Notes: a model not told the origin generated them from the sequence alone. A DNA stretch of 64,000 nucleotides from Pseudomonadota bacterium (GCA_043827325.1 JBDRPF010000071.1:7795-71794), one strand, 5' to 3'. Shown: positions 1 through 64,000, numbered from the stretch's first letter. Numbers and translations: made by a program.

Positions 1-283
1 GCTCAAAAAATTTAATTCTAAGGGTTGATTTAGTAAAAAGTTGTCAGTCTATCAAAAATTAAAACAAATGAGCGAAAGAAATAATAAATTGATTTTCTGT
101 GGAAAGGAGGTGAATTTTCAATAACCTGTCTCTGCCGCCTGCCTGAACAACGGCAGAAAAGGAATTGAAAAACCCGGCGTTAATCAGCCTTGAACTCCTT
201 CTCTCTGTTTTGATGCGATATGAAACGGACCGTCGGGTTCAAGGCACGTGTTAAATTCATTATACTAAAGGGAGGTTTAAACT

Positions 284-1930
284 ATGGGTAAAATACCGGA
301 AAACATGCTGCCACCGAAAGATCTGTGGCCTGAATATTTAGTTCCAGAAGAGTTTGCAGATACGCCGGATGAGTTAAATCTGGCTGACTTTCTGCTCGAC
401 CGCCATGTACGCGAAGGCAGGGGTGACAATGCTGCTATCAAGTTTATGGACCAGACCATCTCCTATGCCAAGCTGCAGGAAATGGTCAATAAGTTCGGGA
501 ACGCGCTCAAAAACGTCGGCGTTGGAGCCCAGGACCGAGTGGGGATTCGTCTGGTGAATTCCATTCAGGCCCTGGTGGCCATCTTTGCCATTGAAAAAAT
601 CGGCGCGATTCCGGTACCCACTTCTCCGCTATGGTCCGGCGAAGAAGTCGCCTTTGTGGCCAACAATGCCGAGATGAAACTTTTTATTGTCAATGCCCCG
701 TTGATGCCTCCGGTTGAGCAGGCCAAACCGAATTTTAAATACGGCACCAAGGTCATCGTCATCGGCGGAGAAGCCGCCGCAGTAAAGACGGCCGGCAACC
801 TGGTCTACGAAGAGATGCTCGCGGCCGGTTCCGACAAGCTGGAAGCCACCATGCTCAAGGGAACCGACATCGGCATCATGTTATACACCTCGGGCACCAC
901 CGGCATGCCCAAAGGCTGCGTGCACTTTGTAAAACCGATTGTTATCGAGACCAAATTAGTCAACAAGCATGTTTACAATATGAAACCCGGTGATTGTCTG
1001 GGCGGGGCCGCGCCGGTTTCCTTTGCGGCCGGTTTCGGCACCTTCACCCTGATGCCGTTTGAAGGGGGCGCCGCTATTTCCCTGATTCCAAAGTTCACAC
1101 CGCCGGACATGCTGGATCTGATTCAAAAACATAAAATCACCATCCTCACCGGTCTGCCCACCGGCTACCGCGCCCTGATGAAGTTCCCAAAATTCAAGGA
1201 TTATGACACCAGTTCGATCCGTCTCTACACCTCGGGGGGCGACGCTCTGGGCGTTGAAACGCTCGAGGGTTGGAGAGCACTAACCGGAAAGCCCATCTGG
1301 GAAGGCTTGGGCGGCACGGAGATGCTGCACCTGGTCACTTCCAATACCATGAACGACGAACCGATGCCCAACTCCATCGGCAGAGCCCTGCCCGGCGTAC
1401 AGTGCAAGGTCGTGGATGCAGACTGGAATGACTGCAAACCGGACCAGGTCGGCAGCATGGTTATTAAGGGACCCTCGGGAAGCCTGTACTGGAAGCCTTA
1501 CGAGGATAACGAAAAGCTCATCAAATCCCAAAAGAAGGGCGTGGTCAACGGCTGGAACCAGATGGGTGACGCGGTTTTCATGAAAGAAGACGGCAACATC
1601 TTCTTCGTTTCCCGCGAAGACGATATGATCAAGAGCTCCGGCTACCGTATCGGGCCTGCCGAGGTGGAAGAAGCCATCGAAAAGTTTCCGGGTGTTGCCG
1701 AAGCCGGCATAATCGGCATTCCTGATCCGGACAAGGGCCAGATTACCAAGGCCTTTGTGGTGCTGAAGGAAGGCGTTGAAGGCAACGACGAGTTCTTTGA
1801 AAACCTCAAAACATTCTTGAAAGAACACATTGCCATCTACAAACTGCCCAGAGAAATCGAATACAGAACCGAGCTGCCGCGCACACCCACCGGCAAGCTC
1901 TTGCGCCGTCATCTGCGCCCGGCCAAATAA
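284..1930 (+). CDS. AMP-forming acyl/aryl-CoA ligase (benzoate/2-aminobenzoate-CoA ligase-like)
   Basis: 548 aa; AMP-binding motif LYTSGTTGMPKG, WEGLGGTE, GD..., REDDMIKSSG, C-terminal PRTPTGK; SD GGAGG upstream. Confidence 0.85.
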   Translation: MGKIPENMLPPKDLWPEYLVPEEFADTPDELNLADFLLDRHVREGRGDNAAIKFMDQTISYAKLQEMVNKFGNALKNVGVGAQDRVGIRLVNSIQALVAIFAIEKIGAIPVPTSPLWSGEEVAFVANNAEMKLFIVNAPLMPPVEQAKPNFKYGTKVIVIGGEAAAVKTAGNLVYEEMLAAGSDKLEATMLKGTDIGIMLYTSGTTGMPKGCVHFVKPIVIETKLVNKHVYNMKPGDCLGGAAPVSFAAGFGTFTLMPFEGGAAISLIPKFTPPDMLDLIQKHKITILTGLPTGYRALMKFPKFKDYDTSSIRLYTSGGDALGVETLEGWRALTGKPIWEGLGGTEMLHLVTSNTMNDEPMPNSIGRALPGVQCKVVDADWNDCKPDQVGSMVIKGPSGSLYWKPYEDNEKLIKSQKKGVVNGWNQMGDAVFMKEDGNIFFVSREDDMIKSSGYRIGPAEVEEAIEKFPGVAEAGIIGIPDPDKGQITKAFVVLKEGVEGNDEFFENLKTFLKEHIAIYKLPREIEYRTELPRTPTGKLLRRHLRPAK

Positions 1931-1963
1931 GGCGCACCTGTCAGACGCATTTTCAAACGCACG

Positions 1964-2000
1964 ATCCCCTCACCTCTTTCGGGGTGGGGGGATTTTTTTT
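1964..2000 (+). terminator. Rho-independent terminator
   Basis: hairpin ATCCCCTCACCTC-TTTC-GGGGTGGGGGGAT followed by a T-run, just after the CoA ligase stop. Confidence 0.75.
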
Positions 2001-2001
2001 T

Positions 2002-2053
2002 GGCAAAATAATTACGGGCAAAATAATTTGCTGTTTATCAAATCATTTATGCC
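2002..2053. repeat. GGCAAAATAAT inverted dimer repeat, copy A
   Basis: two GGCAAAATAAT units at 15-bp spacing (2002, 2017) and an inverted degenerate ATCATTTATGCC; same family at 12957-13017 and 14602-14668. Confidence 0.65.
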
Positions 2054-2236
2054 ACCCCGAACAGGCGCGTTCGTCCGTATATTCTTGAACGCATAATCCC
2101 ATTATTTCATCAGGGTGGTGTGATCTTTTATTAAATTAAATCCCATAAAACCGGTATGGTATAGCCCGCCTCAACTTCCTGAGAATTTAAAACAATTTTT
2201 GCAATTGCCCTTTACACGGGTGGCCATTTGAAATAC

Positions 2237-2263
2237 ATATAAAATCGCATCGCGATTTTATAT
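2237..2263. repeat. ATAAAATCG-Nx-CGATTTTAT palindrome
   Basis: ATATAAAATCGC-ATC-GCGATTTTATAT; related copies at 17820, 32457, 46337, 50229. Confidence 0.65.
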
Positions 2264-2279
2264 AAAAGGAGGAAAAACG

Positions 2280-3239
2280 ATGGTAAATTTGCCGGTTGCA
2301 TTAAAACCCGCGGAACGTGTCGAAATCACCACGCTGATCGATAATTACATCGATCTTCTCTTGCCCCCTACAGACATCGTCACACGGCCGCCGCTGGCCA
2401 AAGGCGGAAAAATTCTGGCCGACACGCTGCTGGCGGAGCACGGCCTGTCACTGCTCGTCACCGTTTACAACGGAGAACAAAAAAATACCGTCCTCTTTGA
2501 CACCGGATACACCGGTGTCGGCGTACTCCACAATATGGAAAAACTGGAAGTGCGTATCGAGGACATCGAAGCCATCGTCATCAGCCACGGACACATGGAC
2601 CACACCGGTTCCCTGATCCCCATTCTCGACAAAATACCCGGCCGGATTCCGCTGGTGCTTCATCCGGGCGCTTTTATATATCCCCGGTACACCGCCGCCC
2701 CGGACGGTGCCAAGCGCCTGTGGCCCAGAACCCTGGTGAGGGATGAACTGGTACAAAAAAACATCGAACTTGTGGAAAGTAAAACACCGACGCTCATCGC
2801 TGGCGACAGAATCATGGTCACCGGCGAAGTGAAGCGCACCACACCATTTGAAAAAGGGATGCCCAACGCGCTTCTGGAGAGAGATGGAAAATTCGTGCAG
2901 GATCCCATCTCGGAAGACCAGGCGATTGTCGTAAACCTCAAAGACAAGGGGTTGGTGGTCATTTCCGGCTGCGCGCACGCAGGGATCGTCAATACGGTCA
3001 TGTCGGCCCGGAAAGCCGCCGGGGAAGAGGCTGTCCATGCGGTCCTCGGGGGATTTCACCTCTCCGGTCCTTTTTTTGAGAAGATCCACGATGACACGGT
3101 CCTGGAATTGAAAAAGATTGACCCGGAGGTCGTTGTACCCATGCACTGTACGGGATGGAAGGCCATTCAGCGATTCCAGAAAGAATTTCCCTCCCAGTTT
3201 GTGCTCAACAGCGTGGGGTCCAAAATAACGCTTTCCTGA
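2280..3239 (+). CDS. MBL-fold metallo-hydrolase
   Basis: AEHGLS, LFDTG, SHGHMDHTG, SGCAHAG, GGFHL, PMHCTG motifs. Confidence 0.85.
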   Translation: MVNLPVALKPAERVEITTLIDNYIDLLLPPTDIVTRPPLAKGGKILADTLLAEHGLSLLVTVYNGEQKNTVLFDTGYTGVGVLHNMEKLEVRIEDIEAIVISHGHMDHTGSLIPILDKIPGRIPLVLHPGAFIYPRYTAAPDGAKRLWPRTLVRDELVQKNIELVESKTPTLIAGDRIMVTGEVKRTTPFEKGMPNALLERDGKFVQDPISEDQAIVVNLKDKGLVVISGCAHAGIVNTVMSARKAAGEEAVHAVLGGFHLSGPFFEKIHDDTVLELKKIDPEVVVPMHCTGWKAIQRFQKEFPSQFVLNSVGSKITLS

Positions 3240-3317
3240 TGCCTCAGAGATAAGCGGACAGGCGCATTTTTAACACCCTGATTTTTATTAAAACGATAAT
3301 GTTTTTGTAATATGTTC

Positions 3318-3356
3318 AATTTCGAATATCGAACACTGAATATCGAATGTCGAAGG
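3318..3356. repeat. degenerate 7-bp tandem repeat (GAATATC-like)
   Basis: CAATTTC GAATATC GAACACT GAATATC GAATGTC GAAGG. Confidence 0.55.
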
Positions 3357-3362
3357 TTAGCC

Positions 3363-4601
3363 ATGAAAATAAAACCTGAAAATTATCGAAACGTTCTCCT
3401 GTTCTTTTTTAAACATATCGCTGTCGTTGTCTGTCTGTTGATTTCATCCTTTTTAAGTGACGCCGGCGCAGCCTCAACCATAAAGATCGGCGAGATCAAC
3501 CCTCTCTCAGGAAGGTTCGCCCAGCAGGGTCTTGAGATCCATCAGGGTGTAAAAGTCGCGTTGGCCGAAGCAAACGAAGCCGGCGGGATCGGCGGTCAAA
3601 TGCTGGAGCTTGTCTCCCGTGATGATCAGAGCCTGCCGGATGTGGCCATCTCCAGGGCTGAAGAATTGTGCGGAAAAATTGATGTGCTTGCAATTACAGG
3701 TGGTTACGTGGATTCCCTGGTGGGACCCATCAGCGAAGTGGCCAGAAAATATAAAACACCCTACGTGGCCAGTGCGAGCCTTCAAAAGGAACTGGCAATG
3801 AACGAAAACCCTTATTTTTTCAGGGTCTCAAGGCTTCAGGGATTCGTTGAACCGCTTTGCAATGCCCTTGCCGAACAGTTTCAACCCGAACGACTGGCCA
3901 TCATTCACGCATCAACCCCCGGATCTACGGAACTCGCCCGGGACCTGGAAGCCTGCCTTCAGGCCCGCGGCACGACCGTGGCACTCATGGAAAAATTTCG
4001 TCCCGGCACGCCCGATTTCACACCGCTTATCGGCAAGCTTTCCAGCATGAACGTTGATGTTATCGTCTCCGGCGGCTTCACCCCGGACCACATGCTTCTG
4101 ATACGCCAACTCAAGGAAAACAGGGTAAGCCCCAAAGCCTACATCGGTCCTTTCGGCATCGCATATGAAAGCTTTATTCAGGCAATGGGTGACAACGCCG
4201 AATACATGTACAGTACATCCGCCTGGGGTCCTGAGTTCACGCTTCCGGGTACGGAAAAAACTTCAGCGGCATTTGTCCAAAGATTCCGCCAGATGTTCAA
4301 CGGGCAGCCCAATACGACAAACATGCACGGTTACACTTCCGCCCGGGCACTGATCGCGGCCATGGGGGAAGTCGTGAACCGCGACATGCCGCTCACCGGC
4401 GATAATATTCGCCGGATGCTTTCTGAAATTGACATGGCGCTTCCCATGGAACAGCTTGTCTTTGACCCGCAGGGGGATCCCATGCACTACAGTCACGTGG
4501 TCGTTCAAATTCAGAAAGGTAAAATCGAAGCAGTCTATCCACCGGAACGAGCTACCGCAACGGCAATCTATCCCGTGCCGGGATGGGATCAGAGGAAATG
4601 A
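3363..4601 (+). CDS. Liv-type (HAAT) ABC transporter substrate-binding protein
   Basis: signal-like N-terminus, IKIGEINPLSG, N.AGGIGG..LELVSRDD; start moved to ATG 3363 because the longer ORF runs through the repeat. Confidence 0.85.
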   Translation: MKIKPENYRNVLLFFFKHIAVVVCLLISSFLSDAGAASTIKIGEINPLSGRFAQQGLEIHQGVKVALAEANEAGGIGGQMLELVSRDDQSLPDVAISRAEELCGKIDVLAITGGYVDSLVGPISEVARKYKTPYVASASLQKELAMNENPYFFRVSRLQGFVEPLCNALAEQFQPERLAIIHASTPGSTELARDLEACLQARGTTVALMEKFRPGTPDFTPLIGKLSSMNVDVIVSGGFTPDHMLLIRQLKENRVSPKAYIGPFGIAYESFIQAMGDNAEYMYSTSAWGPEFTLPGTEKTSAAFVQRFRQMFNGQPNTTNMHGYTSARALIAAMGEVVNRDMPLTGDNIRRMLSEIDMALPMEQLVFDPQGDPMHYSHVVVQIQKGKIEAVYPPERATATAIYPVPGWDQRK

Positions 4602-5458
4602 TGTGGACCACAGCGCTCGTTTCCGGAATCTCCCTAGGTTCATTCTATACCCTTATTGCTCTGGGGTTCGCCCTGATTTACGGGGTAACCCGTAATTTCA
4701 ATCTTGCACACGGTGAACTCCTGGTGCTGGCAGGCTACACGGCGTACTGGCTCTGGAAGACATGGGCCATCCCTTTCCTGGTAACATTCCCGGCCGCCAT
4801 CATCGTTATTCTCGGCGTCTGCCTTGTCCTCCAACGCCTTTTTTCGCGACTCGGTGAACCACGGGAGTTGAATTCCATTGTACTGAGCTTCGGCATTGCA
4901 ATTCTTTTGCAAAACGCAATGCTCTTCCTTTTTTCCGGTGATTATCGGCTCATTCGGGTACCTACCCTTGGCAAGGGGCTCTTTCTGTTTGATTCTTACG
5001 TCAGCTACAGTCAGCTCATATTGCTTCTGCTGTCCCTGGTTGTGATCGGATTGCTCTCCCTGCTCATGAATCGCACCTACCTGGGCAAGGCGCTGAGAGC
5101 CACCATCCAGGACAAGGAAGCAGCCGCACTTGCCGGTATCAATATCAAGGCCATGGGAACTCTCGCCTTCGGCCTGGGCGCCATGCTTATCGGGCTGGCA
5201 GGACCGCTTTACGGCGCCACGCACTATCTCTATCCATCAACCGGGCACGGCGTCACTCTGCTGGCCATCACGATCACCATTTTTGCGGGTGTCGGCCGTA
5301 TCCGTGGGGTCATTCTGGCAGGATGGATCCTGGGGCTGGCGGAATCGGCAACGGTGATTCTGCTGGGTGCCAGCTGGCGGGAAATGGTCGGCGCCGTCCT
5401 GCTGATTTCCCTTCTGGCCCTCAAACCCCGCGGTATCCTCGGAAAAGAAGAGCAGTGA
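4598..5458 (+). CDS. livH: Liv-type ABC permease (LivH-like)
   Basis: ALGFALIYGVTRNFNLAHGE, GKALRATIQDKEAAALAGIN, KPRGILG; ATGA overlap with the upstream stop. Confidence 0.85.
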   Translation: MMWTTALVSGISLGSFYTLIALGFALIYGVTRNFNLAHGELLVLAGYTAYWLWKTWAIPFLVTFPAAIIVILGVCLVLQRLFSRLGEPRELNSIVLSFGIAILLQNAMLFLFSGDYRLIRVPTLGKGLFLFDSYVSYSQLILLLLSLVVIGLLSLLMNRTYLGKALRATIQDKEAAALAGINIKAMGTLAFGLGAMLIGLAGPLYGATHYLYPSTGHGVTLLAITITIFAGVGRIRGVILAGWILGLAESATVILLGASWREMVGAVLLISLLALKPRGILGKEEQ

Positions 5459-5470
5459 AAAATACAGTCA

Positions 5471-6463
5471 ATGACTTTATCTGTTGCAAAAGACACAAAA
5501 GTTAGATCCAGAGGAATAAAACTCGATGATAGCGGTCTTGTGCTGCTTTTCTTTGTTTTGCTTCTGCTGCCCCTTCTGGTTCGGCACGACGACTACATAT
5601 TACAGGTGTTCACCCACGCCCTGCTCCTTGCCACCCTGGCGCTCGCATGGAACATCCTGGGGATCAGCGGTTCAATCTCTCTCGGGCATGCAGCCTTTTT
5701 CGGTGCAGGCGCCTACACATCAGCCCTGCTCAGTCTCGAAGCCGGGCTTTCACCCTGGCTCACCATACCCCTGGGTGGTTTGCTCTCCACCGGTCTCGGC
5801 CTGGTCATGAGCATGGTCTGTCTGCGGTTGAGGGGCGCCTACTTTGCACTGGCAACCCTTGCCTTTGTGGAGATACCCAGGGTCATCACCGACAACTGGG
5901 ACTGGCTGACACGGGGTTCCCTCGGGTTGGTCGGATTGCCGGGGTTGCCGTCGCTGCACCTGGGTTCACGATCTTTTCATATCGGCTCCAGTGTTACCGC
6001 CTCTTACTATCTCGTCTTTGTCTATGCCTTATTCCTGTCGTGTCTGGTGGGATTTATCTTTCGCTCCAATCTGGGAATCGCCCTGCAGGCCGCCAGAGAG
6101 GAAGAGGTCGCGGCTCAATCCGTCGGTATCCGGGTTGAAAGATTTCGCCTGTTCTCGCTGCTGGTGAGCGCGTTTTTCGCCGGCGTCAGCGGTGCCTGTT
6201 ATGCGCACCTGGTCCGCTATATCGGACCCGAGCTGGTCTATGGTATCCATTTTTCAGCCGCTCCGATGATCTTTGCCCTTTGCGGCGGGCGATTTACCAT
6301 CTTGGGTCCTGCGCTTGCAGCACTGATCCTCTACCCGATGGATCAATTCATATTTCACCCCCTGCTCCCCGCGGGCCACGAGTTTCTCTATGGCGCGGTG
6401 CTCGTCCTGGTTGTCATCTACATGCCCCGGGGCTTTTGGGGGAGTATACGGAAAGCGCCTTGA
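5471..6463 (+). CDS. livM: Liv-type ABC permease (LivM-like)
   Basis: SLGHAAFFGAGAY, LRGAYFALATLAF, AAREEEVAAQSVGI, PRG. Confidence 0.85.
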   Translation: MTLSVAKDTKVRSRGIKLDDSGLVLLFFVLLLLPLLVRHDDYILQVFTHALLLATLALAWNILGISGSISLGHAAFFGAGAYTSALLSLEAGLSPWLTIPLGGLLSTGLGLVMSMVCLRLRGAYFALATLAFVEIPRVITDNWDWLTRGSLGLVGLPGLPSLHLGSRSFHIGSSVTASYYLVFVYALFLSCLVGFIFRSNLGIALQAAREEEVAAQSVGIRVERFRLFSLLVSAFFAGVSGACYAHLVRYIGPELVYGIHFSAAPMIFALCGGRFTILGPALAALILYPMDQFIFHPLLPAGHEFLYGAVLVLVVIYMPRGFWGSIRKAP

Positions 6464-7203
6464 CACTTCTGCAACTGCATAAAATTACCAAAACATTCGG
6501 TGAAATCCGCGCACTGAATGGAATTGACTTCACGGTCAAAGAAGGTGAGGTCGTCGGACTGGTGGGTCCCAACGGGGCCGGAAAAACGACCCTGTTCAAT
6601 CTGCTCAGCGGCCGGTTCAGACCCGACAGCGGCAGAATTATATTTGCCGGCAGGGAAATTACCGGCCTTAAACCGCATGCGATCTGCCGATTGGGAATCA
6701 GCAGGACCTTTCAATCCTCCCGGCCGTTCGCAAAAATGACGGCCCTGGATAACGTAATCGTGGGTTGCATTTTTGGCAAAGGGTTTTACCTGCGCCCTCG
6801 CGGAGAGGATAAAGACACGGCACGGGAACTTCTGGAAGTGGTGGGTATCGCCCACAAAGCCGATACACTCGGTGGGGATCTCACGCTCAGTGAGCTGCGC
6901 CGGCTGGACTTGGCGCGCGCGCTGGCCACCCGGCCGCGGCTCCTGTTGCTGGACGAGGTGGCGGCCGGGTTCAGCCCGGTGGCCGTGAAGCAGGCGGTGA
7001 AGCTAGTCCTCAGGGTCCGTGACAGGGGTGTGACGCTGCTGGTCATCGACCACTTTCTCAACCTGAGCTTGAAAGTGTCGGACCGGCTGATCGCCCTGGA
7101 TTTCGGTGAAAAGATTGCCGAGGGCCGGCCGGGTGAGGTGATGAAAAACCCGGAGGTGATACAGGCGTATCTTGGCCTGCGTCACGAGGAGGAGCACGAG
7201 TAA
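6460..7203 (+). CDS. livG: Liv-type ABC ATPase (LivG-like)
   Basis: Walker A GPNGAGKTT, ISRTFQ, LLLLDE, V..AYLG; TTG start overlapping the livM stop. Confidence 0.85.
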   Translation: MTLLQLHKITKTFGEIRALNGIDFTVKEGEVVGLVGPNGAGKTTLFNLLSGRFRPDSGRIIFAGREITGLKPHAICRLGISRTFQSSRPFAKMTALDNVIVGCIFGKGFYLRPRGEDKDTARELLEVVGIAHKADTLGGDLTLSELRRLDLARALATRPRLLLLDEVAAGFSPVAVKQAVKLVLRVRDRGVTLLVIDHFLNLSLKVSDRLIALDFGEKIAEGRPGEVMKNPEVIQAYLGLRHEEEHE

Positions 7204-7275
7204 AAAGCCTATATCCTAAAAATTCGGTTTGGGTTTTGTTAAAAAATGACAGGTTTTCGTAAGTTCTTAAGATTA

Positions 7276-7305
7276 TGGAGTGGTGGAGTAATGGAGTAAT
7301 GGAAT
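7276..7305 (+). repeat. left 8-bp tandem array (TGGAGTAA-type) flanking the four-helix-bundle gene
   Basis: TGGAGTGG TGGAGTAA TGGAGTAA TGGAAT abutting ATG 7306. Confidence 0.8.
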
Positions 7306-7740
7306 ATGCGTAAAAACAAGAATCGAGGGTATCAAAAATTGAGAGTATGGAATGATGCGATCGATTATTATGTAAAAACATGTAAGGTTTTCCGCAGATT
7401 TCCCTATGAATTAAAGCGAATCGCATCGCAGGCAATAGCAGCGAGTGATTCTGTCCATCGCAACATTTCTGAAGGGTATTGCAGGCGTTCAATCAATGAA
7501 TATCTGTATTTTCTTAATATAGCACTTGGCTCACTTGGTGAATCCGTATCAGGGCTTTATGCCTATCGAGAAGCGAATCAAATTACAGAAGACGAATTTC
7601 AAACGTTGGATACGTTGGCCTTTAAGCTGGAAAATGGCCTTCTAAAGCTCGTTGAAAGCCTTGAAGCAAAACGAGAACGAGGGGAATGGACGGACTGTTT
7701 GATGATTAAGGAAAGCAACTCAATTTATGGCAACGAATGA
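7306..7740 (+). CDS. four helix bundle protein (23S_rRNA_IVP / TIGR02436 / bAvd-like fold)
   Basis: YQKLRVW, SQ...ASDSVHRNISEGYCR, YLYFLNIALGSLGE match the family pattern; AT-richer than the flanks. Confidence 0.85.
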   Translation: MRKNKNRGYQKLRVWNDAIDYYVKTCKVFRRFPYELKRIASQAIAASDSVHRNISEGYCRRSINEYLYFLNIALGSLGESVSGLYAYREANQITEDEFQTLDTLAFKLENGLLKLVESLEAKRERGEWTDCLMIKESNSIYGNE

Positions 7741-7776
7741 CCATCACTCCAGTACTCCAACACTCCAATACTCCAT
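7741..7776 (-). repeat. right 8-bp tandem array (TACTCCA-type), inverted relative to 7276-7305
   Basis: CCATCACTCCAGTACTCCAACACTCCAATACTCCAT directly after the stop codon. Confidence 0.8.
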
Positions 7777-7841
7777 TTTTATATCGATATATTCATGCTA
7801 TACTCAACCCATAGTTTTTTAAGAACGTTAAAATAGATGAT

Positions 7842-8594
7842 ATGCAAAATATGGAAACTATCAAACCACTGATGTCCGTATGCAACCTGACCGTTTACTA
7901 CGGTGACGTTCAGGTACTCTCCCGGGTGAACTTAACGGTTTGTTCCGGGCAGATCGTCTCGATTGTCGGGCTCAACGGTTCCGGGAAAACCACACTGATG
8001 AAATCGATTGCGGGCCTGATCCGTCCGGTTCAGGGTGCCGTCACCTATGAAAATGAGCAAATCCAGAAGCTTCCCGTGCATGAAGTCGTTCGCAGAGGGC
8101 TTGTTTATATTCCGGAAGGCATGAAGGTCTTTCCGGTCATGAATGTGCTGGAAAATCTGGAAATCGGCGCCTACATTTCACGGGGGCAGAAAAAAGACCG
8201 GCTCGATTTTGTGTTCGAAATCTTCCCGGTCCTGGCGGAAAAGCGTCGAAAGCTGTCCGGGACTTTGAGCGGCGGACAGAAACGGATGTTGACCGTGGCA
8301 CGGGGGCTCATGAGCGGCGCCCGTCTCCTTTTGCTGGACGACCCTTTTCTCGGCCTGGCACCAAAGGATGTAAACCGGCTCTGCAACACGCTGAAACAGA
8401 TACGCCGCCGCGGATTTACCCTGCTGCTGGCAGGACAGCACGTCCGTCGGATTCTGAAGGTTGCCACAAAGGCCTATCTTTTAGAGGAGGGAAAGATCAC
8501 TCTTTCCGGCACCGGAGATCAGTTGATGGGCCACCCCCACCTTCAGGAAAGCCTGTACGGCGTAGTTGCCGGGGCAGGTGTTGAAATACCGTAA
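7842..8594 (+). CDS. livF: Liv-type ABC ATPase (LivF-like)
   Basis: GLNGSGKTT, YIPEG..VF, LSGGQKRML, LLLLDDP. Confidence 0.85.
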   Translation: MQNMETIKPLMSVCNLTVYYGDVQVLSRVNLTVCSGQIVSIVGLNGSGKTTLMKSIAGLIRPVQGAVTYENEQIQKLPVHEVVRRGLVYIPEGMKVFPVMNVLENLEIGAYISRGQKKDRLDFVFEIFPVLAEKRRKLSGTLSGGQKRMLTVARGLMSGARLLLLDDPFLGLAPKDVNRLCNTLKQIRRRGFTLLLAGQHVRRILKVATKAYLLEEGKITLSGTGDQLMGHPHLQESLYGVVAGAGVEIP

Positions 8595-8681
8595 CAAATG
8601 TTCTGGCAGAAGAAACAAAGCAAAGCCATCCGGGTCCAAAGGACCGGGCTTTTCAGGGCTAAACAAGTCTGACATTTTGCG

Positions 8682-8709
8682 TTGACAACGGACACATATA
8701 TGTTAACTT
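8682..8709 (+). promoter_or_regulatory. putative sigma70 promoter and operator of vapBC
   Basis: TTGACA-16 nt-TAACTT with palindrome ACATATATGT in the spacer. Confidence 0.5.
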
Positions 8710-8750
8710 ATACCCAAAACAGATATTAACGACGAACCGGGAGGTGCCAT

Positions 8751-8981
8751 ATGGGACAGGTTACCATTTATCTTGACCCTGAAACGGAGAGCAAAATGCT
8801 CAACATGATAAAAAAAAGCGGTATTTCCAAAAGCAAATGGATTGCTGAATTAATCCGAGACAAAACGGCCAACGCCTGGCCGGAAAACGTCAAAAAACTT
8901 GCAGGGGCCTGGGAAGATCTGCCGACGGCCGAAAAAATCAGAGAAGACATGGCGAATGATGCGGAGAGGGAATCGATCTGA
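8751..8981 (+). CDS. vapB: RHH/CopG-like antitoxin (VapB-type)
   Basis: 76 aa, MGQVTIYLD..SKSKWIAELI; stop overlaps the PIN toxin start. Confidence 0.7.
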   Translation: MGQVTIYLDPETESKMLNMIKKSGISKSKWIAELIRDKTANAWPENVKKLAGAWEDLPTAEKIREDMANDAERESI

Positions 8982-9382
8982 TGTATATTCTCGACACAAA
9001 TACCCTGGTTTATTTTTTTAAGGGCGTGGGAAATGTTTCCAAACATATGCTCACGGTACCGCCAAAAGATATTGGCATCCCTACCATTGTTCTTTTTGAG
9101 TTAGAATTGGGGATCGCAAAATCAACATCGCCCGAGAAAAGACAGACTCAACTGAAAAATTTAACCGCCGTTGTTAACATTCTTCCTTTTGGTTATGACG
9201 AGGTAAAATGCGCGGCGTCCATCCGTATTAATCTGGAGCGAAAAGGAATGCCCATCGGTCCATACGACATACTGATTGCCGGAGTTGCAATGGCGAACAA
9301 AGGCATCCTTGTAACCCACAACGCAAAGGAGTTCGGGCGTATAAAAGGTATTCAGGTTGAAGACTGGTATGAAGCAAATTAA
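8981..9382 (+). CDS. vapC: PIN-domain toxin VapC
   Basis: YILDTN, LFEL..G, IGPYDILIAG, LVTHN..EF..I.G..VEDW. Confidence 0.9.
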   Translation: MYILDTNTLVYFFKGVGNVSKHMLTVPPKDIGIPTIVLFELELGIAKSTSPEKRQTQLKNLTAVVNILPFGYDEVKCAASIRINLERKGMPIGPYDILIAGVAMANKGILVTHNAKEFGRIKGIQVEDWYEAN

Positions 9383-9478
9383 ATGCCTATTGACTTACCG
9401 AAAAAAAGTTGGATATTCTTTACCACATGATTTTCATTCAGAGATTGCAAACCATTCTATTCTTCACGGAGGTAAAAC

Positions 9479-9886
9479 ATGACTGAATCACTGAAGGCCG
9501 GCATGACCCATGAAATCGAACGGCAAACAACGGAAGATATGTCGGCACAAAAGGTCTTCCCTCACGTCCCCAATGTCTATGCTACGAGCGTGATGGTGGG
9601 ACACATGGAAGAGGTTTGTGCAGGGATGGTCCACCCTCACCTGGGTGAAGGCGAGCAAACCGTTGGCATCGGAATGCAATTCTCGCACACGGCGGCGACG
9701 CCTTTGGGAATGACGGTTCGGTTCAGCACCAAGTTGATCGAGATAGATGGCCGAAAACTGGTCTTCGAGGTGGAAGGCTTTGATGAGGCAGGCAGTATCG
9801 GCAAAGCCACCCATCAGCGATTTATTATCAATGCGGACAAATTCAACAGCAAGATGGCGGAAAAAGCTGAAAAATCAGGAAAATAA
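9479..9886 (+). CDS. hotdog thioesterase, fluoroacetyl-CoA thioesterase (FlK) family
   Basis: VYATSVMVGHME, TVG....SHTAATPLGM, HQRFII. Confidence 0.8.
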   Translation: MTESLKAGMTHEIERQTTEDMSAQKVFPHVPNVYATSVMVGHMEEVCAGMVHPHLGEGEQTVGIGMQFSHTAATPLGMTVRFSTKLIEIDGRKLVFEVEGFDEAGSIGKATHQRFIINADKFNSKMAEKAEKSGK

Positions 9887-9891
9887 AAGAT

Positions 9892-9946
9892 TTTGACAGG
9901 ATAACAGGATAAAAAATCATCTTGTCTATCCGGTTATCCTGTCTAA
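9892..9946. repeat. inverted 9-bp array (ACAGGAT / ATCCTGT)
   Basis: TTTGACAGGATAACAGGATAA...ATCTTGTCTATCCGGTTATCCTGTCTAAA; half copy at 13809-13830. Confidence 0.6.
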
Positions 9947-9966
9947 AATATACAAGGAGGTGCGTC

Positions 9967-11988
9967 ATGGCAATGCCAGACTCCATTAGCCAATTGGACG
10001 CCGTTTTGAAACCCAAAAGCGTGGCCGTTATCGGGGCTTCGACCAGCCCGGGAAAACTGGGCCATGAAATCATGAAAAACATACTGGACAGCGGCTTTAA
10101 AGGGGCTGTCTACCCCATCAATCCCAAAGCCGCCGCCATCCTGGATATTCCCTGCCATGTGAGTGTCAAAGATATTGCCGAAGCGCCGGATCTCGCCGTC
10201 ATCATCATCCCGGCCCGATTTGTCCCGCAGGCGGTTCAGGAGTGCGGTGAAGCCGGCGTAAAGGGCGTGGTGATTATTACCGGCGGTTTCAGCGAGTCCG
10301 GGCCTGAAGGAGAAGCGCTTCAGCAGCAGGTGGTTGAAAATGCCCGAAAGTACGGTGTCCGTGTCATCGGGCCCAACTGCCAGGGCGTAAACAATCCCCA
10401 TCACCCCCTGTGCGCGTCCTGGCCGCTGTTGACCTACCGGGGCAAAATCGCGCTGCTTTCCCAGAGCGGAACGGTGGGCGCGGCCATGATGGACTGGCTG
10501 TCCGAAGACAAGCTGGGAACCGCCGGTTTTGTCAGTATGGGAAACCGGGCCGATGTGGATGAAGCGGATCTGATCGCCTATTTCAATCAGGATCCAAACA
10601 CCGAGGTTATCGCTGCCTACATCGAGGGCATAAAACGCCCGGAGCGGTTCATCGAAGCGGTAAAGCAACTCAAAAAACCGCTGGTGATTCTCAAGTCGGG
10701 CCGTACCCCGAAAGGCAAGGTGGCGGCCGAATCCCACACCAAGTCTCTGGCAGGCGCTGATGCCATTTATGAGGCCCTCTTTTCAAAATACAACATCTGC
10801 AGGGCCTACACCGCGGAAGAATTTTACGACTATGCCAAGGCCCTGGCCTATCTGAAAGCACCCAAGGGCAACCGTATTCTGTTTATCACCACATCGGGCG
10901 GCGCCGCCATTCTTGCCACGGATCAGGCCGAGCAGGAAGGTCTGGATGTCTCTCCATTGCCGGACGAGGCCGTGGAAGCCGTCACACCGCTCATTCCCGC
11001 ACATGCCATTAAATCCAACCCCATAGATCTCACAGGCGACGCCACCGCTCAGATGTTCGGTGAGGTGATCGGGGTAACTCGAAAATATTACGACACCCTG
11101 GGCGTGATTTTCGGAGACCCGGTGGAGGGCGCTTCCAATGTGGCAACCCCCGGTGCCAATGAACTGATAATCTTTTACGGCGGGGCAGATGTCGAACGCC
11201 ATGAAAGAGAACTCATGCACCTCAAGGGGATTCCCGTTTTTCCCACACCGGAACGCGGGATCAAGGCCCTTGCCAGGGTCATTGAAAAAAAGAAGCTGGC
11301 GGCGGCACAAAAACCCACAATAACCGTCCCGGCAACGGGGCGCCATGTCTCCCCGTATCAGGCGATGACACGAATTGCCGGGCAGGGGATTCCCTGCGCC
11401 GGTTTCGGTCGGGCAGGGAGTGCCGCCGGTGCGGTCAAAATCGCAAAAGAGCAGGGCTTCCCAGTGGTGCTCAAAATCAGCTCCCCGGACATTCTCCATA
11501 AAAGCGACGTGGGCGGCGTTCGCCTCAATCTGGATTCTCCTGAGGCGGTAGAGAAAGCATACGAAAAAATGCTGGCAGCGGTCCGCCGCGCCCTGCCGGA
11601 GGCCCGGGCAGGGGATGTGCTGGTGGGCAAGATGGCGCCGCCGGGGCTGGAGGTCATCATCGGCATGAATCGCGACCCGCAGTTTGGCCCGGTCATGCTG
11701 TTCGGGCTCGGGGGCATCATGGTCGAAATCTTCCAGGACGTCAGCCTGAGGCTTCTTCCCTTGAGTCGTGGTGAGGCGCTGGATATGATCCGGGAAATCA
11801 AGGGGTACACGCTTCTCTCAGGGTACCGCGGCCGGCCGGCGGTGGATGAGCAGGCCCTGGCCGACTGTCTCATAACGGTGGCTCAAATGGCTGAAAACCA
11901 TCCCGAGATTCTCGAGATCGATCTGAACCCGGTCATCGCCTACCCGGATGGGATACTGGTGGTAGACGCAAGGATCATTGAAAAATAA
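9967..11988 (+). CDS. ADP-forming acyl-CoA synthetase (CoA-binding + ligase + ATP-grasp)
   Basis: PKSVAVIGAS, IGPNCQG, SQSG, phospho-His site SHT, HKSDVGGV, DPQFGP, EIDLNP; ATG 9967 after AGGAGG. Confidence 0.9.
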   Translation: MAMPDSISQLDAVLKPKSVAVIGASTSPGKLGHEIMKNILDSGFKGAVYPINPKAAAILDIPCHVSVKDIAEAPDLAVIIIPARFVPQAVQECGEAGVKGVVIITGGFSESGPEGEALQQQVVENARKYGVRVIGPNCQGVNNPHHPLCASWPLLTYRGKIALLSQSGTVGAAMMDWLSEDKLGTAGFVSMGNRADVDEADLIAYFNQDPNTEVIAAYIEGIKRPERFIEAVKQLKKPLVILKSGRTPKGKVAAESHTKSLAGADAIYEALFSKYNICRAYTAEEFYDYAKALAYLKAPKGNRILFITTSGGAAILATDQAEQEGLDVSPLPDEAVEAVTPLIPAHAIKSNPIDLTGDATAQMFGEVIGVTRKYYDTLGVIFGDPVEGASNVATPGANELIIFYGGADVERHERELMHLKGIPVFPTPERGIKALARVIEKKKLAAAQKPTITVPATGRHVSPYQAMTRIAGQGIPCAGFGRAGSAAGAVKIAKEQGFPVVLKISSPDILHKSDVGGVRLNLDSPEAVEKAYEKMLAAVRRALPEARAGDVLVGKMAPPGLEVIIGMNRDPQFGPVMLFGLGGIMVEIFQDVSLRLLPLSRGEALDMIREIKGYTLLSGYRGRPAVDEQALADCLITVAQMAENHPEILEIDLNPVIAYPDGILVVDARIIEK

Positions 11989-12002
11989 AAGAAGAAATCA
12001 AT

Positions 12003-12941
12003 ATGACATCAGAAACCGACCGGCTGATATCGAAACTCAAAGCCCGTTACCCTATGCTGCAGTACTTCACGGACCGCACATTTGGTGTGGAAATCGAGTT
12101 TTTCGGGTTGCAATATGTTGCCATACCGACAAACAACGGCATCATAAAACCTTACAATATTTCCTCTCGAGCCAAAGATGGACGGCACATGCTCGATCTG
12201 ATTAAGGATAACAAAATACCTATAGGTGATGACAGGGAATCCTGGCATTTCGAGAAAGATAGATCGGTTAGAGGAAAAGGTCATACCAAATGCGGCGCCG
12301 AACTAACCAGCCCCATCCTGAGTGGAATAAACGGACTGATGCAGGTCTACCGGATGTTCCAGTTTCTCAGTGACATCGCGGGAATCGATATCGACAAATC
12401 CTGCGGGCTTCATGTCCATCACGGCGTTGACCCGGCTAAGTATAACTGTGCACACCTGCAGCAGCTCGTCCGGATCGTCCATCCGTTTGAAAAACAGTTA
12501 TATTTGCTTATTCCTGGAAATCGAGAGGAAGCGGATACCTGCCGGCCCATGGAAATCAATGTGGAGGCCTTTTTGGATATCTGTGAAGCTTACACAGAAA
12601 CCGGCAGCTGCGAGATCAAAAATCTCTGGTATTCGACTAAAAATCGATGTGAAGAGGAATCCAGAAATTATACCCGCTATGACAAAACCCGATACCACGG
12701 TTTGAACCTCCACTCCTACTGGTATCGCTCCACCATTGAATTTCGATATCATTCAGCCATATTGCACAACATCGATGAAGCCATGCAGTGGATCGTTTTC
12801 ACGCAGTTTCTCGTTGAATTGAGTCAGGGGAATGCCCCGAAAATCTTCTACTTCCCCGAAGCAAACAAGTGGATGGAAACCATATACGATATTTACATGG
12901 ATCTGGGATATGAAAATCAGATCAAGATGGTCGCAAACTAG
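12003..12941 (+). CDS. putative amidoligase (Amidoligase_2, COOH-NH2 ligase fold)
   Basis: RTFGVEIEF, D.SV, AELTSPIL, SCGLHVH, RYHGLNL, TIEFR. Confidence 0.8.
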   Translation: MTSETDRLISKLKARYPMLQYFTDRTFGVEIEFFGLQYVAIPTNNGIIKPYNISSRAKDGRHMLDLIKDNKIPIGDDRESWHFEKDRSVRGKGHTKCGAELTSPILSGINGLMQVYRMFQFLSDIAGIDIDKSCGLHVHHGVDPAKYNCAHLQQLVRIVHPFEKQLYLLIPGNREEADTCRPMEINVEAFLDICEAYTETGSCEIKNLWYSTKNRCEEESRNYTRYDKTRYHGLNLHSYWYRSTIEFRYHSAILHNIDEAMQWIVFTQFLVELSQGNAPKIFYFPEANKWMETIYDIYMDLGYENQIKMVAN

Positions 12942-12956
12942 CCCGAATCGATTTTT

Positions 12957-13017
12957 CAAAATAATGACCGGCAGAACGATCGGATTGGAGAATTATTTTG
13001 CCCTAAATTATTTTGCC
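12957..13017. repeat. GGCAAAATAAT inverted dimer repeat, copy B
   Basis: CAAAATAAT/GGCAGAACGAT, then ATTATTTTGCC twice at 12992 and 13007. Confidence 0.65.
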
Positions 13018-13045
13018 GGTGATTTATCGCAAAGTGGAGACGATC

Positions 13046-13786
13046 ATGTGTGATGTTCTCGCCATATCGGCAGGATACAACTATACGCCCCAAAAGTACC
13101 TGCCCATATTCGCGGAAAAGGGCAAGGAAAACATGAACGGCTGGGGTATCGGCTTTTTTCGCGAGGACCAGGCCCTGGTGGAAAGGTCCTCGGAGCAGGT
13201 GTTCAGCAATCAGCAAGTTCATGAAAGCTTCCAGAGGCTTGCCCGGGTCATCGACAGCCGGATCATTATATCCCATGTCAACTGTCCGAAGAGCGGCGGC
13301 CGGCACGGCGGGGAAAGCCTCCCCCATATGCTCCATTTTCTGGACCACACCTGGCTTTTTGTTCAGATCGGCGCTATTAAGGAAATAGAAACATACCGGA
13401 CCGTCAAAGGCCCCCGGCTGGAAATCGAGGTCTTTACAGCCAGAATTTTTGAGTATTTGAGAGATCAACTGATTTCATTGACGGAACAAAATCCATACAT
13501 CAGCTTGTATATGGCCCTGCGCCTGGGTATTGAAAAGCTCCTTTCAGACTATCCGGGGCGTTACATTTTTTTTCTGGCCAACGAATCGGTGCTGTTCGCT
13601 TTCTGCAATTTTCGGCAATTCCTAATCCTCAAGGAATCCGAGAGAATGGGAGATATCCTGCTCATCACCTCTCTCAAACAGGGGCTAAGCCCGAACAACT
13701 GGCTTTCGATCAAGCCTGAAAAGAATTCCAAAGGAAAGCTCGTGGTCATTGCCGGGCCGGATTTGCTGTATGTCGATGATGTATAA
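13046..13786 (+). CDS. class II glutamine amidotransferase-like protein (YafJ/EgtC-like), degenerate active-site motifs
   Basis: N-terminal MC, NGWGIGFF, ISHV; HNG replaced by QIG and the conserved Arg is absent; paralog of the next gene. Confidence 0.75.
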   Translation: MCDVLAISAGYNYTPQKYLPIFAEKGKENMNGWGIGFFREDQALVERSSEQVFSNQQVHESFQRLARVIDSRIIISHVNCPKSGGRHGGESLPHMLHFLDHTWLFVQIGAIKEIETYRTVKGPRLEIEVFTARIFEYLRDQLISLTEQNPYISLYMALRLGIEKLLSDYPGRYIFFLANESVLFAFCNFRQFLILKESERMGDILLITSLKQGLSPNNWLSIKPEKNSKGKLVVIAGPDLLYVDDV

Positions 13787-13831
13787 ATAAGGCCAACATC
13801 ACCAGATTAATCTTGTAATCCTGTCAAAAAA

Positions 13832-14575
13832 ATGTGTGACCTTTTTGCCCTCTCTGCAAAGAAAGATTACTCGTTGCCCAGATCCCTGCCTGTCTTCGCG
13901 TATCAGGCCCGGAAAAACATGGACGGCTGGGGCATCGGCTATTTCAGGAAACATCATGCCTTTGTGGAGAAGTCGGCGAAACGCGTTTTTGTTTCAGGGC
14001 AGGTTCACGACAGTCTCGAGAGACTGGCCCGGGTCGTGAAAAGCCGGATTATCATCTGCCACGTCCGTTTTCAAACCAGCGGCCCTGTTGATGAATGCCA
14101 TGCCCATCCCTTTACCCTTCGCTTCGCCGGTCACAACTGGATATTCGCCCACAATGGAAAGGCACCGGCCATTGAATCCTATAAAAGCACCGGTATCGTC
14201 ATCGAGGACGCCGTAAGCGATTCGGCGCGGACGTTTGAGTGTCTGCGGGACCATCTGCTGGAGAATTTTCAGATGGGAATCGGCGTTCCGGATCTTTTTA
14301 AAACCCTGTGCCGGGGCACGGAACAAATGGTTGATATGTATCCCGGCGAGTACAATTACCTGCTGTCCAACGGCAGGATTATCTTCGCCTTCACCAACCA
14401 TCGACAGTTTATGTTTCTCAAGGAGAGCAAAAGGCTGGAGGCCGGTCTGCTCCTGACCACCGTAGCCCGCGGCCTCAGCAATGAAAAGTGGCAGCGGATG
14501 GCCCGGGCTTCCAATCGAAAAGGTATGCTTCTGGCGATTTCGGGGACGGATATAATTTTGCAGGAATCGTTCTAA
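13832..14575 (+). CDS. class II glutamine amidotransferase (YafJ/EgtC-like Ntn hydrolase)
   Basis: MCDLF, DGWGIGYF, HVRFQTSG, HPF, FAHNG, DSARTF, NYLLSNG. Confidence 0.85.
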   Translation: MCDLFALSAKKDYSLPRSLPVFAYQARKNMDGWGIGYFRKHHAFVEKSAKRVFVSGQVHDSLERLARVVKSRIIICHVRFQTSGPVDECHAHPFTLRFAGHNWIFAHNGKAPAIESYKSTGIVIEDAVSDSARTFECLRDHLLENFQMGIGVPDLFKTLCRGTEQMVDMYPGEYNYLLSNGRIIFAFTNHRQFMFLKESKRLEAGLLLTTVARGLSNEKWQRMARASNRKGMLLAISGTDIILQESF

Positions 14576-14601
14576 GATTTTAGATTGCCGACTGCGTATT
14601 T

Positions 14602-14668
14602 GGCAAAATCATTGATGGCAAAATAATTAAACCAAATCTGTAATCATTTTTCCCGAAATTATTTTGCT
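14602..14668. repeat. GGCAAAATAAT inverted dimer repeat, copy C
   Basis: GGCAAAATCAT/GGCAAAATAAT (14602, 14617) and inverted units at 14643 and 14658; overlaps the thioesterase stop. Confidence 0.65.
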
Positions 14669-15081
14669 AAAGAAAGCCCCTGTAGTTTCTCTGCTATCAT
14701 CTTCGGCAGCGGTATGGCCTTCCAGGTGTGATCGATCGCCACGAACGTGACGCTGCCCTCGGCGCACAGCCGGGTCTCCGGGGGGCGGTAGAAATGAAAC
14801 TGGAAAACAATGGCCTTTTCCTTGATTTCCCTGACAGATGTGTGCATTTCGAGCGATTCGCCGTAATGGGCCGGGACAAAAAAACGGCAATCCGCGGCGA
14901 CTTTGGGCATTCCGAATTTTTCATCCGTGTTCCGGAAAAAGGTCTCCGGGGGTATGCCGATACTGCTGAGGAACTCTTCGATACCGATGTGGAAATAACG
15001 GAAATAGGCCACAAAGTAAACCACGCCGTACGGGTCGGTATCACCGAAACGGACTTTAATCCGGGTCTTGTGTGTCAGCAT
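14659..15081 (-). CDS. acyl-CoA thioesterase (4HBT/YbgC family)
   Basis: VRFGDTDPYGVVYF..YFRYF; ATG 15081 preceded by GGAGG. Confidence 0.85.
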   Translation of the reverse strand: MLTHKTRIKVRFGDTDPYGVVYFVAYFRYFHIGIEEFLSSIGIPPETFFRNTDEKFGMPKVAADCRFFVPAHYGESLEMHTSVREIKEKAIVFQFHFYRPPETRLCAEGSVTFVAIDHTWKAIPLPKMIAEKLQGLSLAK

Positions 15082-15310
15082 GTTGCACCTCCTGCGGATT
15101 CGAGATGAAGCGTCCGGGTTGTCGCACCCCATCAATTTTACTGGCATAACCGGACAGAGTATGTCAATACAAAAGCATGCGATTTTAAATTGTCCGTGTT
15201 CATGGACAAGATAATGGCGTTGACAGCTGCCGGGAAGAACCCGCGGAGGCGATACACCGGTGGGTGTCCCGGGCAAACAGGTTGCCCGAATAAATAATAG
15301 GGTAGGCACG

Positions 15311-16069
15311 ATGTCTGAAAAAGGTACTGTTTTCTTTCCGGAACGTTTCCTCGAAGCAACACCAAAGAATTACGGATTAAAAGATTACGAGGATGTTTTC
15401 TTTTCCGCGGAAGATGGAACCCGATTACACGGCTGGTTTGTTTCCGGGCCGGATGAACGGGCCGTCCTGTTATGGTTTCACGGCAATGCAGGAAACATCA
15501 GCCATCGTCTGGACAACCTGAAAAGGCTGCATGACGCTTTGCAGATCCCGATTTTTATCTTTGATTATCGGGAATACGGGCTGAGCGAAGGCGAAATCTC
15601 AAAAGCCGGCACCTTTTCGGATGCCTATGGCGCACTGCGCCATCTTAAAGACGAGAAGGGGTTTTCGGCCTCTTCAATTCTCCTGTTCGGTCGTTCCCTG
15701 GGAACCGCCCTTGCAGTGGATCTCGCCGCCAACACAGAATGCCTCGGGGTGATCCTGGAGGCCGCCTTTACCTCAACCGATGACATGATGCGAATGTATG
15801 CCCCGTTCATACCGCCGCAGCCGAAGACGGCGCGTAAATATGACAGCCTGTCCTTGATTCACCGGATCCGCTCACCCATTCTGTTTCTTCACGGTCAGTT
15901 TGACATGACCATTCCCGTGTCTATGGGGCGCAAATTGTATGAGACGGCACAGTCGCCCAAGGAATTTTATGAAATACCGGGGGCGGGACACAACGACACC
16001 TATCTTGTCGGCGGAAACGCATATTTTGCCGTGTGGCAAAAATTTTTGATACAATGTCTCAACAGTTAA
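15311..16069 (+). CDS. alpha/beta hydrolase (ABHD13/Bem46-like)
   Basis: FHGNAGNI, DYREYG, GRSLG nucleophile, HGQFD, GAGHND. Confidence 0.85.
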   Translation: MSEKGTVFFPERFLEATPKNYGLKDYEDVFFSAEDGTRLHGWFVSGPDERAVLLWFHGNAGNISHRLDNLKRLHDALQIPIFIFDYREYGLSEGEISKAGTFSDAYGALRHLKDEKGFSASSILLFGRSLGTALAVDLAANTECLGVILEAAFTSTDDMMRMYAPFIPPQPKTARKYDSLSLIHRIRSPILFLHGQFDMTIPVSMGRKLYETAQSPKEFYEIPGAGHNDTYLVGGNAYFAVWQKFLIQCLNS

Positions 16070-16109
16070 AGAAAAACGCTATTATGGCAACTGTGATATA
16101 AGGGGCAAC

Positions 16110-16454
16110 ATGGAAGCGGAAAAAGACGAAATACAAGACGATTTAGACTGGGAGCGTCGCACATTGTGCAGTGACGAAAGCTGTATCGGAGTCATCGGCG
16201 CTGACGGGCGCTGTAATGAGTGTGGAAAAGCCTATGACGGTGAACCGCCGGAAGAAGATCCGGAAGCAGGCGCCGGAGAAAAATATGTTGAAGATAATGC
16301 GCTTGAAACCGGTGTCCCGGATGACGAAGACGCCGATGCGACATCGGACGTCGACTGGGAACACCGTACGCTGTGCAGCGACGAAAGCTGTATCGGGGTC
16401 ATCGACCCTGACGGGCGCTGCAATGAATGCGGCAAGCCGTTCAAAGACAGGTGA
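16110..16454 (+). CDS. small acidic protein with two tandem Cys4 modules
   Basis: two copies of DWE.RTLCSDESCIGVI..DGRCNECGK with mostly synonymous DNA differences (16146-16232 vs 16353-16439). Confidence 0.75.
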   Translation: MEAEKDEIQDDLDWERRTLCSDESCIGVIGADGRCNECGKAYDGEPPEEDPEAGAGEKYVEDNALETGVPDDEDADATSDVDWEHRTLCSDESCIGVIDPDGRCNECGKPFKDR

Positions 16455-16490
16455 TATCAAACGTCTCTGCCCATAAAAAACTGCAAAATT

Positions 16491-17501
16491 TTATTCGTGC
16501 TCCAGAATTTCATAAATAGACCTGACCTGGCGGCACAGGCTCTCGAACTGGTGCGGGTAAAGAGACTGGCCCCCGTCGCTCAGCGCCTCTTCGGGCGCGT
16601 GATGGACTTCGACCATCAGCCCGTGTGAATCTACGGCCACCGCGGCCCGGCTAAGCGGGATCACCTGATCTCTGCGCCCGGCGGCATGGCTGGGATCGAT
16701 AATAATAGGCAGGTGGCTCTCTTTGCGAACAACGGGTATGGCGGAAAGGTCAAGGGTGTTCCGGCTGTGATGAACAAAGGTTCGAACGCCTCTTTCGCAT
16801 AGAATCACGCGCGAGTTCCCCCCTTCCAGGATATATTCCGCCGCCATCAACCATTCCTCGATGGTCGCGGCCATGCCCCGCTTGAGAAGAACCGGCTTCT
16901 GAGCCCGGCCGGCCCGGCGCAGCAGGCTGAAGTTCTGCATGTTTCGCGTCCCGATCTGGAGTATATCGGTGTATTCCTCCACCAGGTCGAAGCTCTCGTA
17001 ATCCATCACTTCGGTAACAACCGGCATTCCCGTGGCTTCCCTCACCTGTGCCAGAATTTTCAAGCCTTTTTCGCCCAACCCCTGGAATGAATACGGCGAG
17101 GTTCTGGGTTTGAACGCCCCGCCCCTGAAGATATGGGCTCCGGCCTTCCGGACATGTTCGGCAATCGTCATCGCCTGGGTTTCACTTTCAATTGCGCATG
17201 GCCCGGCCATTATTACAAAATGCCCGTCGCCGATTTTCACATCGCCAATTTCAATCACCGTGTCTTCAGATTTAAACTCACGGCTCACCTGTTTGTAGGG
17301 CCGGGTGACCGGTATGGCGTCCTTGACGCCCGGCAATCCCAAAAACAGGTAAGGATCGACAGGGCCTTCATTGTTTAAAATGCCAATGGAAACCCTTTCG
17401 CCCCCCGGGATGGGACGGGCCGTGTACCCTTTATTTTGAATGACGGCCACGACAGCAGCGATTTGTTCGGGTGTTGCTTTATGGTCCATTACAATCAGCA
17501 T
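16491..17501 (-). CDS. aroF: DAHP synthase, class I-beta with N-terminal regulatory domain
   Basis: AGPCAIES, RGGAFKPRTSPYSFQG, IGTRNMQN, LLKRG, LCERG, DPSH, EVH. Confidence 0.92.
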   Translation of the reverse strand: MLIVMDHKATPEQIAAVVAVIQNKGYTARPIPGGERVSIGILNNEGPVDPYLFLGLPGVKDAIPVTRPYKQVSREFKSEDTVIEIGDVKIGDGHFVIMAGPCAIESETQAMTIAEHVRKAGAHIFRGGAFKPRTSPYSFQGLGEKGLKILAQVREATGMPVVTEVMDYESFDLVEEYTDILQIGTRNMQNFSLLRRAGRAQKPVLLKRGMAATIEEWLMAAEYILEGGNSRVILCERGVRTFVHHSRNTLDLSAIPVVRKESHLPIIIDPSHAAGRRDQVIPLSRAAVAVDSHGLMVEVHHAPEEALSDGGQSLYPHQFESLCRQVRSIYEILEHE

Positions 17502-17523
17502 GATTCCACCTCCTTAAATAATT

Positions 17524-17559
17524 AAAAAAAGGGACGCGGCTCTTCTCCGCAGTCCCTTT
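17524..17559 (-). terminator. second terminator-like hairpin in the aroF leader
   Basis: minus strand AAAGGGACTGCGG-AGAAGAG-CCGCGTCCCTTTTTTT. Confidence 0.6.
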
Positions 17560-17564
17560 GGAAT

Positions 17565-17603
17565 AAAAAAAGGACCGCGGGTTTCGAGGCGCCCGCGGTC
17601 CTT
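17565..17603 (-). terminator. attenuator terminator of the aroF leader
   Basis: minus strand AAGGACCGCGGG-loop-CCCGCGGTCCTTTTTTT, perfect 12-bp stem. Confidence 0.8.
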
Positions 17604-17625
17604 AAAATCGCTTAAGCTAAATGGC

Positions 17626-17703
17626 TCACAGTGATACCAACCGGTCGGATCGCCCCTCCTTCGCAGTGTTCCACCACCAGCACCAATAGCTGAAATGCTT
17701 CAT
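17626..17703 (-). CDS. aromatic-amino-acid leader peptide MKHFSYWCWWWNTAKEGRSDRLVSL
   Basis: translated by hand (below the ORF-track cutoff); 4 Trp, 1 Tyr and 1 Phe within codons 4-11; followed by a terminator, upstream of DAHP synthase. Confidence 0.85.
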   Translation of the reverse strand: MKHFSYWCWWWNTAKEGRSDRLVSL

Positions 17704-17858
17704 TGAACCTTTCATTTCCAATGCTCCGCTTTCACGCAGTTTTGTATTATAGCAAGCTGTTTATATGATCCGATCCGCGCTTGTCAATACCTTTTTCCGG
17801 CGCGGCGCAGCCGCGCGATATAAAATCGCGAAACCTGAATTTTGCGGGTGAAACGATT

Positions 17859-18779
17859 TTATTCTCCCAAACGATCTCCGACGTTCAATCCTTTTTCAGC
17901 GGCGAATTCGGCAGCCGGCCCTTTCCCGCCCTTTCCGGGCTTAACCTTGCTGACGATGAGCTTTCCTCCGGAAACCGCGACATGGATTCCCTGATCATCG
18001 ATCTGAATGATCGTTCCCGGTGCCCCGCCTCCCGGTTCTTCTACAAATTTAGGCCCGTAAAAACGAACTCTTTCTCCTCCCATCATGACAAATGCACCGG
18101 GTTGAGGATCACAGCCCCTCACCAGATTGTAAACTTCCCGGGCCGGTTTATTCCAATCAATACCGGCGGCACTGTCGTCACAGGGCGGCTCATACGTTGC
18201 CTCCGACTCATCTTGAACCAGTTTCGGCGCCTTGCCTTCCCTTACCAGTTCGATGGATTCAATGATGGCGTCCACCCCCATGGGGAAAAGGTGGTTGAAA
18301 TAGAGGGCGCCGGTGGTGTCCTCCGGCCCGATGGCAATCTCTTTCTGAAGCAGAACAGGTCCGGTATCAATGCCCCCGTCCGGCCAGAAAATGCTGAGTC
18401 CGGTCCGTGCGTCCCCCATGATCACGGCCCAGTTAATGGCGCTGGCGCCTCGATGCCGTGGCAATAGCGAAGGATGGTAATTTATCGTTCCCAAAGAAGG
18501 TAAGTCAAAATACCGTGGCGGAATGATGTCCGTCACAAACGCCATAACCGTCAAATCAGGTTTAAGATTTTTGTATGCGGAAAAAACGGTGTCATCTTTA
18601 TACGTGGTGGGTTGATAAACGGGAATCTCTCTGGAAACAGCGGCATCTTTGAGCGGGTCGGACCGCCCCCCGGGCCTGTCCGGCGGGGTGTAAACCGCGA
18701 CAACGTTCTCTTTTTTGTCCGCTAAAGATTCCAACACCTTTGCCCCGAAGGCCGCCTGCCCAATCAGTACGATTCGCAT
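17859..18779 (-). CDS. formyltransferase family protein (Fmt / 10-formyl-THF hydrolase-like)
   Basis: NYHPSLLPRHRGASAINW, DGGIDTGP, RGCDPQPGA. Confidence 0.85.
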   Translation of the reverse strand: MRIVLIGQAAFGAKVLESLADKKENVVAVYTPPDRPGGRSDPLKDAAVSREIPVYQPTTYKDDTVFSAYKNLKPDLTVMAFVTDIIPPRYFDLPSLGTINYHPSLLPRHRGASAINWAVIMGDARTGLSIFWPDGGIDTGPVLLQKEIAIGPEDTTGALYFNHLFPMGVDAIIESIELVREGKAPKLVQDESEATYEPPCDDSAAGIDWNKPAREVYNLVRGCDPQPGAFVMMGGERVRFYGPKFVEEPGGGAPGTIIQIDDQGIHVAVSGGKLIVSKVKPGKGGKGPAAEFAAEKGLNVGDRLGE

Positions 18780-19155
18780 CTTTACCTCCTTTCTTTATCC
18801 GATATGCCATTCGGTTAAAATGTACGGTTATGTCTTTGGATTTTTCATGAAAATCGATGAACAAATAAAGAATCCAGACCCAGAGGACCAAGTTTTCAAA
18901 AACCAAACTTATTCTATCATTATAAACCGTAAAAGTGAAGCGCATAACCCGACGTGCACGCAAAAATCTGAACGGAATTGTCCCGCGACTGAAACGGAAC
19001 CCTGCTTTGAGAAAGGCTATGGAACTCTATTTTTTCATAAAAAATTCGGGGTCCCGTGTCTCAACCTTTTGGATTGACTCAACGTCCGTTTTGCATGTAC
19101 TGTGCGTTACCGGATTCCGAAACAGAAATGTTGAACCGAAAAAGCGGGTGGAATA

Positions 19156-19761
19156 ATGAGCCGGATTATTGCTTTTTATGGCAGCCCGAGACGCAAGGGG
19201 AACACTGCCACCCTCTTGAAACACGCCGTTCAGGGCGCTTTGGACAGCGGCGCTCAGGTCGAAGAAATCGTGCTCCGGGATTTAAAAATGTCTCCCTGTC
19301 TCGAAATCTACGGCTGCAAGAAAACAGGGAGGTGTGTTATCAATGACGACTTCCAGAAAATCTATGATAAGATCCAGGCCTCCCACGGACTGATCGTTGC
19401 TTCTCCCATCTTTTTCTATACCGTGAGTGCTCACACCAAAATTCTCATGGATCGGTGTCAGTCCTTCTGGGTCAAAAAATACTGGATAGACAAGATCCCG
19501 TTTGGCCAGGGAGAAACGAAACGGAAAGGGCTTTTCATATCAGCGGCCGCCTCCGGAGGCAAGAAGCTGTTTGACGGCGCGCTGTTGAGCATACAATATT
19601 TCTTTGACGTTCTGGACACGGAACTCTGGAAATCACTTCTGTACCGGGGGGTTGACTTTGAGGGAGACATTTTGAAGCATCCCGGGCGCCTGACTGAAGC
19701 ATATGAAGCGGGCAAAGCCTTTGCCGAAACAATTGAAGCGTCGGGGGCTTCTTTTCAGTAA
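19156..19761 (+). CDS. flavodoxin-fold NADPH-dependent FMN reductase / iron-sulfur flavoprotein family
   Basis: GSPRRKGNT, PCLEIYGCKKTGRC..NDD, ASPIFF, MDR. Confidence 0.85.
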   Translation: MSRIIAFYGSPRRKGNTATLLKHAVQGALDSGAQVEEIVLRDLKMSPCLEIYGCKKTGRCVINDDFQKIYDKIQASHGLIVASPIFFYTVSAHTKILMDRCQSFWVKKYWIDKIPFGQGETKRKGLFISAAASGGKKLFDGALLSIQYFFDVLDTELWKSLLYRGVDFEGDILKHPGRLTEAYEAGKAFAETIEASGASFQ

Positions 19762-19811
19762 ATATCCTGGCCAGAGGGCCAGGTTTTTTAGGGCAAAAAA
19801 AAGGGGCGAAC

Positions 19812-21317
19812 ATGAGTTATAAAATCGGTTTTGCGGGAACGGACGGGAGAACATTTTTAAGCGCGCTGGTTACCTCGACGGCCACCAGTGAATTACACCC
19901 GGAGGAGTTTCGAGGCGTCGTCATTCGGGGAATGCCGGCCATGCCGCCGTTTGCAAAGCTGATGAAATGGCCGCTGGATTTTATTTCTACCACCGACAAC
20001 TCAAAAGAGGGGTATGCGGCGGCGATTGCAGAAGCGCTGGAAAACGGTTCCATCGACTGTGTTTTGCCCATGCCCGAAGACTTGCTGCTCGCCGGACTGG
20101 TGGATGAATTGGACAAGGCCGGCTTTCCGGATTCCATTATCGGCTTTACCCGCGAAGGTGCGTTCGTTGAGGGCGACAAAATTGCCTGTAAACGTCTTTG
20201 CCGTGAATATGACATCCCGGTCGCGGACGAATGGTTTGAGGCTGATGCAAGGGATTATGATGCGGTTTTGAGAATTTGTCTCGAATTATTAGACCGTTTC
20301 GGCGGCGTCGTACTCAAGTATCCATACAGTGCCGGCGGCAAGGGAGCCAGAATTATCCTGAACTCCTGGGAAGTAAAAGAAGTGTACGACACACTCATGA
20401 CGGACTATGCGAAAAACTATAAAAATCTTTTTGGAAAAAAGTCGGAGTGGCCGCTTCTTATTGAATCGAGAATGTCCGGGGTTGAAATTTCGTTTGCCGC
20501 GCTTGTCGACAAAAACGGCAATTTTCAAATTCTTCCCACCGCCATGGACTACCCGGAACGGTTTCCGGGCACGGCAAGCAAGGACAACCCGATTACCGGC
20601 GGCATGGGGAGCATCTCTCCCCATCCCATGGAAACCCCCGGGCTTTTCGAAATGGCGGCAAAAAATGTTTTCGAACCCTTCATCAGCGCACTGAAAGCAA
20701 AAAATATCCTGCGACCCTGTTTTCTGTATCCAGGGTGCTTTCTCTCTTTTGACAACAACATGCTCCCCACACGCATACGCATGTGTGAGATGAACATTCG
20801 CCCGCCCGAACCGGAATTCCAACCGATCATTCGCAGGGTTAGAAACCTGGGCGCCCTGATCAAAGCGACGATCCAGGGAAATCTGGACAAAGTGGAACCG
20901 GAAGTTCGGATGGATCAAATCTCCATCACCATCGCACTGGTTACCGGACCCGGCGGTCCGCAGGGCCAAAAAGGATACCCATGGTCATGCACCAAAAGTG
21001 AAACCGTTGAAATTGACTTCGGATACTTAAAGAAAAAAAAGATCCAGGTGATCCCTTCCGCCATGACGTTTTCCGATGAAGAAAAGGTTTTTAAGTCGGA
21101 CGGCACCCGTGTCCTTTATTGCAATGTCAATGCAGCGGTCAAACCCGGTGAACGCAGAGCCGCGGTGGCTGAACGGCTTCGTCAGAAAATACTGGCCGCT
21201 TTTGCGAATGGCAAAATACGGGTAATCCCTCGCGAAAATTCGGAAGGCAACCGGCTGAATTTTCGGAATGACATCGGCATGCATTATGAAATAGCGGAAA
21301 AATTGCTTTCAAAATAG
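19812..21317 (+). CDS. divergent phosphoribosylamine-glycine ligase (PurD)-like ATP-grasp enzyme
   Basis: EGDK..CK, VLK...SAGGKGA, GVEIS, DY.ERF...NPITGGMGS, EMNIR..EPE.Q, GYP. Confidence 0.65.
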   Translation: MSYKIGFAGTDGRTFLSALVTSTATSELHPEEFRGVVIRGMPAMPPFAKLMKWPLDFISTTDNSKEGYAAAIAEALENGSIDCVLPMPEDLLLAGLVDELDKAGFPDSIIGFTREGAFVEGDKIACKRLCREYDIPVADEWFEADARDYDAVLRICLELLDRFGGVVLKYPYSAGGKGARIILNSWEVKEVYDTLMTDYAKNYKNLFGKKSEWPLLIESRMSGVEISFAALVDKNGNFQILPTAMDYPERFPGTASKDNPITGGMGSISPHPMETPGLFEMAAKNVFEPFISALKAKNILRPCFLYPGCFLSFDNNMLPTRIRMCEMNIRPPEPEFQPIIRRVRNLGALIKATIQGNLDKVEPEVRMDQISITIALVTGPGGPQGQKGYPWSCTKSETVEIDFGYLKKKKIQVIPSAMTFSDEEKVFKSDGTRVLYCNVNAAVKPGERRAAVAERLRQKILAAFANGKIRVIPRENSEGNRLNFRNDIGMHYEIAEKLLSK

Positions 21318-21451
21318 AAGCTCCGGTCACTTCACAGCTTCATCCTGTGCAGGGGAGATATAAAAATGAACATATCATCAACGACATCATCTCGTCATGC
21401 AATTCATAGGCGTACTGGCTTCATAACCCCTTTTATCAATGGGAGGTCGAA

Positions 21452-22564
21452 ATGATAGTAGGCATCTTAAAAGAAATCAAAACCGAAGAACATCGCGTTT
21501 CCATGACCCCCGCCGGAGTGGAGGTCATGAAACAGAACGGGCATTCGGTGCTGGTTGAAAAAAATTCCGGTGTGGGCAGCGGCTTCAATGATGGCAACTA
21601 TGCGTCTGCCGGCGCGGAAATTATAGATACGCCCGGCGAAATTTACGCTCGTTCCGACATGGTAATGCACGTCAAAGAACCCTTGCCATCCGAGTATGAG
21701 CTCATCCGGGAAGGCCAGATTGTTTTTACGTATCTCCACCTGGCCGCTTCCGAAGCGCTGACAAACATCCTTGTTCAAAGCCGCTCCGTCAACATCGCCT
21801 ATGAGACCATTCAAAAACAGGATGGGTCTCTTCCGCTGCTGACCCCCATGAGCGAAGTGGCGGGACGCATGGCGATTCAGCAGGGCGCGAAATATCTCGA
21901 AATGACACAGGGCGGCCACGGTGTTCTTCTCGGCGGTGTCCCCGGGGTCGATCCGGGCATGGTTGTCATCATCGGCGGCGGTATCGTCGGAACCAATGCC
22001 GCCAAGATGGCCTGCGGTCTGGGGGCCAAGGTTTATCTGCTTGATCTGAACCTCGACCGCCTTCGATATTTGAGCGACATCATGCCGAGCAACTGTTTTC
22101 TTTTATTTTCAAGTCCGGCAAATATCCGCGAGCTCATAACAAGAGCCGATGTGGTCGTCGGGGCCGTACTCATCCCCGGTGCAAAGGCCCCCAGGCTGAT
22201 TACCCGCGATATGTTAAAGACCATGAAAAAGGGCTCGGTGCTGGTAGATGTCTCCATTGACCAGGGCGGGTGCTTTGAGACGTCAAAGCCGACAACCCAT
22301 TCCGATCCCATTTACGTCATCGATGGCGTGGTGCACTACTGCGTGGCCAATATGCCCGGTGCTGTGGCAAAAACCTCCACCCTCGCGCTGACCAATGCCA
22401 CATTGCCCTATGCGGTTGAAATCGCGAACAACGGCTGGGAAAAAGCCATGAAAAAGAATCCTGAAATAAAGCTCGGTGCCAACGTGGTTAAAGGCAGGGT
22501 GACGTACAAGGGTGTCGCCGAGGCCTTTGATATGGATTACACGCCGATTGAAACGCTTCTGTGA
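21452..22564 (+). CDS. ald: alanine dehydrogenase
   Basis: KEIK..E.RV, TYLHLA, PMSEVAGR, GGVPGV, IDQGGCFETS, YCVANMPG. Confidence 0.95.
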   Translation: MIVGILKEIKTEEHRVSMTPAGVEVMKQNGHSVLVEKNSGVGSGFNDGNYASAGAEIIDTPGEIYARSDMVMHVKEPLPSEYELIREGQIVFTYLHLAASEALTNILVQSRSVNIAYETIQKQDGSLPLLTPMSEVAGRMAIQQGAKYLEMTQGGHGVLLGGVPGVDPGMVVIIGGGIVGTNAAKMACGLGAKVYLLDLNLDRLRYLSDIMPSNCFLLFSSPANIRELITRADVVVGAVLIPGAKAPRLITRDMLKTMKKGSVLVDVSIDQGGCFETSKPTTHSDPIYVIDGVVHYCVANMPGAVAKTSTLALTNATLPYAVEIANNGWEKAMKKNPEIKLGANVVKGRVTYKGVAEAFDMDYTPIETLL

Positions 22565-22629
22565 AAAGTAAAGAATCCGGGCTCAGAGGATCCGGCGTTG
22601 AGTGCTCTCCGGCGGGGCGAAGTCTGACC

Positions 22630-22800
22630 TTCAGGGTTCTGAGTTCCGGGTTCCCCGTTCAGGGTTAACCCCTGAACCTTGAACCTCTGAACCTTGAACC
22701 TTTGAACCTTGAACCTCTGAACCTTGAACCTCTGAACCTTGAACCTCTGAACCTTTGAACCTTGAACCTTGAACCTCTGAACCTTTGAACCTCGAACCTT
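22630..22800. repeat. 7/8-bp tandem array (TGAACCT[C/T], 17 units at 22673-22800) with a short inverted arm
   Basis: units counted directly; 4-5 degenerate inverted units (GGGTTC[A/C/T]) at 22630-22666. Confidence 0.9.
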
Positions 22801-22880
22801 AATTTAAAGCATAGCCGCTGTTTTTAGCGTGATCCAAAGGACCACGTTCTTCAGGCCAAAAAACTAGAGGAGGCTCGCAT

Positions 22881-24041
22881 TTGGAAGCGCCAATTGTATG
22901 GGCGGAGGTCGACCTGCAGGCTGTCGCCCACAACGTGCGTGAATTAAGGCGCGTCACCCGGCCCGAAGCCCGCCTGATGGCGGTCGTGAAGGCCAACGCT
23001 TACGGCCATGGCGTTCTGGAAGTGGCCCGCCGGGCCCTTCAAAGCGGCGCGGACCTTTTGGGTGTGGCAAGACTGAACGAAGCCATTGCCCTTAGGGAAG
23101 CGGGTTTCGAAGTGCCTGTCCTCATTTTCGGCTATACACCTCCGGCCGACGCCCGCCGGCTGTTTGAGTTCGATCTGACCCAAACCGTCTATGCCTGCGA
23201 AACCGCCGAGGCGCTTTCGCGTGTTGCCAGGGCAAACGGAAAAAAGATCACGGTTCACCTTAAAGTGGATACCGGAATGGGAAGGCTCGGCCTGCTCACC
23301 GACAGTCTTCGGCCGTCGGTTCCGGGGAAGGAAGCGCCGGGCGGCGCTGTCCGCGAAGCCGAATCCATCGCGCGGTTCAAAGGTCTCGAACTGGAAGGAA
23401 TATACACCCATTTTGCCACCGCCGACAGCGCTGAAAAGTCTTTTGCCGAAAAGCAGATCGAACTGTTCATGGATTTTTTAAACAAGCTCCGACACGCGGG
23501 CCTGGAAGTTCCGATACGGCACGCCGCCAACAGCGGCGCGATCATCGATATGCCCGAAACTCACCTCGACATGGTGCGGGCGGGTATCTCGCTGTACGGT
23601 CTTTATCCCTCGAATGAGGTGGATAAACGTCGCATCTCACTCAGGCCGGCCATGGCGTTGAAAGCCAGGGTGGTTCATTTAAAAAAAGTTCCCGCCGGAT
23701 TTTCGGTCAGTTACGGGTGTACCCATGAAACCCCTGAACCCACCACCATTGCCACCGTTCCCGTCGGATACGCGGACGGGTTCAACCGCAGACTCTCTTC
23801 CCGCGGCCGGATGCTGGTCGCCGGGGAAACCGCGCCGATTATCGGCCGGGTATGCATGGATCAAACAATGATCGATGTCGGTCATATCCCTCAAGTGGAT
23901 GTCGGAGATGAAGTGGTCATTTTTGGCAGGCAAAACAATGCAGCCATAAGCGTCGAAGAGATCGCCGCCGACCTCGACACGATTAACTATGAAATCGTAT
24001 CCGCCTTGACCGCACGCATTCCCAGGATCTACTCAGAATAG
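22881..24041 (+). CDS. alr: alanine racemase
   Basis: AVVKANAYGHG, KVDTGMGRLG, HFATAD, HAANS, GYADG, GRVCMD, TINYE. Confidence 0.95.
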   Translation: MEAPIVWAEVDLQAVAHNVRELRRVTRPEARLMAVVKANAYGHGVLEVARRALQSGADLLGVARLNEAIALREAGFEVPVLIFGYTPPADARRLFEFDLTQTVYACETAEALSRVARANGKKITVHLKVDTGMGRLGLLTDSLRPSVPGKEAPGGAVREAESIARFKGLELEGIYTHFATADSAEKSFAEKQIELFMDFLNKLRHAGLEVPIRHAANSGAIIDMPETHLDMVRAGISLYGLYPSNEVDKRRISLRPAMALKARVVHLKKVPAGFSVSYGCTHETPEPTTIATVPVGYADGFNRRLSSRGRMLVAGETAPIIGRVCMDQTMIDVGHIPQVDVGDEVVIFGRQNNAAISVEEIAADLDTINYEIVSALTARIPRIYSE

Positions 24042-24190
24042 TTTTACCGATGAGACTCTTCTTGAAAAAATCAAAGAATTAATGATACAGTGTGGAGAGC
24101 CCAGTTCACTTCGCTCACAATTGGAGTGATGGAATGATGGGTTAAAGGTATTCTTTCAAATAATTCTACTGAACATCGGGAGCATACTCG

Positions 24191-25813
24191 ATGACATTTC
24201 ATGATATCTATCCATTGCGAATCCTCGGGGTTGATGATGACCAACTCATTTTGGATTTATACCGCAAAATCCTTTCTACCGTACCCAAAGGCAATAGAAC
24301 ATCGCCCGAAGCCGCGGGATCCGGAACAGATACCGACCTGTCATCAGAATCTTTTGATATCATCCTGTGCAAACAGGGTGACGACGCCGTCGAAACGGTC
24401 AGGGCATCGATTGACAAAAACAGGCCCTTCGCCATCGCCTTTATCGATATGCTGATGTCGCCGGGTCCTGATGGTTTGTGGACAGCGGAGAACATCCGCA
24501 AAGTTGACCCGCATATTCAAATCGTCCTGGTAACCGGTTATTCCGACATTGACCTCATTGAACTGTCCCGCCGTGTTCCCCCGCTTGACAAACTGCTGTA
24601 TCTTCAAAAACCGTTTCAATTTCAAGAAATATGGCAGTTTGCTTCTTCTCTGGGCGCAAAATGGCAGGTGGAACGGCAATTTCGCAAAATCCAGATCGGC
24701 CTGGAAACCATGGTCGAAAAACGGACCTCTTCCCTGCTGGAAGCCAATGTAAAACTGGAAGAGGAAATAACGTCTCGAATCCAGACCGAAAATTCGCTTC
24801 GGGAAAGCGAAGAGAAATATCGCTCGCTTTTTGAAGACTCCAGAGACGCCATATATATCTCAGACAGCAAGGGTAAACTTCTTGATGTCAATCAATTTAC
24901 CCTGGAGATCTTTGACTACACCAGAGAAGAAATGTCACAAATGGACATCCACGATATCTACGTGAATCCGGAGGATCGATTAAACCTTGTTCGGGAAATC
25001 GATAAAAAAGGTTCCGTAAAGGACTATGAAGTCAAACTCCGCAATAAGAACGGGAAGGTAATGGATTGCCTGGTGACCTCGTCTGTGTGGAGAACCAAAA
25101 ACGGAAAAGTTCTCGGGTACCAGGGCATCATTCGGGATATTTCCGAACAGAAGCGCAGTCGCGAAGAATTGGACCGGACGCTGGACAACCTCCAGACGGT
25201 TATGAAAGGAACGATCCAGGCAATGGCATATACGGTTGAAACACGTGATCCATACACTGCCGGGCATCAACAGCGGGTTGCCGATCTGTCACGAGCCATC
25301 GCAAATGAAATGGGGCTTCCGGAGAACCAGATTGAAGGGGTGTTTATGGCCGGAGTCATTCACGATCTGGGCAAAATATCCGTCCCGGCCGAAATCCTCT
25401 CCAAGCCCGGCCGCATACCCGAACTCGAATTCAGCCTGATTAAAATACATCCCCAGTCCGGCTACGATATTCTGAAAGGGATAGAATTCCCCTGGCCGAT
25501 TGCGCAAATCGTGCTTCAACACCATGAAAGGATGGACGGCTCTGGATATCCCCGGGGTCTTTCCGGTGAAGACATCCTCATCGAGGCCAGAATTCTGGCC
25601 GTGGCGGATGTTGTCGAAGCCATGGCTTCACACCGGCCCTACCGCCCGGCACTCGGCATAGATGCGGCACTGGAAGAAATTTCCGCGAATAAAAACGCCC
25701 ATTTTGATCAAGACGTGGTGGATGCCTGTTTGAAATTGTTCGACACAAAGGATTTAAAATCAAGCGGGAAGCTTTACAATGGGTATGCCATTCTCGACAG
25801 TGCCAGCTATTAG
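24191..25813 (+). CDS. REC-PAS-HD-GYP cyclic di-nucleotide phosphodiesterase
   Basis: receiver domain (VDDD, DMLM, KPF), PAS domain ending in RDISE, DPYTAGHQQRV, HDLGK, HHERMDGSGYP. Confidence 0.9.
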   Translation: MTFHDIYPLRILGVDDDQLILDLYRKILSTVPKGNRTSPEAAGSGTDTDLSSESFDIILCKQGDDAVETVRASIDKNRPFAIAFIDMLMSPGPDGLWTAENIRKVDPHIQIVLVTGYSDIDLIELSRRVPPLDKLLYLQKPFQFQEIWQFASSLGAKWQVERQFRKIQIGLETMVEKRTSSLLEANVKLEEEITSRIQTENSLRESEEKYRSLFEDSRDAIYISDSKGKLLDVNQFTLEIFDYTREEMSQMDIHDIYVNPEDRLNLVREIDKKGSVKDYEVKLRNKNGKVMDCLVTSSVWRTKNGKVLGYQGIIRDISEQKRSREELDRTLDNLQTVMKGTIQAMAYTVETRDPYTAGHQQRVADLSRAIANEMGLPENQIEGVFMAGVIHDLGKISVPAEILSKPGRIPELEFSLIKIHPQSGYDILKGIEFPWPIAQIVLQHHERMDGSGYPRGLSGEDILIEARILAVADVVEAMASHRPYRPALGIDAALEEISANKNAHFDQDVVDACLKLFDTKDLKSSGKLYNGYAILDSASY

Positions 25814-25884
25814 ATAGTTTCCATCCATAAATGGCCCTTTTTCCCCTGAGCGGCGTTCTCCGCGGGTTTTCGCCTGCGACGTAC

Positions 25885-26112
25885 ATTTCTGTTCCTCCCA
25901 ATAGGATCAGTGAGATTGTCAACGGGAAAAGATCCATCACTGCCGATACCGCATTGAGATTGCAGCGCTATTTTGGTGTTGAAGCTCAGTTTTGGCTGAA
26001 TTTACAGGATGCAAAGCGGTATTATTGTCTTGGCAGAGTCGCCGGTGGAATTATGACCGTAAGATTTACCTGTCGAAAAAACAAAATCAGAAGATGATTC
26101 GCAGATTACTGG
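25885..26112 (+). pseudogene. fused fragments of a HigA-like antitoxin and a BrnT-like toxin
   Basis: VPPNRISEIVNGKRSITADTALRLQRYFGVEAQFWLNLQ (HigA HTH core) followed by RYYCLGRVAGGIMTVRFTCRKNKIR (BrnT-like C-terminal part); no proper N-terminus. Confidence 0.65.
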
Positions 26113-26143
26113 ATGAATACGCGGCTCACCAATCCTAATTTAT

Positions 26144-26212
26144 CCATATCAAGTCAATTCACCGGATAATCAAAGCCGGCGCTTTGCTTACCGGTGATCT
26201 CCATCGTTGGCC
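26144..26212 (+). mobile_element. integron attC site 1 (degenerate R'')
   Basis: CCATATC (AAC->ATC)..TTCACCGG ATAATCAAAGC CGGC GCTTTGCTTA CCGGTGA..C GTTGGCC. Confidence 0.65.
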
Positions 26213-26224
26213 TAAAATTAGTCC

Positions 26225-26253
26225 TTGACCGCTTCACTCAAAATGGCTATACT
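26225..26253 (+). promoter_or_regulatory. sigma70 promoter of the mazEF cassette
   Basis: TTGACC-17 nt-TATACT, then SD AGGAGG. Confidence 0.7.
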
Positions 26254-26279
26254 TCGGATATACATTAGGAGGTGGTCAC

Positions 26280-26528
26280 ATGCTTGCGAAAATTCAAAAA
26301 TGGGGAAATAGCCAGGGGCTTCGTCTTGCCAAAAATCTACTCGCCGAAGCGCACCTTGGTGTCGGCGATGAAGTGGATATTAGCGTAAAAGACGGAATTA
26401 TGATCGTCACACCAGCAAAAAGAACACGTGGACGGCACAGTCTGAAGGATCTTGTGGCACGTATTCCTGAAAACTACCAAACCGGAGAAATTGACTGGGG
26501 AGAGCCGGTTGGCAAGGAGGCTTGGTAG
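26280..26528 (+). CDS. mazE: AbrB/MazE antitoxin
   Basis: KIQKWGNSQGLRL, EIDWGEPVGKEAW. Confidence 0.9.
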   Translation: MLAKIQKWGNSQGLRLAKNLLAEAHLGVGDEVDISVKDGIMIVTPAKRTRGRHSLKDLVARIPENYQTGEIDWGEPVGKEAW

Positions 26529-26864
26529 ATGGCTGCTTATATCCCCAAACAAGGGGACCTCATCACAATCACATTTGATCCACAATCTGGTCATGAACAA
26601 AAAGGACGACGCCCTGCTTTTGTTGTTAGTAAGGACCTGTTCAACCAAAGCACAGGTTTGGCTATTGTGTGCCCAGTTACAAAAACAGAGCGTGCTTTTC
26701 CCTTTCACGTACCTCTTCCAGAAGACAGTAAGTTGACAGGTTTCATCATGGTTGAGCAAGTTAAATCTGTTGATTTCCGTGCTCGCCGCGCTAAACGAAT
26801 TGAATACGGCAATGATGAGTTGCTGTCAGACGTTCTTTCCATATTGGATGCCTGCATCTACTAA
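26529..26864 (+). CDS. mazF: PemK/MazF endoribonuclease toxin
   Basis: FDPQSGHEQKGRRPA.VVS, CPVT, EQVKSVD. Confidence 0.92.
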   Translation: MAAYIPKQGDLITITFDPQSGHEQKGRRPAFVVSKDLFNQSTGLAIVCPVTKTERAFPFHVPLPEDSKLTGFIMVEQVKSVDFRARRAKRIEYGNDELLSDVLSILDACIY

Positions 26865-26866
26865 CC

Positions 26867-26963
26867 GGCCAACATTTCGCTTCAGCAGACAGCCAGGGCG
26901 GGGCGTTCGTGCTTAACCGTCTGTCCTGATTGCCTTGGCCGCCGCTGAGCTTGGCGGTTATAG
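26867..26963 (+). mobile_element. integron attC site 2
   Basis: R'' GGCCAAC, L'' CTTCAGC, inner stem GCCAGGGC/GCCTTGGC, L' GCTGAG, R' GTTATAG; begins 2 nt after the mazF stop. Confidence 0.8.
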
Positions 26964-26983
26964 AACTTATTTTGGAGTGAATT

Positions 26984-27847
26984 ATGAAAACGTTATTTGA
27001 TCCGGTTAAGTTGGGAGAATTATTTCTGCCCAACCGCATTATTATGTCTCCGCTAACCCGTTGCCGCGCCAGTGAAGGCCGGGTGCCGAATGCTCTAATG
27101 ACAGAATATTACTCCCAGCGTGCAACGGCAGGTCTGATTATTAGCGAAGCCACATCTGTCACACCTATGGGGGTGGGCTATCCAGATACGCCCGGGATCT
27201 GGTCAGATGAGCAGGTTGAGGGTTGGAAACGGGTGACGGATGCGGTGCACAAGGCTGGTGGCCGTATGGTACTGCAACTGTGGCATGTGGGTCGTATTTC
27301 GGATCCGCTTTATCTCGATGGAGAACAACCGGTAGCACCCAGTGCAATTGCGGCGAAAGGGCATGTCAGTCTGGTGCGTCCGCAGAAAACCTACGAAGTG
27401 CCCCGCGCACTGGAACGCGATGAGATCCCCGGCATCATCGAGGGGTATCGCAACGGCGCGGAAAATGCGAAAAAAGCAGGTTTTGACGGTGTAGAAGTTC
27501 ATGGCGCCAATGGCTATCTGCTGGATCAGTTCCTGCAAAGCTCAACCAATCAACGCACGGACGATTATGGCGGCAGTATAGAAAATCGGGCACGTCTGCT
27601 GTTGGAAGTCACCAATGCGGCTATTTCCGTCTGGGGCGTCGGTCGTGTCGGGGTACACCTGGCACCAAGAGGTGATTCACATGACATGGGTGACAATGAT
27701 CCGGCCGCAACCTTTGGTTATGTTGCAAAAGAGCTGGGGAAGCGCGACATCGCCTTTATCTTTACTCGTGAACACTTTAATGCGGCGGCATTAACGCCCG
27801 CATTGAAAAAAGTGTTTGGCGGCAGTCTTATCGCTTCGGTAAATTAA
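26984..27847 (+). pseudogene. nemA: 3'-truncated alkene reductase (Old Yellow Enzyme, NemA-like)
   Basis: NRIIMSPLTR, QLWHVGR, EVHGANGYLLDQF, RTDDYGGS; ends at FGGSLIA after 287 aa, lacking the FMN-phosphate-binding C-terminal part. Confidence 0.75.
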
Positions 27848-27989
27848 ACAACAAGTCGGCCAGTTCCCGGGGCGGCGCCATCAGCTTTCGTTTACCGAGG
27901 TCAAGCCATGCGCCTTCCAGCGTGACCGTCGCAGCCAGCGTTCCGTCCTGCTTGTACACATCATGCGTCATGTGAAAGCGTTCCGCGTT
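27828..27989 (-). pseudogene. C-terminal fragment of a hotdog thioesterase-like gene
   Basis: hand translation NAERFHMTHDVYKQDGTLAATVTLEGAWLDLGKRKLMAPPRELADLLFNLPKR*; N-terminal part missing. Confidence 0.5.
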
Positions 27990-28037
27990 TCTGGTATTCT
28001 TTCATATCCTCATTTCCTTTTGCCGCCGACACGGTTT

Positions 28038-28655
28038 TTATAACAATCCGGTCAGTTTCAAACCATCCCTGAAGAGAAAAATGGAAAGGGCGCATAACGC
28101 CGCGCCCAACGCTTTCACGGTGTAAACGTACGCTTTTGCGGTCAGAAAAGTGCGGGATCTGCCGACGAGCATTGCCAGAGATATTTTGGATCCCACAAGC
28201 ATCACGTAAAAACTCCCGGTGAAGGCCGCTGCTGTCAAAACACCATGATCCATGGCTTTCATCACCGTCGGCGCACCGACACCGAGCCAGAACAGGTACG
28301 GATGTGGATTCAGCGCATTAACCATGATCCCCTTTTTCAGCGATCCGGGAGTGTGATCATGAACATCTATTGTTACGCCTTTTGTCCGTATGCTTTCATA
28401 CCCTAAATAGAGAATCAAAAACCCGCCGAGAAATGAAATTATTCCTAACAGAATACGAAAATTCGATAACTTTGACAATATGAACAGGGTCAACAGAATA
28501 ATGGGCAAATCAGTGAGGACAGGTGCAATTGCCACTTTAACGCCGGCTTTCAGGCCGTGCCGGAGTGTCTCCGTTATGACCAGGGTGAGAAGGGGGCCGG
28601 GGGCAAAACCTGCGGACAGGCCCAATATGATTCCGGTGGTCAGGAAAGTTGTCAT
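28038..28655 (-). CDS. LysE family translocator
   Basis: APGP, G..VNALNPHPYLFW, hydrophobic helices. Confidence 0.85.
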   Translation of the reverse strand: MTTFLTTGIILGLSAGFAPGPLLTLVITETLRHGLKAGVKVAIAPVLTDLPIILLTLFILSKLSNFRILLGIISFLGGFLILYLGYESIRTKGVTIDVHDHTPGSLKKGIMVNALNPHPYLFWLGVGAPTVMKAMDHGVLTAAAFTGSFYVMLVGSKISLAMLVGRSRTFLTAKAYVYTVKALGAALCALSIFLFRDGLKLTGLL

Positions 28656-28708
28656 TTCTTCTTAGCCCCCCTCGATCACGCAAAAATATCCGGGGCTGCT
28701 CTCCTGCA

Positions 28709-29338
28709 CTATTCCGGACCCAGTAAAAACAGCCCCAGGTTCCCCCTGCCGCGAAATTTTCGGTCGATTACCGAGAGCCCGTGTGCATCGATCAACGGGG
28801 GCAGTCCTTTTCGGGCGAGAAAATCCCGATAATTCTTAAAATGCGTTCGGCCCGCCATGGCCTCAATGAACGTCATCACCCCTTTGACCAATCGACCCTC
28901 CGGTGATGGAACCGGTTCGGGATGATAATCGATAATCAATATCCGGCCGTCCTTCTTCAAAACACGTTTGGTTTCACTGATCACGGCCGTCCGGACGGAA
29001 GCGAACATTTCATGCAGGGCGAAAATAATGACAACCAGATCGAATGCGCCGTCTGAATATGGCATTTGTGACGCATCACCCAGTAAAAGTGCCGACCGTT
29101 CTCCCAGTTTTTCCCTGGCAATTGCCAGCATCGCGGGGGAAAGGTCGATGCCGAAAATACTGCAACCGGCCTTCTGGTAAAATTTCAGATGTGTCCCTGT
29201 TCCACACCCCACTTCAAGGACACGTACCCCGTTTACAGGGGGAAACATCTTCCTGCCGTCTTCACCGATGGGAATCGTCACCGGCTCGATGAGTCTGTCG
29301 TACCATCGTGCGATCCTTCTGTAGGGATCTCTGTTCAT
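28709..29338 (-). CDS. class I SAM-dependent methyltransferase
   Basis: VLEVGCGTG, GIDLSPAML, GDASQMPY, FALHE, RVLKKDG. Confidence 0.85.
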   Translation of the reverse strand: MNRDPYRRIARWYDRLIEPVTIPIGEDGRKMFPPVNGVRVLEVGCGTGTHLKFYQKAGCSIFGIDLSPAMLAIAREKLGERSALLLGDASQMPYSDGAFDLVVIIFALHEMFASVRTAVISETKRVLKKDGRILIIDYHPEPVPSPEGRLVKGVMTFIEAMAGRTHFKNYRDFLARKGLPPLIDAHGLSVIDRKFRGRGNLGLFLLGPE

Positions 29339-29340
29339 GA

Positions 29341-30162
29341 TCACCGCCAGGTGACGACAGGCGGCCGGCGCGACGGTAGCCTGTGATAGCTGAATTTGGG
29401 ATGCCCCACCATCATGGCCCCGAAGCATTGATGCCCCTGAGGGAGCGACAATGCTTCCATCATGGGAGGAAACGTAACGGCCGCGGCATTGAAGTAGCCG
29501 GCCCAGCAGCATCCCAGGCCCATGCTTGTTGCGGCCAGTTCAAGGTAAGTCAACGCGATGGTGCAGGCAGAAGGTGCCGCCCTGTTCTCTTTTGCAGCAT
29601 GAGCGACGATGACAACCGGGGCGCCCCGCAGAATAAAATCCTCCCCGCCCGCCCAGCGTTTTACAACCCGGTCCATGCCCATGGGTGCGGCGATTTCCGG
29701 CATGTTGTCGATCATCCAGCGCATCCAGTCAACGACGGTTCCGGCAAGTTTGCGCAATTCATCACCACTGCTCAAAACCAGCCACTCGGCACATTGGGAA
29801 TTGTGTCCGGACGGCGCGTACCTGGCAATGTCAATGAGCCTGGCAAGATCGTCCCTGGATACGGGCTTGTCTTTGTAAACCCTTATCGAACGGCGGTTTC
29901 GCAAAAAATGTTCGCACTGTTCAGCGGTCAAATAAAGCCCCTTCTGTACGGGCGGACATTCCGCCACGGCCATTTCCCGATGGGTGAGGCTGCCGGTCGG
30001 GCACACGGCCACACAGTGGCCGCAGCGGATGCACACAGCCTCTGCCACGGGATTCGGGGTCGGGCATTCTCCTTTTTGGAAATCAATAATCCCGGCAGGA
30101 CAGACCGCGGCGCAGATCCCGTCCTGATTGCACGTTTTCTGGTCGACTTCAAACAGTTTCAT
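29341..30162 (-). CDS. ferredoxin-nitroreductase fusion
   Basis: CNQDGICAAVCP, CIRCGHCVAVCP, RRSIR, APSGHNSQ, GLGCCW. Confidence 0.9.
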   Translation of the reverse strand: MKLFEVDQKTCNQDGICAAVCPAGIIDFQKGECPTPNPVAEAVCIRCGHCVAVCPTGSLTHREMAVAECPPVQKGLYLTAEQCEHFLRNRRSIRVYKDKPVSRDDLARLIDIARYAPSGHNSQCAEWLVLSSGDELRKLAGTVVDWMRWMIDNMPEIAAPMGMDRVVKRWAGGEDFILRGAPVVIVAHAAKENRAAPSACTIALTYLELAATSMGLGCCWAGYFNAAAVTFPPMMEALSLPQGHQCFGAMMVGHPKFSYHRLPSRRPPVVTWR

Positions 30163-30240
30163 TCTGTCATCTCCTTATTCATAACCGATTTTTTCACGAG
30201 CTCGAATCCTTCAGCGGGTAACTCGCAATCCTTTCCGGTC

Positions 30241-30624
30241 CTATTTTTTGTTTTTGAGCAGGTCCTCCAGGCCGGCGAACGGCCTGTAGGTAGAGGACGG
30301 CTTCTCCTCGCCCGCCGGCAGCGACGCGTCATGCCATTCCTGGTCCATATAGCGCGAGTGCTCATTGTCGTGACAGTAGAGACACAGCAGCTCCCAGTTG
30401 CTGCCGTCCGGCGGGTTGTTGTCGTGGTTGTGGTCCCTGTGATGGACCGTAAGCTCACGAAGTTTTTTGCCGGTGAATTCGCGCCCGCACCGCCCGCAGA
30501 TCCACGGGAAAATTTTGAGCGCCCGTTCCCGGTATCCCTGCTCCCGTTGCTGACGCTCTCGCCGGGCCTCTTTAACGACCCGGTCCAGTCTGTCTTTGTC
30601 TGTTCGTGTCTTCTTCGACGGCAT
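30241..30624 (-). CDS. yajD: YajD family HNH nuclease
   Basis: YRERALKIFPWICGRCGREF, LTVHHRDHNHDNNPPDGSNWELLCLYCHDNEH. Confidence 0.85.
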   Translation of the reverse strand: MPSKKTRTDKDRLDRVVKEARRERQQREQGYRERALKIFPWICGRCGREFTGKKLRELTVHHRDHNHDNNPPDGSNWELLCLYCHDNEHSRYMDQEWHDASLPAGEEKPSSTYRPFAGLEDLLKNKK

Positions 30625-30872
30625 GTTTTCCCAGTATATCTTTGAGATGATGACGCAAGTGACGAAGGTAGTCCTTCACCACAAAACCCAGAGGAACCGG
30701 TTCCTTTATGGTTGGCTTTTACAGGGCATCGGGTGATGAGCGATTTTGCCGCCAAAGTATCCACCGACACCGCCGATTCCGATGATTCCAATATTCATAG
30801 CGATCCGACCTATAGTTTCGATCCGGGAATGGGACTTGACGGCGGATCGACGCCAACCAATGCCTGCGAGAT

Positions 30873-31292
30873 CTATTCGCTCAAGCAGCTTTGCAGGGCA
30901 AGCACATTTTCATCGTGCTGCACCTTGATCGCTTCCAGAAACAGGTCCTGCGATCCTTCCGGGAGGAGATGCCGGTACTCCCGTATTTTGCGCGCAACCC
31001 ACGCCTGCCCGCGGATCAGCAGTTCGACCTTCTCGTCTACAGTGTTCAGCGCCTGGACCTTTTCCACAAACGCCCCGGTCTTGTCCGAAGGCGCAGCGCC
31101 CAGATCGTGAATGAGGTTGACTAGAATGTGGCAGTTCATGCCCTCATCGCGAAGGAACTTTTTTAAAAATTTCCGGAGACGCTCATCCTCCGTCTGGTAG
31201 AGCAATTCCCCCAGCACCTTCACGCCGGCACGTTCCGATTCCAGGAGAAGGTTTAAAAAATCCAGCAAATTCGTAATGTCATTTTCTGTCAT
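30873..31292 (-). CDS. ferritin-like four-helix protein
   Basis: LLESERAG, RDEGMNC, GQAWV, H..N pattern. Confidence 0.6.
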   Translation of the reverse strand: MTENDITNLLDFLNLLLESERAGVKVLGELLYQTEDERLRKFLKKFLRDEGMNCHILVNLIHDLGAAPSDKTGAFVEKVQALNTVDEKVELLIRGQAWVARKIREYRHLLPEGSQDLFLEAIKVQHDENVLALQSCLSE

Positions 31293-31321
31293 CGGTGGTA
31301 TTCCCCCGTGCGTTAATTTAT

Positions 31322-31789
31322 TTACGGCAAATCTTCCATGGTCAGCTCATGGGTGATATCGATGCAGCCGACAACACTCTGGGCCGCCGGGCACAGCGTA
31401 ATATACGACTCCATCGCCGCCATGGCATCCGCCCGCTTCTCCTCCGGCAATTTAAGGCTGTACGCCACGTTGATACGCGTGATCTTCAGTACACCGCCGA
31501 CATCTTCGATGTCTCCGGTGACGGTTGCTTTGTACTGTTCCTTGAAGGTTTTGATTTTCTTTCCGGCCAGCACCGCGGCCAGTGTGCCCATCATTCAGCC
31601 GCCGACGGCTCCGACGATGTGGTCCAGCGTTGCCGCGTGCTCTTTATCAGGATCGATCTTGTAAAAATCCTTTATCCCGCCGTGGACGCCATAGAAGACC
31701 GGCTCTGCAAAACCTTTTATTTCGGCTTTCCGCGTGGGGCCCATCTCCCTCGTAATGGTGATGTGCGATGTGTGAACGACGTTTCCCAT
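31322..31789 (-). CDS. OsmC-like selenoprotein (in-frame UGA at 31595-31597)
   Basis: ORFs 31595-31789 and 31322-31594 are in frame and separated only by TGA: AVGG-U-MMGTL, at the OsmC first-Cys position; second Cys in LCPAAQS; hairpin 12 nt downstream. Confidence 0.85.
31563..31582 (-). promoter_or_regulatory. putative bacterial SECIS hairpin
   Basis: CUGGCC-GCGGUGCU-GGCCGG starting 12 nt 3' of the UGA. Confidence 0.6.
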
Positions 31790-31934
31790 GATACCTCCTG
31801 TATGCAGTAAATCAGAAAACCGAAGACCCGGTCTTGATTCTTGCCAAACAAACCGGGAGCTTTACATCGTATTTCTCGCCGGAACGGTAGAACCTTTCCT
31901 GGCCCACCACCAGCGGTGTGGGTACAGATCACAA

Positions 31935-32402
31935 TTAACCGCCCGCCGTCTGCGGAAAGGCGGTGTTGGCGTATAAATACTCCATCTTCTCTTTGTGTTT
32001 TAGCTCCTCGTTTGCGATTCTGATCAGCATCTCCTTTGTGTCCCCGCCGGAATGCAACCCGGCCAGCTCCGTATAAAAATGATAGGATTTCAGCTCCCGG
32101 TGAGACGCCACCAGAAAGACATCCTCCCTGCGCATGTCTTTCGCGATCTCCGGCTCTTCCTGATGTTCGGCAATCTTGTAATGAACAGCGTCGCTCATCC
32201 TCAAGGCGCTGGAACCGTACTTGCCCTCTCGATAGTTCACCAGAAAGTCCCTGTGCTTCTTCTCTTCGTTTGCAACCCATTCTATGGTTTCTTTGGCACT
32301 TTTATCCTCGATCTTGCTGAGAATATCCGTATAGAAGGTGTAGGCCTCCTCCTCCCTCTGTATGGCCTTGTCAAGCACTTCCGAAAGTTTCAGTTCTTTC
32401 AT
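31935..32402 (-). CDS. ferritin/rubrerythrin-family diiron protein
   Basis: AIQREEEAYTFY, EEKKH, E.KSYHFY, EELKH. Confidence 0.85.
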   Translation of the reverse strand: MKELKLSEVLDKAIQREEEAYTFYTDILSKIEDKSAKETIEWVANEEKKHRDFLVNYREGKYGSSALRMSDAVHYKIAEHQEEPEIAKDMRREDVFLVASHRELKSYHFYTELAGLHSGGDTKEMLIRIANEELKHKEKMEYLYANTAFPQTAGG

Positions 32403-32467
32403 CTGCAACCCTCCTTATTTTTCATCACAATTTTATCCGGCGGCGAAGCCGCCTTCAAAAAATCGCG

Positions 32468-34072
32468 TCAGCGATTTTTTGTCCAGTACGGGTTTATCAG
32501 ATCTTCAAAAATGGTCATCGCCGCCTCCGCGCCATGCCCGGCCGCGGTTACGATCTGTTTGTATCCGCCGGACACGTCACCGGCCGTATAAATTCCCGGA
32601 ACATTTGTTCTGTACTGCGCGTGCTTGATGAAACCCTCTTCCGTCAGTTCGATCCCCGCCTTCCGGGCCAGGTCCACGGCCGGGTCATATCCGATGGCGA
32701 TAAACACGCCCTGGACGGCCAGCGTCGAGGTCTCTTCCGACCGGTTGTTGTAAAGCAGCACTTCTTCCACGCTGTGCTTTCCTCTGATTTCTTTGACTTC
32801 CGTGTTGAAAAAGATCTGGATGTTGTTATCGACAAGGTTCTTTACCAGAACGTCCTGGGCCTTGAGCGTATCTTTCCGGTGGACGAGTGTCACGTCCACG
32901 CCGATGTGATGCAGGTGGAGGGCTTCGGTGACGGCGCTGTTTCCGCCGCCGACAATAATTACCTTTCGGCCTTTGAACAGGGGGCCGTCACAGGTGCTGC
33001 AATAGCTCACACCATGACCGGACAGGCGCGACTCTCCAGGGGCCCCGAGGTTTCTGTGAGTGGCGCCGGTGGCTATCAACAACGCCCGGGCAAGAAACTT
33101 TCGCCGGCTCGTCTGAACGGTGATGGGGTCGCCGGGGTCGATTTCCATCACCGCTTCTCCGGGAAAAATTTGAACGTATTCGAGGGCATGGGTTACCATA
33201 ATGTCCACCAGCGTCTTTCCGCCGATCTGTTTCAGGCCGGGGTAATTCTCAACGATCGGGGTGGTGGCAACCTGGCCTCCGAGCACACCCTTTTCCACGA
33301 CAACGGATTTGAGCCCGCTGCGTGCCGCGTAAATACCGGCGCTCAATCCGGCAGGCCCTCCCCCAACGATAACCAGATCGCACTCGATTTCCGGTTCATC
33401 GCTTTCAGGGATAAAAACCGTCTGCTGTTCCAGTTTTTCAAGGGATAGCATAAAAAGCTCTTCCGGCTGCGCGCCCTTGGCAACCAGGACGTCGTTTGCA
33501 TAGGTTTGCGGGACGGACTGCGCGGAATACTGGTTGGCCAGCTCCGGGTTCGCCTGGATGTCTATGATTTCCAGAGAGATCAGATCCGGTTTTTCCACCG
33601 CCGCCTTGAGGGTGTTCAATGCCTGCTGGGGGCAATACGGGCAGCTTGCACTGACGAACACCTTGATATTTCTTGGTTGATCGATCCGTTTTATCACCTG
33701 GAGAGACTGCGCGTTGAGATTGCTTTTCCGGGTGCCGATGAGGATCAGGGCTTCCAGAAAAATACGCCCCTCTTCCCCCAGCGGAGCACCCAGCCAGCGG
33801 ATGTTATAGTTGTCCGGATCGAAAACAAGGGTCGGCGAATATTCGATGTTCCATTTTACCGCCTTTTCGTGATCCAGGCTGAATTCGCGCAGCACGATTT
33901 TGTCACTGATCTGGCGGAAAAAGCGTATCGCCTGCCTGGCTGCATCGCTGAAAACGTCGTTTGTCCCCGGTTGGGCGAACAGAAACAGTGGAATGTCCTC
34001 TTTTATTTCCTTGAACAATCCGGCAATTTCCCGCTGCGCCTCCTGTATCGCGACTTCTTCCTTTCCGTTCAT
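32468..34072 (-). CDS. thioredoxin reductase fused to an N-terminal double-thioredoxin (AhpF-NTD/PDO-like) domain
   Basis: CPYC in the second Trx fold; GGGPAGL, GVSYCSTCDG, GGGNSA, AGDV. Confidence 0.88.
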   Translation of the reverse strand: MNGKEEVAIQEAQREIAGLFKEIKEDIPLFLFAQPGTNDVFSDAARQAIRFFRQISDKIVLREFSLDHEKAVKWNIEYSPTLVFDPDNYNIRWLGAPLGEEGRIFLEALILIGTRKSNLNAQSLQVIKRIDQPRNIKVFVSASCPYCPQQALNTLKAAVEKPDLISLEIIDIQANPELANQYSAQSVPQTYANDVLVAKGAQPEELFMLSLEKLEQQTVFIPESDEPEIECDLVIVGGGPAGLSAGIYAARSGLKSVVVEKGVLGGQVATTPIVENYPGLKQIGGKTLVDIMVTHALEYVQIFPGEAVMEIDPGDPITVQTSRRKFLARALLIATGATHRNLGAPGESRLSGHGVSYCSTCDGPLFKGRKVIIVGGGNSAVTEALHLHHIGVDVTLVHRKDTLKAQDVLVKNLVDNNIQIFFNTEVKEIRGKHSVEEVLLYNNRSEETSTLAVQGVFIAIGYDPAVDLARKAGIELTEEGFIKHAQYRTNVPGIYTAGDVSGGYKQIVTAAGHGAEAAMTIFEDLINPYWTKNR

Positions 34073-34088
34073 TGCATTTACTCCTTAT

Positions 34089-34754
34089 TCAGTCTTTAAA
34101 AACAAGCTTTCCGCCCAAAAAACCGGCGGTCGTTGCCGCCGAGAGCATAATAAAGTTTACAATGAAAAATGGCACTCTCAGGGATGAATAGGCAGCGGCC
34201 ACATTTGGATCGACATACAGCCAGACGGCCAGAACGACGGCAGATAGTGAAACCACGGCACCGCAAACCATCTTTGTGAGAAATAGTGTGGTGAAGTTGC
34301 CTCCGTATTTCTTCTTCCACTCGACATAACCGGAGAAGAGAACCAGGGGCATGGATAGAACAACAAAAATCAGATTGTAATGGGCGGCCAGACTCAAACC
34401 GCTGAAATTGAACGCGGCCGCTAAAACGACAAAGATGACGGAAACCGGGAGCACGCCGTTGGGAATATGCACCGAAACCGGATGCACGTGATGTTTTACC
34501 ATCTGGCTGAAGAGGACGTCCCATTTCGAGGTGCCGGCCGGCGCTTCGGGTTTTGGATCTGCCGCTTCTTTTCCGGGTTCCGCACTCCCGGTTCCTTTCA
34601 CTTCAAATCCTGCCGGTTCCGGTTTTTTCTCCGAACCCTCTTCGGATTCCACTTCAATAAATTTGCTTCGATCGGCGCCGCACACCGGGCATGTTGCAGG
34701 CGGCTCGTCTCCCTCATGGATATAACCGCACACCGTGCATTTCCACTTCTTCAT
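34089..34754 (-). CDS. rubredoxin-like domain fused to a 4-TM membrane domain
   Basis: [10 protein letters not shown]...CPVCG, acidic/Pro linker, HPVSVHIP and hydrophobic helices. Confidence 0.75.
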
Positions 34755-34765
34755 CTATCCCTCCG

Positions 34766-35944
34766 TCATCTTTTTTCTATGGGAACAAAAGCGCACTCTT
34801 CCGGTCCGCAGTAATCTCCGATGTAGTGGGAATCAGGACGGTAGAGCACGGGCTTCGGCGCCGCGCCCCCGAACTGCTCTTCAATAACATGGGCCGCCCA
34901 GCCCGAAACTCTGGCGATGGCGAATATCGGCGTGAAGAGGTCTGTCGCTATTCCCATGTAGTAGTAAAGAGATGCGCTGTAGAAGTCCACATTCGCATAG
35001 ATATCCCTGCCTTTTTTCTTCTTAAAGGCTTCCTTGCCCTTCTGCTCGAGCAGCGTTGACATTTCATACCATTTGGTATCGCCCGTGCGTTCGCCCATTG
35101 CCTTGGACATGGGTGCCAGGATATGCGCCCTGGGATCATCTGTCTGGTACACGGCGTGCCCCAGGCCCATGATAATGCCGCCGGTGGCAAGCAGATTGTT
35201 CACGTACGCCTCGACATTGTCCACCGCGCCGATTTCAAAAAGCATTTCCATCACCCGCGTATTCGCGCCGCCGTGCAGCTCTCCGGACAAAGATCCGACC
35301 CCCGCGGCTACGGCCGCGTACATGTGGGCCCGTGTCGATGCCACTTCCCGGGCCGCGAATGTGGACGCATTAAAAGAATGCTCCGCGTGCAGCACCAGGC
35401 AGACGTCAAAAAAACCGGCCAGCTCATCGTCGGGCACGGTTTCGTTAAGCATGTAAAGAAAGTTGGCCGCGTGGCTCAATTCCGGGTTCGGGGCGAGGGG
35501 CTCCCTGTCATTGCGAATTCGATCCCATGCGGCAACGATTGTCGGAAACTTCGCAATGAGCCTGACGGCCATGCGTTCCGACGCCTCAAGGGAACGCTCC
35601 CTGACATCCGGGTCATGATGCGCCAGCATGGAAACCGCCGACTGCAGAACATCCATGGGAAGGGCGTCTTTGGGCCGGGTTTTAAGGGCTGAAATCATCT
35701 CGGGCGGGAGCGGCCTCTCGGAAACGAGCCGCTCATTCAATTCACGGAGTTCGTCTTTTTTCGGCAGCTTTTCGTAAAGCAACAGATAAACAAGCTCTTC
35801 GAAGGAAATTTTCCCTGCGAGATTCTTGGCCTGGTATCCCCGGTACACCAGCTTGCCGACGGCTCCGTCCACATCGCTGATTTTGGTTGAAGCGACTTTA
35901 AAGCCGCGAAGACCTGTATTCAATATCGGTTTGCATTCATCCAT
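34766..35944 (-). CDS. citrate synthase / 2-methylcitrate synthase family
   Basis: HAEHSFNASTF, LHGGAN, MGLGHAVY..DPR, NVDFYS, RVSGW. Confidence 0.9.
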   Translation of the reverse strand: MDECKPILNTGLRGFKVASTKISDVDGAVGKLVYRGYQAKNLAGKISFEELVYLLLYEKLPKKDELRELNERLVSERPLPPEMISALKTRPKDALPMDVLQSAVSMLAHHDPDVRERSLEASERMAVRLIAKFPTIVAAWDRIRNDREPLAPNPELSHAANFLYMLNETVPDDELAGFFDVCLVLHAEHSFNASTFAAREVASTRAHMYAAVAAGVGSLSGELHGGANTRVMEMLFEIGAVDNVEAYVNNLLATGGIIMGLGHAVYQTDDPRAHILAPMSKAMGERTGDTKWYEMSTLLEQKGKEAFKKKKGRDIYANVDFYSASLYYYMGIATDLFTPIFAIARVSGWAAHVIEEQFGGAAPKPVLYRPDSHYIGDYCGPEECAFVPIEKR

Positions 35945-36362
35945 TTTGACCTCCCCGTATTTGATCAGGTTAGTGTAATACACCGTTTGTCTGCATTGAT
36001 GCTCAGATATTAATCAAATATCATGCCAGATCATAAACAATATGAACAAAAATTTAAAGCAGGGTATTGCGGATCTGCCTGAAACAAAAAATACGGTTTC
36101 AACGGTGCGATAAATGAATGGAATTCAGGTTTCATCTCTCCCGGATGAACTGAAAGAAAAGGTGCGGCCCGGGGCCGGAAATCGTCTCATATTACACGAG
36201 CGATACACATCTGTATCAAATATAGCCTGAATTGCGCGCAGGTATAAGATTTCCGGTTCAATATAAAGAAGACGGGCAGGCTGTTGGCCACGCGTTCTGC
36301 CCGGGGAAAGGGTTGCTGTGAGGCGTTTCCCCCGGCCTGCAGCAACGGCATGGGGCAACGGC

Positions 36363-36539
36363 CTATTCTTCTTCCGACAACGTCCCCTTGTGCTCGGTGG
36401 TGCAGAGCGGACAGACAACGTCAATCTCTTTTTCATCACCGATGAATTTTTCCCGCAGCATCTCGGGGCTTAAATTGCTTATTGTTCCGCAGGCGCAGTG
36501 CGGGCACTCCGCTCTTACCTTCCACTTTTTTTCCGACAT
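36363..36539 (-). CDS. 58-aa Cys-rich (zinc-ribbon-like) protein
   Basis: CPHCAC...CPLC..EH; SD AAGGAG before ATG 36539. Confidence 0.6.
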   Translation of the reverse strand: MSEKKWKVRAECPHCACGTISNLSPEMLREKFIGDEKEIDVVCPLCTTEHKGTLSEEE

Positions 36540-36615
36540 CAAGCGTCTCCTTTCTCTGACCTCATCCGGGATCCGGCTGAGAAACCCGTTACCCGATTTG
36601 AGCATTTGTTTCTAT

Positions 36616-37035
36616 TTAGAATTGTGCGCCTTCAGCGACCGCTTTTCTGGCACATCCCGGACAGAGTCCGGTAAATTCAAGATTGTGGCCGATGATCTGA
36701 AAAACAGTGGCCCCGTAAAGTTCGTTTTCAAGTTGATTCAGGGGCGCGATGGGCGCATCATCCACCCTGTCGCAGCATGTACAGCGGATGTGATAGTGTT
36801 TTTTCGTGTCCCAATCATAGCGCTTCAGCGACCCGCTGAGTTCCAGTTTTTGAATTTCTCCCAACTCAGACAGCACCTCGAGATTTCTGTAAACGGTACC
36901 CAGGCTGACGCGGGGCAGGCGGCGACGCACGATGCTGTATATTTCATCAGCGCTCGGGTGGACATCTAACTTTCGAAGCTCTTCCAGAATGATCTTGCGC
37001 TGCTGTGTCATCCTGAGGCTTTTTTCTCTTTGCAA
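36616..37035 (-). CDS. Fur/PerR family transcriptional repressor
   Basis: HPSADEIY, SLGTVYRNL, HYHIRCTCC, GLCPGC. Confidence 0.9.
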   Translation of the reverse strand: MQREKSLRMTQQRKIILEELRKLDVHPSADEIYSIVRRRLPRVSLGTVYRNLEVLSELGEIQKLELSGSLKRYDWDTKKHYHIRCTCCDRVDDAPIAPLNQLENELYGATVFQIIGHNLEFTGLCPGCARKAVAEGAQF

Positions 37036-37164
37036 GCTGTCTTCCTCTTATTGATATTTAGGCCATTGTTTTTCCTGTATTTTCTAAGCTGAAAACAATT
37101 CCGTGTCAAGGCTGAAGTAATGGATGTCGAATCGAACCGGGGACGCTGCCCGTATCCGGGAAGA

Positions 37165-37386
37165 TTAAATATCAAGCCACATATCCGCTTCGTTTCCGCA
37201 ATGGGTGCAGGTAGCGGAACCCTTTACCTGCTGCTTCGGCGTCTTTTCGTCTGTCGTTTCCGGTGAAGCCGCACGTTCCGTGTGTTCGTGCACGTCTTCC
37301 AGAGAGCAGGTTATCACCATCTCGGCTTCGTTTCCGCAGTTTTCACATGCGCACACCTGCTTATATTTTTTGACTTTTTCGCTCAT
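37165..37386 (-). CDS. 73-aa protein with duplicated CxxCGNEAxM motif
   Basis: CENCGNEAEM ... CTHCGNEADM; SD AGGAG. Confidence 0.7.
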   Translation of the reverse strand: MSEKVKKYKQVCACENCGNEAEMVITCSLEDVHEHTERAASPETTDEKTPKQQVKGSATCTHCGNEADMWLDI

Positions 37387-37565
37387 CCCGCACTCCTTTT
37401 TTTTATTTAGCTGTTATAAATTAAACACAACATTACCAGAAATCAAGATCCATGCCAATGTTGATTTGAAAAAGATGACATCTTTACCGCGCATATTCAA
37501 TTTCAATTTTATCATAAATATGATACCTGTTGACATCATCCTGCGATATCATTATTTCTTCAAAC

Positions 37566-38909
37566 ATGCTTACAGTCCGAATTAAAAAAGGATACGCTTT
37601 AAATATTGCCGGTGCGCCCTCCCGTGAAGTGACGGTTCTGGAAAAACCGGACCGGGTGGCACTGATGCCTGAACGTATCCCTTTTGTTAAGCCTCGCCTG
37701 AAGGTTCAGGTCGGTGACAGGGTCAAAATCGGCACGCCGCTCATCGAGGACAAGCGGAACCCGGATGTCAGATTTTTATCGCCGGGCGGCGGGGAAGTCA
37801 CCCGGATCCTTTTCGGCCCGCGCCGGGTCATCAGTGAGATTGTCATAACCCTGGACCACAGGGAGGAACGTGAAGAATTTCTTTCCTTCAGCGAAGCACA
37901 AATCGAAACCATCTCCAGGGCCGCGTTGATTGAGGCCATAATGACCGGAGGGTTGTGGCCGTTGCTGAGAGGACTGCCTTTTCGGGACATCGCGGACCCG
38001 GAATTCACGCCGCCGTCCATCATGGTCCGTCTTGACGCCACAGAGCCTTTCCAGCCCTCTCCGGAAGCCTACTTGAACGGAGAGGTCGATCTCTTCGAGT
38101 ACGGCGTAAAAATACTTCGCAGGCTGTCGGAAAACGTCTTCATCATCACTTCTACGGACAATTCGTTTGTTTTAAATCAGCTGAAAAACGATCTGACCCA
38201 TGCCGTTGACGGCGTTTATCCTGCCGATGATCCCGGCGTAGTGCTCTATCATATCAAAACCTCTCCGGTTGAAAACCGGGCCTGGTACATCGACGGCCAG
38301 GACGTGCTGCTGCTGGCCCGGCTTCTCACCACCGGCAAATACCCAGTTGAAAGAGTCGTCGCACTCGGAGGAGAGCCGGTTACGGAGAAAACACATTTTC
38401 TTACCCGGGCAGGCGTCCCCCTGGATCTTCTCACCCGTGGACGGACCGATGATACAATAGACGCCCGGTATATCGTGGGCGGGATATTTACGGGATACAC
38501 CGGCTCCAGGGATTCCTACATGGGATTTTACGAAAAATCGCTGGTCTTGGTGCCCGAAGGTGCCGAAAAGGAATTTTTCGGGTTCGCAAGACCCGGATTT
38601 GAGAAACCGAGCCGATCCAGGGCTTTTTTGTCCGCCTTCAACAAATCGGCCCTGCCCGTGGACTGCAACTACCATGGTGAAGAACGCGCCTGCGTGAACT
38701 GCGGCTACTGCGCCGAGGTCTGCCCGGTGGGCATTCTGCCTCAGTTTGCTTACAAATGCATATTGGCCGATGAAATTGATGAAGCCCTGGCTCACGGCAT
38801 GCTCGACTGTGTCGAGTGCGGTCTCTGTACGTATGTCTGCCCTTCCAAGGTGGAACTCAGCGACACTCTTAAGAATACCAGGAAGGCGTTTTATCTGGAA
38901 CAGATCTGA
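37566..38909 (+). CDS. nqrA: Na+-NQR subunit A with C-terminal 2x[4Fe-4S] motifs
   Basis: IKKG..LNIAG.P, KPRLKVQVGD.VK.G, SPGGG; first gene of nqrB-F; CVNCGYCAEVCP and CVECGLCTYVCP. Confidence 0.85.
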   Translation: MLTVRIKKGYALNIAGAPSREVTVLEKPDRVALMPERIPFVKPRLKVQVGDRVKIGTPLIEDKRNPDVRFLSPGGGEVTRILFGPRRVISEIVITLDHREEREEFLSFSEAQIETISRAALIEAIMTGGLWPLLRGLPFRDIADPEFTPPSIMVRLDATEPFQPSPEAYLNGEVDLFEYGVKILRRLSENVFIITSTDNSFVLNQLKNDLTHAVDGVYPADDPGVVLYHIKTSPVENRAWYIDGQDVLLLARLLTTGKYPVERVVALGGEPVTEKTHFLTRAGVPLDLLTRGRTDDTIDARYIVGGIFTGYTGSRDSYMGFYEKSLVLVPEGAEKEFFGFARPGFEKPSRSRAFLSAFNKSALPVDCNYHGEERACVNCGYCAEVCPVGILPQFAYKCILADEIDEALAHGMLDCVECGLCTYVCPSKVELSDTLKNTRKAFYLEQI

Positions 38910-38911
38910 CC

Positions 38912-40102
38912 ATGAAACGTATCAGAAACTTTTTCGACGCGAACCGAAAGCACTTTGTCGACGGCGGAAGATTTGAAAAGATCTACCCGCTGTTCGAGGC
39001 CGTCGAGACACTTTTTTTCATTCCGGGTCGCGTCACCCGGAAAGGCCCCCACCTGCGAGACAGTCTTGACCTGAAGCGCTTTATGAGCACCGTTCTTCTT
39101 GCCCTGATTCCCCCGCTCTTTTTCGGCCTCTATAACACCGGTTACCAGTCCAACCTCGCGTCCGGCCTTCCGCTCACGTTTTCAGACGTGATCTTAAAAG
39201 GCCTCTGGATCGTGGTGCCGATAATTGCGGTTTCATACGCGGTCGGGCTGTCCTGGGAGATTCTATTTGCTTCCATCAGAAAGCATACCGTCAGCGAAGG
39301 GTTTCTGGTCACCGGCCTGCTGTTCCCGCTCACGCTCCCGCCGACCATCCCCCTGTGGCAGGTCGCTATCGGCATCTCCTTTGGCGTTGTCATCGGCAAG
39401 GAAGTGTTCGGCGGAACCGGCAGAAACTTTTTAAACCCCGCATTGACCGGGCGCGCCTTTCTCTTTTTCGCCTACCCCGCCAATATGACGGGAGAAGCGG
39501 TATGGACGGTGGTCAGCAACCCAACCGGGACGGTCGACACTTTCAGCGGGGCAACACCACTGGTGGTTTCAGCGGTCAGCGGCGCCTTTAACGCCGTCGA
39601 ATCATCCCTGGCAAAAGCGGGCTTCACATCCGCCAAACTGTTTTTCGGCACATACCCGGGCAGCATCGGGGGAACATCCGCCCTCATGTGCCTCATCGGC
39701 GGCGCGATTCTCGTCTGCATGGGCATTGCCAGCTACCGGATTATGCTCGGCGGCGTCCTGGGGCTTCTCGCCGCGGCGGTCCCGGGATACCTTTTAAGCC
39801 TTTTCTCCGGGGGGTCGTCCATCCCGATGCTCTCGCTGCATCCATTTCACCATATGACCATGGGCGGCTTTGCATTTGGAATGATCTATATGGCTACCGA
39901 TCCGGTGACCGCTCCGGGAATGAATACGTCGAAATGGATATACGGATTTGCCATCGGTGTTTTGACGGTTTTGATACGGATATTCAATCCGGCCTTTCCG
40001 GAAGGAATCATGCTGGCAATTCTCTTTATGAACCTTTTTTCCCCGCTGCTGGATCACTATGAAATACAGGGCAGGCTGAAAAAAAGGGTGCCGAATGTCT
40101 AA
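38912..40102 (+). CDS. nqrB: Na+-NQR subunit B
   Basis: HLRDSLDLKR, KEVFGGTGRNFLNPAL, FMN site SGATPL, MATDPV, EGIMLAILF. Confidence 0.93.
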   Translation: MKRIRNFFDANRKHFVDGGRFEKIYPLFEAVETLFFIPGRVTRKGPHLRDSLDLKRFMSTVLLALIPPLFFGLYNTGYQSNLASGLPLTFSDVILKGLWIVVPIIAVSYAVGLSWEILFASIRKHTVSEGFLVTGLLFPLTLPPTIPLWQVAIGISFGVVIGKEVFGGTGRNFLNPALTGRAFLFFAYPANMTGEAVWTVVSNPTGTVDTFSGATPLVVSAVSGAFNAVESSLAKAGFTSAKLFFGTYPGSIGGTSALMCLIGGAILVCMGIASYRIMLGGVLGLLAAAVPGYLLSLFSGGSSIPMLSLHPFHHMTMGGFAFGMIYMATDPVTAPGMNTSKWIYGFAIGVLTVLIRIFNPAFPEGIMLAILFMNLFSPLLDHYEIQGRLKKRVPNV

Positions 40103-40805
40103 TCACCTCAAACCCATTGTCTTTGCGGCGGTGTTGAGCATTGTATGCGGAAGCCTCCTGACGCTGGCGTCCACCGGTCTCAAAGAATATCAGCTGAAAA
40201 ACATCGCCCTGGACAAACAGAAAAACATCTTGAAATCGGTCGGTTTGATCGGCGATGCAGCCCTCCCCCCGGCAGACGCCATCGACAAGCTGTACGCGGA
40301 CAACATCCGGCAGATGTGGGTCGGTTCCGGCGGAAAACTCGTCGCAAAAGCGGAAAAAGGCACAACTGACCTGCCGGTTTATCTGTATGTCAAAGGCGGC
40401 GACATTCAGTCTTTTATCATCCCCGTTGATTCCCGGGGGCTGTGGGGAAGGATTTTGGGATATCTCGCCCTGAAAAGTGACGGCGCTACGGTGGCCGGGT
40501 TTACGGTCTACAGCCACTCTGAAACACCCGGGCTCGGCGGAGAGATTGAAAAAAGCTGGTTTCAAAACAACTTTTCCGGAAAAAAGATACTGGACAATGA
40601 AGGGAATCTTGTTTCCGTGACCGTGGCAAAAGGCAAGGTAAAAGAAAGGATCGCCAAAGAGCGCCAGCCAAACTTCGTGGATGGGATCAGCGGTGCGACC
40701 CTCACCGGAAAATTTCTCTCGGGGGGCCTCAAGGAAACCCTCGTCGCGTACGAGCCCCTTTCCGAGAGATTCAGGAAAAAGGAAGTCAAAACCACGGAGA
40801 AATAG
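40095..40805 (+). CDS. nqrC: Na+-NQR subunit C
   Basis: GLWG, HSETPGLGGEI, FMN site DGISGATLT. Confidence 0.93.
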   Translation: MSNHLKPIVFAAVLSIVCGSLLTLASTGLKEYQLKNIALDKQKNILKSVGLIGDAALPPADAIDKLYADNIRQMWVGSGGKLVAKAEKGTTDLPVYLYVKGGDIQSFIIPVDSRGLWGRILGYLALKSDGATVAGFTVYSHSETPGLGGEIEKSWFQNNFSGKKILDNEGNLVSVTVAKGKVKERIAKERQPNFVDGISGATLTGKFLSGGLKETLVAYEPLSERFRKKEVKTTEK

Positions 40806-41423
40806 ATGAAACTTACGCGGACCAAAGCGTTCAAGGTATTTTTTAACCCGATCTGGGAAAGCAATCCCATTTCCGGTCAGATTCTCGGAATATGCTCCGC
40901 TCTGGCCGTGACCGTCCAGCTGAAAACCGCCATCGTCATGGGTCTCGCCCTCACATTTGTACTTGCGTTTTCCAATTTTCTGGTTTCCCTGATGCGAAAT
41001 CTTATTCCCAGAAACATCAGGATTATCGCTGAACTCACCATCGTCGCCACCCTGGTCATTTTCGCCGACCAGATGCTGAAGGCCTTTCTGTATGATATCA
41101 GCAAGCAACTCTCCGTATTCGTGGGGTTGATTATTACAAACTGCATCATTCTGGGGCGGGCGGAAACTTACGCCCTGGGCAACCCGCCGGGCCTGTCCCT
41201 GCTGGACGGTATCGGCAACGGCCTGGGTTACAGTCAGATTCTGGTAACGGTGGCACTCTTCCGGGAACTCCTCGGCGCCGGAACACTTCTGGGGTATCCG
41301 GTCGTGCCCCAGGCGCTGTATGCCGCGGGGTATAAAAATATGGGGTTTATGGTTCTGGCCCCCGGGGCTTTTATCGCCATCGGTCTCATCGTGTGGCTAC
41401 AGAAAACCGTTTCCAATAAGTAA
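40806..41423 (+). CDS. nqrD: Na+-NQR subunit D
   Basis: NPI..QILGICSALAVT, SKQLSVFVGLIITNCI..GRAE. Confidence 0.93.
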   Translation: MKLTRTKAFKVFFNPIWESNPISGQILGICSALAVTVQLKTAIVMGLALTFVLAFSNFLVSLMRNLIPRNIRIIAELTIVATLVIFADQMLKAFLYDISKQLSVFVGLIITNCIILGRAETYALGNPPGLSLLDGIGNGLGYSQILVTVALFRELLGAGTLLGYPVVPQALYAAGYKNMGFMVLAPGAFIAIGLIVWLQKTVSNK

Positions 41424-41433
41424 TACTTGAAAT

Positions 41434-42042
41434 ATGGAAAACCTCATCAGCATATTCTTGAATTCGGTATTTGTGGGCAACATCCTGCTGGCCTATTTCC
41501 TCGGAATGTGTTCCTTTCTCGCCATTTCCAGGAACCTGGAAACCGCCACCGGTCTGGGCTTCGCGGTAACTTTCGTCCTTGCCATCACCACGCCGGCCAA
41601 CTGGCTGATCTATCATTACCTCCTTGCGCCCGGCGCGCTGAAATGGGCGGGATTGCCGGGTGTGGATCTGAGCTTTTTGAAATTTATTATCTTTATCGCC
41701 GTTATCGCCGCCATCGTTCAGGCCCTGGAAATGATCATTGACAGGTATTCACCGCCCCTGTACACCGCGCTGGGCGTTTTTCTCCCCCTGATCGCGGTGA
41801 ACTGTGCGATTCTGGGCACCGCCCTCTTCATGGTGGAGCGGAATTATAATTTTATGGAATCGGTTGTCTATGGGACGGGTTCGGGCTTCGGCTGGATGCT
41901 GGCCATCGTCACCATGGCCGGAATCCGAAAAAAACTGAGATACGCGGATGTCCCCAAAGGTCTCGAGGGTTTCGGCATCAGCATGATCATCGCCGGGCTT
42001 ATGGCCATGGCATTTATGCTTTTTTCGGGTATCACGTTATGA
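41434..42042 (+). CDS. nqrE: Na+-NQR subunit E
   Basis: [32 protein letters not shown]. Confidence 0.93.
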
Positions 42043-43262
42043 TCTATATCGTCAGTCTGACGGTTTTTACCGGAATCATATTCACCCTTGTCGGACTGCT
42101 TCTGCTGGTTGAAGCCAAGGTGGTGAAGTCGGATGACTGTGTGATCGTCATCAACGACGACGAGGAAAAAAGCCTGAAAGTCCTGGGGGGCACCACGCTG
42201 TTGTCCGCCCTTTCAGCCAATCACGTTTTCCTGCCCTCGGCCTGCGGCGGCGGCGGATCTTGCGGAACGTGCAAGTGCGTGGTGGAAGAGGGCGGAAGGG
42301 GCATCCTACCCACAGAACTCGCCCACCTGACCCGGAGGGAAAAACGGGAAAACGTCCGGCTGTCCTGCCAGGTTAAGGTAAAAGAAGATTTGAAAATCAG
42401 AATACCCGAGGAAATATTCAACGTCAGAAAATACAACGCGGTCGTGGTTTCGAACGAAAATGTGGCAACATTCATCAAGGAGTTGATCATAAAGCTCGAC
42501 CCCGGTGAAAACCTCGAATTCAAAGCCGGCGCCTTCATTCAGATCGACATTCCGGAATACGAGCTGTCGTTTTCAGAGTTCAGGGTCAGGGTTGCCGAAC
42601 GTTTCCGGCCGGATTGGGACGCATTCAACCTCTGGGGACTGCATGCTGAAGCGGATGAACCCATATTCAGGGCCTACTCACTGGCGAACCCTCCCGCTGA
42701 AAAGAACACTTTACGATTTACGATCCGTATAGCCACGCCGCCGCCGAGGGTTTCGGAAGCGCCCCCCGGGGTCGGCTCTTCGTTCATTTTCAACCTGAAA
42801 CCGGGAGACCCGGTCACGCTGAGTGGCCCGTACGGAGAGTTTTTCGTCAAAGACACGGACAGGGAGATCTGCTTTGTCGGAGGCGGCGCCGGAATGGCGC
42901 CGTTACAAAGCCATATCATGCATCATCTCAAGACACTCAGAACAAAACGCAAAATCACCTTCTGGTACGGGGCCAGGTCAAAACTGGAGCTTTTTTTCGA
43001 GAAAGAATTCAAGGATCTTGAAAAGGAATTTGAGAATTTTTCATTTTTTGCCGCCCTTTCCCAACCCAAGCCGGAGGACGATTGGGAGGGGATGACCGGA
43101 TATATCCACCAGTGTCTTTACGACCATTATCTCGGCAAACATGAAGACCCCACCGAAATCGAGTATTACCTCTGCGGTCCGCCCATGATGATTGATGCCA
43201 TCGAAGACATGCTGGATAACCTCGGAGTGGATCCGGAGATGATCGCCTACGACAAATTCTAA
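42039..43262 (+). CDS. nqrF: Na+-NQR subunit F
   Basis: [38 protein letters not shown]. Confidence 0.95.
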
Positions 43263-43275
43263 CACGGTTTTCGGG

Positions 43276-43605
43276 TCAAAACATCTTTTCCGGCGGTCGC
43301 CGCTCCGGCACATAGTCGTGAGGGATCTTTCCGTCGTTCCACGCTTTTGAGACGTAAAGATTACAGTAGCAGCTGCCGTATTCTTCGACGTCCGGTTCCC
43401 GATAAACGCACGGGCAAATGATGTCCTTGTCGGTTGCCTGGTTTCCGGACGCCAGGCGGCAGGGGCAGACCATGTAGCCATAACGGTTTTTGTTTACAAT
43501 GAGGGCCTCCAGGAGCTCGAACACCCGTTCTCTGTCCGAGTTAAAATAATACCCCTTTGGCTCCTGGATTTTCCTCAATATTTCATACAGTTTTCCGGCG
43601 TTCAT
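43276..43605 (-). CDS. ferredoxin:thioredoxin reductase catalytic-subunit-like protein
   Basis: CPCR...CPC...CYC motifs, YVPERRP. Confidence 0.88.
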   Translation of the reverse strand: MNAGKLYEILRKIQEPKGYYFNSDRERVFELLEALIVNKNRYGYMVCPCRLASGNQATDKDIICPCVYREPDVEEYGSCYCNLYVSKAWNDGKIPHDYVPERRPPEKMF

Positions 43606-43859
43606 TACAATCCCAGGGCCTCCTTTATCGCGTTTTCCTTAAACCCGACGATGACTGTTTCACCGATGATTATGGTCGGAAAAGAACATTTCGGGTTGAA
43701 CTTTTTGACATCCGCCAGAATTGCCTTCCGCTCCTCACCTTCCAGAAGATCCACGTCGATAAAATCGTACTTGACCGTGCACTCGTTAAGGAACTCTTTG
43801 GTGAATTTACAGTGGCTGCATGTGCTCAGCGAATAAATTTTGACCGGCTTGTCAGACAT
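43605..43859 (-). CDS. glutaredoxin/NrdH-like redoxin
   Basis: YSLSTCSHC, SFPTIII, IVGF; translationally coupled to the FTR-like gene. Confidence 0.85.
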   Translation of the reverse strand: MSDKPVKIYSLSTCSHCKFTKEFLNECTVKYDFIDVDLLEGEERKAILADVKKFNPKCSFPTIIIGETVIVGFKENAIKEALGL

Positions 43860-43937
43860 GACGGCTTCCTTTCCTAGTATAGTTTTAAAATTTAATATTA
43901 TAAAACACATTCAGCGGAACATTACAATGATCTCATT

Positions 43938-44056
43938 AATGAAACTTACGTTCTGTTCTTATATTAATAATCATCGTCTACAAAGGTCGGCTATCCCGGA
44001 ACCGTCAAACTCCGGGAGTCTCCCCGGCAGATCCGGGGGTTTACCGATGATTATTA
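43938..44056. repeat. ~120-bp dispersed repeat, copy 1 (IS200/IS605-like end)
   Basis: near-identical to 52956-53075; TAATAATCATCG...CGATGATTATTA encloses the hairpin CCCCGGCAGATCCGGGG. Confidence 0.8.
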
Positions 44057-44144
44057 AGCGAGTCAAAAAAGTTAACCCTTCGTCGGCTGCCCGTTTCACC
44101 TGTAATGTCTATTTCCAGAGCCGCTTTCTTTTTTATTTTCTTTC

Positions 44145-44190
44145 TTGACAAACAATGAGCAGATGATAAACTTATTAGTAATCATTATTA
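44145..44190 (+). promoter_or_regulatory. putative cooS promoter with Fur/PerR-box-like site
   Basis: TTGACA-16 nt-TAAACT (extended TG); CTTATTAGTAATCATTATT matches 13/19 positions of the Fur consensus. Confidence 0.45.
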
Positions 44191-44309
44191 TTAAGAGCTA
44201 TCCGCTTCATGCGGGTGAAATGAGCGTGGCATGCTCAAATTCGTGCCGCTGTGATTTATTAAATTTATAAACATAACACGCCATATTTTCCAATAAGGAG
44301 GATTTTCAC

Positions 44310-46340
44310 ATGTCAACCGAAGAAAAAAACGAAAAGGAAGCCAAGCTGAAAAAGCTCGCCGACCCGATTGCCGCTTCCATTGATCCGGCGACGCAGGAAA
44401 TGATCGTCCGGGCTCAGAAACTGGGTATCGACACCGTGTTTGACAGGGCCGTGACCATGAAGCCGTGCAACATCGGGCTCCAGGGCATCTGTTGTAAGAA
44501 CTGCGCCATGGGGCCGTGCCGTCTCCCGTTGCCCAAGGCGGGGATCGAGGGCGAGGACACCCGGAAAGGTCTCTGCGGTGCCACCCCCAACACCATCGCG
44601 GCCAGAAACTTTGCCCGTATGGTGGCCGCCGGATCGGCCGCACACTCGGATCACGGCCGCTCGGTGGCCGAGGTGTTTTTGTCCGTGGCCAGAAAAGAGA
44701 CCGAAGACTATACCATCAAAGATCCGGACAAGTTGCTGCAAATCGCGCCTTACTTCGAGGTCGCCACCACGGTGGAAGTGGACGGCAAGCAGGTGGACCG
44801 GGATTTTGACGAGATCGCCCTCGAGGTGGCTGAAAAGGCCATTGCCGAGTGGGGCAAGACCGAAGGGGAGCTGCATTACCTGAAACGGGCACCCGCGCCG
44901 CTGTACGAGCGCTGGAAAAAACTGGGCGTTCTTCCCCGAAACATCGACAGAGAAATTGTGGAGATCATGCACCGGACCCACATGGGTGTCGACCAGGATT
45001 ACAAGAACATCGTCAAGCAGTGCACCCGGGCGTCTCTCGCGGACGGCTGGGGCGGCGCAATGATCGCCACCGATCTCCAGGATGTCATGTTCGGATCGCC
45101 TTCACCCCTGCAGTCCGAGGCCAACCTCGGCATCATGAAGCAGGACCACGTCAACATCATCATTCACGGTCACGAGCCGGTGCTGTCCGAGATGATCATA
45201 GCAGCCGCCCAATCCAAAGAGATGCTGGATTATGCCAAATCAAAGGGGGCCAAGGGGATTCAGCTGGGCGGCATCTGCTGTACGGGCAACGAGATCCTTC
45301 AGCGCCACGGCGTCCCGCCGGCTGGGAACTTCCTCCAGCAGGAGCTTGCCATAATCACCGGCACCTGCGATGCCATGGTGGTGGATGTGCAGTGCGTGTT
45401 CCAGAACCTCGCCAACGTGGCCAAGTGCTTCCACACCAAACTGATCACCACCCACCCCATCGCGCGGATGGAGCAGGACAACGTGATTCACATCGAGTTC
45501 GACGAGCATCACGCCATGGAAGATGCCAAGCGCATCGTCACCATGGCCATCGACAACTTCCTGAATCGCGGTGCCGATGTCATGATTCCCAAGCACAAAG
45601 CCGTGCAGATCGCCGGCTTCGGTGTGGAATCCATCCGGTACCACCTGGGCGGGACCTTCCGCGGATCTTACTTTACACTCAACGACAACATCATCAACGG
45701 CCGCATCCGGGGCGTTGCCGGTGTGGTGGGCTGCAACAACGCCCGTGTCAAGCATAACGAGGAACATGTCGAAATCATCAAGGAACTGATCAAGAACGAC
45801 GTGCTGGTCCTCACCACGGGGTGCAGCGGCATCACGCTGGCCATGCACGGGCTGCTCCAGCCGGAAACGGCGCAGGTTTTCTGCGGACCGGGTCTGGCCG
45901 AGGTGTGCGAGGTCGTGGGCATCCCGCCGGTGCTGCATCTGGGCTCCTGTGTGGACAACAGCCGCATCCTGCTGGCCGCGACCGAAGTGGTCAAGGCCGG
46001 CGGCCTGGGCAACGACATCCGGGACCTTCCGGTGGCCGGGAGCGCGCCGGAGTGGATGAGCGAGAAGGCCATTGCCATCGGACAGTACTTTGTCGCATCC
46101 GGCGTGTACACGGTTTTCGGGTATCACATGCCCCTGGACGGCGCGCCGGTGTTTAAGAATTACCTGTACAAGGAGCTGGAGAAGATTTACGGCGGCATGT
46201 GGGATTGCGAAGCGGACCCGATAAAACACGCCCGGAAAATGATCGCCCATATCGACAGGAAGCGCAAGGAACTCGGGATCGACAAGGCCCGGGAACGGGT
46301 GCTCATGGACATGGCCGATCGCCAGGCACTGGAAGCATAA
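44310..46340 (+). CDS. cooS: anaerobic Ni,Fe carbon monoxide dehydrogenase catalytic subunit
   Basis: PC..G..GICCKNCAMGPC, AAHSDH, HGHEP, ICCTGNE, DVQC, GCNN, TGC, GSCVDN, PEWMSEKA. Confidence 0.95.
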   Translation: MSTEEKNEKEAKLKKLADPIAASIDPATQEMIVRAQKLGIDTVFDRAVTMKPCNIGLQGICCKNCAMGPCRLPLPKAGIEGEDTRKGLCGATPNTIAARNFARMVAAGSAAHSDHGRSVAEVFLSVARKETEDYTIKDPDKLLQIAPYFEVATTVEVDGKQVDRDFDEIALEVAEKAIAEWGKTEGELHYLKRAPAPLYERWKKLGVLPRNIDREIVEIMHRTHMGVDQDYKNIVKQCTRASLADGWGGAMIATDLQDVMFGSPSPLQSEANLGIMKQDHVNIIIHGHEPVLSEMIIAAAQSKEMLDYAKSKGAKGIQLGGICCTGNEILQRHGVPPAGNFLQQELAIITGTCDAMVVDVQCVFQNLANVAKCFHTKLITTHPIARMEQDNVIHIEFDEHHAMEDAKRIVTMAIDNFLNRGADVMIPKHKAVQIAGFGVESIRYHLGGTFRGSYFTLNDNIINGRIRGVAGVVGCNNARVKHNEEHVEIIKELIKNDVLVLTTGCSGITLAMHGLLQPETAQVFCGPGLAEVCEVVGIPPVLHLGSCVDNSRILLAATEVVKAGGLGNDIRDLPVAGSAPEWMSEKAIAIGQYFVASGVYTVFGYHMPLDGAPVFKNYLYKELEKIYGGMWDCEADPIKHARKMIAHIDRKRKELGIDKARERVLMDMADRQALEA

Positions 46341-46443
46341 AATCGTGTTACGATTTTATCCGCCTCAGGCGGATTAATCCAACCCCCGCAGCCAGGACGT
46401 ATCGGTGATCTCAAGTCGAGTCGCTGCGGGATGCTTGAATTTA

Positions 46444-46478
46444 AAAAGGGGCTCTATTATAGAGCCCCTTTTTATTTT
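46444..46478. terminator. bidirectional terminator
   Basis: AAAAAGGGGCTCTAT-T-ATAGAGCCCCTTTTT between convergent genes. Confidence 0.8.
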
Positions 46479-46747
46479 GTTCTGAAAAACCTGATCCTTT
46501 GGGCTAGGATTCTTTACCGAAGCGTTCATACAGCCCGGCGTAACATTTCGCAATCCCTACCCTTTGTTTTTCCTATGCTCAGGATCCGCCGCTCCACCCT
46601 TGTCTCCTGTCACCTGACAGGAATTCCGCACTCAGGTGGAAACTCCGAGTTTGGGCAGGATATACGCCTGCAAAAGATACCAGATTCCCACGATTCCCAG
46701 AAAAATACCTATTTCTTTCATAATGTTACTCCGTTTTCCTCATTCCA

Positions 46748-47569
46748 TCAATGGGGTGAAACATCTGGCGTGAGACAACACTTCACATAATCACGCGCCC
46801 GGTCCACGGCGGCGGTTATCTCTTCTGAGTCCGGCAGGGTCGCCGCAATCCGTTCGATGTATTCACGGTGTCGAACCATCCGGAACGAAGGGGTAAAGTT
46901 GAGATCAAAAACCCAGCTGATCTGGAGCAGTTTAAAATCGTTTAACGTTTTTAAATCCTGCATCCGCGCAAATCTTTGCGCATTCAGCGCTTCGACAATC
47001 TGCTTCGAGTACCCCGGCCCGTCGGGAAGTCCTATTTCAATGACCGTACTCGGTTTTGTCCTGCGCTCCTGATAGTAATCGATAAAGACCTGCCATATGT
47101 CGAGTTTGTCCGCGTCTCGAAGAAGACGCATGAAGAAAAGTTGCCGGGGCGCATCGGTTTCCGGCAGTGCCAACGCATTGTGAAAGGCAATGGCCCTTGT
47201 GATCAACCGTCTTTCGTCTCGGGTATACACCGACAAAACCCGGCGTGTCGCAAGCTGCCGTATGCCGAGTCTCGCGTGATTGATGGAAATCCTGTCGTTG
47301 AAGGTCCCGTATTCGGCATATTGTTTAAACCTTCCGACATCGTGAAACAGCGCCATGGTTTCCGCCAGGAGCATGTCGTGACCCGGCAGGTCCAGGGCTT
47401 TACCCAGCGCGATGATGTTCTCACATACCCGCCGTGTGTGCTCTTCCTTAAGCCGGATGGGCCGGTTGTAATCCGCATCACGCCGGTAAAATCCGGAGAC
47501 ATAATCGGAGAACCATTTTTTAAGGTTTTTTAAATCTTCTCTATCCAATAAATACTGCCCACCCAGCAT
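46748..47569 (-). CDS. HD-domain phosphohydrolase
   Basis: KEEHT.RV, LFHDVGRF.QY, NHA, FHN, RDADKLDI. Confidence 0.85.
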   Translation of the reverse strand: MLGGQYLLDREDLKNLKKWFSDYVSGFYRRDADYNRPIRLKEEHTRRVCENIIALGKALDLPGHDMLLAETMALFHDVGRFKQYAEYGTFNDRISINHARLGIRQLATRRVLSVYTRDERRLITRAIAFHNALALPETDAPRQLFFMRLLRDADKLDIWQVFIDYYQERRTKPSTVIEIGLPDGPGYSKQIVEALNAQRFARMQDLKTLNDFKLLQISWVFDLNFTPSFRMVRHREYIERIAATLPDSEEITAAVDRARDYVKCCLTPDVSPH

Positions 47570-47587
47570 TTACTTTTGATTACCGGT

Positions 47588-48070
47588 TCACAGGTATTTT
47601 TCTTCAATCAGATCCGCCAGCGCTTCGATCTCATCCAGACCGAATGTCGGAACGTTGAGCCGTATCGCCGTGTCGGTGACGAGGGCGATCAGGTTTTTAT
47701 CGTCCCGGCACAGCGGCCCTGCGTTTCTTTCCGCACGGCACACTTCGATTTTGGGCCTGTTTTGCCGCTTAAACCCCTCGGTGATGACCAGATCCATCTC
47801 TTCAAAATACCTGTCGAGTCCGTCAAACCCATCAAACGCTTCGTCTTTCACCATCGCGATCCGGTCCGGGGAAACAACCATGACCGTTTCCGCGCCGGAA
47901 GCCTTGTGCCGCCAGCTGTCTTTGCCCTCCTTGTCCATATTAAAATCATGATGGGCATGCTTAATGGTGCCGATCCTGTAGCCCCGATTTTTCAATTCGG
48001 GAATCAGCTTTTCAATGAGCGTGGTCTTGCCGGATTTGGATTTTCCCACAATAGAAATAATTGGCGGCAT
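47588..48070 (-). CDS. mobB: molybdopterin-guanine dinucleotide biosynthesis protein B
   Basis: GKSKSGKTT, IKHAHH.F..D.EGKDSWRH, EGFK. Confidence 0.92.
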   Translation of the reverse strand: MPPIISIVGKSKSGKTTLIEKLIPELKNRGYRIGTIKHAHHDFNMDKEGKDSWRHKASGAETVMVVSPDRIAMVKDEAFDGFDGLDRYFEEMDLVITEGFKRQNRPKIEVCRAERNAGPLCRDDKNLIALVTDTAIRLNVPTFGLDEIEALADLIEEKYL

Positions 48071-48263
48071 GTCTTGTTCCCTGTATTATCCTTTTTCAAG
48101 GTCTGGAAACTAAGCCGGTTCAGACATTTTGTCAAGGCAATTACCGGATCACGCTGTATTCCGACTTGACACACATGGGCCGTTTCTCTAAACTAAGATG
48201 TTTAAAAACAAAACACCTGTCATTTGAACTGTTTATATCTACTACATATAAAAAGTCTGAGCT

Positions 48264-50234
48264 ATGAAAAATTTGTGGAACGACAGTGCGGCAGATGCTT
48301 TTAACAACGATCCCCTGGAACTGCGGGTCTATACGTCCCGGTTGCTGGGTCAGGAGCCCGGGCTGGTGTTGCACGGCGGCGGCAATACCTCCGTTAAAGT
48401 CGAAACAGAAAATATTTTCGGGGATCGTGAAGAAATTCTGTACGTCAAGGGAAGCGGCAGGAATTTGGCAACGATTGACGCCGACGGCTTTACACCTGTC
48501 AGCGTGGGCGTTCTGAAGCGGATGATCGAACTGGATCACCTGTCCGACAGCGATATGGTACAACTCCAGAGAACGGCAATGGCCCGTCACCCGGCCCCGG
48601 ACCCTTCCATCGAAGCCATTTTACACGCGATCATTCCCTTTAAATACGTGGATCACACACACGCGGACGCCGTTGTAACCATAACCAACACTGAAAAAGG
48701 GGAATCGCTGATTCGAGAAATTTACAGGAACCGCGTCCTGATCGTTCCATATATAAAACCCGGCTTCGATCTGGGAAAAGCGATCCGCAAAAGGGTTCAA
48801 CATACGGATTGGGACAAATTCGACGGCATCATCATTCTGCATCACGGGGTCTTTACCTTTGCGGATGACGCGCGGACCAGCTATGAGCGGATGATACATC
48901 TTGCAACGCTCGCGGAAGAATTTCTTGGACAACGGGGGGCCCTGGACAGGGTCGCGAAAGCGGAAGCCAGAGAAGATTTGCACGCGCTGTCCCGGATTCG
49001 CCGTCTTGTTTCCAAGGAAAAAGGAAGCGCGCTGCTGGCAAGGCTGGACAAGAGCCCGGAGGCCTGTGGATTCTCCGGCCTGCCCGATATCGGGTCCATT
49101 GCCGCCCGTGGTCCCCTAACCGCGGATCATCTCATTCACATCAAGCCGTTTCCCATCATCCTCGGGATGAACATCGAACAGGAAACAGCGGATTACGCTT
49201 CATCGTACCGCGCGTATTTCAACCGAAACACGGACGGCAGCCGGACCCCTCTCGATGCCGCGCCGCGATGGGCAATCTGGCCGCAGCACGGCACCATTGC
49301 CTTTGGAAAAAATGTGAGGGACGCGACCGTCGTTTCGGATATCGTCCGTCATACCATGCGGGCCATCCAGTGTGGGGAAGCCATCGGGGGGTGGAAACCC
49401 ATATCGGAAAAAGAAATGTTCGACATGGAATACTGGGAGCTGCAGCAGGCCAAGTTGCGCGAAAAAGACAGTTTACCCGGGCTGCAGGGAAAAGTCGCGC
49501 TGGTCACCGGGGCCGCCAGCGGCATCGGGTTTGCGTGCGCAAGGATGCTTCATGAACAGGGCGCCGCCGTGATGGGTCTGGACATCAATCCGGAGATTTC
49601 CCGGATGTTCGACCTGGAGGATCTGACAGGTGTCCGCTGTGATATCACCGACGATGCAGCTGTAAAAGACGCCGTTGAAACAGCGGTTCGCCGGTTCGGG
49701 GGCCTCGATATTCTGATTCCCAACGCCGGGACTTTCCCCGCCAGCCAGAGAATCGAAGCAATGGACGAAAAAACCTGGGAACGGAGCCTGGCCGTCAATC
49801 TCACGAGCCAGCAGCGACTGTTGAAAACGTGCATCCCCTATCTCAAGCAGGGCATTGACGCTTCGGTGGTATTTATCTCCTCAAAGAACGTCCCCGCTCC
49901 CGGTCCGGGAGCGGCCGCCTATTCCGTTGCAAAAGCCGGTCAGACCCAGCTCGCCCGTATCGCCGCCATGGAACTGGGGCCGGACGGCATCCGCGTCAAT
50001 ATCGTGCATCCCGATGCCGTGTATGATACGGCCCTGTGGACGCCCGAAGTCCTCGAACACCGCGCACGCCAGTACGGGTGCACTGTGGAAGCCTATAAGA
50101 CGAGAAACATCTTAAAAACAGAGGTGTTATCAAGGGACGTGGCCGCGCTGGTCTGCGCCATGGTCGGTCCTGCTTTTGCCAAGACCACGGGTGCTCAGGT
50201 GCCCATAGATGGCGGTAATGATCGAGTAATATAA
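48264..50234 (+). CDS. bifunctional class II aldolase / short-chain dehydrogenase
   Basis: GGGNTSVK, PSIE..LH, DHTH, HG; SDR TGAASGIG, NAG, YSVAK. Confidence 0.88.
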   Translation: MKNLWNDSAADAFNNDPLELRVYTSRLLGQEPGLVLHGGGNTSVKVETENIFGDREEILYVKGSGRNLATIDADGFTPVSVGVLKRMIELDHLSDSDMVQLQRTAMARHPAPDPSIEAILHAIIPFKYVDHTHADAVVTITNTEKGESLIREIYRNRVLIVPYIKPGFDLGKAIRKRVQHTDWDKFDGIIILHHGVFTFADDARTSYERMIHLATLAEEFLGQRGALDRVAKAEAREDLHALSRIRRLVSKEKGSALLARLDKSPEACGFSGLPDIGSIAARGPLTADHLIHIKPFPIILGMNIEQETADYASSYRAYFNRNTDGSRTPLDAAPRWAIWPQHGTIAFGKNVRDATVVSDIVRHTMRAIQCGEAIGGWKPISEKEMFDMEYWELQQAKLREKDSLPGLQGKVALVTGAASGIGFACARMLHEQGAAVMGLDINPEISRMFDLEDLTGVRCDITDDAAVKDAVETAVRRFGGLDILIPNAGTFPASQRIEAMDEKTWERSLAVNLTSQQRLLKTCIPYLKQGIDASVVFISSKNVPAPGPGAAAYSVAKAGQTQLARIAAMELGPDGIRVNIVHPDAVYDTALWTPEVLEHRARQYGCTVEAYKTRNILKTEVLSRDVAALVCAMVGPAFAKTTGAQVPIDGGNDRVI

Positions 50235-50295
50235 AATCGCTAAAGCGATTTTATATGTTTTTTATGTCGTATTCAGGTAGAAAGGAGAAGAGATA

Positions 50296-51186
50296 ATGGC
50301 TGATGTTGATGACTTGAAAGAGGCAAAGAGATTTTACACCGACATTCCGCAGAAGACGGAGGGGTTTTTTCTAAAAGGATCCAACTCCCTGGATTGGGGG
50401 ATGAAAAACAGGCTCGCGCGAATTTTCAACCCGCAAACCGGCCGCACGGTCATGCTGGCCATCGATCACGGCTATTTTCAGGGGCCCACTACCGGTTTGG
50501 AACGGATCGATCTCGACATCCTTCCGCTTGCGCCTTACGCGGACACCCTCATGCTCACCCGGGGAATCCTGAGAAGTATTATTCCGCCATCTTACACCAG
50601 GCCCATCGTTCTCAGGGTGTCCGGCGGAACCAGCATACTCAAGGAGCTTTCCAATGAGAAAATCGCCGTCGACATCGAAGATTCCATACGGCTCAACGTC
50701 TGTGCCATGGCCGTTCAGGTCTTTATCGGCGGGGAATATGAAAAGGAGTCCATCACCAACATGACGCGTATGGTGGACATGGGGACGCGGTACGGGATTC
50801 CGACACTGGCCGTGACCGCGGTCGGCAGGGACATGGCCCGCGATGCCCGCTATTTCAGACTGGCCACCCGGATATGCGCGGAACTCGGCGCACATTATAT
50901 CAAGACATACTATATCGACAACGGTTTTGAAACCGTCTGTGCGTCCTGCCCCGTCCCCATCGTTATGGCCGGCGGCAAGAAAATCCCGGAGTTGGATGCC
51001 CTGACCATGGCCTACAATGCGGTTCAGCAGGGCGCCAGCGGCGTGGACATGGGACGAAACATCTTTCAGTCCGAATCGCCGGTGGCCATGATCCAGGCTG
51101 TCGGGGCGGTTGTTCACCGCAATGAAACGCCGGACAAGGCGTTTGATCTGTACAACACGATAAAAAGCGAGTTGTTCGCCTCTTAA
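50296..51186 (+). CDS. lsrF: LsrF-like class I aldolase/thiolase
   Basis: [46 protein letters not shown]. Confidence 0.88.
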
Positions 51187-51216
51187 ACTGGACGTATCGA
51201 GAAAAATAAGAACATA

Positions 51217-51276
51217 CCACGAAAGCACGAAAATTATAGTTTTGTTTCGTGCTTTCAATATTTCGTGTTTTCGTGA
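51217..51276. repeat. inverted short array (CACGAAA / TTTCGTG)
   Basis: CCACGAAAGCACGAAA...TTTCGTGCTTTC...TTTCGTGTTTTCGTG. Confidence 0.6.
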
Positions 51277-51291
51277 TTGAATCGAGGGAAA

Positions 51292-51681
51292 ATGTTTCTT
51301 AAACACGTGGCGATTGTCTGCAGTTCTGAAAAAAAGAGCGATAAATTTTATGAATACTTGCTCGGTCTAAAGAAGCAGGACCCCAAAATTCTTCCAGGGG
51401 CGCTTTCCAGGCAGATCTTCAACCGGGTTTCAGAATACAAAATCATCAACTACACCGGCAATGACACCCATTTCGAGATCTTCATCGACGATCAACTGGA
51501 CCCCGGATCGAATGACGGAAAGATTGAGCACTTCTGCATTGAAGTGGAAGGGCTGGAAGGGTTCCTCGAGAAATGCCGTGCATTGGATGTGAAAATCCTC
51601 CGGATTCCCAAGGGAGACAGGCTGCTCACGTTTATCCGGGATTTTGACGGGAACCTGTTTGAGATAACGTCAAAACACTAG
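51292..51681 (+). CDS. VOC/glyoxalase family protein
   Basis: HVAI, FYEYLLGL, EHFCIEV, FIRDFDGNLFEI. Confidence 0.8.
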   Translation: MFLKHVAIVCSSEKKSDKFYEYLLGLKKQDPKILPGALSRQIFNRVSEYKIINYTGNDTHFEIFIDDQLDPGSNDGKIEHFCIEVEGLEGFLEKCRALDVKILRIPKGDRLLTFIRDFDGNLFEITSKH

Positions 51682-51704
51682 AAGTGGTTTCAAAACCACT
51701 TCTA
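51679..51704. repeat. palindrome TAGAAGTGGTTT-CA-AAACCACTTCTA containing both convergent stop codons
   Basis: seen directly; left arm recurs at 56415-56431. Confidence 0.7.
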
Positions 51705-52652
51705 AGTTTTTGCATAGAGCGGCTCCAGATTCTTTTCCACCCGCCGTATATTTTCCGCCACCACCTTCACGATTCCTCTCATGGACAGATCTGTTGACCC
51801 GGCAATGTGCGGGGTCGCCAACACATTGTAGTTAAAAATCGGGTCATCCGGGTCCGGCGGTTCTTCCCAGAAGACATCCAGGCCGGCGCCTGCAATGTTC
51901 CCGGCGGCAAGGGCGTCTTTCAATGCATCGCGATCGACCACTCCGCCCCTGGAAAGGTTTATTAGAAATGCGTCTTGCTTCATAAACGAAATGGAAATAC
52001 GGTTTATCAGAAGTTGGGATTCAGGTGTACTGGGAAGGCATAGAATCACAAAATCCGACTTTTCGAGCAGATAATCAAGGTCTTCAGGTCCGCCGGCCCA
52101 GTCCAAACCCAGTTCATTTTTGGCGTTTTGAATATTGTGCCGTCTGATACCGATCAGGCGGACACCAAACGGCCTGAGCCTTTTGATCAGGGCCTTTCCG
52201 ATGCCGCCAAGCCCGACCAGGCCGACAGTCCGGCCGGGCAGCGCCCTTCCCCGGGGTTCTCCCATCTTCCGGTCTCTCAGGCTCTGTGCCATTCCCCGAA
52301 CATCCCTCGACAGCCCGATCATCATGTATATACCGATTTCCGCCACAGAATCCGCATTGCCGGATATATCCGTGGGAACATTGGCGACCCAGATGTTTCG
52401 ATTCCGGGCCGCTTGAAGGTCAACGCCCTCAATCCCCGCGCCGCACTGCTGAATGAGTCGCAGCCGGTCGCTTTTTTCAAGCACCGCTTTGGTTACGGGG
52501 CTCATGGTCGGTATCAGAACATCAAAACCTTTCAAATGGTCCACCTGAAATCGTCCGGTCGACTCAAAACAGTGCTGGGGAAGTTCGGATCGTATCAGAC
52601 CGAAAAACCCGCCCCATGCATTTTCGGGAGCTGCAAAAAGAATGTTCATCAC
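51702..52652 (-). CDS. D-2-hydroxyacid dehydrogenase family
   Basis: GLVGLGGIG, INLSRG, GAGLDVF.EEP, TPHIAG. Confidence 0.9.
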   Translation of the reverse strand: MMNILFAAPENAWGGFFGLIRSELPQHCFESTGRFQVDHLKGFDVLIPTMSPVTKAVLEKSDRLRLIQQCGAGIEGVDLQAARNRNIWVANVPTDISGNADSVAEIGIYMMIGLSRDVRGMAQSLRDRKMGEPRGRALPGRTVGLVGLGGIGKALIKRLRPFGVRLIGIRRHNIQNAKNELGLDWAGGPEDLDYLLEKSDFVILCLPSTPESQLLINRISISFMKQDAFLINLSRGGVVDRDALKDALAAGNIAGAGLDVFWEEPPDPDDPIFNYNVLATPHIAGSTDLSMRGIVKVVAENIRRVEKNLEPLYAKT

Positions 52653-52785
52653 AAAAAAATGTCGTGTAAGTTTTGAACGCCTTCGCCCATCGATTCATAA
52701 ATTTAGTCACTTTCATGATCCTTGGCCCCGTTGAATGTGGTGGCCTACCATAAAATATATCACCGTATTTATGAATCAGAGCATT

Positions 52786-53075
52786 CAATGACCTCCGGCA
52801 AAGCCGGAGGAATGGTTTGTGAACCGCTCAAAGCGGTCAAATTAAAACTGCTATTTCGACCAATGGCCGGTCATTGAATATTGATTGTCATAGGAGTCAA
52901 TCATAAATCATCCCCGTCTGATTGCGGACGTATCAATGTACTTTTTTCTCCGGGGAATGAAACTTACGTTCTGTTCTCATATTAATAATCATCGTCTACA
53001 ACGGTCGGCTATTCCCGAAATTGTCAAACTCCGGGAGTCTCCCCAGCAGAGCTGGGGGTTTACCGATGATTATTA
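52786..53075 (-). mobile_element. non-autonomous IS200/IS605-like remnant (both hairpin ends, no tnpA); includes repeat copy 2 at 52956-53075
   Basis: hairpins CCTCCGGC-AAA-GCCGGAGG and ACCGCT-CAA-AGCGGT at one end, CCCCAGC-AGA-GCTGGGG at the other; no ORF between. Confidence 0.55.
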
Positions 53076-53094
53076 GCTACCTAAGAGGTAACCG

Positions 53095-53373
53095 TTACTT
53101 TATGGATTGTTCTTTAATCAGTTCGTAAATATCCTTTCGATGACCGACATGATGGATTTCTATGGTTTTTGGACTTTCTTTAACCCTATAAACAATCCGA
53201 AACCGCCGAGCGCGTAATGAAAAATAGTCAGCCAACTCCTTTTCTAACTGTTTGCCGAGGTAAGGATTTTTAGCAAGTTCTTTGAGTCGTTTGCGGATAA
53301 TCGCTTTGAGTTCGGGATGGAGCTCCCGGATCTGATTACGAGCAGACGCAGAATATAGCAACCGGTACTGCAT
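53095..53373 (-). CDS. relE: RelE/ParE family toxin
   Basis: NPYLGKQL, FSLRARRFRIVY, VGHRKDIY. Confidence 0.88.
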   Translation of the reverse strand: MQYRLLYSASARNQIRELHPELKAIIRKRLKELAKNPYLGKQLEKELADYFSLRARRFRIVYRVKESPKTIEIHHVGHRKDIYELIKEQSIK

Positions 53374-53642
53374 TAATCCTGCCAGACCTCTTCGTCGGAG
53401 TAGACACGTCCGGCCTTAAAGTCAGCCGCGGATTTGTTCAAAGCAGCCATCACATCTTTGTCGGCCAACATTTCAATGGTTTCAAGGATGGCGTCGTAAT
53501 GATTTGGGGTCATAATAATCCCAACAGGCTCGCCATTTCTTGTAACCGTTATGGTGGAGTCCTCATCCGCCATGGTTTTTAATATTTCAAGGAGATTTCT
53601 TTTGACACGGGTTATGGGTATTATTTTATCAATTTCGGCCAT
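53373..53642 (-). CDS. Phd/YefM family antitoxin
   Basis: ITVTRNGEPVGIIM, ETIEML; coupled to relE. Confidence 0.85.
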   Translation of the reverse strand: MAEIDKIIPITRVKRNLLEILKTMADEDSTITVTRNGEPVGIIMTPNHYDAILETIEMLADKDVMAALNKSAADFKAGRVYSDEEVWQD

Positions 53643-53738
53643 ACATGCCTCCGAAGGGTAATAATTATGACCATAATAATTTTCACATGCATTTGTGTCA
53701 AGCTTCTTTTTCCCTGCAATTCAATTTGATAAAAGAAG

Positions 53739-54599
53739 TTACACCCGGCCGCCGCTCCATCGCAGCTTGTCTTTCAGTACATCTATATAGTGCTGACCCG
53801 GCATGGTGATCATTTTGACCGGGTGCGGCCCCTTCTGGATGACAATGGCATCTTTTTCGTCTATCTCCAGACCCCCCTGGCCGTCAAATGTCAGCATGAT
53901 ATCCGAAGATTTTTTCGAAAGCTTGATCTTGATGCATGCCGAATCCGGAACTACGAGAGGGCGGTTGGTCAGGGTAAAGGGGCATATGGGTGTGATCAGG
54001 ATGCCATGTACGGCAGGGTGGACGATAGGGCCGCCGGCGGCAAGCGAATAGGCGGTCGATCCGGTGGGGGTTGCGACGATAAGCCCGTCCGCGCTATACG
54101 TGGTCATGTAGTGATCGTTGATATACGTTTCGATGTGGGCAAGCCGTGCAAGCGCTCTCTTGTTGACGACAATATCGTTCAGCACGGTTTCACGGGCAAG
54201 CGTTTCATTCCCCCTGATGACGCTTACCAGTAGACGCATTCTCTCTACCGTGGAAAACTCATTGTTCAAAACACGTTCAGCGGCTGAAAAAAGGTCATCC
54301 CCCGCGGTTTCGGCCAGAAAGCCGACCTCACCGAACTTGACGCCCAGAATCGGAATCGTCTGGTCTCCTATCCAGCGGACCGCACTCAAGAAGGTACCGT
54401 CGCCGCCAAGGACGAAAACGCAAAACAAATCCAACGGTGCGGCGGATTTGTACGCGTCCTCGGTTCTGCGTCTTGGAATAATGTTTTCTTTTCTTATTGT
54501 ATCAACATTCCGTAAACGCAGCCATTTCTCCAGTTCGTCGGCCTTTTTTCGTGCTTCCGCGTCGACCTTTACGACGATTCCTACCTTTTTAACAGTCAA
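53739..54599 (-). CDS. nadK: NAD kinase
   Basis: [35 protein letters not shown]. Confidence 0.93.
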
Positions 54600-55094
54600 G
54601 GACGCCCCCCTTTTCTCAAACGGTTAAAGACCGGCTCGCGGTGAACCTTTTTGATCTGAACTTTATCCGGAGATAATACTTTTTACTAATTTCCCGGTGG
54701 AACAGCAAGAAATTTTTTGAAAATAAACAATTCAAATCATTCAAAATAAAAATTGACAATTGACAAAACGGTTGTCATCCGGTATCTTTTTCAATCAATG
54801 TGAGTGGATGGCCATTGAAGTTACAAATTATACCTCTCCTTTTGTTTTGGCAGTCCCTGAAACAGAACATTGCTGCCCGATTTTTTTCAAGAAAAATTCG
54901 TCCTTGATATGGAAGATCCGTTTGATGCCCGTTCATTGAAGAGGGTGCGGCTAAATGAGGCGATTTTAAAGCAAGTTATATAGAGGGGGTGATGCAAGTC
55001 AATCAGGATAGAAGATACGGCTATCAACCGGGATTAACATTTTGATTCCCGGATATTATCCTTATATACATTCTCACAGGAAGGAGGATTGCTC

Positions 55095-56309
55095 ATGAAA
55101 CGGATTTTAACTCTATTTATCATTTTTATTGCAGCGTTTTGTCTGGTCCTGCCGGCCGTAGCGGCGGACAAAGGTGTCGTAACGGTCAAAAAAGGCGACC
55201 CTGTTCATATTGCGTACTGGCTGGTTATTTCCGGACCGAACACTTCTCTGGGCATGGACGTCGTAAGGGGTATTGAAATTGCCATCGCAGATTTCGGCGG
55301 TACGGTCAAAGGCCATCCGGTCAAATTGAGCGGCCAGGACTCCGGGTGCAACCCCGAAGGCGGCCAGGCGGCAGCCACCAAGCTCGCCTCCGACCCCACT
55401 GTCGTGGCGGCGATCGGCTCCAATTGCTCCAGCGAGGCCAAACCGGGTGTTCCGATCCTGTGGGCGGCCGGCATCCCCACGGTTTCACCTTCCAACACAG
55501 CGCCTTATCTGACGGACCCGAATCGCGGAGACGGCTACAGCGGCTATCTGCGCACCTGCCATAACGACACCGTCCAGGGTGCTGTTGCGGCTGATTTCGT
55601 AAAAAATATATTGAAGATAGACAGGGCGGCCACTATCCATGACGGCAGCGTCTATGCCGAGCAGCTGACACAGGTTTTCGCCGCGACCTTCAAAAAGATG
55701 GGGGGAACCATTACCGCTCAAGAGGCCGTCGGTCCCGGCGACACGGACATGCGGCCGGTACTGACCTCCATCGCAACCGGCAAACCGGGTATTATCTACC
55801 TTCCGATCTTCATTGCCGAAGGCGGTCACATCACCCGGCAGGCCAAAGAGGTTTCCGGCCTGGAAAATACCAAACTGATGGGCGCCGATGGAATCTTCTC
55901 CCCGGATTTCTACAAAGCCGCCGGTGATGCCGCTGTCGGCATGTATCACACCAGTCCGGATTTTTCCGCATTCCCCGAAGCGTACCAAAGCTTCCTGAAG
56001 AAGTATGAGGAAAAATACGGCATTAAGGTGGAGGCACCATTCCACGCGCATGGCTATGACGCCACCATGATGATTCTCCAGGCGATCGACGCGGTTGCGG
56101 TTGAGGGTCCGGACGGTTCCCTGGCCATAGACCGTATGAAACTGCGCGACGCCCTTTACGCAACCAAGAATTTCAAGGGAATGACCGGCACCCTGAACTG
56201 TGACAAATACGGTGACTGTGCGGATCCGCGCATCGCCGTGTACGAAACCACGATGGAAAATGTCAAGAAGGGTGAAATGCCCACCAAACCCTACTGGAAA
56301 CCTTACTAA
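55095..56309 (+). CDS. livK: Liv-type ABC substrate-binding protein
   Basis: signal peptide, D.GC...G, IG.NCS, SPSNT.P.LT, HD...Y, GYDA. Confidence 0.88.
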   Translation: MKRILTLFIIFIAAFCLVLPAVAADKGVVTVKKGDPVHIAYWLVISGPNTSLGMDVVRGIEIAIADFGGTVKGHPVKLSGQDSGCNPEGGQAAATKLASDPTVVAAIGSNCSSEAKPGVPILWAAGIPTVSPSNTAPYLTDPNRGDGYSGYLRTCHNDTVQGAVAADFVKNILKIDRAATIHDGSVYAEQLTQVFAATFKKMGGTITAQEAVGPGDTDMRPVLTSIATGKPGIIYLPIFIAEGGHITRQAKEVSGLENTKLMGADGIFSPDFYKAAGDAAVGMYHTSPDFSAFPEAYQSFLKKYEEKYGIKVEAPFHAHGYDATMMILQAIDAVAVEGPDGSLAIDRMKLRDALYATKNFKGMTGTLNCDKYGDCADPRIAVYETTMENVKKGEMPTKPYWKPY

Positions 56310-56320
56310 AGGTCAGGAAA

Positions 56321-56354
56321 AGAAGCCCGGTTTCAGAAATGAAACCGGGCTTCT
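56321..56354 (+). terminator. stable hairpin after livK (terminator or mRNA stabiliser)
   Basis: AGAAGCCCGGTTTCA-GAAA-TGAAACCGGGCTTCT perfect stem. Confidence 0.7.
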
Positions 56355-56439
56355 ATATTTGGTTTTTCTTTTTGATATTGTACAACTCCCCGGGCCCGTC
56401 AGGCCCGGGGATATTAGAAGTGGTTTCAAAAAGGGCATT

Positions 56440-57501
56440 ATGTTTCAACGCTGGAAGGAAAGTATCACACCCACCGATATCCTGATGTGGCTGATCGGTG
56501 GTTTTTTGATGGTGCTAATCGTCTGGGGTTCCTTCGCCACCCTGACCGCGGGCAAATACACCGGGCGTCAGTGGATCGACTTCATTATTTTCGGCCTGGC
56601 CCAGGGCAGCATCTATGCCCTGATTGCCACGGGATACACCATGGTGTACGGCGTGTTGAAAATGATCAACTTCGCCCACGGCGAGGTGTTCATGAGCGGA
56701 CCCTACACCGCTTACTTTGTTGCAGCCGCCATGTACCGGTCCGGTTTCCTGGACACCCACCCGTTTACCGCACTGCTCGTTATTTTCCTTGTCGCAATGA
56801 TGGTATCGACAATCATCGCCTATTTTCTGGAGAAAATTGCATATCGCCCCCTGAGGGACGCCCCCCGCTTGATCCCGCTGATCACCGCTATCGGGGCTTC
56901 TTTCTTTTTACAGTACACGTTTCGGGGGCTTTACGGCTCCGGTTTTCAGGCGTATCCGGTCATCAAAGTCTTAGAGGGCTGGTGGATAATATTCGGCATA
57001 CGAATCCTGAAATTTCAGGTCGTGGTGATTGTTGCCGCCATCCTGCTCATGGCAGCCCTCTACAGTTTTATCATGATTACCCGGGTGGGCAAGGCCATTC
57101 GGGCTGTTTCAGAAGACCAGGAAGCTTCATCCCTGATGGGGATTAATGTGGACGGCATGATTTCTACCACCTTCATTATCGGGGGCATGTCCGCGGGCGC
57201 GGCCGGCGTCCTCTATGCCCTGATGTTCAAACAGGTGCACTTCTTCATGGGCTTCATCCCCGGAATCAAGGCATTCACAGCGGCGGTTCTGGGCGGTATC
57301 GGCAACATTCCCGGCGCCATGCTGGGAGGGATTTTTCTCGGACTCATCGAGTCGGTTGGCCCCAGTCTCTTTCTGGACGGCCTGGGAATCGTCGCTCCCT
57401 ACCAGTTGAAGGACGCCATTGCCTTCACCATGCTTGTGCTGGTGCTCATCTTCAGGCCTACGGGTATAATGGGGGAACGCCTCGCCGTAAAGAAGGCTTA
57501 A
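56440..57501 (+). CDS. livH: Liv-type ABC permease
   Basis: GYTMVYGVLKMINFAHGEVFM, KAFTAAVLGGIG, RPTG. Confidence 0.9.
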   Translation: MFQRWKESITPTDILMWLIGGFLMVLIVWGSFATLTAGKYTGRQWIDFIIFGLAQGSIYALIATGYTMVYGVLKMINFAHGEVFMSGPYTAYFVAAAMYRSGFLDTHPFTALLVIFLVAMMVSTIIAYFLEKIAYRPLRDAPRLIPLITAIGASFFLQYTFRGLYGSGFQAYPVIKVLEGWWIIFGIRILKFQVVVIVAAILLMAALYSFIMITRVGKAIRAVSEDQEASSLMGINVDGMISTTFIIGGMSAGAAGVLYALMFKQVHFFMGFIPGIKAFTAAVLGGIGNIPGAMLGGIFLGLIESVGPSLFLDGLGIVAPYQLKDAIAFTMLVLVLIFRPTGIMGERLAVKKA

Positions 57502-57541
57502 CCGTCGGACCAGGGTTTAAAAACCAATCTCGCAGAGGGAT

Positions 57542-59227
57542 ATGACTCGAGCGCGCTCCATATGGGAACATGGCGTAAAAACCGGCGTTATCGGCGGCGT
57601 TGCCGCACTGCTCATCGTGCTGGTGGGGATGGCGGAGTCGTTTAATCGACGGGATATTATTGCCGATGTCGTGACCATGGGCCAAGTCCTGCTGCTGATT
57701 TTATTTGTGTTGATGGGGTACATTGCGGCAAAGCGGACTACCCGAGAAGACACGGCCTCCCGTTGTCTCAACACCGTTGTCGGAAGTCTTGTTACCGCAG
57801 GGTTTTTAGCCCTGCTGGTCATCGTGGGCCATCTGGTGAACCTGCGGGCGGTTCTGGTAAACGCCTCACCGGTGCTATACAGGTTCTTGACCCTCGGGCA
57901 CAAAGGGGCTGCCGGTATTTTTATTATTCTCTTGATCGGGATTGTCTGCGGGGTGTTCGCAGCCGTTCTGTATCATCTGCCGCCGCTGACCCGACGGACA
58001 ATCGTTATTTCACTGAGCAGCATGATCATGGCCGGGGTTCTGCAGGATCTCATACGACCGATCCTTGCCGCATGGGGACCCATGGCCGTCATCAACGACT
58101 GGCTCTTTACCGGCAACGGACTCACCGTAATCGGGTCTGTTTCATTCGCAATACTGATTGCGGGTACGATGACGGTCTGGTCTTTGAAAAAACAGGATAT
58201 CAAGGCGGGCTATGTAAACCTTTCCGACGGAAGCCGGCGCGGAATAAAGGTCGGCGGCTATTTCACACTGGCGATAGTGCTCATCGCGCTGCCCCATGTC
58301 CTCGGCCTCTTTCTCAGCGAAGTGCTCACCATCGTGGGCCTTTATGTGCTGTTGGGGCTGGGACTCAATATCGTTGTGGGCTACGCCGGCATGCTGGACC
58401 TCGGATATGTCGCTTTTTTCGCCATCGGTTCTTATGTGACCGCCATATTAACGTCTCCCGAGCTGGGGTTTTTCAACTTCACCTTCTGGGGGGCGCTTCC
58501 TTTCGCCATTGTCATAGGAGTTATTTCCGGTGTCCTGCTCGGCACCCCGGTGTTGAAGATGAGGGGAGATTACCTGGCCATCGCCACCCTGGGTTTTGGC
58601 GAAATCATCCGGATTCTGGTCCTTTCGGACTTTTTGCGCCCCTGGCTGGGGGGGGCCCAGGGTGCCGGAGGGATACCCAAGGCCATCTTTTTCGGGTATC
58701 AGCTCGTAACCCCGCAGCGGATTTATTACTTGATTCTGGCCGGCTGCATACTTGTGGTCTTCATTTCGCTTCGCTTGAAGCATTCGCGGATGGGGCGCGC
58801 CTGGATGGCCATGCGGGAGGATGAGGACGTGGCCCAGGCCATGGGTATCAATCTGGTGTCCACAAAGCTGATGGCCTTTGCCATCGGGGCCGGGTTTTCT
58901 GCATTGAGCGGGGCTATTTTTGCCAGCAAACTCGGCTCGGTGTACCCTCACAGCTTCAGCGTGATGATTTCCATCAATATCATCTGCCTGATCATCGTCG
59001 GCGGAATGGGAAGCATACCCGGCGTCATCGTCGGTGCCGCCGCCTTGGTGGGATTGCCGGAACTTCTGAGGGAGTTTGCGGAATTTCGGATGCTGGTCTA
59101 TGGGGCCGCACTTGTGGCGATGATGCTTTTGAGACCCGAAGGTCTCTGGCCCGAGGCAAAACATAAAATGGAGCTCCATGCAGAAGAAGGCAGTGTGGGT
59201 GAACCCGAATTGTCCGCGGCGACCTGA
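57542..59227 (+). CDS. livM: Liv-type ABC permease with a long extra N-terminal membrane domain
   Basis: GLNIVVGYAGMLDLGYVAFFAIG, RGDYLAIATLGFGEIIR, GRAWMAMREDE. Confidence 0.88.
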   Translation: MTRARSIWEHGVKTGVIGGVAALLIVLVGMAESFNRRDIIADVVTMGQVLLLILFVLMGYIAAKRTTREDTASRCLNTVVGSLVTAGFLALLVIVGHLVNLRAVLVNASPVLYRFLTLGHKGAAGIFIILLIGIVCGVFAAVLYHLPPLTRRTIVISLSSMIMAGVLQDLIRPILAAWGPMAVINDWLFTGNGLTVIGSVSFAILIAGTMTVWSLKKQDIKAGYVNLSDGSRRGIKVGGYFTLAIVLIALPHVLGLFLSEVLTIVGLYVLLGLGLNIVVGYAGMLDLGYVAFFAIGSYVTAILTSPELGFFNFTFWGALPFAIVIGVISGVLLGTPVLKMRGDYLAIATLGFGEIIRILVLSDFLRPWLGGAQGAGGIPKAIFFGYQLVTPQRIYYLILAGCILVVFISLRLKHSRMGRAWMAMREDEDVAQAMGINLVSTKLMAFAIGAGFSALSGAIFASKLGSVYPHSFSVMISINIICLIIVGGMGSIPGVIVGAAALVGLPELLREFAEFRMLVYGAALVAMMLLRPEGLWPEAKHKMELHAEEGSVGEPELSAAT

Positions 59228-59246
59228 CCCTAAAACTAAAACCAAT

Positions 59247-60029
<783 letters not shown>

Positions 60030-60072
60030 TCGACCCGGCACCCGGAATGCAGATTTTTTAAGGCAAATACCC

Positions 60073-60786
60073 ATGGCAATGCTCGAGGTTGAAAATGTAC
60101 ACGCCTACTACGGACAGATCCATGCCCTGAAGGACATTTCCTTCACCATCGACAAAGGCGAAATCGTTACGCTGATCGGCGCCAACGGGGCGGGCAAAAG
60201 CACCACTTTGAAGGTCATGAGCGGTTTGCTGCGGCCCCGCAAGGGAACGATCCGGCTGGACGGAGAGGATCTGACAACGCTGCCGCCCCATCAAATTGTG
60301 ACCAGAGGGATGACGCATGTTCCCGAGGGGCGGCGAATTTTCGGCCAGCTTACGGTAATGGAAAACCTCGACATGGGGGCGTTCACCTGCCGGGACAGTC
60401 AGCGAATAAAAACGAACCTCGACAAGGTGTTCGATCTGTTTCCCCGATTGAAGGAGCGGCGCAGGCAGGTTGCAGGGACCCTGAGCGGCGGAGAGCAGCA
60501 GATGCTGGCCATGGGCCGTGCGTTGATGGCCTCTCCGCAGGTGCTTCTGTTAGATGAGCCCTCCATGGGTCTGGCGCCGGTTCTGGTGGACAGTATTTTC
60601 GATACGATCCGGCAACTGCACTCGGAGGGGACGACCATCCTCCTGGTCGAACAGAATGCACGGATGGCGCTGCAGGTGGCGAGCCGGGGTTACGTGATTC
60701 AGACCGGCGTGATGTTGCTCAGTGACACCGCGGAAAACCTCCGGAAAAACGAAATGGTCCGAAAATCCTACATGGGTGAAAACTGA
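60073..60786 (+). CDS. livF: Liv-type ABC ATPase
   Basis: GANGAGKST, VPEGRRIF, LSGGEQQMLA, DEPSMGL. Confidence 0.92.
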   Translation: MAMLEVENVHAYYGQIHALKDISFTIDKGEIVTLIGANGAGKSTTLKVMSGLLRPRKGTIRLDGEDLTTLPPHQIVTRGMTHVPEGRRIFGQLTVMENLDMGAFTCRDSQRIKTNLDKVFDLFPRLKERRRQVAGTLSGGEQQMLAMGRALMASPQVLLLDEPSMGLAPVLVDSIFDTIRQLHSEGTTILLVEQNARMALQVASRGYVIQTGVMLLSDTAENLRKNEMVRKSYMGEN

Positions 60787-60920
60787 TACCTGATCTATTG
60801 GGCACCCGGACCCAGAGAACCTGCCGTTTATTCTTGCCAAACAAATGGGATGCTTTGTGGGTGGTCGTTGACTCACCCTTGAAGGGGCTTGCGTATAACA
60901 ACCCTTTCTAAATCCTAATT

Positions 60921-61799
60921 TCAAATTTCGAATTTGTCTTTTTCCCCACGCCCCCGCTTGAAGCTCGCCAGTGTGATTGCCCCGAGTATGATGCCCCCGC
61001 CCGCAAGCGTTCTTGATGCCGGGACCTCGCCGAGAAGTACAAAAGCAAAAATGATTCCGTAAACAGGCTCCAGGCTCGCAATGATGCTTGCCAACTGTGC
61101 CTTGAGGTGAACAAGGCTCTTGATAAACAGCACGTGGGACAGGGCCGTGCAGAACACACCGAGAATTGCCAGCAAAACAATATCAGACGAACCCGGCGTT
61201 ACCTTTTTGAAAAGGATCAGGGGAAACAGGATAACGGCTGCAATCCCATTCTGATAGCATGCAATCACGATTGGAGAATAGGTGCCGACGTACTTTCGGT
61301 TGAGTATGGAGAGCACGGCAAATGTCAATCCCGATATCGTCCCCCAAAACGCCCCCTGGGCAACATTGTTTTGAAAGTCAAATGTCGGAACGACCAGGAC
61401 CAGGCCCAGAAGAACGGAACCTGCCGTCAGGATATCAATCGGGTGCAGTTTTTCTTTGAAAAAACAGGGCTCCAAAAAAGTAACGAATACCGGAAATGTG
61501 GAAAATGTGAGCAGCCCCACCGCAACGGTTGAAACCTGAATAGAGTGGAAAAACGTTACCCAGTGTACGGCCAGTATGGCCCCGAGCAGCATGAGGACGG
61601 CCAGGTCCTGCCGTGATTTCGCCTGAATCGGTGTTTTTGAGAAAAAGAGAATCGCACCCAGCGTGAGCGAGGCAAAAAAAGTTCTTCCGAATACGATGAG
61701 TATGGGAGGCAGCGCCAGCCACTTTCCGAAAAGACCGGCAAGTCCGAAAAGAAGGACAGCGATATGAATTTCGAGCATGCCGTGACGCTTCAGGATCAT
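60921..61799 (-). CDS. DMT/EamA family transporter
   Basis: ~10 TM helices, HWVTFF.SI, LEPVYGI. Confidence 0.85.
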   Translation of the reverse strand: MILKRHGMLEIHIAVLLFGLAGLFGKWLALPPILIVFGRTFFASLTLGAILFFSKTPIQAKSRQDLAVLMLLGAILAVHWVTFFHSIQVSTVAVGLLTFSTFPVFVTFLEPCFFKEKLHPIDILTAGSVLLGLVLVVPTFDFQNNVAQGAFWGTISGLTFAVLSILNRKYVGTYSPIVIACYQNGIAAVILFPLILFKKVTPGSSDIVLLAILGVFCTALSHVLFIKSLVHLKAQLASIIASLEPVYGIIFAFVLLGEVPASRTLAGGGIILGAITLASFKRGRGEKDKFEI

Positions 61800-61831
61800 G
61801 TCATCAACCTGCTTTATAGGGGAACATAAAT

Positions 61832-62323
61832 TTATGACAAACCCGGAACATCAAGTATCTTTGCCGCGTGCCCGGTTTTATTTAAAAAAATCTCAAGGCC
61901 TTCCCTTGAGATGACCAGCGTACTGGTGTTTACAAGGGGATGAAACTGAAACGCCTCCGACGCCCACAGGTCTCCATCGATGACGACCTCTACGGCGTTT
62001 TCGGAATCGTTGAAAATTGCCAGCAGGGAAACGGCCCCCGGATCCACACCCAGATATCTTTTCAAGCGATCCGGAGAACCGAACCGCAGCCGGCTGCTCC
62101 CCAGCAGATCCGGAAGCGCCTTCAGATCGACCCGTTTTTCATCTCTGACAACAACCAGAAAGTGTCTCTGGCCTTTATTGTCCTTGAGAAAAAGATTTTT
62201 GGTCTTGGCTCCCGGAAGGTGGGGAATAAGCCGGTTGACATCATCAACGGTAAACACCGGGGGATGATCATAGCGTTCGTATTCAATGCGATACGCCTCC
62301 AGGAATTGATAAAAATCGACCAT
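61832..62323 (-). CDS. YbaK/ProX tRNA-editing domain protein
   Basis: HPPVFT, KNLFLKD, LGVDPGAVS, FHPLVNTST. Confidence 0.88.
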   Translation of the reverse strand: MVDFYQFLEAYRIEYERYDHPPVFTVDDVNRLIPHLPGAKTKNLFLKDNKGQRHFLVVVRDEKRVDLKALPDLLGSSRLRFGSPDRLKRYLGVDPGAVSLLAIFNDSENAVEVVIDGDLWASEAFQFHPLVNTSTLVISREGLEIFLNKTGHAAKILDVPGLS

Positions 62324-62530
62324 TTTATATTGCCTTCCCCGGGATTTCCGGTTTTTTGTTCATTTTTTTTCATTTTCTGCCGATGAAAACAAATTTGTCC
62401 GGCCGTCAGAAACGAAATATTATGTTGAGCACCGCTATACCCCGTTATTTTTGAATCTGTCAAGAGTGCCGGTGTTTACCGAACCGAGGGGCCTGGTGTT
62501 GCGTAACAGAATTTCTTTAACTCAATAATG

Positions 62531-62580
62531 CCCCCCTCCCTTCTCTCCTCCTTGAAGGGGGAGGGTTAGGGTGGGGGTGA
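62531..62580. repeat. polypyrimidine/polypurine imperfect palindrome (REP-like)
   Basis: CCCCCCTCCCTTCTCTCCTCC-TTGAA-GGGGGAGGGTTAGGGTGGGGGTG. Confidence 0.45.
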
Positions 62581-62915
62581 ACCGCTAAGAATGATGTAAT
62601 GTGTTTATGTAACGCACACGATGATTTGACAATTTTGTGATCGTTTCGATAATGGCAGGATAATTTAGATTTCAAAAAAGCATGATTTCTATGGTATTAT
62701 TTTCTTATCTGCGGTTTGGATGCGGCTGTGATCTTTAAGAGATAACACAAGTTGAAAGGTTATAGATTTCATGTGAATTTTAAGCAAGCTCTGCACGAAC
62801 GTCCCGTCCCGCATTTTCATGGTTTAGAAACTGCCACGACTTGATGACTCTGAGTTATTGAAAAAGAATATATCTAAACTATTTCTTGACTTTAGTTTAA
62901 AAATATGGGTTTTTA

Positions 62916-63704
62916 ATGAGTATGCGTAATGAAACAAAATCAAAAATAAACCGACTTATCAGTCAGTGGCCGAGAGGGACGCCCGCTGCCGCATCCTACT
63001 TGAACACAGAGGGCTTCAGCCACGATCTCCTTACGAGATACAAAAAGAGCGGCTGGGTTCAGTCCTTTGGAAGAGGTGCCTATATCCTCTACGGAGACAA
63101 AGTGGAATGGCCCGGAGCCCTTTATGCCCTTCAAACCCAACTGGGCCTGAACGTATACCCAGGGGGAAAGACGGCCCTTGAGCTAAAAGGGTACGCCCAT
63201 TACCTCCCCGCTGGTAAAGGAAAGGTATTTCTGTACGGAAAACAAGGTCAGGTTCTGCCGAACTGGTTCAAAGGGGAGCGCTTAGGGGCAGATATCATCA
63301 TGACCCGGACCAATCTTTTTCCGGAGGACAGTCAGTATGGTTTATCCGAATTCAAGGAAAGGGAGTTTTCCATAAAGATAGCTTCACCCGAAAGGGCAGC
63401 CATGGAGATGCTTCACCTGGTGCCGCGAAAAATCGGTTTTGACGAAGCATTCCTGATCATGGAAAACCTTGCTACCCTCCGATCCGAAATAGTCCAGCGG
63501 CTGTTGGTCATGTGCCGGTCCATCAAGGTCAGGAGGCTTTTCATGTTTATGGCGGAAAAGCATGGTCATCCATGGGTATCAGACCTGGACGCTGAACGAC
63601 TTGATCTGGGCAAAGGAAAGCGAGTGATCGTCCCGAAGGGGAGGTTCGATAGAAAATACCGGATTACCGTCCCCAGTGACCATTACGAAGAAGGAGAGGG
63701 ATGA
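62916..63704 (+). CDS. abiEi: type IV TA antitoxin AbiEi (AbiEi_3-like)
   Basis: Y.KSGW...GRGAY, GGKTALELKGYAHY, SPERA..E, C.SIKV.RLF, LG.GKR. Confidence 0.85.
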   Translation: MSMRNETKSKINRLISQWPRGTPAAASYLNTEGFSHDLLTRYKKSGWVQSFGRGAYILYGDKVEWPGALYALQTQLGLNVYPGGKTALELKGYAHYLPAGKGKVFLYGKQGQVLPNWFKGERLGADIIMTRTNLFPEDSQYGLSEFKEREFSIKIASPERAAMEMLHLVPRKIGFDEAFLIMENLATLRSEIVQRLLVMCRSIKVRRLFMFMAEKHGHPWVSDLDAERLDLGKGKRVIVPKGRFDRKYRITVPSDHYEEGEG

Positions 63705-64000
63705 AAGACACGGTCTTCTTCAAACAGGCGGAATTGCTCCTGAGAATTCTGCCGTTAATATACAAAGAAGACGTGTTTGCCTTGAAGGGAGGTACTGCAA
63801 TCAACTTTTTTGTAAGGGACCTCCCCCGTCTATCCGTGGACATCGATCTGGCGTACCTTCCTGTAAATGACAGGGATTTTGCGTTGAATGAAATCCGCCG
63901 CATCTTGATCCTGATATCCGAGGGAATCAAGAGGAGGATATCAGGGACTGAAGTCATCACGAGAAAAATCCATGGGACTGAGGTCGTAAGAGGCCTGATT
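63701..64000 (+). CDS. abiEii: type IV TA toxin AbiEii nucleotidyltransferase (partial, runs off the window)
   Basis: hand translation MKDTVFFKQAELLLRILP...FALKGGTAINFFVRDLPRLSVDIDL; ATGA overlap with abiEi. Confidence 0.88.
   Translation, partial: MKDTVFFKQAELLLRILPLIYKEDVFALKGGTAINFFVRDLPRLSVDIDLAYLPVNDRDFALNEIRRILILISEGIKRRISGTEVITRKIHGTEVVRGLI

Follow-up and report, generated by a model that had tools for sequence, protein, structure and literature searches.

A four-helix-bundle gene bracketed by inverted tandem repeat arrays inside a liv operon: a candidate cassette with the build of 23S rRNA intervening sequences

The locus between livG and livF

The window analysed is the whole 64,000-nucleotide (64-kb) stretch from a Pseudomonadota bacterium, and its genome of origin, here G000, is a metagenome-assembled genome (MAG) of 2.7 Mb in 91 contigs that is 76% complete. 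Near the start of the window lies a liv operon with the order MBL-fold gene, livK, livH, livM, livG, ORF, livF. The ORF and its surroundings, all on the plus strand, are laid out as follows.

6280..7203, + strand: livG-type ABC ATPase, the upstream neighbour (PF00005 and PF12399 BCA_ABC_TP_C; orthologous synteny with an operon of the relative G007)
7204..7275, + strand: AT-rich spacer, GC 0.29, from the livG stop to the left array (by composition)
7276..7307, + strand: left arm, four tandem 8-nt units of TGGAGTNN (array reading, pattern search and pairing)
7306..7740, + strand: cargo ORF, 144 aa, intact, a four-helix-bundle protein of PF05635/TIGR02436 (profile matches)
7741..7776, + strand: right arm, CCA then four NNACTCCA units (7744-7775), the reverse complement of the left-arm unit (array reading, pattern search and pairing)
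7777..7841, + strand: AT-rich spacer, GC 0.25, from the right arm to the livF start (by composition)
7842..8594, + strand: livF-type ABC ATPase, the downstream neighbour (PF00005)

The livG frame as listed opens at TTG and its true start is probably later. A weak promoter-like match (9/12) at 7246-7273 falls inside the upstream spacer and was not counted as functional evidence; the spacer itself may have come in with the cassette. A T-run lies 3' of the right arm.

An earlier, sequence-only reading of this stretch had pointed to an AT-richer ORF of 144 aa between livG and livF, genes that are adjacent in the second liv operon of the window. The gene order is as described, with the livG-like and livF-like parts of the second operon (~59253-60777) only ~25 nt apart judging by tblastn ends, and the ORF has a GC content of 0.40 against 0.54-0.55 in its neighbours (GC3 0.37 against 0.63-0.64). 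The same reading placed four repeat units against the ATG, where they also supply GGAG as a Shine-Dalgarno (SD) sequence, and complementary units right after the stop; we find the last left-arm unit overlapping the ATG, the GGAG of the left arm 9 nt 5' of it, and the right arm beginning at 7741, the first base past the TGA stop. The cassette can be written as (TGGAGTNN)x4 - four-helix-bundle ORF - (NNACTCCA)x4. Its left arm is G-rich, holds no C at all and contributes stop codons in two reading frames. With up to two mismatches allowed, the pattern TGGAGTNNTGGAGTNNTGGAGT has four matches in the 64-kb window, all of them at the cassette, and 0 of 100 shuffles match.

In the sequence-only reading, the arms could form a duplex of ~30 bp that loops out the ORF. 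They are complementary over 27 nt (89%) or 29 nt (83%), depending on the register, and they pair around the ORF in both the MFE and the centroid fold of 7255-7800. The predicted arm-arm RNA duplex has an energy of -38.5 kcal/mol, compared with -19.4 +/- 3.3 for shuffled right arms (0/500 as low), while the stability of the fold of 7255-7800 is not above that of shuffles (whole-region z = -0.93).

The ORF matches PF05635 23S_rRNA_IVP (E 1.8e-19, 70.4 bits, cut-off 33.8) and TIGR02436 "four helix bundle protein" (E 2.3e-21, 76 bits, cut-off 24), and the conserved Q, S, N, E and G columns of the family are found in the alignment of its product. The sole solved relative detected by sequence is XCC0516 (entry 2gsc, five chains, E 3.6e-7). 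Comparison of the ORF with seven homologues gave pN of 0.09-0.19 and saturated pS of 0.70-0.85, with dN/dS ~0.05 where it could be calculated, and low pN in combination with saturated pS indicates a cargo protein under purifying selection. Neither PHROGs nor PADLOC profiles matched the cargo ORF, a search of viral_contigs with the cargo protein found no relative that would point to phage carriage, and we know of no catalytic activity for PF05635.

Paralogues, empty sites and distribution of the cassettes

G000 has four PF05635 matches, three intact and one broken. All three intact copies, the cargo ORF included, lie between inverted tandem arrays, and the array unit differs from copy to copy. 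In both of the other intact copies the arrays touch the start and stop codons, and their arms are built of a 9-mer of TTGGTTNAA type in one paralogue (contig C59) and of a GTGAAACGTGATGA-like unit of ~14 nt in the other (C17). The proposal that gene and arms are self-contained had been tied to such arrays at the paralogues and to relatives with an empty livG-livF site, and the relatives bear it out as well. In 11 relatives from the same bacterial family, the livG-livF locus with the best match holds no PF05635 gene (0/11), hence the gene is not stably syntenic there; the livG-livF spacing is 61-322 nt in ten of them, and the remaining one, G007, holds a different cassette. Hairpins are present in some of the relatives' spacers, clear in 2/8 (G006 and G020) and weak in 3/8, none of TGGAGT type, and no decayed remnant of the cargo gene was detectable in the spacers of G020 and G006.

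The extent of the unit was read from other copies. With 6700-8400 as the blastn query, homology runs from query positions 570, 574, 576 or 585 to 1068, 1076, 1078 or 1086, which is window 7269-7785, array to array, in copies at G019:C25, G007:C21 (two) and G008:C7; a fifth, G049:C76, came from a protein search. Each of the five copies has 3-6 units directly before its start codon and 3-6 complementary ones after its stop, one copy carries an internal stop, and the neighbour genes differ among them except at one site common to G007 and G008. Inspection of the flanks of these five copies by eye found no target-site duplication or other insertion footprint. As homology among copies stops at the outer array edges, arms and ORF behave as a unit, and together with the paralogue arrays, the empty sites and the foreign GC content of the element this makes us confident that the inherited unit consists of the arms plus the ORF and was inserted at livG-livF.

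A ~96% identical contig from another study covers 6803-8191 and also carries the cassette, with 59 differences, which indicates an insertion that has become fixed in the lineage concerned. Near-identical strains lacking the cassette were sought in metagenome_contigs with an exact 21-base pattern from the end of livG, with 0 matches. At least 15 contig "joints" skipping 434-451 nt were considered as excision products or empty alleles and rejected, as 16-36 different letters between the arms identify them as other, ORF-less hairpin loci. Contigs of four public runs (X2, X3, X4 and X17) revealed neither RNA ends nor strand, and RNA runs from the probable source study contained almost none of the sequence words of the locus. 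Contigs of two of the four (X4 and X17) gap over the ORF, an observation to which we attach no evidential weight.

PF05635 genes occur in 40/41 genomes sampled from the bacterial family; a single genome can have as many as 50 matches, and many matches are broken or at contig ends. The genome of Bacteroides thetaiotaomicron, used as a control, also matches PF05635. Arms were scored by aligning each upstream flank locally with the reverse-complemented downstream flank. At a threshold of at least 29, arms were detected at 21/33 family-level PF05635 loci and at 28/51 loci of the cargo protein's own clade (one genome per species), compared with 5/1486 random ATG-ORFs of 100-200 aa from G000, and three of these five control positives are themselves cassettes (one PF05635, two GxxExxY). 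The loci below the threshold (12/33 at family level, 23/51 in the clade) include some with short flanks or broken genes. Throughout, the arms are built of short tandem repeats whose period is 6-9 nt or more, and different protein clades have different units.

The 51 loci of the cross-phylum set were collected with a single protein as query and one genome per species, and so represent the cargo clade only. The closest homologues (77-87% identity) are in MAGs labelled Desulfobacterales, Desulfobacteraceae or Thermodesulfobacteriota, labels that also indicate where the organism of the window belongs. More distant homologues are as follows.

Nitrospinia: homologue, 78% identity
Neomarinimicrobiota: homologues, 56-75% identity
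Calditrichia: homologue, 69% identity
KSB1: homologue, 68% identity
Lentisphaerales, Victivallales, Verrucomicrobiota and Kiritimatiellales: homologues, 50-66% identity
Ignavibacteriota, Bacteroidota, WOR-3 and Stahlbacteria: homologues, 41-54% identity

A period-8 TGGA[GA][TG]NN unit is present in at least one arm at 40/46 cargo-clade loci with a readable ORF, and in both arms at 27, as opposed to 0/28 loci of other protein clades. The TGGA[GA][TG] unit accompanies the cargo clade in at least nine phyla, down to 41% protein identity, and this comparison of loci shows that the arm unit, with its period of 8 nt, follows the protein clade and not the host. The 6-nt core of the arms was kept while synonymous sites became saturated, meaning that it has outlasted the randomisation of neutral sites. 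Mismatches between the two arms of a locus lie mostly at the NN positions, and 133/242 of them are transversions. There was no significant excess of G-U-compatible changes in the arms (64 vs 45, p = 0.08), and the absence of such a bias suggests that the stem is not kept by compensatory change. Judged by these alignments, the conserved feature is the repeated core with its spacing and not perfect complementarity.

The same architecture recurs around an unrelated gene family. GxxExxY (TIGR04256) is described in the available part of PMC3424549 as a PD-(D/E)XK family of unknown function. Genes of this family are present in 26/41 family genomes, and 18/30 GxxExxY loci have inverted arrays of 8-mers on both sides, with units of CACGAAGN, CGCAGAGN, CACAGACN or CACGGATT type. 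In PHROGs and PADLOC the GxxExxY protein has weak Cas4-like hits only. G000 has two intact genes:

C62:357-719: intact GxxExxY gene
C51:8716-9087: intact GxxExxY gene

Hairpins without an ORF are also widespread. A periodicity screen of G000 returned 18 tandem-array hairpins, most with loops of 4-157 nt and with units as in the cassettes. TGGAGT arrays lie at nine G000 loci, eight of which have no ORF between the arms; the arrays that the sequence-only reading placed around the ORF are thus not private to the gene. That reading had also overlooked how common ORF-less hairpins are, the identical architecture of the GxxExxY family, and a link to 23S rRNA intervening sequences (IVSs) closer than it had stated. 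Two loci look like intermediates of decay: a hairpin at C22:7186-7392 encloses the final 47 codons of a GxxExxY gene (E 1.8e-14), and a four-helix-bundle gene of G013 contains an internal hairpin of the same unit and has lost everything from there to its right arm. From these remnants, the ORF-less hairpins appear to be, at least in part, decayed cassettes.

The number of arrays tends to follow the presence of the gene. TGGAGT arrays have a median of 16 in the five genomes with a close cognate gene and of 2 in the 34 others (Mann-Whitney p = 0.002), a comparison in which the genomes are related and the gene arms are counted. The same limits apply to TCAAGGNT arrays and their own protein clade, with medians of 11 vs 0.5 and a Spearman coefficient of 0.69 across related genomes, gene arms again counted. 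The maximum number of TGGAGT arrays, 183, was reached in G049, and G004 has 29 of them with no cognate gene found in a genome that is 95% complete.

Orientation, proposed processing and rival explanations

The cassettes obey a fixed polarity. The upstream arm has more G than C on the sense strand in 21/21 family-level cassettes with clear arms, a set that spans more than a dozen units, and in 27/27 of those of the clade. Neighbours are co-oriented with the cassette in 178/189 cases, compared with 647/1089 for stand-alone small frames of G000, where orientation was taken from the longest open frame within 900 nt on each side and the control is a rough proxy for genes. A clear case is the orthologous operon of G007, which reads MBL, four-helix-bundle cassette, livK, livH, livM, livG, PDDEXK_3 cassette, livF, FlK, four-helix-bundle cassette, CoA ligase. 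All its genes point in the same direction, and the three cassettes sit in three spacers, each with its own inverted arrays; the livG-livF spacer thus holds a cargo (PDDEXK_3) different from the four-helix-bundle ORF of the window. As read from these loci, the bias towards sense orientation and the rule that the G-rich arm is upstream fit a constraint acting at the RNA level or, more generally, on a single strand in a sense-specific manner.

On balance, we lean towards the explanation that the locus holds a self-contained IVS-type hairpin cassette which landed in an mRNA operon instead of 23S rRNA. Presumably lacking a dependable promoter of its own, the cassette would be read through from the liv promoter, and in the polycistronic RNA its arms would pair into a ~27-bp stem that loops out exactly the ORF. 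RNase III would cut this stem, as it does in vitro for the Coxiella IVS, freeing the ORF message and leaving livKHMG and livF as separately translatable pieces, and by uncoupling the cassette from livKHMG and livF the cut would make the insertion nearly harmless to the host. The tandem build would allow several pairing registers and tolerate the gain or loss of units. Processing of the cassette transcript by RNase III, proposed by analogy, is a step on which our judgement is evenly divided; the enzyme was found in 5/5 relatives searched and was not found in G000 (76% complete).

A conserved core is not needed by RNase III, which counts against a pure RNase III reading. A core that is kept next to free NN positions is a poor fit to a stem of that kind and suggests that a specific sequence is recognised, with the cassette's own protein as the simplest candidate, and the 6-nt core may accordingly be the recognition site of that pentamer-forming protein. 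That the cargo protein recognises the arm units is a tentative suggestion, which we would put below an even chance. More speculative still is a wider reading, in which four-helix-bundle and GxxExxY genes with cognate inverted arrays of 6-9-nt units would form a transposase-less mobile class. The protein, a pentamer meeting 3-6 units, would recognise the units and drive the spread or upkeep of both the cassettes and the ORF-less hairpins, and ORF-bearing 23S IVSs would be those members that landed in rRNA.

Some of the same evidence could be read at the level of DNA, with the four-helix-bundle protein or GxxExxY nuclease acting on its cognate arrays as hairpin, cruciform or single-stranded DNA, in the manner of REPIN/RAYT, to copy or maintain cassettes and ORF-less hairpins alike, and with RNA pairing incidental. 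The dispersal of same-unit ORF-less hairpins over eight G000 loci would then be expected, as would the greater abundance of arrays with a close cognate gene (16 vs 2, and 11 vs 0.5 for TCAAGGNT), a core conserved beside free NN as in a binding site, a separate unit for each protein clade, and a nuclease family of identical architecture. We nevertheless regard this reading, the main rival, as unlikely, if worth keeping in mind: 94% co-orientation and the fixed G-rich-upstream polarity imply a single-strand, sense-specific constraint, the cognate gene was not found in G004 at 95% completeness despite its 29 TGGAGT arrays, the array counts consist partly of gene arms in genomes that are not independent, there is no target-site duplication, and PF05635 has no catalytic activity that we know of. 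That hairpins exist in some livG-livF spacers of relatives (two of eight clear, three weak), and ORF-less TGGAGT hairpins elsewhere in G000, also brings up a chance capture, in which the gene was inserted into the loop of a pre-existing REP-like hairpin of the host and the arms are host sequence. This is quite improbable, as the unit follows the protein clade over at least nine phyla, three paralogues of G000 have three different units, the arms are included in the homology between copies, and no relative has a TGGAGT hairpin at the livG-livF site.

A domesticated regulatory device, setting the livKHMG:livF ratio or serving as an internal terminator or stabiliser, would suit the co-oriented, operon-internal placement of the cassette, the T-run 3' of the right arm and the retention of the cassette in the ~96% identical strain of another study. 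However, the cassette is missing from the loci of 11/11 relatives, three spacers of the orthologous G007 operon are occupied by three different cassettes, and a genome may hold as many as 50 copies, of which many are broken; absence in relatives and numerous broken copies fit selfish spread and not a liv-specific function, and we hold such a role to be highly improbable. The fold family shared with bAvd, and the additional match of the G007 copies to PF22296 bAvd-like (E 1e-11), might suggest that the ORF is a bAvd accessory gene stranded from a diversity-generating retroelement (DGR), an origin we find barely credible given short tandem arrays in place of a template/variable repeat pair, no RVT_1 in G000 (76% complete) and no reverse transcriptase among the ORFs of 2000-12000.

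The locus shows that the IVS build is common outside rRNA, with up to 50 copies per genome in a Desulfobacterales family, sense-oriented in operons, and the cassette crosses phyla together with its arms and has a parallel in a nuclease family (GxxExxY). What was a curiosity of rRNA thereby becomes a general class of genetic element with testable rules, namely cognate arm units, a G-rich arm upstream and co-orientation. For annotation, genes of this kind that turn up in cas or transporter operons should probably be regarded as hitch-hikers, not as functional partners, and many short tandem-repeat hairpins in genomes of this family may be the remains of cassettes. Recognition of the repeats by the protein, if true, would amount to a novel kind of protein-repeat partnership, and only if that partnership is true would this be a new class of mobile element; the mobile-class reading, if true, would explain both the origin of IVSs and the tandem-repeat hairpins that litter genomes.

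Comparison with known systems

In REPIN-RAYT systems, a gene with a Y1 transposase as its cargo is flanked by inverted repeat copies, and the same repeat occurs genome-wide as hairpin doublets. The cassettes are similar in having a clade-specific repeat that brackets the gene and is also dispersed as hairpins, and may be similar in hairpin numbers, which tend to follow gene presence in the related genomes compared, with G004 as a counter-example. They differ in their cargo, a four-helix bundle or small PD-(D/E)XK protein and not Y1, and in arms built of tandem 6-9-mers. The cargo at this locus is PF05635, and none of the six Y1_Tnp matches in G000 lies beside a TGGAGT array. Nor do the five copies compared show the target-site duplication of a transposon or MITE.

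The fold of 23S_rRNA_IVP/TIGR02436 occurs in 23S rRNA intervening sequences and in the bAvd protein of DGRs. The cassette and bAvd belong to the same fold family, of which a pentameric relative has been solved (2gsc), but the cassette is unlike a DGR in having neither a reverse transcriptase nor a template/variable repeat pair; the searches of G000 for RVT_1 and of 2000-12000 for a reverse transcriptase, given above, returned nothing of the kind.

Short tandem direct repeats are also known from intergenic regions of cyanobacteria, as STRR heptamers. In marine Beggiatoaceae, TAACTGA repeats form sets of 2-6 short direct repeats just 5' of start codons (available part of PMC4679880). The cassette arms share with TAACTGA and STRR repeats the short tandem build of 7-8 nt and, like the former, a position before start codons. 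The TAACTGA repeats differ in being direct, with one inverted set among 170, and the available part of PMC4679880 describes no bracketing of genes and makes no mention of four-helix-bundle or IVS proteins. Closer in placement are 18 23S_rRNA_IVP genes in cas loci, such as that between cmr3 and cmr2 of Pleurocapsa PCC 7327, reported in the relevant passage of PMC3936711, which share the operon-internal position of the cassette. That passage reads them as a functional link to CRISPR-Cas, and flanking repeats are absent from its discussion; to us, these genes look like the same operon-internal hitch-hiking. We found no description in the literature, in which subscription journals were thinly covered, of PF05635 or GxxExxY cassettes bracketed by tandem arrays outside rRNA, or of cognate arm units. 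The IVS build is known in rRNA; as a widespread class of hairpin-bracketed selfish cassettes outside it, it is apparently undescribed.

The nearest known counterparts are the ORF-bearing IVSs of 23S rRNA. Their four-helix-bundle ORF has been known since 1993. According to the available part of PMC4990558, the IVS of Coxiella burnetii is 428-444 nt long, lies in helix 45, is AT-richer than the genome and is bounded by terminal inverted repeats pairing into a 28-bp stem. Directly 5' of the S23p ATG it carries an SD sequence, AGAAGA, and three GACAGAT heptamers plus a fourth, degenerate one, the heptamer number differing among strains, and RNase III cuts it in vitro in mid-stem at the first repeat (PMC4990558, same part). 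The authors call the origin and function of IVSs unclear, cite an older idea that the ORF might serve mobility, and doubt that S23p is produced in vivo (PMC4990558, likewise in part).

The cassette resembles the ORF-bearing IVSs of Coxiella and Leptospira in its protein family, its length of ~430-500 nt, its AT-richness and a ~28-bp stem that encloses the ORF. With the Coxiella IVS, as far as it is described in that part of PMC4990558, it further shares 3-4 short tandem repeats with an SD sequence directly before the ATG, here four octamers with GGAG 9 nt 5', and a variable number of units. It is unlike a 23S IVS in lying between two protein genes of an operon, livG and livF, and not in helix 25 or 45 of 23S rRNA, and in having octamers in place of heptamers. 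The 23S genes of G007, G013 and G049 contain no tandem-array hairpin, and G000 has no assembled 23S gene. An IVS is excised from its transcript by RNase III and the ends are not religated, a fate that for the cassette of the window is a prediction. Terminal inverted repeats enclose the element in a long stem, as in an IVS, and tandem direct repeats with an SD sequence stand at the start of its ORF, as in Coxiella. With every structural feature of the Coxiella IVS present except the location, the cassette is not an IVS by where it lies, but it has an IVS-like build.

Cassettes and other features in operon spacers

The orthologous operon of one relative from the same bacterial family (G007; locus L067, G007:C3:239000-250500) carries three cassettes, that is, small ORFs bracketed by inverted tandem arrays, in three spacers, each co-oriented with the operon:

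Upstream of livK: four-helix-bundle (4HB) gene cassette
livG-livF spacer: 272-aa PDDEXK_3 gene cassette
Downstream of the FlK thioesterase gene: 4HB cassette

The livF and FlK thioesterase genes are adjacent in this operon, and in the window they are separated by two further ORFs, which form a VapBC-like pair:

Window 8751-9382, between livF and the FlK thioesterase gene: 76-aa ORF (no family match) and PIN-domain ORF (PF01850)

Clear hairpins lacking an ORF occupy the livG-livF spacer in two other relatives, scoring 44 at locus L025 (genome G006) and 30 at L031 (G020), with shuffled maxima of 20 and 23, respectively. No cargo remnant was detectable in either spacer. One of the two hairpins is built of AAAGTGNCT-like units. 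The other has ACAGGAT-like units, which resemble the arms of one cassette in the window's own genome (G000) that carries a GxxExxY nuclease gene.

In the window, where the livG-livF cassette holds a 144-aa PF05635 ORF, two reading frames are closed inside the left array (region 7276-7311 with the start of the ORF), because its period is 8 and most units hold TAA or TGA. The third frame stops at a TAA two codons past the ATG of the 144-aa ORF, and a 12-codon upstream frame begins at position 7275. This arrangement may halt ribosomes arriving from livG.

Arrays elsewhere in the genome

A composite element of ~170 nt, consisting of four TGGAGT-type arrays and conserved loops, is present in three copies in G000, all beyond the window:

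G000:C2:~190-370
G000:C51:28230-28390
G000:C65:14229-14400

The array pairs of the composite, spaced about 78 or 150 nt, also recur across several genomes of genus g9. The element could be a structured RNA, or alternatively a non-autonomous derivative. Two other arrangements were found beyond the window:

G000:C16:5038-5955: inverted GATTGTT-type 7-mer arrays around two small ORFs (102 and 124 aa)
G000:C47:27-311, contig end: 240-nt run of GGTTCAG/GGTTCAA heptamers, then a short complementary stretch

The second ORF within the C16 array pair is weakly TumE-like (E 9e-6, under the cut-off), hence inverted tandem arrays may also bracket a toxin-antitoxin-like pair.

A GIY-YIG insertion in a PF05635 gene

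A PF05635 gene of a relative also contains an insertion:

L159 (G013:C27:800-1800), ORFs 116-385 and 370-564, both on the minus strand: GIY-YIG insertion in PF05635 gene

The break in the gene immediately follows position 45 of the Pfam profile, where the conserved ...PSN codons lie. A simple inverted repeat of ~13 nt bounds the insertion, which codes for a GIY-YIG nuclease of 89 aa (PF01541, E 2.5e-15). An ORF-less version lies at the identical codon of the PF05635 gene in L154 (G008:C95). Among the many '1-45' partial PF05635 matches in the family genomes, some are explained by this element and others are contig ends. The insertion looks like a nested homing-type element targeting the four-helix-bundle gene.

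Follow-up and report, generated by a model that had tools for sequence, protein, structure and literature searches.

What reaction could an Amidoligase_2 enzyme and two class-II glutamine amidotransferase (GATase) paralogs carry out together when their genes lie side by side? The question is posed by positions 12003-14575 of a 64,000-nucleotide stretch of DNA from a Pseudomonadota bacterium (hereafter, the window), which contain an Amidoligase_2 gene (AMDL) followed by two class-II GATase_4 paralogs (GAT1 and GAT2). Genes of the Amidoligase_2 family occur widely in phages and mobile elements and in some bacteria, and the literature that we searched contained no report of the substrate, activity or biochemistry of any Amidoligase_2 protein. 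Our best reading, to which we assign a probability of roughly 45%, is that the trio may constitute a make-and-break pathway for gamma-glutamyl amides resembling that of EgtA and EgtC, with GAT1 as a re-tooled partner. Below we describe the evidence that points to this reading and weigh it against the alternatives.

The Trio and Its Neighbors in the Window

The ORF coordinates bore out the placement of the three genes given in a preliminary description of this DNA. AMDL (12003..12941, 312 residues), GAT1 (13046..13786, 246 residues) and GAT2 (13832..14575, 247 residues) all lie on the plus strand, with spacers of 104 nt between AMDL and GAT1 and 45 nt between GAT1 and GAT2. For GAT1, the real start is the ATG at 13046, which has GGAG upstream and gives a protein beginning MCD, and not the TTG at 13013 of the mechanical ORF listing. 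Upstream on the same strand is a gene for an ADP-forming (NDP-forming) acyl-CoA synthetase (9964..11988; Pfam ATP-grasp_5, Succ_CoA_lig and CoA_binding), for which we took the ATG at 9964 as the start, the mechanical listing giving a TTG at 9922. Its scores against the NCBIfam acetate--CoA ligase families were below their cut-offs. The gene stops at 11988 and the AMDL ATG follows after 14 nt, exactly the gap reported earlier.

Downstream, a gene for a YbgC/4HBT-type acyl-CoA thioesterase (14659..15084, minus strand; Pfam 4HBT_2) is convergent with GAT2. The same convergent thioesterase follows GAT2 in L006, L009, L010, L011, L015, L019, L044 and L045, and it is a syntenic neighbor of GAT2 in Desulfobacterales even where the GAT pair is separated from AMDL. 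Farther along, the window also has a small zinc-ribbon-type ORF at 16110-16454, which showed no similarity (E 25) to a zinc-ribbon ORF found beside AMDL-B, a paralog of AMDL.

AMDL Is a Predicted Carboxylate-Amine Ligase

Profile searches, proposed earlier as a check, assigned all three proteins to the expected families with scores above the cut-offs. AMDL matched PF12224 (Amidoligase_2) with an E value of 4e-29 and 102.6 bits (cut-off 22), covering profile positions 2-243 of 245, while GAT1 and GAT2 matched PF13230 (GATase_4; cut-off 23) with E values of 2.1e-9 (37.1 bits) and 2.5e-27 (96 bits), respectively. The E-x-E, E, H-x-H and E-x-R motifs of AMDL, which had been described as intact, are present as E30-x-E32, E100, H137-x-H139-H140 and E246-x-R248 and are invariant in 23/23 aligned relatives, as are R230 and H232. 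The motif residues probably map onto the metal/ATP site of glutamine synthetase (GS)-type enzymes.

The AMDL sequence had no match among solved structures at E values up to 1. In Foldseek, its AlphaFold model (pLDDT 76.8, pTM 0.82) was matched best by YbdK (1tt4/1r8g; E 4.5e-4 to 6e-4, probability 0.97-0.99), with GS also among the top matches, and in VIA all 50 matches listed were GS, YbdK or gamma-GCS (Z 8.0-9.1, ~200 aligned residues). Although these scores are modest, the model indicates a glutamine-synthetase/GCS2-like (COOH-NH2 ligase) fold, and we predict that AMDL is an ATP-dependent carboxylate-amine ligase. In the first step of the proposed pathway, its fold and motifs suggest, AMDL would use ATP to convert a carboxylate to an acyl phosphate, to which an amine would then be joined. 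By analogy, the acid would most likely be the gamma-carboxyl of glutamate.

The surroundings of AMDL relatives offer hints of such chemistry. In 4/11 loci and in one remnant, AMDL-B comes after a gene for an MfnA-like amino-acid decarboxylase, which produces amines. In Arthrobacter phage Ottawa, a carboxylate-amine ligase is encoded beside a GATase; in Bacillus phage 035JT001, a member of the family stands beside a gamma-glutamyl cyclotransferase; and in the LUZ24-like phage UFV-P2, ORF23 encodes an amidoligase and ORF25 a GATase of 486 aa. The GATase and gamma-glutamyl cyclotransferase neighbors in phages Ottawa and 035JT001, together with the decarboxylase beside AMDL-B, hint at gamma-glutamyl chemistry.

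Other relatives of AMDL bear on a different account, peptide or protein tagging. Here, AMDL would attach a small protein, peptide or amino acid to a protein or to a peptide of the cell wall, and the Ntn paralogs, as thiol isopeptidases, would process the tag or take it off. In the most distant AMDL clade, the ligase gene comes after one for an NlpC/P60 cell-wall peptidase and shows translational coupling to a conserved Cys-rich ORF of 119 aa (L039, L040, L041 and L047), which has no match in Pfam or NCBIfam; AMDL-B is near a small zinc-ribbon-like ORF in 8/11 loci and near an M3-like zincin in 9/11; and cell-wall or protein modification is suggested in a passage of the phage literature (PMC10580990). 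However, we found no small tag or target ORF in the window between 11988 and 14659, and searching the window's genome (76% complete) with a profile of the 119-aa ORF gave no match. In addition, the Arg and Asp of GAT2 described below, as binders of the alpha-carboxylate and alpha-amino groups, would fit a free gamma-glutamyl head better than a residue embedded in a protein. We consider tagging by the window's trio improbable.

GAT2 Is Canonical and GAT1 Is Re-tooled

Aligned over 243 residues, GAT1 and GAT2 share 42% identity (E 7e-67), so their resemblance reflects true paralogy, not chance. The motif strings that they were said to share are all correct, except that MCD..A.SA..Y needs one extra dot before the Y. 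The individual motifs also agreed with those described: GAT2 has HVR, HPF, HNG and DS, and GAT1 has HVN, PHM and QIG and no DS. The PHM of GAT1, although present in the window, is however private to the window's genome, and most orthologs keep HPF. A frameshift was considered as the cause of the LPHM stretch of GAT1 and was rejected, because HPF occurs in neither of the other frames.

In GAT2, C2, R79, HPF 92-94, N108-G109 and D130 are invariant in 15/15 orthologs. Compared with the class-II reference set of PurF (Cys1, Arg73, Asn101, Gly102 and Asp127), GAT2 possesses the residues of a class-II (Ntn) glutamine amidotransferase, and is by sequence a canonical stand-alone GATase_4/Ntn amidohydrolase. 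GAT1 keeps Cys2 (equivalent to Cys1, the nucleophile position) in 20/20 orthologs. The residues R79, N108, S129 and D130 that are invariant in GAT2 are found in none of these 20, in which position 79 is N, S, T or K, position 108 is I or V, and position 130 is F, Y or A. In the deep-branching GAT1 of G056, the Arg is retained, whereas Thr and Leu replace the Asn and Asp. Because GAT1 lacks counterparts of the glutamine-binding Arg and Asp and of the oxyanion-hole Asn, it should not be classed as a strict glutamine amidotransferase.

Neutral decay of GAT1 (dN/dS ~1), which the preliminary description had put forward as evidence that would count against it, was not seen: dN/dS was 0.05-0.29 across 41 pairs of GAT1 sequences and 0.055-0.27 across 25 pairs of GAT2 sequences. 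Thus, GAT1 is re-tooled and under purifying selection, and is not decaying. Mean identities between the two orders that carry the trio, Desulfobacterales and Syntrophobacterales, were 58.8% for AMDL, 58.7% for GAT2 and 60.7% for GAT1. In a tree, the 13 GAT1 rows formed a clade with support of 100/99 and the 9 GAT2 rows one with 93/77. The two clades were sisters at 100/99, a grouping that leaves 26 other representatives outside, and they derive from one old duplication.

By sequence, the best solved relatives of GAT2 were 1te5_A (1.2e-9) and EgtC (0.02). The GAT1 model (pLDDT 77.7) also had 1te5 as its best structural match (Z 20.9, rmsd 3.5, 219 residues), with Z scores of 20.2 to both PurF 1ecb and EgtC 4zfl and of 18-21 to class-II GATase chains. 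Both proteins scored below the cut-off of the EgtC equivalog TIGR03442 (218.65), GAT2 with 41.8 bits and GAT1 with 20.1 bits.

In the second step of the make-and-break pathway, GAT2, as a protein of the YafJ/EgtC type, would use its conserved residues to bind a gamma-glutamyl group with free alpha-amino and alpha-carboxylate moieties, and would cleave the gamma-glutamyl amide, whether to set the amine free or once some other step has taken place. In a third step, GAT1, which retains Cys1 and has hydrophobic residues (I/V and F/Y/A) in place of those that bind the polar end of glutamine, would work with GAT2. It might serve as a partner subunit whose presence shapes the pocket around the part of the substrate that is not glutamyl, or alternatively act as another amidase, with a different acyl group as its target.

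The residues also bear on the main rival to this reading, a glutamine-fed amidoligase. Here, GAT2 would act as a glutaminase and supply ammonia with which AMDL amidates the acyl-phosphate carboxylate, and GAT1 would be catalytically silent, pairing with GAT2 to provide an ammonia path or docking. GAT2 has the full set of glutamine-binding and catalytic residues and, as it lies far below the EgtC cut-off, could simply be a glutaminase. Ammonia is the nucleophile of GS-fold enzymes, glutamine synthetase among them, and conservation of GAT1 in spite of its missing substrate-binding residues is what a structural subunit would show. However, the Cys1 of all 20 GAT1 orthologs is unexpected in a silent subunit, and among known class-II glutaminase domains, fusion to the synthase is nearly universal, as in PurF, GlmS, AsnB and GltS. 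Moreover, the stand-alone GATase_4 protein of known role, EgtC, is a hydrolase according to a passage of PMC9103826.

The Three Genes Are Conserved as a Unit in Two Orders

The preliminary description proposed the conservation of the neighborhood as a further check. AMDL is followed directly by both GATs in 15/38 related loci, distributed over Desulfobacterales and Syntrophobacterales, and by GAT1 in 4 more, so that at least one GAT follows in 19/38; a GAT also follows AMDL in G152. The three genes are thus, as had been suggested, a conserved unit for which no function has been reported. The trio is found in sulfate-reducing and syntrophic bacteria, and the cultured isolate Desulfoferrobacter suflitae DRH4 carries the module (L037). 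In a 200-genome sample of the class, the GAT pair was present in 6/6 genomes of the window's family and in 0/194 others, with AMDL in all 6. In a 200-genome sample of the phylum, 3 genomes had the GAT pair, all 3 with a low-scoring AMDL subtype, and 6 other genomes with PF12224 proteins had no GAT pair. The trio therefore co-occurs in 9/9 sampled genomes with the pair. Within the window's family, AMDL is nearly core (34/40 genomes).

Linkage within the trio is looser than this co-occurrence. AMDL is unlinked from the GATs in L008, L012, L013, G014 and G056; the GAT1-GAT2 tandem lies elsewhere in the genome in G001-G003, and GAT2 does so in G004. Genomes in which the genes are unlinked nevertheless contain all three. 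Nor is the GAT pair inseparable, because a clade comprising L030, L033 and L034 has GAT1 with AMDL and GAT2 not adjacent (it is elsewhere in the one genome checked, G004).

These distributions cut both ways for the glutamine-fed amidoligase. The presence of the trio in every sampled genome with the pair favors it; the unlinking of AMDL from the pair in several genomes argues against it, as does AMDL-B, for which no second GAT pair was found in the one genome checked (G005). Overall, we consider a glutamine-fed amidoligase unlikely. A three-subunit form of it, in which GAT1 and GAT2 together form an ammonia path or the N-terminal Cys of GAT1 carries an acyl or amine substrate, seems distinctly doubtful; if true, it would be the first GS-fold synthetase to draw on a class-II glutaminase that is a protein of its own.

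The acyl-CoA synthetase is upstream of AMDL in 13/38 loci and in G152 and is missing from all 6 Syntrophobacterales trios. AMDL keeps the synthetase in three loci (L008, L012 and L013) with the GAT pair elsewhere in the genome. The synthetase is therefore a lineage-specific neighbor rather than a constant companion of the trio, which weakens the earlier suggestion that it points to the substrate.

A Double Repeat Brackets the GAT Pair

A double direct repeat, AATTATTTTGCC-N4-AATTATTTTGCC (12992..13017, plus strand), lies 29 nt before the GAT1 start, and the same double repeat occurs in inverted orientation (14602..14627, minus strand) 27 nt after the GAT2 stop, such that the two copies bracket GAT1-GAT2. 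The genome contains 8 copies, compared with 0 for a reversed control. The repeat is kept upstream of GAT1 in L005-L007 and also downstream of GAT2 in L006, and is a candidate operator or small repeat. Its identity as a sigma-54 site was rejected by eye, the -12 element being mismatched. A scan of 9300-15400 revealed no convincing terminator between genes and 14 promoter-like sites against 5.7 expected, none of them clearly placed.

RNA-library contigs of close relatives cover positions on AMDL, GAT1 and GAT2 and span the synthetase/AMDL and GAT1/GAT2 junctions. Among the RNA contigs listed, none bridged the AMDL/GAT1 spacer. GAT2 was partly without RNA cover in 3/4 runs, and two runs (X21 and X22), which belong to the same study as the best-matching DNA run, contained almost none of the sequence words. 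The RNA contigs provide a weak hint that the trio is expressed.

These features are relevant to the possibility that the three genes have no joint function, AMDL belonging to an upstream liv/thioesterase/acyl-CoA synthetase operon and the GAT pair, with the convergent thioesterase, being an independent neighbor. Such an arrangement would accommodate the 104-nt spacer and repeat that separate the GAT pair, the RNA contigs across the synthetase/AMDL junction, and L008, L012 and L013, where AMDL is with the synthetase and the GAT pair is with the YbgC thioesterase and an alpha/beta hydrolase. However, it leaves unaccounted for the 6 Syntrophobacterales loci that keep AMDL-GAT1-GAT2 without the synthetase at 58-61% protein identity, the co-occurrence of the trio in all sampled genomes with the pair and the absence of the pair from the 6 genomes with other PF12224 subtypes. 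The same family pairing, moreover, recurs in phages. We regard the lack of a joint function as very improbable.

The make-and-break pathway faces difficulties of its own. The unlinking of AMDL from the GATs in several genomes, the spacer and repeat that set the GAT pair apart, and the clade in which GAT2 is not adjacent to GAT1 and AMDL also count against it. Further, if AMDL and GAT2 acted on the same bond, the result would be a futile cycle unless there were an intervening step, and no enzyme for such a step is conserved beside the trio.

Comparison with Known Systems

Iyer, Abhiman, Burroughs and Aravind, writing in Mol Biosyst in 2009, reportedly predicted gene neighborhoods in phages, plasmids and bacteria in which Amidoligase_2 is accompanied by a class-II GATase or AIG2/GGCT protein, and are said to have proposed peptide or protein tagging for the Amidoligase_2 and GAT-II genes. 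The window's module resembles these neighborhoods in having the same ligase family beside a class-II GATase-like gene, with the function predicted in both cases. It differs from the phage cassettes, where the GATases seen are single-copy and often larger and the ligases are 23-30% identical to the window's AMDL, in its chromosomal location, in being nearly core for a family of bacteria and in having a fixed pair of sister GATs, one of which has lost the glutamine-binding residues. The Amidoligase_2/GAT-II prediction is cited in passages of PMC10580990, PMC10945688 and PMC3890496. Thus, the ligase and GAT-II linkage noted earlier for this locus has been known, as a predicted pairing, since 2009, and the fixed pair of an intact and a re-tooled GAT is new.

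In the mycobacterial EgtA/EgtC route to ergothioneine, a gamma-glutamyl amide is made and the glutamyl group is later removed by EgtC, as described in a passage of PMC9103826. The likeness to the module lies in the combination of a GS/GCS-superfamily ligase with a stand-alone class-II GATase-type Ntn hydrolase, and both GATs have EgtC (4zfj, 4zfk and 4zfl) among their nearest relatives of solved structure. However, EgtB, EgtD and EgtE are absent here, EgtA is a GCS and not an Amidoligase_2 protein, and the Egt pathway has no second, re-tooled hydrolase. Stand-alone GATase_4 proteins also include E. coli YafJ and Pseudomonas aeruginosa 1TE5, the latter being the best solved match of both the GAT2 sequence and the GAT1 model. 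Unlike the GATs of the trio, each is encoded by a lone gene; both have the canonical catalytic set, and the records covered list no ligase partner or paralog pair.

A GS-like ligase and a gamma-glutamyl-amide hydrolase are likewise used for the gamma-glutamylation of amines, as in PuuA/PuuD and the gamma-glutamylanilide and 1-naphthylamine systems, and the 1-naphthylamine GS (8x6z/8wwu) was among the structural matches of AMDL. These pathways share the order proposed here, an ATP-dependent gamma-glutamyl-amine ligase and then a hydrolase, but they employ a full-size GS protein as the ligase and, for hydrolysis, a class-I (triad) amidotransferase-like enzyme instead of an Ntn one, and they have no paralog pair. 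The beta-lactam and carbapenam synthetases (1jgt and 1q15, Z 9.8-12.3 in the GAT1 match list) offer a parallel to GAT1, since they keep the class-II GATase fold after loss of glutaminase residues. Their GATase domains no longer have the N-terminal Cys and form one chain with the synthetase, whereas GAT1 is a separate protein with Cys1 in all orthologs. A canonical and a re-tooled Ntn protein side by side make a clean natural experiment in the re-purposing of the glutaminase fold. Because the module is stable and chromosomal, is nearly core in one sulfate-reducer family and is also carried by a cultured isolate, it is more tractable than the phage versions, and a solution of this system would probably carry over to the phage cassettes.

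Three Same-Strand Genes Encode an Amidoligase_2 Ligase and Two Paralogous GATase_4 Proteins

The interval 12003-14575 is filled by three ORFs, all on the same strand. The first, AMDL (12003-12941; 312 aa), matches PF12224, Amidoligase_2 (4e-29, 102.6 bits, cut-off 22), and is followed by GAT1 (13046-13786; 246 aa) and GAT2 (13832-14575; 247 aa), which match PF13230, GATase_4 (2.1e-9, 37.1 bits, cut-off 23, and 2.5e-27, 96 bits, respectively), in agreement with the families named in the preliminary description. An ADP-forming acyl-CoA synthetase gene ends 14 nt before the AMDL start, spacers of 104 nt and 45 nt precede GAT1 and GAT2, respectively, and a YbgC-type thioesterase gene lies convergent to GAT2, 83 nt beyond it. 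A mechanical ORF listing puts the GAT1 start at TTG 13013; we place it at the ATG at 13046, after GGAG, which gives the N-terminus Met-Cys-Asp found in all orthologs. GAT1 and GAT2 share 42% identity across 243 residues (E 7e-67). All motifs claimed for the three proteins were found, with one string shared by the GATs being one residue short.

The AMDL motifs described as intact (E-x-E, E, H-x-H and E-x-R) are invariant across 23 relatives sharing 44-84% identity with the window AMDL, as E30-x-E32, E100, H137-x-H139-H140 and E246-x-R248; R230, H232 and two cysteines are also invariant. A sequence search of solved structures found no relative of AMDL. Its predicted model (pLDDT 76.8, pTM 0.82) had structural matches only to the glutamine-synthetase (GS) superfamily: Foldseek placed YbdK (1tt4/1r8g) on top (E about 5e-4), then GS and gamma-GCS, and 50 of the 50 matches listed by VIA were GS, YbdK or GCS (Z 8.0-9.1 over about 200 residues). 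These modest but consistent scores suggest a fold of this superfamily.

The Trio Is Conserved in Two Orders

Scanning a single genome for each species yielded 38 loci that carry an AMDL relative, and twelve window proteins were compared with these loci by tblastn. The AMDL-GAT1-GAT2 order proposed as a module recurs: both GATs lie directly 3′ of AMDL in 15 of the 38 loci, nine from Desulfobacterales (L005, L006, L007, L009, L010, L011, L014, L015, L019) and six from Syntrophobacterales (L029, L031, L032, L035, L036 and L037, the last from the isolate Desulfoferrobacter suflitae DRH4). GAT1 follows AMDL up to a contig end in one further locus (L028), and with no GAT2 within the next 1.1 kb or more in three (L030, L033, L034); the L034 genome carries GAT2 on another contig. 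The other 19 loci have no GAT near AMDL: L008, L012, L013, L042, 11 loci of a paralogous clade, AMDL-B, and four of the most distant, 45%-identity clade. In the genomes of L013, L008 and L012, GAT1 and GAT2 form a tandem at another site, separated by about 6-10 nt. This tandem still adjoins a thioesterase or alpha/beta hydrolase known from the window, indicating that a rearrangement separated AMDL from the pair. The relocated pair comes after SelD, rhodanese and MauE genes (G001-G003). G056, which has a 45%-clade AMDL, carries a degenerate/intact GAT tandem on a separate contig; a Clp1-type P-loop gene (PF16575; L048:7481-8593, minus strand) overlaps the 5′ end of the GAT1-like gene in this pair, which stands apart from AMDL. 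GAT2 at L005:8673-9112 (a single-cell assembly) and AMDL at L042:7068-7941 each match in two adjacent frames, the result of a frameshift or a sequencing error in each case. L042 retains its liv-FlK-synthetase surroundings, yet its AMDL is only 46% identical.

In a 200-genome sample of the phylum, the GAT pair occurred in 3 genomes and PF12224 in 9. All three pair genomes had a low-scoring AMDL subtype (98-115 bits), and the six remaining PF12224 genomes (34-218 bits) were without the pair. In a 200-genome sample of the class, the pair was found in 6/6 genomes of the window's family and 0/194 others, with AMDL in all six, either adjacent or with contig breaks compatible with adjacency. Among 40 genomes of the family, AMDL was present in 34, including 19 of 20 high-quality genomes and 10 of 11 genera. 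As the sampled genomes are kin, these counts are a descriptive pattern and not a statistical test. We regard it as improbable that AMDL and the GATs have no joint function.

In the AMDL tree (38 rows; L042, which reads in two frames, was omitted), AMDL-B (11 rows, support 100/99) represents a duplication inside Desulfobacterales. The proteins of the AMDL-B loci (L016:3715-7936; L017, L018, L020-L027) are 65-69% identical to the window AMDL and have their own context: a 493-aa M3-like zincin, grouped by ESM Atlas with Peptidase M3/M32-like clusters (9/11 loci), a 119-aa zinc-ribbon-like ORF (8/11) and, 5′ of the gene, an MfnA-like PLP decarboxylase (4/11, plus one remnant). In the 45%-identity clade, AMDL is preceded by rpoA, rplQ and an NlpC/P60 gene, and its stop is overlapped or abutted by a conserved ORF of 119 aa, Cys-rich in the C-terminal half (L039:7945-8307, L040:2432-2791, L041:7933-8292, L047:6892-7251). 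This ORF had no match in Pfam or NCBIfam and could be a partner or substrate of the adjacent AMDL.

GAT2 Keeps the Class-II Residues and GAT1 Is Re-Tooled

We take the defining class-II residues to be, in PurF numbering, Cys1, Arg73, Asn101, Gly102 and Asp127. Their GAT2 counterparts, C2, R79, N108, G109 and D130, are invariant in 15/15 rows, consistent with the earlier view of this copy as intact. GAT1 orthologs retain Cys2 in 20/20 cases and have N/S/T/K at the position of R79, I/V at that of N108 and F/Y/A at that of D130, so that the end of the glutamine pocket that is polar in GAT2 has become hydrophobic. The deep-branch GAT1 copy of G056 has the Arg and is without Asn and Asp; thus, the Asn and Asp losses are old and the Arg loss is later. 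A glutamine-fed amidoligase, a rival reading that the complete residue set of GAT2 would allow, seems unlikely.

The GAT1 model (pLDDT 77.7) is a predicted class-II GATase Ntn sandwich, with Z scores of 20.9 to 1te5, and about 20 to PurF and EgtC; the inactive beta-lactam synthetase and carbapenam synthetase domains match at Z 9.8-12.3. The loop at residues 81-89, modelled with pLDDT below 50, is where the Arg/Thr motif has been lost and where a substitution patch private to the window begins (about 13300-13340, residues about 86-96), in which LPHM stands where HPF is expected. The PHM variant reported earlier is thus present in the window but is not a family trait, as most GAT1 orthologs keep HPF, with HPL in L010 and L014. 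A frameshift was ruled out as its cause in favor of local substitution. Contigs from three RNA libraries of near-identical relatives, otherwise 95-99% alike, diverge from the window at 13299 and continue with the HPF version; the patch may reflect strain variation or a mosaic assembly.

GAT1 is not decaying. Nei-Gojobori dN/dS values (pairs with dS below 1.5) were 0.051-0.292 for GAT1 (41 pairs) and similar, 0.055-0.272, for GAT2 (25 pairs), as opposed to the ~1 of neutral decay, which had been named as evidence against a module. Mean pairwise identities over 15 genomes were 63.7% (AMDL), 66.0% (GAT2) and 65.5% (GAT1), and across the two orders 58.8, 58.7 and 60.7%, respectively. A GAT1-ortholog profile run against 1.84 billion cluster representatives matched only 336 proteins with E values of 1e-3 or lower, 26 of which reached 1e-30 or lower. 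Among the best 150 matches, 70 representatives were full-length; 65 of these have Arg, Gly and Asp (62 of the 65 also Asn), and five are without Asn and Asp. The three Asn/Asp-less representatives included in a 48-row tree (P0241-P0243) all fall within the GAT1 clade (13 rows, 100/99). The GAT2 clade (9 rows, 93/77) is sister to it, and the two join at 100/99, separate from 26 other representatives, indicating that a single old duplication gave canonical and re-tooled copies that have both been retained since.

Genomic Neighborhood and a Weak Expression Hint

Upstream of AMDL, the window carries, in order, an AMP-forming CoA ligase gene, an MBL-fold gene, an interrupted LivKHMGF cluster with a PIN gene, an FlK-type thioesterase gene and the synthetase gene. 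The theme is acid and acyl-CoA handling, which does not accompany the trio across orders. Indeed, the synthetase, previously offered as a pointer to the substrate, lies 5′ of AMDL in 13/38 loci and in G152 but upstream of 0/6 Syntrophobacterales trios, which weakens it in that role. The otherwise syntenic operon is broken by two genes in lower-GC stretches: one for a 23S rRNA intervening-sequence protein (PF05635; 7306-7740, plus strand), between livG and livF, and a PIN-domain (VapC-like) gene (8981-9382, plus strand), separating livF from the FlK thioesterase gene. An acidic 114-aa ORF at 16110-16454 (plus strand) contains an internally duplicated CxxxC...CxxC zinc-ribbon-like unit; it had no Pfam match and no similarity to the small ORF next to AMDL-B.

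Two inverted copies of a double direct repeat, AATTATTTTGCC-N4-AATkATTTTGCC (period 15 bp), flank GAT1-GAT2 (12992-13017, plus strand; 14602-14627, minus strand), with a third copy (2002-2027, minus strand) between the AMP-binding CoA ligase and MBL-fold genes. The genome has eight copies at up to 2 mismatches, four on the window's contig, versus 0 for the reversed control. The copy 5′ of GAT1 is kept in the closest relatives (L005-L007) and not in more distant ones. The element is a candidate operator, or a small repeat, specific to this lineage.

Four estuary metatranscriptome libraries yielded contigs, 90-100% alike, that cover the synthetase end, AMDL, GAT1 and GAT2 and span the synthetase/AMDL and GAT1/GAT2 junctions. 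This is a weak hint of expression, as such libraries can contain DNA and the contigs do not delimit transcripts.

A Putative Ligase/Hydrolase Pathway for a Gamma-Glutamyl-Type Amide

The best-supported reading, to which we assign a probability of roughly 45%, is that the trio forms a ligase/hydrolase pathway in which AMDL would make a gamma-glutamyl-type amide and GAT2 would hydrolyze it. EgtA/EgtC provide a precedent for this logic (PMC9103826). The reading is favored because the AMDL fold family makes acyl phosphates and amides, because GAT2 retains exactly the residues that grip a free gamma-glutamyl head group, and because the AMDL family is repeatedly accompanied by amine producers and amide hydrolases: phage relatives adjoin a GATase or gamma-glutamyl cyclotransferase, and AMDL-B neighbors the decarboxylase and zincin. 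A peptide or protein tagging system, proposed in 2009, could accommodate the zincin but fits less well with the free head group, and is distinctly unlikely. Within the ligase/hydrolase pathway, GAT1 most likely acts jointly with GAT2, since the two are sisters and form a tandem in almost every genome. One clade keeps GAT1 by AMDL with GAT2 not adjacent (GAT2 is elsewhere in the one genome checked), which ties GAT1 to both partners.

The trio is real, conserved and uncharacterized. Literature searches found no substrate reported for the Amidoligase_2 family and no report of an intact and a re-tooled GAT in tandem. Pfam's description of PF12224 mentions GAT-like thiol peptidase or AIG2 neighbors. 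Iyer et al. (2009) are reported to have predicted the linkage of an Amidoligase_2 ligase with GAT-II, which had been put forward as known. Thus, with the pairing of ligase and GAT-II already predicted, the trio is a variation on it and not a separate kind of system.
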